In this document: positions 1 through 24,260 of the stretch, one piece after another
Numbering within the stretch: position 1 is the first letter of the stretch
Layout: the number at the start of each line of letters is the position of its first letter
IMG/VR virus record: IMGVR_UViG_3300023257_000113
Coordinates: 1-24,260 of that record
Direction: 5' to 3' (one strand)
Length of the DNA: 24,260 nt
Origin: a virus
Lineage: Duplodnaviria > Caudoviricetes
Notes under the pieces: generated by a model
Database searches by the model: none
What the model saw: only the letters and a program-made list of their open reading frames with translations
What the model was told of the DNA's origin: nothing
Made by a program: the position numbers and the translations under genes

Positions 1-1968
1 TTTGTTTATCCAAGCAGTTCCATTCCAAAAATCTACATAAATGTTTACACTCGTTGCATTAACACTTCCGGCATCAGAGATTCCATCTCCAATTGAAACA
101 CTATGATTGTGACTTGATGCACTATAACTTCCATAATCGTGTCCATGTGAATCAACATCTAATCCAGGAGATTTATTGTCATCTGAAACTGCAGCATTTT
201 CATCGCTTACATCCCATGATGAGATTGAATGAGTATGTGCTTTTTCCCAAATTCCAATATATGCATCTACATCTATTGCTCCAGTATGCGGATAAACTTC
301 CAGACTGATTGTATCAGAACTACAAGGCCCTCCCTTAATATCTTGAATCTGTATGAATGAGTCATCTCTAAATCCATCAACATATATCCCAAATTGACAA
401 TCTGCATCTACATAATGAGCAAATCCAGAGTTTCTTATTCTAATAGATATGTCCTCTGCTCCTCCAGAATCTCCTCTAACATAAAAATCTACACTTGTAT
501 TTGTCGCAGTTCCGACATATTCACTTGCTACCGTTGTCCACGTTCCAGAACTACAGGATACACTTGAACCAGTATCTGTTCCTTCACTTTCTCCAATATA
601 ATTTGCAGAAGATGTTTGTGTTGCATTATTATGGTCATGTCCGGAATCACTTGCATCATGTTTATGTGAATCAACATCTCCTCCAGGTGCATCGTTTCCT
701 GATATTCCACTAACTGTTGGCGCAACATCTGTTTCGCTTGCACTTCCTACTCCTGATCTGAATGGGTCCACATCATAATCTAATTTAAAAGAATTGACTC
801 TCAAATTCCCTGCTTCGTCTGTGATATCACTAGCTGAAAAATATGCTTTGACTCTCAATGGCGCTGAATTGTTTGCATTAATCATCTCACTAAAAGTTAA
901 AATGTTTGTTGTTCCCTGCATATATGTTGAAGTGTCGTTGGTTCCTTTTTGTAATTCTGCAAGATATTTCTCCATGCTTCTTTCTTTTTGTGAGTATTCT
1001 TTGTTTGTTACCTGCAATGTCAAAAATTCTTCACTTCCCCTGACTCCTCTTTCTAGTCCTACGATTCTTACTTCTTCGTTTGATAGGCCTTTTGTCTGAG
1101 CGTTCAAAGTCACAACATCCCCAGAAACCACATTTAAGTTTGGGTTGATAACATCAAATTGATAAACACTCACAGGATCCTTCCACTTGGCCACTAATTT
1201 GTCAGCCATGTTATTTGCTTGGTCCTGTGTAATAATTGAAGGATCAGTATAATCTTTTTGGATTGTTCCATAGGTTGCTTTGGAAGTTGCGTCTTGCCCG
1301 TACGCGCCTGTTGATTTTATTTGGTTATCTCCATCCCCTTTCCCAAAAACTCTCACGTCATTTGCTATTGGATACGATTTTCTGACTGTTAGATCTGTAA
1401 TCTGTAACCGATCGTTTAATGTTGTCACGCTTGTTGAACTTCCTTTGTGATCTAAAATATCCACTTCCAAATTTGTATAATCGATTCCGATGTCTTGTGC
1501 TGTACTTCTTATTAAATTTGAAAGTCCATTATAAAGACTCGATGATGATTCCAATTTTAAGTCAATGCTTGCTCCGGCTTCTATTGTTCCGGCACTAAGA
1601 TATGAACTCTCTCCGATTATGGCCGCCGCAATTGTAGCACTTGCTTCTGATGTCCATGGGCTATCTGCGTATGCTCCGTTTTCTTTTCCTAGCCAAACCT
1701 CAAAACCTTTCAAGTCTGCAGAGATTCCTCCGGCGTTTAAATAAGAAAGTGAATTGATTAATCCAACAAATTCCAAACTACCATTCCTATAAAAATAAAC
1801 TTTCGAACCTATCTCAAATAATCCTCTTTTTGTTTGGCCTGTACCTGTGATTCTTAACTGGCCTTCATTCAATTCATTCAAATTGTCTACATAAGAGAAC
1901 GCACTGTCTGGAATAACTGTTCCGGCTAGTCCGCTTGTGTTTTCTACCTTTATAATATACTGGCTCAT
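1..1968 (-). CDS. Tail tip / baseplate hub (Tal-like) protein with C-terminal HxH metal-binding fibre region; partial, runs off the window (>=656 aa)
   Basis: Absent from the ORF track because it has no stop in the window. Manual translation from ATG 1968 (ATGA overlap with the upstream stop): MSQYIIKVENTSGLAGTVIPDSAFSYVDNLNELNEGQLRI...ANDVRVFGKGDGDNQ...DATSKATYGTIQKDYTDPSI...VVSGDVVTL..., open to base 1. The hub-like motifs and the position after TMP and Dit fit this call. Five HxH motifs lie at 103-666. Confidence 0.8.
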   Translation of the reverse strand, partial: MSQYIIKVENTSGLAGTVIPDSAFSYVDNLNELNEGQLRITGTGQTKRGLFEIGSKVYFYRNGSLEFVGLINSLSYLNAGGISADLKGFEVWLGKENGAYADSPWTSEASATIAAAIIGESSYLSAGTIEAGASIDLKLESSSSLYNGLSNLIRSTAQDIGIDYTNLEVDILDHKGSSTSVTTLNDRLQITDLTVRKSYPIANDVRVFGKGDGDNQIKSTGAYGQDATSKATYGTIQKDYTDPSIITQDQANNMADKLVAKWKDPVSVYQFDVINPNLNVVSGDVVTLNAQTKGLSNEEVRIVGLERGVRGSEEFLTLQVTNKEYSQKERSMEKYLAELQKGTNDTSTYMQGTTNILTFSEMINANNSAPLRVKAYFSASDITDEAGNLRVNSFKLDYDVDPFRSGVGSASETDVAPTVSGISGNDAPGGDVDSHKHDASDSGHDHNNATQTSSANYIGESEGTDTGSSVSCSSGTWTTVASEYVGTATNTSVDFYVRGDSGGAEDISIRIRNSGFAHYVDADCQFGIYVDGFRDDSFIQIQDIKGGPCSSDTISLEVYPHTGAIDVDAYIGIWEKAHTHSISSWDVSDENAAVSDDNKSPGLDVDSHGHDYGSYSASSHNHSVSIGDGISDAGSVNATSVNIYVDFWNGTAWINK

Positions 1969-2747
1969 GCTGAATAACCGTTTCTGAATTTAATTGTATA
2001 AGCTGCATCTAAATTCGAGACTGTCATTGTTGATGTTGATAATCCTGCCGCCAATTGCAATAATCCCATTCCATCAGTTGTTTGAACTGCACTCGTTTGG
2101 GTTCCTTCGATTGTTGTGTAGTTGTATTCTGTCACGAAGATTCCATCTCCCGAGTCTGTCATATTTATAAATTTAATAATGATATCATCTGCAGTTGTCA
2201 AAGCAGATGCGGGAATTGTTACTTCGTTTCCTAATCCATCACTTACCACAACATCACTTGCTCCAGAGGTTACTGTTCCTGAAATTTCTTCGATGAAAGT
2301 TGTCACATTTCCGCCATTTGTTTTATGTGCTTCTCCTTGAGTATAGGTTTGTTGAGTGTCTGAGAATAAGATTCCTATCACTGTTTGAAAGTTGGCAACA
2401 TAATCAATAAAATTTGTTTTTCCTCCTGAATGTGTTTTCTTGATTTGATTTCCTACACCCAAATAAAACTTATCACTTTCCCAGTATAATTTTTTTAACT
2501 TTTCGGATTCCGAGAAATGTTTGCTTAATGCCAGATAGTTTGTGTTTTTACTTGTTCCAAAAAAGTGTCCTGTTAATACGATCATCTTTGGACCAATTCC
2601 CCCACCACTTACAAAATAATGAAACCTTTGGTAATCGACATTTGTCACAGTATAATTTGGGACTATCTCATCATCGAACGTGTTTGGGTTATTTGGGAAG
2701 TCAAACTTGTCAGCTGTTCCTGAGTAGTTTTCGATTTTCATTACCAT
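1965..2747 (-). CDS. Distal tail (Dit-like) protein
   Basis: 260 aa, beta-rich (FDFPNNPNTF, IVLTGHF). Lies between the tape measure and hub genes and is translationally coupled to both. Confidence 0.6.
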   Translation of the reverse strand: MVMKIENYSGTADKFDFPNNPNTFDDEIVPNYTVTNVDYQRFHYFVSGGGIGPKMIVLTGHFFGTSKNTNYLALSKHFSESEKLKKLYWESDKFYLGVGNQIKKTHSGGKTNFIDYVANFQTVIGILFSDTQQTYTQGEAHKTNGGNVTTFIEEISGTVTSGASDVVVSDGLGNEVTIPASALTTADDIIIKFINMTDSGDGIFVTEYNYTTIEGTQTSAVQTTDGMGLLQLAAGLSTSTMTVSNLDAAYTIKFRNGYSA

Positions 2748-3601
2748 TATAAAAAATATTGAGCTTCGAGCTCTCCTCCATTTCTTGAATACATTTTCAT
2801 CTGTTCCTGGAATTGTTGGTTTTTGTAATAATCACTATTATAATATTCTTGCATTTGTCGGTCTAGGAATCCTTGCCCATTTTCATCCTTGACATAGGTG
2901 TTGATTAAAGGGCCCAACATCATTCCTCCTGCCGATGCTCCAGTTGCAAGTCCTCCGGTAACTCCTGCACTAACTGCTCCACCTCCAAATAAAAATGATT
3001 TTAATGCTCCTGGTATCTTTGTAAACCATGAAATAGCCGAAGAGAAAAACCCTCCAATTTTTGTTGATACATTCTTTACAGCTGTTCCGATTGTTGACCA
3101 TCCTCCCCATGTGGCCATTCCTTTAAACAATCCAAAAAATCCAGACCATGCACTATAAATCCAACCACCAACTTTTATCGCAACTGTTGCTATTCCTACT
3201 CCAACCACACTCTTTGTAATTCCTGCAAATATGTCAGGGTGTTCATTTGCCCAATTAGATAATTTGTTTAAACCATCTGCAGCCGCATCGAAAACTGGCG
3301 CCAATGCTTCTCCTGCACTCATCTTTAATTTTAATAATGATAGATTGATTCTCGCCATTGAACCTGCAACTGCCGGCGTATCTTTTACCCATGCTGTTAA
3401 TGCCGCGGTTCCTGCAACTGCCAAAGTCCCGAATATTGTTGTCATTCTTTTTCCTTGTGCTGCAATCCTCTCAAAATCAGATCCTACCGATTTCCCAGAA
3501 TTAGAAATGTCTTTAAGTCCAGTATCTATTCTTTTGATTCCCCGTTCAATCTCTGCAGTTTGAATGGATCCTCCAATTTGTAAATTTCCAATTTCTACCA
3601 T
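2747..3601 (-). CDS. Tape measure protein (short, 284 aa)
   Basis: N-terminal MVEIGNLQIGGSI, helical Ala/Gly-rich body with periodic W/F, and a position directly after the frameshifted tail chaperone. Confidence 0.75.
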   Translation of the reverse strand: MVEIGNLQIGGSIQTAEIERGIKRIDTGLKDISNSGKSVGSDFERIAAQGKRMTTIFGTLAVAGTAALTAWVKDTPAVAGSMARINLSLLKLKMSAGEALAPVFDAAADGLNKLSNWANEHPDIFAGITKSVVGVGIATVAIKVGGWIYSAWSGFFGLFKGMATWGGWSTIGTAVKNVSTKIGGFFSSAISWFTKIPGALKSFLFGGGAVSAGVTGGLATGASAGGMMLGPLINTYVKDENGQGFLDRQMQEYYNSDYYKNQQFQEQMKMYSRNGGELEAQYFL

Positions 3602-3602
3602 T

Positions 3603-3833
3603 TTATTTTTTCATTTTTGCGATTGTATCCTCAATCTCTCCTTCTCGGATTCTTTTGCTTTTGATTGCTTCGTCAAGGTCAACTATATCCTGGATATCCC
3701 TCATCTGGCATTTCTTGAATTCTTCTGGCCCGATACCCTTTTCCCAAAACTTATGTTTAAGCCACATCAAGATTTCAGCTCTTCCCTCAATCGAGAATCC
3801 CTGTTTACTTGCTGTGTGAATCTTAAAAATTAG
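3603..3833 (-). CDS. -1 frameshift extension of the tail assembly chaperone (gpGT-like, 76 aa)
   Basis: The -1 frame after the slippery site is open: LIFKIHTASKQGFSIEGRAEILMWLKHKFWEKGIGPEEFKKCQMRDIQDIVDLDEAIKSKRIREGEIEDTIAKMKK*. Its TAA (3605-3603) ends 1 nt before the TMP ATG. Confidence 0.8.
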   Translation of the reverse strand, partial: LIFKIHTASKQGFSIEGRAEILMWLKHKFWEKGIGPEEFKKCQMRDIQDIVDLDEAIKSKRIREGEIEDTIAKMKK

Positions 3834-4198
3834 TTTTTTTTTACTTCACTTGACGGGTTGTCTATACCGTTTATCTTGATAATTATTTTATCAAAAGTTC
3901 CCGGTTTAAGTTTTGACAATAGTTTCCACTTTTCTTCATTGCTCAAATTTTTCCATTCTTTATTGATTCCAATAACCTTCTGAATCATTTCTTGGTTGTA
4001 TGGGACATCAACTAAATTCCTAATCTTGCATTCATTCAACTTCGCAAGATTTTGAACTGGTTTCCCGTCTACAATCTCAATATATTCATTAACCCAAGCA
4101 TTTTCATTGCCTGCAGTTGTTGGCTTATATTTGAACTTTCGTTTTTCTATTTCAAACTCAACGACTTCCTCGTTTACAAAATCTTCTTCAAATTCCAT
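3830..4198 (-). CDS. Tail assembly chaperone (lambda gpG-like)
   Basis: 122 aa between tail tube and TMP. Ends VKKN* on the slippery site; SD AGGAGGT upstream. Confidence 0.8.
   Translation of the reverse strand: MEFEEDFVNEEVVEFEIEKRKFKYKPTTAGNENAWVNEYIEIVDGKPVQNLAKLNECKIRNLVDVPYNQEMIQKVIGINKEWKNLSNEEKWKLLSKLKPGTFDKIIIKINGIDNPSSEVKKN
3833..3842 (-). other. Programmed -1 ribosomal frameshift slippery site (A AAA AAC)
   Basis: Minus strand reads GTA AAA AAA AAC TAA, an X XXY YYZ heptamer immediately before the chaperone stop. Confidence 0.8.
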
Positions 4199-4213
4199 GT
4201 TTTACCTCCTGGT

Positions 4214-5179
4214 TTAGTAATCTGTGAGTGCATCGTTCGCAACGATCGCAACTGATTTAATTGTTCCTACCACATCAACGTTTGTTATCCCGTCCAAGTT
4301 TGTTGGACTCGTTGCCTGTTGTAAGTATAAATCTGTAAACGTGAACGTTACGTCATCTGCTGGTCCAGTTCCTCGAATTAAAGCCAAGCTGTTTGTACCG
4401 GGTACAACTACCTCATCTTCAAAATCGTCAAAGTAAGTATCATCTTTTTGATTTATGTTAAATCTGCAAGTGTATCTTCTTACTTTTGGAATTGGTTCTC
4501 CAATCGATTGTGCCAGTGTTGAATTACAATATCTCGAATCTTCTTCATCGATTCCATTGTCAATCGTCAATTCTCCTGAATTAACTTCTGTGATTTCACT
4601 TCCTGCATAAGTTAACTTAGCCATTCTGAATTGGAATCCGTCAGCTACTTCTGCTGATATTGATGTTGTGCTTGTTCCGGCTACTGCCGATTTTGCAATA
4701 CATTCAGCTGTCACTGTTACGAATCCTTCAGTCGGACCTGTTCCGGCCGCGAAGTTCATTGTCAAATTTGTTATAACACATCCTGTCAAAGTTATTACAT
4801 GGTCTGTACTTCCTCGTTTTGCCCATTCTAATGTGAAAGATTTTACAACGTCTGTTGCTGTGAAAGTATGCACTGTTGGCGCTGTGCTTGTGTTCGACAC
4901 AGTTCCATGAGCACAATATCTCAAAAACTTCCAATTTGTTGGTACAAACTCTAAAGAAAATTTATAAGTTTCTGGTCCCTTTTCCATCGAATCCATATCT
5001 CTTGAATCTGCACCTGCAGTCAATATCTCTTGCCAATTCTTTGAAAAGTCTGGAGTTATCTTCGTATTTTTACCAACGATATAACCATCATCTACCATCG
5101 TACTTGTTCCTAAAGTTGCCCATGTATCTTCTTCGCACATTGCGATTTGCTCTCTCTTACCAATCATATATTCTGTCAT
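4214..5179 (-). CDS. Major tail (tube) protein, non-contractile
   Basis: 321 aa with tail-tube motifs (HTFT...SFTLE...LTGCVITNLTMN...ELTIDNGI), strong SD GGAGGT, and no sheath gene in the module. Confidence 0.8.
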   Translation of the reverse strand: MTEYMIGKREQIAMCEEDTWATLGTSTMVDDGYIVGKNTKITPDFSKNWQEILTAGADSRDMDSMEKGPETYKFSLEFVPTNWKFLRYCAHGTVSNTSTAPTVHTFTATDVVKSFTLEWAKRGSTDHVITLTGCVITNLTMNFAAGTGPTEGFVTVTAECIAKSAVAGTSTTSISAEVADGFQFRMAKLTYAGSEITEVNSGELTIDNGIDEEDSRYCNSTLAQSIGEPIPKVRRYTCRFNINQKDDTYFDDFEDEVVVPGTNSLALIRGTGPADDVTFTFTDLYLQQATSPTNLDGITNVDVVGTIKSVAIVANDALTDY

Positions 5180-5199
5180 TATTTTTTAACCTCCATGAT

Positions 5200-5889
5200 T
5201 TAATTGCTCTCCGACACGTTAATGCCTTTTAGTTCTACTTCAACTATCGAATGAAAACATTCCAATTCTGTGCTGAATCCCATGTCTCTCGGAATCCCTA
5301 CTGGAGTGTAATTGTATAATTCTGGGTGCAAGTCGTTTTCGTATGATCTAAAAGCCGCCATCAATTGATGTGCCAAATATTCCGCAAGCTTATCTCCTTC
5401 GTATTTTACTCCATCAATTGTTTGAGGTTGATTTTCTTTTGTCCAGATGTCTATTTGGAAATGGATCGCGCTTTCGATGTCTGAATTGTATTGTCCCATT
5501 CTTCCTCCGGATCCTCCAACCACTAACACGTTCATTCTTGGGAATGATGTTTTGCTTAGGGAGACTTTTGCCTTGTCCGGATAAATCCAATTTGTAGTTC
5601 CTCGCTTATAGGTAATATCCACGTTGTTTGTTCCGGCCGCAGTGTTTGAATAAAAAATAACCTTTTGGTTTTGCCAGTCAATCCAATAATCTTCATATTT
5701 TACTTGTGCAGTTCCATCAACCGTCACAGAAACAATACAGGACATCGTTCCAGCTGTTGGCGTCAATTGAAAATCTGTGCTTCCTCCATCGAACTCTTCT
5801 GTTTGTGAAGTTTCTGCTCTACTCCGGGGATCTGTCAATCTCCTTCTAAGAAAATCTACTATTACATTTTTGGGACTTATGAATACCAT
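5200..5889 (-). CDS. Tail terminator-like protein with an inserted beta-domain
   Basis: Likely start is ATG 5889 (MVFISPKNVIVDFLR). Motifs IYPD...FPRMNV...FQIDIWTK; lies directly before the tail tube gene. Confidence 0.65.
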   Translation of the reverse strand: MVFISPKNVIVDFLRRRLTDPRSRAETSQTEEFDGGSTDFQLTPTAGTMSCIVSVTVDGTAQVKYEDYWIDWQNQKVIFYSNTAAGTNNVDITYKRGTTNWIYPDKAKVSLSKTSFPRMNVLVVGGSGGRMGQYNSDIESAIHFQIDIWTKENQPQTIDGVKYEGDKLAEYLAHQLMAAFRSYENDLHPELYNYTPVGIPRDMGFSTELECFHSIVEVELKGINVSESN

Positions 5890-5957
5890 CTTTGGTTGTT
5901 TAATGCCTCTTGGCAAATCATCCGAGTGGATAATATGATAATTCAAACCTTATTAAT

Positions 5958-5970
5958 TATTTAAATCTAC
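5958..5970 (-). promoter_or_regulatory. Archaeal-type TATA promoter for the tail operon
   Basis: GTAGA-TTTAAATA. A 21-nt spacer leads to an A at 5936, giving a 47-nt leader with two hairpins. Confidence 0.5.
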
Positions 5971-6389
5971 TTGCCTTTCTTCATAACTTGATTAAAATAT
6001 CTATCAACCCAAATTCCTTTCACTTGGTCAAGCGCCGGCCTAAAAAATGGCTGAGCTCTTGTTCCTGGGTGCATTACCTTTTTAGAAAAGATTGTTTTTC
6101 CATCAGATTTGAATTTTAAGGCCTTCTTCGCATTTGGTCTTATGATATGAGGACTTGTTCCGAACTCAACATCTGGCGCATATTCTACATCATCATAAAG
6201 TAAATAATTATTAAATCCCATGGTTGTTGGGTTTATCTTGATTCCATTCCACAATCTTCCCTTATCGACAGGACAATTAATGATCGCCAATTCTTGCATC
6301 TTCAACATCGATTTAAATAAAACCTTTCTTAACTGGTCAATCGTCAATCCCTTGTCTATCTTGCTTTGGATATTAAAATTTATTTTCAT
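5967..6389 (-). CDS. HK97 gp10-like neck / tail completion protein
   Basis: Likely start is 6389 (ATGA overlap). Motifs CPVDKGRL, VEYAPDVEFGT, HPGTRAQPFFRPA. Confidence 0.85.
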   Translation of the reverse strand: MKINFNIQSKIDKGLTIDQLRKVLFKSMLKMQELAIINCPVDKGRLWNGIKINPTTMGFNNYLLYDDVEYAPDVEFGTSPHIIRPNAKKALKFKSDGKTIFSKKVMHPGTRAQPFFRPALDQVKGIWVDRYFNQVMKKGK

Positions 6390-6790
6390 TGGGTTAGTCC
6401 TATCTTTTTCAATACTGCTGTCCGGAAGATTTCTTTTGATTTTGCTTTTCTCCCACCGACAATTTGTTCTATCCTCCACCAAAAATTATTCTTATCCAGA
6501 ATCATATCTCCTGCTTGAACTATCATATCTCCATGCCCTGTGATTGATTCTGGATACTCATTATAAAAAAATCCTTTCACGTTCCCGGTGATTGCCAAAC
6601 CCATCTCATGAATCTGACGGTCCTTCTTTGTGATATCTTGCATAACAAAAAATATCGTATAACCGGATTGTGCGATTGATTTTGTGTCACCCATGCTTCC
6701 GATGTTTTCTGTTTCTTTAATTAGACTTCCTTGCATCCCATGTGTCTTAATTATCCCATGGAAGTCCTCTCTCATTGATTCGTAGCTCAT
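6386..6790 (-). CDS. Head closure / head-tail joining protein (SPP1 gp16-like)
   Basis: 134 aa, beta-rich with a QAGDMI...WRIEQI motif, in the canonical position just before the gp10-like gene. Confidence 0.65.
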   Translation of the reverse strand: MSYESMREDFHGIIKTHGMQGSLIKETENIGSMGDTKSIAQSGYTIFFVMQDITKKDRQIHEMGLAITGNVKGFFYNEYPESITGHGDMIVQAGDMILDKNNFWWRIEQIVGGRKAKSKEIFRTAVLKKIGLTQ

Positions 6791-9700
6791 TGGTCTAACT
6801 CCAACTTTTTAATTATTGCACTCTTGAATATTTCTGATCCATCCATTTCTCTTTCTCCGTTGATTGTCTCAATCCTCCAATATTCTTCGTCATCGTCTTT
6901 TATAACATCTCCCACCTGTGCGCTTACAACACCATTTCCTGTGATTGAGTCCGGATACTCGTGGAATAAGAAAATCCTTGCTTCTCCTGTAAAAGCAGAG
7001 CCCATATCTCTCAATTGTCTATCTTCTCTTAAAATATCCTGAATAGACATGTATATCGCGTAGGATGCCTCCGATACGGCTGTCACAGCTCCAGTGGTGT
7101 CTTTTGTTTCAGTTTGCCTGATAAGTGTTGCCTCTATTCCTTCTTCTGTTATAATGGCTTGTATGTCCGTTCTGGCCGATGCAACTCTGAAACTATTAAA
7201 CACGATATTCAAGAAGAAATCATCAAAGTTGAAATCCTCAGTTAACATCTTAATAAAATTAAAAGTGCTGCCATCATCCAAACTTAATGACTCCAATAAT
7301 TCTAAAAATCTTATCTTCAAAACTTCTAGATCATCACTCAAATTTGTTATCTCAGATATGATCCTTCCGATTGTAAAGTTCTTTGTGTCTGTTAAATTCA
7401 AACCTTCAACCAATTCCTTAATTATTTTGTGGATATCTCCATCTGATAAATTCAAAACATCGGATAGTGATTTGATTGTTTGCTTGGTTACGACATCCCC
7501 CATTGTTTGGGATTCACTCAATATCTTTGTTATCGATCTTGTCAAGCTATCTCCTAGTTCGAATGTGTCTATTAGGATTCTTGATGTTGCTTTTACTACT
7601 GATGCGTTCAAATTCATCTCTTCTGAATATTCTCTTGCCAAATCCCAAATTTTCGAATACTCGTCTGATGTACTTATTGATTCAGTAAGTAATTTTAAAA
7701 TCCATTTGTCTGCCTGCAAATCATCACTAAAATTATAAGATTCAATTAGCTCTCTCAATAATGTATTTACTTCATCATCCGTTAAACCGAACGCCTCACT
7801 CAGAATTCTTGTGAATGCTATCGAATCTCCATCTGTGATTGAAAAGATTTCGTTTAAAGTTCTTCTAACATCCCACGTTCTAGAATAATATTCCACCAAA
7901 TTAAAACTCTCAATCATTGTTTTCAGTAACGTTGCGATTGTTGTCACATCATCAGTCATGTTCATTGTCTCAGAATATTCCCGATTCAAACTCACTGTTT
8001 TTGTCAATTCATCTAATAAACTCAAACTCTCAGATAAACTTCTAAACATCGATTTTAAAACCTCATCTGATAAACTCAAACTTTCAGAGTATTCTCTTTC
8101 CAAAGTCCAAATCTTTGAATACTCATCCAATAAATTTGTAACATCTGTTAATGATTTGTTTATTTGAAATGTTTTTGAATCAGTCAATCCGATTTCTTCT
8201 CCTGGGAAGTTCAAACCCCATGTGATCGTTTGTTGATTTGTCAAAGTGGTTGTTTCCGAGAAGGTCCTATTTATGCTCAATTGTCTTAATACTTCAGCAC
8301 TTACTCCAATCGATTCGTTAAGGACTTTTATAATATTTGAAAAATCCCCATCGGAAAGGTTCAATATTTCTGTGATGTTCTTATCAATTAAAAAAGACTT
8401 TGCATCTGATAAACTCAAACTCTCCTCGATATTCTTATTCATCAAAAATGATTTCAAATCTGATAAATCAAATGTTTCATTAATGTTTCTGTTCATGGAA
8501 AACGTTTTTAAATCTGATAAATTAAAAGTTTCATACTTTTCTGTTTGAGTTCCCTTATTTGTTACGTCTGATAAGTTAAAACTATTTTGGATGTTATGAT
8601 CAATAAAAAATGATTTCAAATCTGATAAATTGAAAGTTTCTTGATTTAATTTGTTTATTGATGATGTTTTCAAGTCTGACAAACTTAAACTATCATCGAT
8701 GTTTCTGTTCATAGAAAATATTTCTAAATCTGATAAATTGAAGCTTTCTCCTGGAAAAAGAAAAACTAACGAGATAAGTTGCTCATTTGTCAAATTTGTT
8801 GTTTCTGAAAGAATTATAACTTTTTGGATTTGTCTGAATAAATCCGCACTTAATCCAAATGATTCACTAAATGTTTTTAGGATATTTGCGAAGTCTCCAT
8901 CGGAAATGTTTAAAGTTTCTTGAATGTTTTTGTTAATCAGAAATGATTTCAAATCTGATAAATTGAAAGTTTCTTGAATGTTTTTGTCAATCAAGAATGT
9001 TTTTAGATCTGACAAATTGAAGCTCTCATCGATGTTTCTGTTCATAGAAATTGCTTTCAAATCTGATAAACTAAAATTTTCAAGTATTGATTTTATTCCT
9101 TGTTTTGAAATATCTCCGGATAAAGAAAAACTATCAGAGTATTCTCTTTCAAAATCAATCCTACGACTAAAATTTGAAGATAAACTAAAACTCTCAGGAA
9201 TATTTCTATTTGAAGATAATGATTTTAAATCATTAAAATTAAATTCTTCCGTATATGTTTCATCATATTCTGTTCCTCCAGCTACTACGGTGAACGTTCC
9301 ATCCTCCGTAAATGTATGAACGGTGTTATCCCCGTCTGTCGTCTTTGTTCCACCTGTACAAGTTCCAAAGTTCGCTGTTACATAGGAAATAATAACAACA
9401 CCACTTCCACCATTACCAGCTGTATAACCACTAGTACGAACACCTCCGCCACCGCCACCTGTGTTGGCTGTACCTGAAGTTGCGTTTGAGTTTGCAATAC
9501 CACCTGCACCACCGCCTCCGGTTCCTCCTGCTCCAGCAGTAGAGTCACCACCTCCACCGCCACCTCCGCCATAAGTTACCGGACTTCCGGTTATAGAATT
9601 TGCTGTCCCATCTCCACCATCTCCGCCTGCTCCAGAACCAACAGCCCCGACTTCACTTGAACCTCCACCGCCACCGCCATTATTCCCATTTGGGTCTCCT

Positions 9701-10038
9701 CCATCATATCCCTGTCCAACGGTTCCGCTACCACCGACTTTGGTGTAACATCCTCCACCACCAGAACCACCATCTTGACCATCTATATAAGCAGAAGAAT
9801 TGTAAGCACCACCACCTCCACCACCAGTTGCTGTGATTGTACTAAACACAGAATCTTCTCCATCTCCGCCAATATCATCATTAGCAGCAGCACCACCATC
9901 TCCAACAGTTATAGAATATGCTTGTGGCGTTACTGTAAGAATTGCATCATATAATAAACCACCTGCACCTCCTCCTCCGCCTACCCATCCTCCGCCTGCA
10001 CCTCCGCCGGCAACAACAAGAGCCTTAACTGTTACCAT
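6787..10038 (-). CDS. Large fibre protein: N-terminal Gly-rich domain, ~37 18-20-aa repeats, C-terminal head-closure-like domain
   Basis: Residues ~1-250 are Gly-rich (LVVAGGGAGG...ANTGGGGGG...GGSGVVIISY). Residues ~260-950 are E-x-h-x-L-S-D repeats. The last 132 aa align without gaps to the 6386-6790 product. Confidence 0.8.
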   Translation of the reverse strand: MVTVKALVVAGGGAGGGWVGGGGGAGGLLYDAILTVTPQAYSITVGDGGAAANDDIGGDGEDSVFSTITATGGGGGGAYNSSAYIDGQDGGSGGGGCYTKVGGSGTVGQGYDGGDPNGNNGGGGGGSSEVGAVGSGAGGDGGDGTANSITGSPVTYGGGGGGGGDSTAGAGGTGGGGAGGIANSNATSGTANTGGGGGGVRTSGYTAGNGGSGVVIISYVTANFGTCTGGTKTTDGDNTVHTFTEDGTFTVVAGGTEYDETYTEEFNFNDLKSLSSNRNIPESFSLSSNFSRRIDFEREYSDSFSLSGDISKQGIKSILENFSLSDLKAISMNRNIDESFNLSDLKTFLIDKNIQETFNLSDLKSFLINKNIQETLNISDGDFANILKTFSESFGLSADLFRQIQKVIILSETTNLTNEQLISLVFLFPGESFNLSDLEIFSMNRNIDDSLSLSDLKTSSINKLNQETFNLSDLKSFFIDHNIQNSFNLSDVTNKGTQTEKYETFNLSDLKTFSMNRNINETFDLSDLKSFLMNKNIEESLSLSDAKSFLIDKNITEILNLSDGDFSNIIKVLNESIGVSAEVLRQLSINRTFSETTTLTNQQTITWGLNFPGEEIGLTDSKTFQINKSLTDVTNLLDEYSKIWTLEREYSESLSLSDEVLKSMFRSLSESLSLLDELTKTVSLNREYSETMNMTDDVTTIATLLKTMIESFNLVEYYSRTWDVRRTLNEIFSITDGDSIAFTRILSEAFGLTDDEVNTLLRELIESYNFSDDLQADKWILKLLTESISTSDEYSKIWDLAREYSEEMNLNASVVKATSRILIDTFELGDSLTRSITKILSESQTMGDVVTKQTIKSLSDVLNLSDGDIHKIIKELVEGLNLTDTKNFTIGRIISEITNLSDDLEVLKIRFLELLESLSLDDGSTFNFIKMLTEDFNFDDFFLNIVFNSFRVASARTDIQAIITEEGIEATLIRQTETKDTTGAVTAVSEASYAIYMSIQDILREDRQLRDMGSAFTGEARIFLFHEYPDSITGNGVVSAQVGDVIKDDDEEYWRIETINGEREMDGSEIFKSAIIKKLELDQ
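7190..9249 (-). repeat. Intragenic degenerate tandem repeat (54-60 bp period)
   Basis: Recurrent plus-strand aatctgataaa/tctgacaaa encoding LSD; units such as ETFNLSDLKSFLINKNIQ. Confidence 0.9.
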
Positions 10039-10112
10039 AATCTCATCCTATCCCATAATTTATCAATAAAAGAATTCTGAGGGAAAAAGAAATGCCAAAT
10101 TTTACGTATCAT
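10032..10112 (-). CDS. 26-aa micro-ORF MIRKIWHFFFPQNSFIDKLWDRMRLW
   Basis: ATGA overlap with the LamG stop, SD-like GTGAGGT just upstream, and a stop overlapping the start of the 1083-aa gene. It fills the gap exactly. Confidence 0.55.
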   Translation of the reverse strand: MIRKIWHFFFPQNSFIDKLWDRMRLW

Positions 10113-10783
10113 CCAAACCTCACATCAAAAATCTTAATAGGTACTGGATCTTCTGTGAATGGATAAGCCAAACCATCTCCACCATTTCTTAATAAAGTTA
10201 CCTCGTCAGAAGTCAAACTTTTATTCCAGATTCCTACTTCATCAATCAATCCGTCCCATAATCCTGTGGTTGAACCTATAAAAATATCTTGTGCTAGAGT
10301 GAATCCACTGTCTATATCACTCCACGTCACAGTTGAAACCCCATTAACATATAAAATAGCACTTGCCCCATTTATAACAGCAACTATATGTGTCCATTCA
10401 TTACTCGCTGTTGCTTGTCCAGTTCCTTCTCCAATTCCATGCGTAGCAATACCAAAATCCCATTTAGATGAATAATTTCCAATATAAAATCTATGGTCTG
10501 ATGTTGCTGATGCCCATATTGCTCCATACTTATCTGATGTATAATCTGTTGGTTTGGCCCAAAATGAAACACTAAACCCAGAATAAAGTGTCGTCCCACT
10601 TCCAAAATTCAAATCTATATTATCATTGGTTCCATCAAAACCAATCGAAGTTCCTATCTTTCCACTTTGAGAATATAAAGCTCCGGTGTATGTCCCGTCG
10701 TTGCTTCCGTGTGCATCTATAATTGAACCACTAGCCTCATCCAATTTATAGTAACTAATTAAACCATCAATTAACGCCATCAT
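10109..10783 (-). CDS. LamG / concanavalin A-like lectin domain protein
   Basis: GLISYYKLDE, FDGTND, FSVSFWAKP, WTHIVAV, LYVNG, GLIDEVGIWNKSLTSDEV. Confidence 0.9.
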   Translation of the reverse strand: MMALIDGLISYYKLDEASGSIIDAHGSNDGTYTGALYSQSGKIGTSIGFDGTNDNIDLNFGSGTTLYSGFSVSFWAKPTDYTSDKYGAIWASATSDHRFYIGNYSSKWDFGIATHGIGEGTGQATASNEWTHIVAVINGASAILYVNGVSTVTWSDIDSGFTLAQDIFIGSTTGLWDGLIDEVGIWNKSLTSDEVTLLRNGGDGLAYPFTEDPVPIKIFDVRFG

Positions 10784-12069
10784 TCCTCCATTAAAGACAT
10801 AATTTTTTTATTCTTTTCTTCGGATCCTTTGAAGTGGCCTGGATGGATATCTTCTGCTCCGAATGAAACTGTGGCCATAATTTTTCCCCCTGGTTTCAAA
10901 AGACTTTTTATCAAAGCAATTGTTTCGTCGAATTTGTCGTCTGGGATATGTTCCAAAACATCAAAGCATAAAATTATATCATACTTATTTTTAAAATCCT
11001 TATGAATCGGCATCGGAATCACTTTAATCTTTTGACGCCTCTTTGTAAATCTATGAGAAATAAAATCTAATGATTTTTTATTGTAATCACAAGCTGAAAC
11101 AATATATTTTTCTTTTGCTAACATGTACGACACTTGACCTGCTCCACTTCCGAAGTCTAGTATCTCTGTTCCTCTGTCAGGGAATTGTTGTTTTATCCCC
11201 TCAACCAATTTCTTATCATAATTTCTTCGTCCCTTAAAATGCCACTCTAAATGATCATAAATTTCAAAGTTATTGTTTTTGTAATATTCCAGGACTTGTT
11301 CTGAGTCTGTGAAGTCCACCTTGTCCATTTCTTCTTTTCTTAATTCGAACCTCTTGACAAATCGTCTCAAAACTTCTTCTCTGGGTACCTTTTCAAATTT
11401 AACTAAATCCTCAATCATTTCTTCTCGATCGTCTTTGTCGATTTTTAATTGTTCTTTGTACATCATAAAATGCGCAGGTCCTACCTCCGCGCCAAAATGC
11501 TCACAGACAACTCCTGTGTTTAAAAAAATCTTATGCCCTTTCTCAACGGCTTCATCACAAAAATATAAATCCTCTGCGATTTGGTATTTGATTCCGTCCT
11601 TCTCTCTCCATTCTAATTTAAAATAAGGAAATTCCATCCCTTCAAATATTTTGGTTTTGATTAAACAACATCCCATCCCGACTCCCTGGACTTCCATTAT
11701 TTGATTAAACTCAAAATCTTCTAGAAAACAATGCTTATCTCCTTCTTTCATTCTTGCCACTGGCAAGTAGGGTTTACCCTTACTAAAATAAAGGCCAGAT
11801 GCAATATCCACATCCATTGCCAATAAAGTATCAAGTGCTCCGCTTGGGATGATTGTGTCTGAGTCGATAAATAAAATATAATCACAATTATCTTTAAGGG
11901 CCATTCTTACAAGTTCGTTTCGTGCCTTGTCAACTATAGTGGAGTTCTGCAAATAAATCTGGACATCGTATCTTTCCTGTTGATAAAATTCACTAATACG
12001 ATTAATGAAATTAACAAAGAAACTTGCTGGAACTACGTTGTATAAAGGCACACATATTCCAATTTTCAT
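10780..12069 (-). CDS. Glycosyltransferase (GT-A, GT2-like) fused to a class I SAM-dependent methyltransferase
   Basis: N-half: IGICVP, ARNELV, YILFIDSD (DxD), GMGCCLI, EDLYFC. C-half: ILDFGSGAG (motif I), YDIILCFDVLEHI, LLKPGG. Confidence 0.9.
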   Translation of the reverse strand: MKIGICVPLYNVVPASFFVNFINRISEFYQQERYDVQIYLQNSTIVDKARNELVRMALKDNCDYILFIDSDTIIPSGALDTLLAMDVDIASGLYFSKGKPYLPVARMKEGDKHCFLEDFEFNQIMEVQGVGMGCCLIKTKIFEGMEFPYFKLEWREKDGIKYQIAEDLYFCDEAVEKGHKIFLNTGVVCEHFGAEVGPAHFMMYKEQLKIDKDDREEMIEDLVKFEKVPREEVLRRFVKRFELRKEEMDKVDFTDSEQVLEYYKNNNFEIYDHLEWHFKGRRNYDKKLVEGIKQQFPDRGTEILDFGSGAGQVSYMLAKEKYIVSACDYNKKSLDFISHRFTKRRQKIKVIPMPIHKDFKNKYDIILCFDVLEHIPDDKFDETIALIKSLLKPGGKIMATVSFGAEDIHPGHFKGSEEKNKKIMSLMEE

Positions 12070-12082
12070 TGTTCTAGGTTAA

Positions 12083-12568
12083 TTACGCAACAGTTACTTT
12101 CCAAGTAATTTGTAAGGTGTCACCATCTGCTACATTGATCGCACTGAATGTCTGTCTACACAACATTGTTCCTTCGCTTGATGCGTTCAAAACTGCTGAT
12201 TCTGTCACTGCTACTGATCCAGTAACTGTAAAAGACTTTAGGAATTGTGCTGTATCATCTGTCACATTTTCTGTCACTGATGTACCAGTTCCGGCTGCTC
12301 TTGCCAAACCATTTTCAGTTTCTTCAGTTTCCAAAGTTGTATCAGTTGCCGTTGCAGTTGTTGTTCCTGTACCTACTGCGATGTAATCGAATGCTGTATA
12401 AGATCCTGCTTGGTCTGTGTTGAACAATCCTGCTACTTCTTTAAACCCTAAATTCATCAATGCGTTTGGAGTATTTACAGTTTCCATCAAATTTCCAACA
12501 TTGTCAAAATGCTCTATTTTAATAAATCCCTGTAGCTGAGCTCCCTCACTTTTTAAATTTTGTTTCAT
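12083..12568 (-). CDS. Small beta-sandwich virion protein (tail-collar-fibre-like); candidate fibre subunit
   Basis: 161 aa with YIAVGTG...DTTLETE...R...TESAVLNA...GTMLCRQTF..INV..GDTLQITWKV. Strong SD GGGAGGT suggests high expression. Confidence 0.65.
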   Translation of the reverse strand: MKQNLKSEGAQLQGFIKIEHFDNVGNLMETVNTPNALMNLGFKEVAGLFNTDQAGSYTAFDYIAVGTGTTTATATDTTLETEETENGLARAAGTGTSVTENVTDDTAQFLKSFTVTGSVAVTESAVLNASSEGTMLCRQTFSAINVADGDTLQITWKVTVA

Positions 12569-12696
12569 TTATTTAACCTCCCATGATTTAGTTGATTATG
12601 AAATACCTGAACATCACATGTGTCGCTTAATCCTACCCTTTCCAGAGTGCCTGGCTTTCTTCCTGCTACTTTGTTTAATCTTTTTAGAATATTCAT
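12565..12696 (-). CDS. 43-aa small protein MNILKRLNKVAGRKPGTLERVGLSDTCDVQVFHNQLNHGRLNK
   Basis: Open frame whose TGA overlaps the ATG of the 161-aa gene. Contains one ERVGLSD motif. Confidence 0.5.
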   Translation of the reverse strand: MNILKRLNKVAGRKPGTLERVGLSDTCDVQVFHNQLNHGRLNK

Positions 12697-12727
12697 AATT
12701 TTTTCTTTGTTATTTGAGATTTGGGAT

Positions 12728-12874
12728 TCATCCATTGTTTTTGGACTCTTTTAATTCTTTTTTCTTAAGGGAATCAATTTCAACAATTCTTCCGGCAATC
12801 TTGGATCTTGAAACTTTTAAGTCTTGTTTGATTTTTCCGTTCTTATCTCTCAAAACGATATCCATTCCTGCCAT
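12728..12874 (-). CDS. 48-aa small protein MAGMDIVLRDKNGKIKQDLKVSRSKIAGRIVEIDSLKKKELKESKNNG
   Basis: ATG lies 21 nt after a TATA box, consistent with a leaderless start. Confidence 0.55.
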   Translation of the reverse strand: MAGMDIVLRDKNGKIKQDLKVSRSKIAGRIVEIDSLKKKELKESKNNG

Positions 12875-12895
12875 GTTACTTTTTAGTTCCCATTA

Positions 12896-12910
12896 TATTT
12901 AAATATTGTT
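12896..12910 (-). promoter_or_regulatory. Archaeal-type TATA promoter for the fibre module
   Basis: AACAATA-TTTAAATA, then 21 nt to ATG 12874. Confidence 0.55.
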
Positions 12911-12911
12911 A

Positions 12912-13733
12912 TCAAATAATATAAGGCCGAATGCTTATTCTAGACATTATTTGGTCTCTCTCCTTTATTAGTTGATTAGCCGCTTCACGCCATTGTGTGT
13001 AAGGTTCACCCTTTTGTATATGCAATTCTCCCAATGTATAACCTGTGTTATCACTATAGGATTGTCCAATAATTCTTGCAACCAATGCAATACCACAAAC
13101 GATATTCATTAACTTTGTGAAGTTGATGTCTATCTCTAGTTTCACGATCGTGCTTCCGGCTTCATGTGTTTCTACGAATTGGTCAATTGTTAATATCCCG
13201 GTTGCTACTGTCGATACCTGCGCGACTTCTCTGTGTCCATCCATTCCAAAAATTTCAACCCAGTCATCCTCTGTGAAATCAGTTGAGCTAGAAACTGCCA
13301 CTGAGATAGCTGTCCCGGCAACCTCATCTTCAGAGGATGATGTGCTGATTGTATCTGAATGAATAACGCTTCCATATAAATATTTCACAACTACTGAATT
13401 CTTTTTATTTGCGAATGTTGGTGATGTTGCTCCGGATCCTAAAAAAATAAAACCTGACTCTTTGTAAACTTCCAAGTTCACTGGATCCTCTGTTTCCCCA
13501 TCAATCTTAATTTCCCTAACTGCCAATACTGGATTCTTCTCCAGGAGATGTCTATTCGTTCCGTCCCCATCATTTATCTCGATTCTTTCTGTTGGTACGA
13601 ATACTGTGTTGAACATTCTTGGGACTTGTTTTTCTACTTCTGCTATTGTGGCCTCAACATCCACATCATTAATCTCTGCGACTTTGATTCCGCACGTTCG
13701 CCTAACACTTGCAACATCTACATAAGTTCCCAT
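12912..13733 (-). CDS. Head-tail adaptor (HK97 gp6 / SPP1 gp15-like) with inserted beta-domains
   Basis: N-terminal YVDVASVRR helix, E..DGDG...PV..V.EIKIDG...VVVKYLYG insert and helical C-terminus; position after the capsid genes. Confidence 0.7.
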   Translation of the reverse strand: MGTYVDVASVRRTCGIKVAEINDVDVEATIAEVEKQVPRMFNTVFVPTERIEINDGDGTNRHLLEKNPVLAVREIKIDGETEDPVNLEVYKESGFIFLGSGATSPTFANKKNSVVVKYLYGSVIHSDTISTSSSEDEVAGTAISVAVSSSTDFTEDDWVEIFGMDGHREVAQVSTVATGILTIDQFVETHEAGSTIVKLEIDINFTKLMNIVCGIALVARIIGQSYSDNTGYTLGELHIQKGEPYTQWREAANQLIKERDQIMSRISIRPYII

Positions 13734-13972
13734 TATCTACTTAGCCCCCATACGATTACTCCTGTCAATAAACTTGCTCCGAAAACCAATATAATTGTCG
13801 CCCATGCTGGCAATCTGCTAGATAAATGATTATAGAGTTTTGTGTTTGTGCTCTTCAAATCAATAAATTCGCCTCTTATCTCTGTCCTAAATTCTTTAAA
13901 ATCATTAGAAACATTCTCAATCATATTCCTAGAAACCTTCCCAAAAGAGCAACCTCCGTTTTCCTTAGCCAT
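13733..13972 (-). CDS. Small coiled-coil protein with one C-terminal transmembrane helix
   Basis: 79 aa; hydrophobic WATIILVFGASLLTGVIVWGL. Confidence 0.7.
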   Translation of the reverse strand: MAKENGGCSFGKVSRNMIENVSNDFKEFRTEIRGEFIDLKSTNTKLYNHLSSRLPAWATIILVFGASLLTGVIVWGLSR

Positions 13973-14342
13973 ATATTTTCACCAATAAATTTTCATAATC
14001 ATCCCTAAACGGCAAACTGCCCCCTAATGCAATTACTTCAATCAGCTTTTCTTTGGTTCCCCATTCGACTATATCCTTCGCAGTCTTTTTCCCGATTCCG
14101 TTAATCGAACATAATTCCTTAAAAAATAAATCGTCAGGCGTATATTGCACTTCTTCAATCTGTTTTGTTTCTACTACCTGGTTCCCTATTTGTCCTTCAG
14201 TAGTTTTAACGGAGAATCCATAAGAAATTCCTAACTCTCTTGATAGTTCTATACTTTCCCCTGTATTTATTGTGGCCCAATAGCAATCGTTTGCTTTCCC
14301 AATACGAATCTTAACTGGCCCACCATTATTGGTGAATTCCAT
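13965..14342 (-). CDS. Helix-hairpin-helix DNA-binding domain protein
   Basis: ELCSINGIGKKTAKDI is an HhH motif. The N-terminal domain resembles the C-terminus of the 14812-15090 product. Confidence 0.75.
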   Translation of the reverse strand: MEFTNNGGPVKIRIGKANDCYWATINTGESIELSRELGISYGFSVKTTEGQIGNQVVETKQIEEVQYTPDDLFFKELCSINGIGKKTAKDIVEWGTKEKLIEVIALGGSLPFRDDYENLLVKIYG

Positions 14343-14343
14343 T

Positions 14344-14718
14344 TTATTCCTCGACCATCAAATACACTGATACCGTTTCTGTGGCTGTACCAGATGCTAA
14401 TGATAATTTAACTCTTCCGTAAACCGTAAACGGTTCATACACTTTTAACGCTGTATACGATAGAACTGTCTCTGCTCCAGTATATGTGCAGACTGGTGTT
14501 CTCGGATAATAAGTCGCGTCTGTGTTTGCTGCTGCTAGATCTAGGATTTTTTGGTCAGATGCCTCTCCGTCCGAATCTAGGTCAACAGTACAAGTATGTG
14601 TAGGATAGTCAACTCCAACAGCGATAACTCTGCCTCTTATAGGTACGCTATAAGCTGAGGCTGTAGTCGCGCCTGCTGCTATTGTTGCCGATATTTTGTA
14701 CTTTGTTATTTTTGACAT
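14344..14718 (-). CDS. Probable virion structural beta-sandwich protein
   Basis: 124 aa, Ala/Thr/Val-rich with beta pattern, SD GGAG, located in the head module. Confidence 0.55.
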   Translation of the reverse strand: MSKITKYKISATIAAGATTASAYSVPIRGRVIAVGVDYPTHTCTVDLDSDGEASDQKILDLAAANTDATYYPRTPVCTYTGAETVLSYTALKVYEPFTVYGRVKLSLASGTATETVSVYLMVEE

Positions 14719-14778
14719 GTTTGTTTCTCCATTTAGTTGGTTTTAAGTCCCTCGACCTCTTGTTTTCCTGAAACAAGA

Positions 14779-14805
14779 AAAAATAATAAAAAATAAAAAA
14801 TAAAA
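14779..14805 (-). terminator. Oligo-U terminator tract
   Basis: Minus strand has several consecutive T4-T6 runs right after the 14812 stop, with no preceding GC hairpin (archaeal style). Confidence 0.5.
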
Positions 14806-14811
14806 TTATAT

Positions 14812-15090
14812 TTATTCAACTCTTGTAAGGTTGTTTGCTAGTGCAATTTTTTCTGGAATTGTTACAATATCGCCTGGCTTAACTGTCATCCAATTAATGT
14901 TTCTTCCATCAACTTCTTTAATCTTAATACCCTTTCCGGTATTATTCTTAAATCGTTGTGGTTTTACTTCAACTGGGTTTGCCTTGATTGGTTTCTTTGC
15001 TTCAACTGGCTTGACTTCTTCGGGTGCTACTTCAACAGATTTCTCTGGTGCTTTGACATCCTCGACTTTTTTGTTCGTGTTTTTTTCCAT
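14812..15090 (-). CDS. Hypothetical protein with a K/E/P-rich disordered N-terminus and a small C-terminal domain
   Basis: Likely start is ATG 15090 (MEKNTNKK), directly after the upstream stop; 92 aa. Confidence 0.65.
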   Translation of the reverse strand: MEKNTNKKVEDVKAPEKSVEVAPEEVKPVEAKKPIKANPVEVKPQRFKNNTGKGIKIKEVDGRNINWMTVKPGDIVTIPEKIALANNLTRVE

Positions 15091-15091
15091 A

Positions 15092-15415
15092 TTATTTGTT
15101 TTGTACAAACTTTTCATATAAGCTGAAATGCTTATCTCCAAGTTTTTTACTGTTATCAAGCGCTATTAATTGCTTGACTATAATATCTACCGCAGCTTCC
15201 CCAAATTCAAAATCAATCTCTTGGTTTCCCTTTTCGTTCCAGGTAATTTGTTTATCATTTTGTTTGATATCAAATAATTTGAACTCCTCGTCTTTTACGC
15301 CGAGATTAAGTTTTAATTCTCTGATAACTCTCAATGTTACAAAATTCCCTTCTGCCGGAAGAATCTCCATTAAGTTGATTCTTTCGCTTAGAGCTAATTT
15401 ATATTTGGTTTTCAT
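15092..15415 (-). CDS. Hypothetical helical protein, possibly a fibre assembly chaperone
   Basis: 107 aa following the fibre-like gene; function inferred from position only. Confidence 0.55.
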   Translation of the reverse strand: MKTKYKLALSERINLMEILPAEGNFVTLRVIRELKLNLGVKDEEFKLFDIKQNDKQITWNEKGNQEIDFEFGEAAVDIIVKQLIALDNSKKLGDKHFSLYEKFVQNK

Positions 15416-15425
15416 ACGATAAAAA

Positions 15426-16082
15426 TTATGACGCAGTAAGCATTATATAGTATGGTGTTGAACCTACTACGATTCTCGCTTTATGCGAAAATTTAGTTTC
15501 GTCATCATCGGCTACTATCATATTTCCTGATGCTACAGTGTGTCCTTGTATTGACAATAAGTTTACGTCATCATCTACATCTGCAATTCCATTCGCGTTT
15601 CCGCTATTTGTAATTTGGATATAAGATAAATTAGTTACTCCGTCTGGATCACTTGCTGCTCCATCTGAATATATTTCTGCCATTAAAGGCGATAAGTTTC
15701 CACCTGTCCAACCAGCGTCATCTGGAATATGCAATGTATTTCTACTTGCTACTCCTAATCCGCTAAGTTCTCCGCTATCAGCAAAGTTTAACGATATGTG
15801 TGCTCCATGAGCAGTTCCACATGCTACATCGTTTATTGTCGTGAATATTCGTGCAGCTTCTCCACCTGCTCCAGCTCCGCTTAAATAAAGTCTTAAATAC
15901 ATTGCTCGATTGTCACCGCTTGTCGCAGTTGTTTCGAGATAATATTGTAAGAATTTAATGTTTGCAGCTGATGTTGTTATTGGCACAGAACTTGTTCCTG
16001 CCAATACCATTGGTGAAGATGATGTAAGTCCGTTAGCTCCGCTGTGATTTATCTTTCCAGATATTTCTCCAAATCTTGTCAT
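15426..16082 (-). CDS. Probable head fibre / beta-helical decoration protein
   Basis: 218 aa with alternating small/hydrophobic beta repeats and a C-terminal HKARIVVGSTPYYIML hairpin. Confidence 0.5.
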   Translation of the reverse strand: MTRFGEISGKINHSGANGLTSSSPMVLAGTSSVPITTSAANIKFLQYYLETTATSGDNRAMYLRLYLSGAGAGGEAARIFTTINDVACGTAHGAHISLNFADSGELSGLGVASRNTLHIPDDAGWTGGNLSPLMAEIYSDGAASDPDGVTNLSYIQITNSGNANGIADVDDDVNLLSIQGHTVASGNMIVADDDETKFSHKARIVVGSTPYYIMLTAS

Positions 16083-16103
16083 TTTAATTTAATAAAATAA
16101 CAA

Positions 16104-16397
16104 CTATTTACAACGAAGTACGATGGTCTTTGCTCCAGTATTTGAACCGCCAAGTGTAACTACTAAAACTCCTGAACTTACTACCGTTGTTGGTGCTTCT
16201 GATACAACTACGCTTCCTGTTGTAGTCTGATCATAAACGTCAATAGATAATAGTTTTGTTGCTCCGTAATCATTCAAGTCGATTTGAACTGTGTCAGTTC
16301 CACCTATTACAGTGGCTGCCAATTCCCACATTAATACCTTAACTCCTGCGTTTGGGGATTCCTGTGTAACTGTTCCTACTTCTCCTAATGCTGTCAT
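16104..16397 (-). CDS. Probable capsid decoration / cement protein
   Basis: 97 aa, V/T/G-rich all-beta protein directly after the MCP, with SD GGAGG. Confidence 0.6.
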   Translation of the reverse strand: MTALGEVGTVTQESPNAGVKVLMWELAATVIGGTDTVQIDLNDYGATKLLSIDVYDQTTTGSVVVSEAPTTVVSSGVLVVTLGGSNTGAKTIVLRCK

Positions 16398-16430
16398 TAT
16401 TTTTCCTCCATTTTGTATTTAGTTGTTTTT

Positions 16431-16505
16431 GTCCTTATCGTGGACGATTCGCCTTACAATTTGTCGCCAGTAAGATGACGAAATATTTAAAAAAAAATAA
16501 ATAAA
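16431..16505 (-). terminator. U9 tract followed by two hairpins between the MCP and decoration genes
   Basis: T9 at 16497-16489; stem TTCGT-cat-CTTAC/GTAAG-GCGAA (16482-16448); GTCC/GGAC hairpin (16445-16431). Confidence 0.5.
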
Positions 16506-16513
16506 TTATTGAT

Positions 16514-17614
16514 TTACAATATGTTGTCGATAAAACTGTTGAAAGCCGGATTTTTCATCACTAGACACTGGTACTGCTTCAAATAAAACTTATCCGAATC
16601 GTTGGTTTTACCCATTGCTTCGTATGTCGTATCTTGTAGTACACGCATCTCGATGTAATCTGTATCAAGGAAGTAAATCTGTTTTGCACCTGAAGTGTTG
16701 CTCAAATATTGTGATGGGATCAACGGTACTGGTCCGACCATAGTTTGAAGTAATACCGCAGATGGAACACCGAATGGCAAAACACCTGAAGGTACGTCAC
16801 TTGGAGAATACCGGAACGTGTCCAATATAATCTTTCGAACGTCTCTTACAGCTGAACTTGACCCAATTGCGATTTTAACGTTTCCGCTATCATCGAATGA
16901 ATATTGTACCGCTGTTTCAATGTCATCGTATGTCAATGCTGCGCCGTCCAAATCTTTAACATTTGTTGTTCCCTGTAACTTTACGATACCAGAGAACTCA
17001 GTTGCGTCAGTGGATGCGTCACCATTTACGATTAAACTTTCTTCCAATTCCTTTAATGCTCTTGCTGCAGTTAAGACTCTTAATTGCATAGCGTTAGAGG
17101 ATGCAACGTTTCCGAATGCACTTCCACCTAACCCTGAACCAGTACCCTGGAAACCTTCCAATACGAACGCAGGCTGTGCGCTTCGTGCTGGACCAGTAAC
17201 TCGACCAACTGAATAAAGGAATTTTATTGGCGTAGAGTAACGATCAATAGTATCGTTAGTCTCTGCGAATGCCGCGTCTTCGTACGCAGTAAAAGCAGCC
17301 CCTTTTGCAGTAATCTCGTTCCAATCAGCATACATTCCCAAGTTCGTAACTCGAGGAATCAACTCAACCAAAGGTGTTCTCTTCCTAGTCTGATCAATCA
17401 GCATAGGAGATAAATAAACCGGAATCATTGCATATCCTGCAGTTCCTGGTCCACCTTGTGTTGTGTCAGTGGCTTTCATGTTCGCGTCAGCTCGCATGTC
17501 TGAACCACTTACTGGGTCCCAATATTTGGTTTTGCTCTTAAGATTAGCGAACGATTGGTAGTAGGCGTCCTGGAAGTCCAGTCCGTCCATATTGCCTGTG
17601 AATGCTTTTCCCAT
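16514..17614 (-). CDS. Major capsid protein (HK97 fold)
   Basis: 366 aa: GYAMIPVYLSPMLID...TPLVELIPR, ELEESLIVNGD...EFSGI, IYFLD. Follows the prohead protease. Confidence 0.9.
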   Translation of the reverse strand: MGKAFTGNMDGLDFQDAYYQSFANLKSKTKYWDPVSGSDMRADANMKATDTTQGGPGTAGYAMIPVYLSPMLIDQTRKRTPLVELIPRVTNLGMYADWNEITAKGAAFTAYEDAAFAETNDTIDRYSTPIKFLYSVGRVTGPARSAQPAFVLEGFQGTGSGLGGSAFGNVASSNAMQLRVLTAARALKELEESLIVNGDASTDATEFSGIVKLQGTTNVKDLDGAALTYDDIETAVQYSFDDSGNVKIAIGSSSAVRDVRKIILDTFRYSPSDVPSGVLPFGVPSAVLLQTMVGPVPLIPSQYLSNTSGAKQIYFLDTDYIEMRVLQDTTYEAMGKTNDSDKFYLKQYQCLVMKNPAFNSFIDNIL

Positions 17615-17615
17615 T

Positions 17616-18611
17616 TTAGCAAAGCTCTAAAGGATCAACAGATTTTAAATCAGCTTCTTCTGCTTTTTTCTTATCTTTATCTGGTTCATTGTTGCTCAAG
17701 GACTTATGTACTGGTGTTTTCAAAGCTAATGTAATCTTTGCAAGTTCGCTTTTCATTTCTGATTGAGCTTCCTTCATAGCTACATTGTCTTTTGCTACAA
17801 CGTCGTACTTTTCGTTCATGGACTTCAATTCACTTGATATAGATTTTAGCATTTCAACTGATTTTGCTTCAACGTCTTCAGAATCGTTCTGACTTTCGTC
17901 GTTAGATTCGTCTTCGTTTTCTTTGTCTGTCATCTTAGAATTTTTTGTGTGTAATTTAGTTATATCTTCCGTTTTATCGGTTGAATGTGATTTGACTTCT
18001 AGCTGTCCTTCTACGCTTGGGTCTAAGTCTTTTCTTTTCTTGTATTCTTCTAGAGCGTCCATTGACTTTGTTGAAATTTCTACCATCTGGGCTTTGGTGT
18101 TGCATGGGTTTCCTGTCATTGCTACGTTCAATAAAATAACATCGTTCAACATTCGAATAGCCTTGCCTTCTCTTTGTTCGTAGGATATGTCGGTTGGTAA
18201 AAATGCAACTGAGAAAGCATCTAGGTATTTTTCCACTAAGTTTCCCTTGATTGATTTGTAGTTTGGATTGTGTCTGTTTATTTCACACTTGACACTTGTT
18301 GAGTATCTTCCTTCTCCTAAATCTTTAACGGTAGCGTCGATTATCTTTCCGGCTGGAATCTTGGTCTTGTTAATTTCTTTCTCTTCGTGTGAATCTCCTT
18401 TAAACGCTTCGTGCTCCAAATCTAATTTCATATTACGATCTAATATCTGAGTTTGCATGCTTTCCTGACAGGCTTTAGTCATTATGTCATTTACGAAGTC
18501 TATGTCGTTTGTAGAAATATCCCCCTCGACAAATAGGTGCTCTTCTCCCTTCAGATTAACTATATTTACGTTCAAGGGAGTTGTAAATGTGAAACTTGCT
18601 TCTTGATTCAT
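17616..18611 (-). CDS. Prohead maturation protease (HK97-like) with a C-terminal scaffold-like region
   Basis: VEGDIST..IDFVND, LEH (His), AFSVAF (Ser), LLNVAMTGNPCN, then an acidic linker and coiled coil. Confidence 0.85.
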   Translation of the reverse strand: MNQEASFTFTTPLNVNIVNLKGEEHLFVEGDISTNDIDFVNDIMTKACQESMQTQILDRNMKLDLEHEAFKGDSHEEKEINKTKIPAGKIIDATVKDLGEGRYSTSVKCEINRHNPNYKSIKGNLVEKYLDAFSVAFLPTDISYEQREGKAIRMLNDVILLNVAMTGNPCNTKAQMVEISTKSMDALEEYKKRKDLDPSVEGQLEVKSHSTDKTEDITKLHTKNSKMTDKENEDESNDESQNDSEDVEAKSVEMLKSISSELKSMNEKYDVVAKDNVAMKEAQSEMKSELAKITLALKTPVHKSLSNNEPDKDKKKAEEADLKSVDPLELC

Positions 18612-18632
18612 GATTTGTTTAAATCAAAATAT

Positions 18633-18650
18633 GTTATAAACCTACTTTCA
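18633..18650 (-). promoter_or_regulatory. Archaeal-type BRE/TATA promoter of the capsid operon (leaderless)
   Basis: GAAAGTAGG-TTTATAAC, then 21 nt to ATG 18611; no SD. Confidence 0.65.
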
Positions 18651-18664
18651 AAAATTTAGAAGGA

Positions 18665-18759
18665 TTATTCTAATAATAATATGGCCCATATCCACATCCA
18701 AAGTATTAATACACATGGTGTTCCTATTCCTAATATTATTCCAGCTGTTATCTTTTCAT
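18665..18759 (-). pseudogene. Frameshifted single-TM micro-ORF
   Basis: As written it reads ATG AAA AGA TAA. One extra A gives MKKITAGIILGIGTPCVLILWMWIWAILLLE*. Confidence 0.4.
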
Positions 18760-18769
18760 GATTATAAAA

Positions 18770-19070
18770 TGTGGTTCAGGCTTACACCCCTATATTTGAG
18801 CCTCCCGCACAAAAGCTAGGATAGGGCTTTCCCACATTCCCAGTCTTTCCCGGTGTCAAGATAGGCAACCTATCCGAACGCTCTTGGTAGAACCAAAGCA
18901 AACGGCAGGATTCGAACCTGCAAGCTCCTGCCTTCTCCACAGTGACTCGGAAGCGGTTTATAGCTTCGGGGTATGTCTTCAGGGTTTAACGCTCGTCTGC
19001 TCTCTTAGTCTGTAGCCTTTGAGTATGAACATGGGGGAAACGGGTCTGTTCCTGCCCCATGAGTATGAAT
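18770..19070 (-). ncRNA. Structured non-coding RNA (~300 nt) with an embedded tRNA-like domain
   Basis: No ORF >=60 aa, visibly GC-richer than its flanks, several hairpins, and its own TATA promoter placing +1 near 19070. Confidence 0.65.
18897..19000 (-). tRNA. tRNA-like element / pseudo-tRNA; anticodon not assignable
   Basis: Acceptor stem GCAGACG/CGTTTGC and a perfect T arm GCAGG-TTCGAAT-CCTGC. It lacks U8, the D-loop GG, a canonical anticodon arm and CCA. Confidence 0.55.
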
Positions 19071-19091
19071 AAATATAACAGTCTATTCGCC

Positions 19092-19106
19092 TTTTTAAAA
19101 GTTTCT
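19092..19106 (-). promoter_or_regulatory. Archaeal-type BRE/TATA promoter for the ncRNA
   Basis: AGAAAC-TTTTAAAAA; a 21-nt spacer lands on the A at 19070. Confidence 0.6.
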
Positions 19107-19107
19107 A

Positions 19108-19383
19108 CTAGAACCCTACAACTCGTTTCTTATCTTTAGTATATGATAGTTCTCCGGTTTTTTTGTCCCTATAATATTTCACTATGTGGTCAAGAAGATA
19201 TGAGTTTGTTTCTTTGACGTACTTGTTATGAGATTTAATCATACTGACATATAACCCAACATATTTGACTATCTCCTTGTCTTTTGGTTTTAGGTTTTCC
19301 TGGAGTATTTTTAAATCTTCATTCAAATTACCTCCGATTCTATTGACTTCGTGAATACTAATTTCTTCTAGACTTTCTTTCAT
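19108..19383 (-). CDS. Hypothetical protein (91 aa)
   Basis: Overlaps the end of the protease gene; SD-like AAGGAG upstream. Confidence 0.6.
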   Translation of the reverse strand: MKESLEEISIHEVNRIGGNLNEDLKILQENLKPKDKEIVKYVGLYVSMIKSHNKYVKETNSYLLDHIVKYYRDKKTGELSYTKDKKRVVGF

Positions 19384-20113
19384 GTATCGGTTTTGTAACG
19401 ACTCCTTTTAATCGTTCAATTTCATCTAAGTACAACCCAATCTTATTAATATATCCAAATCTGTTCGCTGCGTCATATCTTCCTATTCCTATTAATTCAC
19501 CTTTATCGTTTAATACAGGGCTTCCAGAATCTCCACCAAATAAACTAAAGTCAACTCCAAACACATGTTCTCTATCTCCGAGTTTATCAGTCATTCCGTC
19601 TAAGTCTGAAACATAACCGTGTCTTATGTTAGTTCCTTGTAGTGCTGGATTTCCAACGATATAAATTTTATCTCCGTATTTGACATCACTTCTATTTGGT
19701 ATTGCTGGAAGGTTTTTATATACTCTACCTTTTGATTTTGCTATAAGTACATCTGTATGAAAATTCTCATACATTATTTCAAACGGCACTTCTCCAATCT
19801 TCATTTCTTTATTTGTTATATCAATTTCAATATCCATCATTCCGAATGGTGTCTTTGTTTTTATCTGTTCTAATGATTGGCAGATATGAGCAGTTGTGAT
19901 ATAATAATCATTAACAAAAAATCCAACACCACCCTGTTTTCGTTTTCCTTCTACTGAGTCTGCTGTGTAATTAGCAATGTGAATATCTTTTGGCATGTTA
20001 TAAATTTTTTCTTCTATGTCTTTTTGGCTGTTTTGTTCTAAGTATTCTAATCCTTGAGTTAATGTTAATCCAGACATACCCAACCACAATAAAAATTCTC
20101 TTCTATTTATCAT
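19358..20113 (-). CDS. Trypsin-like (S1) serine protease with a twin-arginine-like N-terminus
   Basis: Catalytic motifs ITTAH, TDV and GGDSGSPV, plus VGNP. Likely start is 20113 (MINRREFLLWLGMSGLTL) with GGAG upstream. Confidence 0.85.
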   Translation of the reverse strand: MINRREFLLWLGMSGLTLTQGLEYLEQNSQKDIEEKIYNMPKDIHIANYTADSVEGKRKQGGVGFFVNDYYITTAHICQSLEQIKTKTPFGMMDIEIDITNKEMKIGEVPFEIMYENFHTDVLIAKSKGRVYKNLPAIPNRSDVKYGDKIYIVGNPALQGTNIRHGYVSDLDGMTDKLGDREHVFGVDFSLFGGDSGSPVLNDKGELIGIGRYDAANRFGYINKIGLYLDEIERLKGVVTKPIHERKSRRN

Positions 20114-20345
20114 TTTGCCACTCTCCAATCCTTTCCATATAATGAGCATAAGTTCCAGATACTTCGAATGGTTTTGTTACAACTTCAAAATCATCAAACC
20201 AAATATAATCAAAAGCATTTCTTAAAAACATTCTTTGGTCACCATCCATCCATATCTTATAAATAGGTATCATCTTAATTGGATGAGTCTTTTCAGCTTT
20301 CTTAACGTTGTAAAGCATAGCTTCTATATTTTGATTTTTTCTCAT
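20103..20345 (-). CDS. Hypothetical protein (80 aa)
   Basis: TAATG coupling to the phosphoesterase gene; overlaps the protease start. Confidence 0.6.
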   Translation of the reverse strand: MRKNQNIEAMLYNVKKAEKTHPIKMIPIYKIWMDGDQRMFLRNAFDYIWFDDFEVVTKPFEVSGTYAHYMERIGEWQNDK

Positions 20346-21196
20346 TATAAACTTACTCTGATTCTTTTTTCAAGTCCAGACAACTTCAGCTTAGGTGAAC
20401 CTTTTCTGGCTGGCTCCATACTCATTATGTGCGCGTAACCACCCCAGTGATCTAAATAACTTCCAGTAATAATGTAATGCTTTTGATGTTCTTCAATGTT
20501 CTTTGTGCTCTTGTTAACTTTGTAGTAATTCTGAGTATGATGACTTAATTGATGTAAGTGTCCTTGTGCATAAACATCCACGTCAATCATGTTTGCTAGT
20601 TTGATTGTGTTTGCTATTTTGGTATGAGGTAGTCTTGCTCCACTAGAACCGTGTGTTGTATAAAGTGTATAGCTTTGTTTTCCTACTCTTAATATGTGTG
20701 CGGCTCCAACTCCCAAATAAGGAATTTTTAACATCTGTGCGAATATTTTGGATAGATTTACCCCGGATGAATTGTGTACTCTTGCTTCATGGTTTCCGAT
20801 GTGGTTTCCGATTATCAATCCTGCGTCTGCCATGGGTTTGTATAATTCAACACACTTTTCTAGTTGTTCTTGGACTATCTCGTTTTGTTCGTAGACTCCT
20901 GCACCCACACTTGTTTTTGTGGCAGTTTCCATTTCGTCTCCCATTAAGATAATTGGAATATTATTATCGTAGCACCAGTCTAAATTCTTTCTGTGAGTCT
21001 TTTCATCGTAGAACTTTGAACCTATGTGCTCGTCACCCATTAGAACTATTGTTTGTTTGTCCACATCGAATTTAGTAACATTTACCTTTCTGCCCATATT
21101 GTCTCTTACAGCAGCGTTTTCCCATGCTTGCTTTTCTTTAACCTTTTTACCTATTGCTAGGTCTTTGGCTATTTGGCTTTTTGGTGTGTTTCCCAT
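20345..21196 (-). CDS. Calcineurin-like metallophosphoesterase
   Basis: All five motifs are present: GDEH, GDEME, GNHE, THG and GHLH. Confidence 0.9.
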   Translation of the reverse strand: MGNTPKSQIAKDLAIGKKVKEKQAWENAAVRDNMGRKVNVTKFDVDKQTIVLMGDEHIGSKFYDEKTHRKNLDWCYDNNIPIILMGDEMETATKTSVGAGVYEQNEIVQEQLEKCVELYKPMADAGLIIGNHIGNHEARVHNSSGVNLSKIFAQMLKIPYLGVGAAHILRVGKQSYTLYTTHGSSGARLPHTKIANTIKLANMIDVDVYAQGHLHQLSHHTQNYYKVNKSTKNIEEHQKHYIITGSYLDHWGGYAHIMSMEPARKGSPKLKLSGLEKRIRVSL

Positions 21197-21197
21197 T

Positions 21198-23543
21198 TTA
21201 TTCTTCTTCGATGAATATCATCGTACTTCTACAATTTACATGACTAGGTGGAGATTGACCTTCCCAACCACTACTTGAATCTTTGAAGTTGTCGTCTAAT
21301 CCTATTGTTTGGCCGTCTAGTCTCTTACATAATTCTGAGGTTCGGTCGTCCTCGTGTGTTAACCATTGCTTTTTGTAATCCATACCGCTTGACTTCATTG
21401 CCAATAACCTTCCGTTGTTTTCTGCTCGGTTTGTTTCTGTTCTGGCAATCATGCTTGCTCGGTTGTTTCCTACGTTGAATACTTTAGTCACTCGTTTCTT
21501 TAGTTTTGTGATTCCTTCTCCGTTGATTATTCCTCTAGATAACTCGGCCCTCAAATCATTTGCTACTTCTTCGGTCATCTCCTTAATGTTCTCGAATGTT
21601 TGGTCTTGGAGGAACTCTACGGCTTTGTTGTTTACTGGTAAATTCTGGCCGATTTGTTTTTCTGATTTGTCCCATCCAAAGTTAAACTCCATACTGATAA
21701 CTTCATTGACTATCTTTTTGAATGAGAAGATTTCGAATATCTTTTTGATAATGCCGGGTATATCATCTATTCCTTTAATCTGCAATAGTGTTTCTGGTTT
21801 GTTTTGGTCATCTAGTAATTCGAACACCTTTGTTTTGTTCTTTCTTAGTAGGTCTAAAATTCTTTTCTTTAGCTTCTTTTCGGAGTTGCCCGTCTCTTCG
21901 TTTGATACGAGTACGGTTGGGGAGTCTGTTGTTTGGGCTTTCTTAATATCCTTTGGTTTATCGCCCTTTGCTGGTTTGCCTGTCATTTTGTCTCGAGTGT
22001 CTTGGCTATCTCTGTTGATTTTGTCTGATGCGCTTTGTAGTGGATTGTCTGTTAAAATATCTCGGTCGGCTGTTTGCTGTCTGTCGCTTCGCATTGAGCC
22101 TGTTTCATCGCCGCCTTCAAGTGCATCTAGTCCTTCCGCATTTCTAATCTCATTGACTGTTTTTAGGTCTGCGTCGGTTTGTAATTTGTAAAGTCCCCAC
22201 TTCTTTGTTTCCTCATCAATATCGAAAATCTTGTATTTGTATCTTATTCCCTCAACTCCGAACTCCGGGATGATTTCTGTGTTTACGTGGTATTCGATTA
22301 GTCTTAGTAATGGATAAATGATTCTTTTCTTTGCAACAGAAGTTTGAACTATTTGGTTGGCGCTTCCCTTTGCGTCCTCCGTAAATCCCAACTCTGTTGC
22401 AGTTATACCAAAGGCTCCCCAGACTAATTTGCTCCACCATTTTTGACTTTCGATTAATTCTAATTCTTGGTTTGTGAATCCTATTCTCTCGAACTTTGGC
22501 ATCTTGTTGACCATTGGTAATTTGTGGTTTGCTCTCTTCCAGTTGCCTAGCGTATCTTGAACCCTTTGTTGTTGAATCCACTGTGTTCCAAACGCCTTCA
22601 AATCCTCAGCATTCATCCCTTCTAATCCCAAGACTCCTGGAGGGATTGAATTGTCGTTGAAATATTCCAATTGACTCTCCACTGCATAAATTAGTGTCTG
22701 AACTGTTTTTGCCAAAACCTCCATAGATGAACGTCCGTATAAATTGTCTGTTCGTACTTTCTTTTCTAACCACACTATTTCTCGCCTTCCGAACGGAATT
22801 GGTCTGGCACCTGTGTTGAATCCATATTGAAAATATGCGCCTTCTTCTTGGGCTTCGACTGCATCCATTTCCATTTGAATGGCTGGATAGTCCATCTGTT
22901 GGGTTTGTTCTGCGCCTTCTCCTAAAATATTCTTCATTAAAATTAAGTCTGCTCTGGTTGTATAAAAACCATAAGGATCAGGATTCTTTGTGAAGGCCAT
23001 TCCGTCTCTAGCGCAAATTTCTACCATTTCGCCAAACATATTAAACACCTTAACAATGATTCCCGAGTTAAGTTCCAGTAAATCTGGCAACATCATTCGA
23101 ACAATCATCTCCCAACTTTCTTTGTTTGTATTTGGATTATGGAAGAACTCTTGAATACGCTCGACATCGCTTTCTTTGCCTGGTACTTCATTGCCGGCAC
23201 GATCCTCTGCGACTATTTCCCACTCAACTGAACACACCTCATCTATAATTGCCGTCACACACATATCAACATAAATACTCGCTGCTAATTGTCTATAGTA
23301 ATTAAGGTCTTTGTATCTAGGATAACCAAACGGTGCCTTATAGAAGAAGTTTGGAATATATGCTTTTGGGAGTCCGTCTCTTGTCTCCTCATAAACAGTC
23401 ACAGCATTTTCACCTTTTGGTGCTTGAATTTGTTGGGCTTTGTTGTACGGTCCTGGCGTACGTCTGCCTAACGGTTGCAGAACTGATTCACTGCCGATTT
23501 CCCAGGGGCAGTTTGAAAATATCGACGCTGATTTTCTTTCCAT
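21198..23543 (-). CDS. Portal protein fused to a C-terminal MuF (SPP1 gp7-like) domain
   Basis: Portal motifs YGRSSME, YFNDNSIPPGVL, AFGITATELG, KTVNEIRNAEGL. MuF motifs RASMIARTETNRA, KQWLT..DDRT..LC..LDGQ, PPSHVNCRS. Confidence 0.9.
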   Translation of the reverse strand: MERKSASIFSNCPWEIGSESVLQPLGRRTPGPYNKAQQIQAPKGENAVTVYEETRDGLPKAYIPNFFYKAPFGYPRYKDLNYYRQLAASIYVDMCVTAIIDEVCSVEWEIVAEDRAGNEVPGKESDVERIQEFFHNPNTNKESWEMIVRMMLPDLLELNSGIIVKVFNMFGEMVEICARDGMAFTKNPDPYGFYTTRADLILMKNILGEGAEQTQQMDYPAIQMEMDAVEAQEEGAYFQYGFNTGARPIPFGRREIVWLEKKVRTDNLYGRSSMEVLAKTVQTLIYAVESQLEYFNDNSIPPGVLGLEGMNAEDLKAFGTQWIQQQRVQDTLGNWKRANHKLPMVNKMPKFERIGFTNQELELIESQKWWSKLVWGAFGITATELGFTEDAKGSANQIVQTSVAKKRIIYPLLRLIEYHVNTEIIPEFGVEGIRYKYKIFDIDEETKKWGLYKLQTDADLKTVNEIRNAEGLDALEGGDETGSMRSDRQQTADRDILTDNPLQSASDKINRDSQDTRDKMTGKPAKGDKPKDIKKAQTTDSPTVLVSNEETGNSEKKLKKRILDLLRKNKTKVFELLDDQNKPETLLQIKGIDDIPGIIKKIFEIFSFKKIVNEVISMEFNFGWDKSEKQIGQNLPVNNKAVEFLQDQTFENIKEMTEEVANDLRAELSRGIINGEGITKLKKRVTKVFNVGNNRASMIARTETNRAENNGRLLAMKSSGMDYKKQWLTHEDDRTSELCKRLDGQTIGLDDNFKDSSSGWEGQSPPSHVNCRSTMIFIEEE

Positions 23544-23610
23544 AAATGTGAGGTTAAGATGGGCAATCTTGATGAAGTTCTATTTGACTGTATTTCTTAG
23601 TCTTCATAAT

Positions 23611-23625
23611 TTTATAAACGTTGTT
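23611..23625 (-). promoter_or_regulatory. Archaeal-type TATA promoter of the portal operon
   Basis: AACAACG-TTTATAAA. A 21-nt spacer lands on the A at 23589, giving a 46-nt leader with an AAGAT/ATCTT hairpin. Confidence 0.55.
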
Positions 23626-23655
23626 GTCATTTAATATAAACTATTATTCTAGAAA

Positions 23656-24240
23656 TTAAAGGTTTTTTCTAAAAACTTTCCACCGATACTTAGTATTACA
23701 AGATTTGCACCTTATACTTCTCTGGGCAATTTCTTTATTGCAATCAATACAGTAATTCCATTTTTTTCTTGAATTATTACTGCATGGCAAACACATGGAG
23801 TTTTTCTTTAATATGCTTTTTCCACATTTGATACAATTGAATATCTTGTATTTTTCGTCATAATGTGGATGTTTTAAACGAAATGCATCGTTTCCTTTCT
23901 TTGTTATTATTTTTCTTTTTTCTGGATTTTCTCTATTCCACTTATAACATTTTTCCCAATATTCTTCTTTGAAACCCGGTCTATTTTTTATCTTCCAATC
24001 TCTTTTATCACTTTTTCTTTTATTACTTTCTTTATATCTTGTTAAAAGTTTATTTTTTGTTAGATTTGGCTCTCCATTCGTTCTAGGATTATTAGCTATT
24101 AATCCCATCTTGGTTCTTCTTGTCCATACGGCAGTTTGCGATACTCCCAATTTTTTTGACATAAGTGAATCACTAAACCCTTGATTATAAACTTCTATCA
24201 ATTCTTCATCTGTGAATTTTTTATATTGACTATCACCCAT
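23656..24240 (-). CDS. Basic DNA-binding protein: N-terminal HTH plus two C4 Zn-finger repeats
   Basis: FTDEELIEVYNQGFSDSLMSKKLGVSQTAVWTRRTKMGL; CIKC..CLPC and CIDC..CKSC. Confidence 0.75.
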   Translation of the reverse strand: MGDSQYKKFTDEELIEVYNQGFSDSLMSKKLGVSQTAVWTRRTKMGLIANNPRTNGEPNLTKNKLLTRYKESNKRKSDKRDWKIKNRPGFKEEYWEKCYKWNRENPEKRKIITKKGNDAFRLKHPHYDEKYKIFNCIKCGKSILKKNSMCLPCSNNSRKKWNYCIDCNKEIAQRSIRCKSCNTKYRWKVFRKNL

Positions 24241-24260
24241 AAATATACTTGTCTATTCTT

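Follow-up and report, generated by a model that had tools for sequence, protein, structure and literature searches.

The stretch of DNA analysed here, called the window below, comprises positions 1 to 24,260 of the IMG/VR record IMGVR_UViG_3300023257_000113 (24,260 nt; Duplodnaviria, Caudoviricetes), a virus whose host is likely archaeal. The features discussed are listed here, where the names rope and bead anticipate the interpretation given further down.

6386..6790, minus strand: free head-closure (stopper) protein, 134 aa, assigned by AF2, Foldseek and gene position
6787-10038, minus strand: rope ORF, 1083 aa, with repeats, a Gly-rich N-terminus and a stopper paralog at the C-terminus
6787..7191, minus strand: C-terminal domain of the rope, a full-length stopper paralog
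7201..9267, minus strand: rope repeat region, 37 units of 18-20 aa, from repeat tiling
9382..10029, minus strand: Gly-rich N-terminal domain of the rope, an exchangeable tip (PF21722, E 3e-20)
10109..10783, minus strand: LamG/ConA-like lectin-fold protein, 224 aa (PF13385, E 2e-18)
10780..12069, minus strand: glycosyltransferase-methyltransferase fusion, 429 aa, from Pfam/PHROG, inside the module
12083..12568, minus strand: bead, 161 aa, a gp80/whisker-like beta-sandwich (AF2, VIA, PF23140)
12467-12547, minus strand: N-terminal hairpin of the bead, residues about 8-34, absent from GP4 gp80
12576..12581, minus strand: Shine-Dalgarno sequence GGAGGT, 7 nt upstream of the bead ORF
12565..12735, minus strand: micro-gene 2, 56 aa, a predicted helix followed by E-x-V-G-L-S-D and a strand like the N-terminal arm of the bead
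12728..12874, minus strand: micro-gene 1, 48 aa, whose product resembles the latter half of the bead hairpin as a separate protein, followed by a basic tail
12896..12903, minus strand: TATA-box-like TTTAAATA, 22 nt upstream of the start of micro-gene 1 (12874)

A first-pass annotation had described some 37 repeats of a motif E-x-h-x-[LI]-[ST]-D at a spacing of 18-20 residues, and this is borne out by tiling and by shuffling. Residues 264-951 of the rope ORF are tiled by 37 units, spaced by 18 (24 times), 19 (twice) or 20 residues (10 times). The strict motif occurs in 15 of these units, where 2000 shuffles gave a mean of 0.09 and a maximum of 2, and a looser one in 31 (shuffle maximum 10). The conserved core extends past the motif first described, to h-x-[KR]-x-h-x-E-x-h-x-L-[ST]-D, and its alternation is strict. 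The Gly-rich PF21722 domain and the C-terminal stopper paralog of the same protein had been overlooked at that stage. In relatives, the PF21722 tip is swapped for LamG or is missing, and rope length ranges from 9 to 39 units; despite this, 15 of the 17 distinct fusions place 148-150 aa between the last unit and the C-terminus. The rope profile found no credible match, and hence no solved rope, in the PDB, it gave no score on the GP4 and KPP25 ropes, to which sequence similarity is absent, and it showed no similarity to the bead profile. The best repeat lag is 18 in this rope and 20 in both the KPP25 rope and the GP4 325-aa protein. When the KPP25 nozzle-rope was given a rope score, four 20-spaced units appeared at residues 392-452 with a score of 3.0, which is within the shuffle range (maximum 6.5). 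Four gp41 dimers would bind in this part, close to the nozzle; at shuffle level the match is a lead only.

The C-terminal domain of the rope is 41% identical over 130 aa (E 3e-40) to the free protein encoded at 6386-6790. The AF2 model of the free copy is of moderate confidence (pLDDT 69.7, from an alignment of 6 rows) and has a stopper fold of the SPP1 gp16 type. In Foldseek its top six matches are neck or stopper-type chains, including the T1 and phi812 stoppers, with the SPP1 connector at rank 14; probabilities of 1.0 were obtained to neck chains of Pam3, T1, phiCD508, phi812, Douge and SPP1, at TM values of 0.42-0.53. The gene position is also that of SPP1 gp16, between the adaptor and neck1/terminator and ahead of neck1, terminator and tube. 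Given the 41% identity, the fused copy would adopt the stopper fold too, and going by sequence the rope would be tied through it to a neck or tail ring, built from a different ring protein than in the solved cases. The fusion is retained in relatives, and a sequencing error as its origin is ruled out because 17 distinct fusions exist.

The bead gene had been singled out as a 161-aa ORF with a strong Shine-Dalgarno sequence, which is the case: of 27 starts compared, only those of the tube and the tail chaperone share the top three ranks for strength with it, and all 12 relatives checked have a GGAGG-type site ahead of the gene (AGAGG in one). The AF2 model (pLDDT 86.5) resembles GP4 gp80 (8jou_a; VIA with model residues 36-159, Z 8.5, rmsd 3.6, 118 aligned) and the Sf14 whisker (9c39_K, Z 6.6), and its top structural match is a domain of the HFTV1 baseplate hub, over the whole length (Z 11.9). 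Like the beads of the GP4, A1002 and Bas63 fibres, it is a small stand-alone protein of the gp80/whisker fold. PF23140 is matched at E 5e-4, with a score below the family cut-off; with a limit of E<=0.01, 18 of the 40 bead family members match it. The bead family profile matches A1002 gp41 weakly (E 0.3), in an alignment that takes in the gp41 hairpin, and the KPP25 ortholog of gp41 at E 2e-5 among 12 proteins. The fold alone is not sufficient as proof of bead function, since it is shared by the HFTV1 hub and by tail-collar adaptor domains. An assignment to the N-terminal domain of phage tail-collar fibres (PF12571, DUF3751) was rejected, the bead being a stand-alone 161-aa ORF with no PF12571 match at E<=0.05. 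A single-sequence PDB search with the bead gave no credible match, and the ESM Atlas returned unnamed clusters only. Among 50,697 records of cultured phages there were four weak bead matches; in the two inspected an annotated rope was absent, and in BUCT-ZZ01 the gene after the bead, the only one scored there, is not a rope. Predicting a complex between a rope piece of two units (42 residues) and four full-length beads gave a score of 0.00 in a run without controls, which is counted neither for nor against binding.

Upstream of the bead lies what had been called a TATA-driven unit starting at 12874. The octamer is there, and TTTA[AT]ATA is found at the same distance from the micro-gene 1 start in 10 of 10 aligned loci, while across the window TATA-like octamers are not over-represented (7 found vs 5.9 expected). 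It is likely an archaeal-type promoter with a leaderless transcript. A bacterial -10 box is ruled out because relatives conserve TTTA[AT]ATA rather than TATAAT, which does occur in the window, and a scan for sigma-70 promoters and terminators stayed at chance level. The 48-aa ORF was correctly called and has 11 aligned homologs, with pN<pS in 55 of 55 pairs. The second ORF, first read as 43 aa, is better read as 56 aa because 11 homologs retain the upstream helix; its 12 aligned homologs show pN<pS in 66 of 66 pairs. Likeness of the micro-proteins to the bead N-terminus is weak in pairwise comparison (hhalign E 0.035 and 0.11) but becomes clear once the N-termini of distant beads are used as a profile, against which micro-gene 1 gives E 7e-4 among 6455 ORFs and the micro-gene 2 homologs of two reshuffled loci (L085/L089) E 2e-6. 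The proposed resemblance of the 48-aa protein to the bead hairpin therefore stands with the distant profile and is weak pairwise. The single ERVGLSD of the second micro-protein is present as described, but continues like the bead hairpin and unlike a rope unit. Longer homologs of micro-gene 2 contain the entire hairpin.

The set of stopper-family loci numbers 75; 21 rows of it cover the region from adaptor to stopper, and identical rows were merged before counting. All seven distinct, related loci with a bead have the rope, both micro-genes and two stoppers, and all ten loci without a bead lack rope and micro-genes, so the co-occurrence of repeat and subunit families suggested as a check is found; the 7 vs 10 split reflects related genomes, not independent events. 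Among bead-selected loci of at least 14 kb, the rope score is at least 12 in 33 of 48 (20 of 29 clusters at 70% identity), with a shuffle maximum of 6.5. The other 15 fall below the threshold, and some of these carry short or diverged ropes. The glycosyltransferase-methyltransferase fusion follows the bead in five of the seven complete bead loci and is missing in L085 and L089; it is possibly a modifier and not essential. The LamG/ConA-like protein is a candidate accessory tip, and in three related loci (P0121-P0123) a LamG domain is fused to the rope.

It is probable that the 37-repeat protein is the rope of a chain-like neck fibre, anchored by its stopper domain, with bead dimers sitting on the units and unit number setting the length. 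The stopper paralog would assemble into the head-tail neck, and each unit of 18-20 residues would complete the beta-sandwich of a bead dimer. Judging by solved relatives, a rope would carry about 74 beads, giving a fibre roughly 100-225 nm long where the tail itself measures about 45 nm, and the fibre would have a part in reversible adsorption through its tip domain. The first-pass annotation had read the repeat protein as a ruler on which the 161-aa protein docks by strand addition. This is probably right, and its principle not new, because it fits the fold, the co-occurrence and the GP4, Bas63 and A1002 structures, in which a co-encoded rope likewise has alternating strands at a period of about 20 residues; by analogy a dimer, not a single subunit, would sit on each repeat. 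A role of the micro-proteins as placeholders or caps for beads is plausible because both genes are conserved and resemble the bead hairpin, and the corresponding segment is missing from assembled A1002 gp41. The fuller version, in which the bead hairpin is a placeholder displaced by the rope and the micro-proteins serve as separate placeholders, chaperoning or capping beads, is tentative. More doubtful is an assembly by donor-strand exchange as in chaperone-usher pili, where the hairpin would occupy the rope groove until the rope displaces it, with free hairpin copies as placeholders or caps in trans, and a rope suspended from a duplicated, essential stopper would hold a programmable number of 9-39 bead pairs over several tail lengths.

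Other readings have to be weighed against the rope-and-bead fibre. The repeats could fold by themselves, as a beta-solenoid or trimeric beta-fibre forming a neck fibre, with the 161-aa protein as a low-copy tail-collar (DUF3751-like) adaptor. The match to the self-contained HFTV1 hub domain, the weak PF12571 matches in 3 of 40 relatives and the bead loci without a detected rope would fit this, but it is improbable: spacing is irregular, each unit is a single alternating strand with E, K/R and D on the face to be buried, unit number ranges widely, covered loci never show a rope without a bead, and the strong, conserved Shine-Dalgarno sequence and own promoter suggest a high bead copy number. 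It is more improbable still that beads polymerise on one another by donating N-terminal strands, in the manner of a pilus or of the A-1(L) neck fibre, with the repeat protein only nucleating or bundling them. The bead arm does look like half a rope unit and exists in free copies, and A-1(L) has chains of trimeric beads for which the available part of the source (PMC10966104) describes no rope. Against this, the nearest solved relatives rely on a rope, and the N-terminal segment of A1002 gp41 lacks density in the fibre and is therefore no structural linker there. An A-1(L)-type chain without a rope also does not fit, as a rope-like protein is present and co-inherited.

Two further alternatives leave the rope and beads in place. 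The micro-genes could be translational spacers or regulators, or small proteins of other function in which a degraded remnant of a bead duplicate survives. This possibility is short of even and about as probable as the placeholder role: in the 56-aa protein of the window the latter hairpin half is gone, pairwise likeness is weak, the 3' end of micro-gene 2 overlaps the bead Shine-Dalgarno sequence, and such an ORF is absent from the majority of distant bead loci. Set against it are the presence of both genes in all complete bead loci, even in the reshuffled L085/L089, a codon-position pattern typical of coding genes, and similar free hairpins in three distant loci (L046, L057, L059). As to the anchor, it seems less likely that the fused copy makes up a ring of its own on top of the regular stopper ring, or is the sole stopper used, instead of sharing one ring with the free copy. 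One locus (L091) has two stopper paralogs without a rope, in another (L140) both copies are rope-fused, and in the tree the rope-fused and second copies form separate branches, kept for long. A second copy nevertheless stands beside every rope-fused one where both flanks are covered, as expected if the ring must dilute rope copies.

If the rope-and-bead reading holds, such fibres also occur in a family of viruses with tube-type tails and probably archaeal hosts, and they gain a new type of anchor, a duplicated core neck protein, with rope length tuned and tips swapped among close relatives. The rope has a readable 13-residue docking motif, and stoichiometry and length control are therefore testable with small recombinant pieces. 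The micro-proteins would point to an assembly step that accounts for the missing 30 residues of A1002 gp41 in the published structure.

Several known systems can be compared. Haloferax tailed virus 1 (HFTV1), a short-tailed archaeal siphovirus with a tail of similar size, has the full bead fold including the hairpin in its baseplate hub gp44 (PDB 9H4P); there the domain is embedded in a 953-aa hub, and the material available on it describes no rope or chain-like fibre. Anabaena myophage A-1(L) (gp82-gp81-gp80) carries a beaded fibre at its neck, too, which is about 100 nm long and has a carbohydrate-binding module at its far end, but its beads are trimeric and about 14 per fibre (PMC10966104). 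Fibre I of Ralstonia podophage GP4 (PDB 8JOU; PF23140), as far as recounted in PMC13730344 and PMC12609058, has gp80 dimers on a rope and shares the bead fold and a rope period of about 20 residues; unlike here, gp80 lacks residues 1-35 of the bead, and five dimers sit on a rope that is a protein of its own and hooks onto a 15-fold Ig-like collar. The collar and whiskers of Felixounavirus Bas63/Sf14 (PDB 9MT4, 9C39), described as 'beads on a string', share the neck location, and their rope, an N-terminal extension of the ring protein, completes the incomplete sandwiches of whisker dimers (PMC12609058); in place of a stopper, a dodecameric, Ig-like accessory collar anchors them, and each rope carries two dimers. 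In Pseudomonas podophage A1002 (PDB 44NX, 26LA), gp40/gp41 dimers sit on the nozzle-rope gp39 by an augmented beta-sheet, at about 20 residues per dimer as in the rope units here, and about 30 residues of the gp41 N-terminal segment, which also has a hairpin and aligns with the bead family, have no density in the assembled fibre (PMC13730344). In both viruses the rope is fused N-terminally to a subunit of a neck or tail ring that works with a partner gene, the hexameric nozzle in A1002 and here a ring, presumably also hexameric, that the stopper would form. The A1002 anchor is half of a split nozzle; the virus analysed here is tube-tailed and would use a whole stopper paralog instead. It further differs in having a single bead gene, 37 sites where A1002 has 11, repeats that can be recognised in the sequence, micro-proteins resembling free copies of the hairpin, and a likely archaeal host.

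The genes in the module probably encode a rope-and-bead fibre with a stopper anchor, in which a repeat protein (the rope) is fused to a head-closure neck protein (the stopper) and is accompanied by a 161-aa protein (the bead) and two micro-proteins. The main genes all lie on the minus strand, and the tape measure is short (284 aa).

21198-23543, minus strand: portal fused to a Mu gpF-like domain
19358-20149, minus strand: trypsin-like protease whose N-terminal segment is hydrophobic/RR, encoded between the portal and prohead protease genes
13965-14342, minus strand: helix-hairpin-helix protein within the head module
12728-12874, minus strand: 48-aa micro-gene
12565-12735, minus strand: 56-aa micro-gene
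12083-12568, minus strand: bead
6787-10038, minus strand: rope, 1,083 aa, with the rope-fused stopper as its C-terminus (6787-7191)
6386-6790, minus strand: free stopper
Gene order, minus strand: portal with Mu gpF-like domain, prohead protease (by position), major capsid protein, adaptor
Gene order, continued, minus strand: bead-rope-stopper module, neck1, terminator (by position), tail tube, chaperone, tape measure

The first-pass annotation had counted about 37 repeats 18-20 aa apart, and 37 units are indeed present in the rope ORF (6787-10038), from residue 264 to about 951, with spacings of 18 aa (24 times), 19 aa (twice) and 20 aa (ten times). A strict motif is found in 15 of them, against a maximum of 2 across 2000 shuffles. 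The units share a conserved core, h-x-[KR]-x-h-x-E-x-h-x-L-[ST]-D, which is an alternating strand of 13 residues; a variable linker of 5-7 residues comes after each. A ten-unit, 183-residue block is present twice (residues ~331-450 vs 514-632; window 8142-9048), which points to growth by block duplication. Among the loci compared, L028:8862-14987 encodes a 2041-aa rope of ~87 units, with a second rope protein and one bead gene alongside, and at L179:125-3079 the rope is broken into two ORFs of 15 and 13 units.

The final 134 residues of the rope are 41% identical to the adjoining free stopper (E 3e-40). The model of the latter (pLDDT 69.7) has neck and stopper chains of Pam3, T1, phiCD508, phi812 and Douge as its top structural matches, with the SPP1 connector at rank 14. 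The fusion is real: 17 distinct such proteins whose start is intact are known from the loci, carrying 9 to 39 units each; in 15 of the 17 the distance from the last unit to the C-terminus is constant at 148-150 residues, the exceptions being L164, where it differs, and L179, where the contig end cuts it. A tree of 73 stopper domains, built on few columns, puts the second stopper copies on one branch (support 100/100, 19 rows) and the rope-fused first copies on another (87/78, 19 rows; core 99/94). Seemingly misplaced rows are contig-edge fragments and L140, where the second copy bears its own rope; at L140:3-1279 a rope is apparently present on both copies. Two stopper paralogs without a rope occur at L091:409-1307. 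Where relatives have no rope, their single stopper usually has a different N-terminal extension (L084:9722-10399, L081:861-1340, L092:9893-10405 and others), either a ~90-aa domain or a short aromatic/acidic peptide of the F-D-x-x-x-F-D type, and in this family the N-terminus of the stopper seems to serve generally as a docking point. At the other end, the rope carries N-terminal cargo that is Gly-rich in the window and LamG in the related ropes P0121 and P0122; P0123 has an internal LamG, and some others have no cargo.

The bead has 890 relatives out of 1237 candidates scored. Its sole Pfam match is PF23140 (GP4 fibre I gp80), at E 5e-4 and 20.9 bits against a cut-off of 27; this family is matched at E<=0.01 by 18 of 40 diverse bead-family members, and the tail-collar domain PF12571 by 3 of the 40. 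Searched against 48,161 chains, the AF2 model (pLDDT 86.5) best matches a baseplate hub domain of HFTV1 (Z 11.9, rmsd 3.0, 130 residues aligned, model 1-161), with further matches to GP4 gp80 (Z 8.5, rmsd 3.6, 118 aligned, model 36-159), a phi812 baseplate chain (Z 7.6) and the Sf14 whisker (Z 6.6); Bas63 connector chains are also matched with Foldseek. The family profile aligns to A1002 gp41 from gp41 residue 14 (E 0.3, PDB) and to its KPP25 ortholog at E 2e-5 in a 12-protein set. The HFTV1 hub itself seems to contain two tandem bead-like domains (PDB 9h4p_BD, residues 377-568), and bead-fold proteins are among BFVD matches in the haloviruses HHTV-1 and HGTV-1 and in filamentous lipothrixviruses. 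The Shine-Dalgarno (SD) site of the bead gene is among the strongest of those checked. A near-identical stretch, AA-x-TAAATCATGG(G)AGGTTAAA, lies upstream of the bead and tail-tube genes (12569-12595 and 5180-5207, minus strand) and is perhaps a shared high-expression translation signal.

Co-occurrence of the repeat and bead families, which had been proposed as a check, was borne out. Among 75 stopper-family loci, 21 rows cover the region from adaptor to stopper (17 after merging four identical-stopper pairs), the other 54 being too short for scoring. Bead, rope, both micro-genes and a second stopper are all present in seven of the 17, window included. The other ten lack bead, rope and micro-genes and have a single stopper, with the contig ending right after that stopper in three; as the genomes are related, the split does not represent 17 independent events. 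In distant bead loci (window's contig excluded) a rope score of at least 12 was reached in 48 of 99, and in 33 of 48 when only loci of at least 14 kb are counted (20 of 29 after clustering at 70% identity); shuffled proteins score 6.5 at most. Some loci below this threshold bear short ropes (L109 and, by eye, L016 and L036); in the others no rope was detected. In most close loci a glycosyltransferase(-methyltransferase) gene (window 10780-12069) adjoins the bead, and a different, by eye apparently glycosyltransferase-like gene lies between a free hairpin ORF and the bead at L059:8784-9962 and L046:6680-7849. Since beads also have Thr-rich loops, the fibre may be glycosylated.

The second micro-protein, annotated earlier as 43 aa, is rather 56 aa with a start at 12735, since its homologs keep the helix upstream. 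Conservation is seen in both micro-proteins, with 11 and 12 homologs aligned, and identity in their genes peaks at codon position 2, a coding-type pattern; pN is below pS in 55/55 and 66/66 pairs, modest evidence given saturated pS and protein-based alignments. The suggested resemblance of the 48-aa protein to the bead hairpin (residues ~8-34) holds with a profile of distant beads (E 7e-4); for both micro-proteins, pairwise profile similarity to the close bead family is weak. That profile, taken from columns 1-30 of 56 distant beads with the window's clade excluded, was searched against 6455 ORFs. Its top 17 distinct non-bead matches are all short ORFs of 42-75 aa: micro-proteins of the window's clade, free hairpin ORFs in the distant L059, L046 and L057, and a split bead start in L050. 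The window's own 56-aa protein is absent among the matches listed, which include its longer homologs (E 2e-6). The micro-proteins thus resemble free copies of a bead segment that is missing from gp80 and cannot be seen in rope-bound gp41. The hairpin could be a placeholder in the rope groove, retained in domains that have no rope, as in the HFTV1 hub, with the micro-proteins supplying it in trans; this role is offered tentatively, as somewhat doubtful.

The host is likely archaeal, since the micro-gene promoter is TATA-like and not sigma-70-like, and since L109, which of 25 genome loci has the bead most closely related to the window's (66% identical, both micro-genes present), sits in a record labelled 'archaeon'. 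The octamer TTTAAATA of that promoter recurs on the minus strand in intergenic gaps at 5958-5965, after neck1, and 16484-16491, after the capsid gene. No sheath gene was found within the 24,260 bases, in a record estimated by CheckV to be 65% complete.

Directly established for the module are its parts, folds, fusion and co-inheritance. Fused and free stoppers would enter the neck as a mixed ring or two rings, and each rope unit would bind one bead dimer, giving 74 beads per rope and, with six ropes, up to about 440; a high copy number agrees with the separate promoter and with an SD site that ranks among the strongest. The fibre would be at least about 100 nm long, if its dimers were spaced as in A1002 (300 A for every 11), and at most about 225 nm, with the rope fully extended; a fully extended chain has 3.3 A per residue. 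The tip domain likely serves reversible adsorption. The tail would be about 45 nm, scaled from HFTV1 (560 A with a tape measure of 341 residues; PMC12494034).

The rope-and-bead design itself is already published. In the titles and abstract openings of the mostly open-access literature surveyed, neither a stopper-anchored rope nor a micro-protein partner appears. The docking mechanism proposed in the first-pass annotation is thus already known, since the A1002, GP4 and Bas63 fibres are solved; here a dimer per unit is inferred, and not one subunit. A1002 has eleven gp40/gp41 dimers, each forming an augmented beta-sheet with a rope that is part of a hexameric nozzle-rope protein; the gp41 model begins at residue 34, there being no density for the first ~30 residues (PMC13730344). 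In Bas63 the ropes belong to the collar and the whisker dimers wrap them 'such as beads on a string', the rope completing their incomplete beta-sandwiches (PMC12609058), and the bead chains of A-1(L) have trimers as building blocks (PMC10966104). GP4 carries five gp80 dimers on a separate rope (PMC13730344), and unlike the window's bead, gp80 is without the N-terminal hairpin segment.
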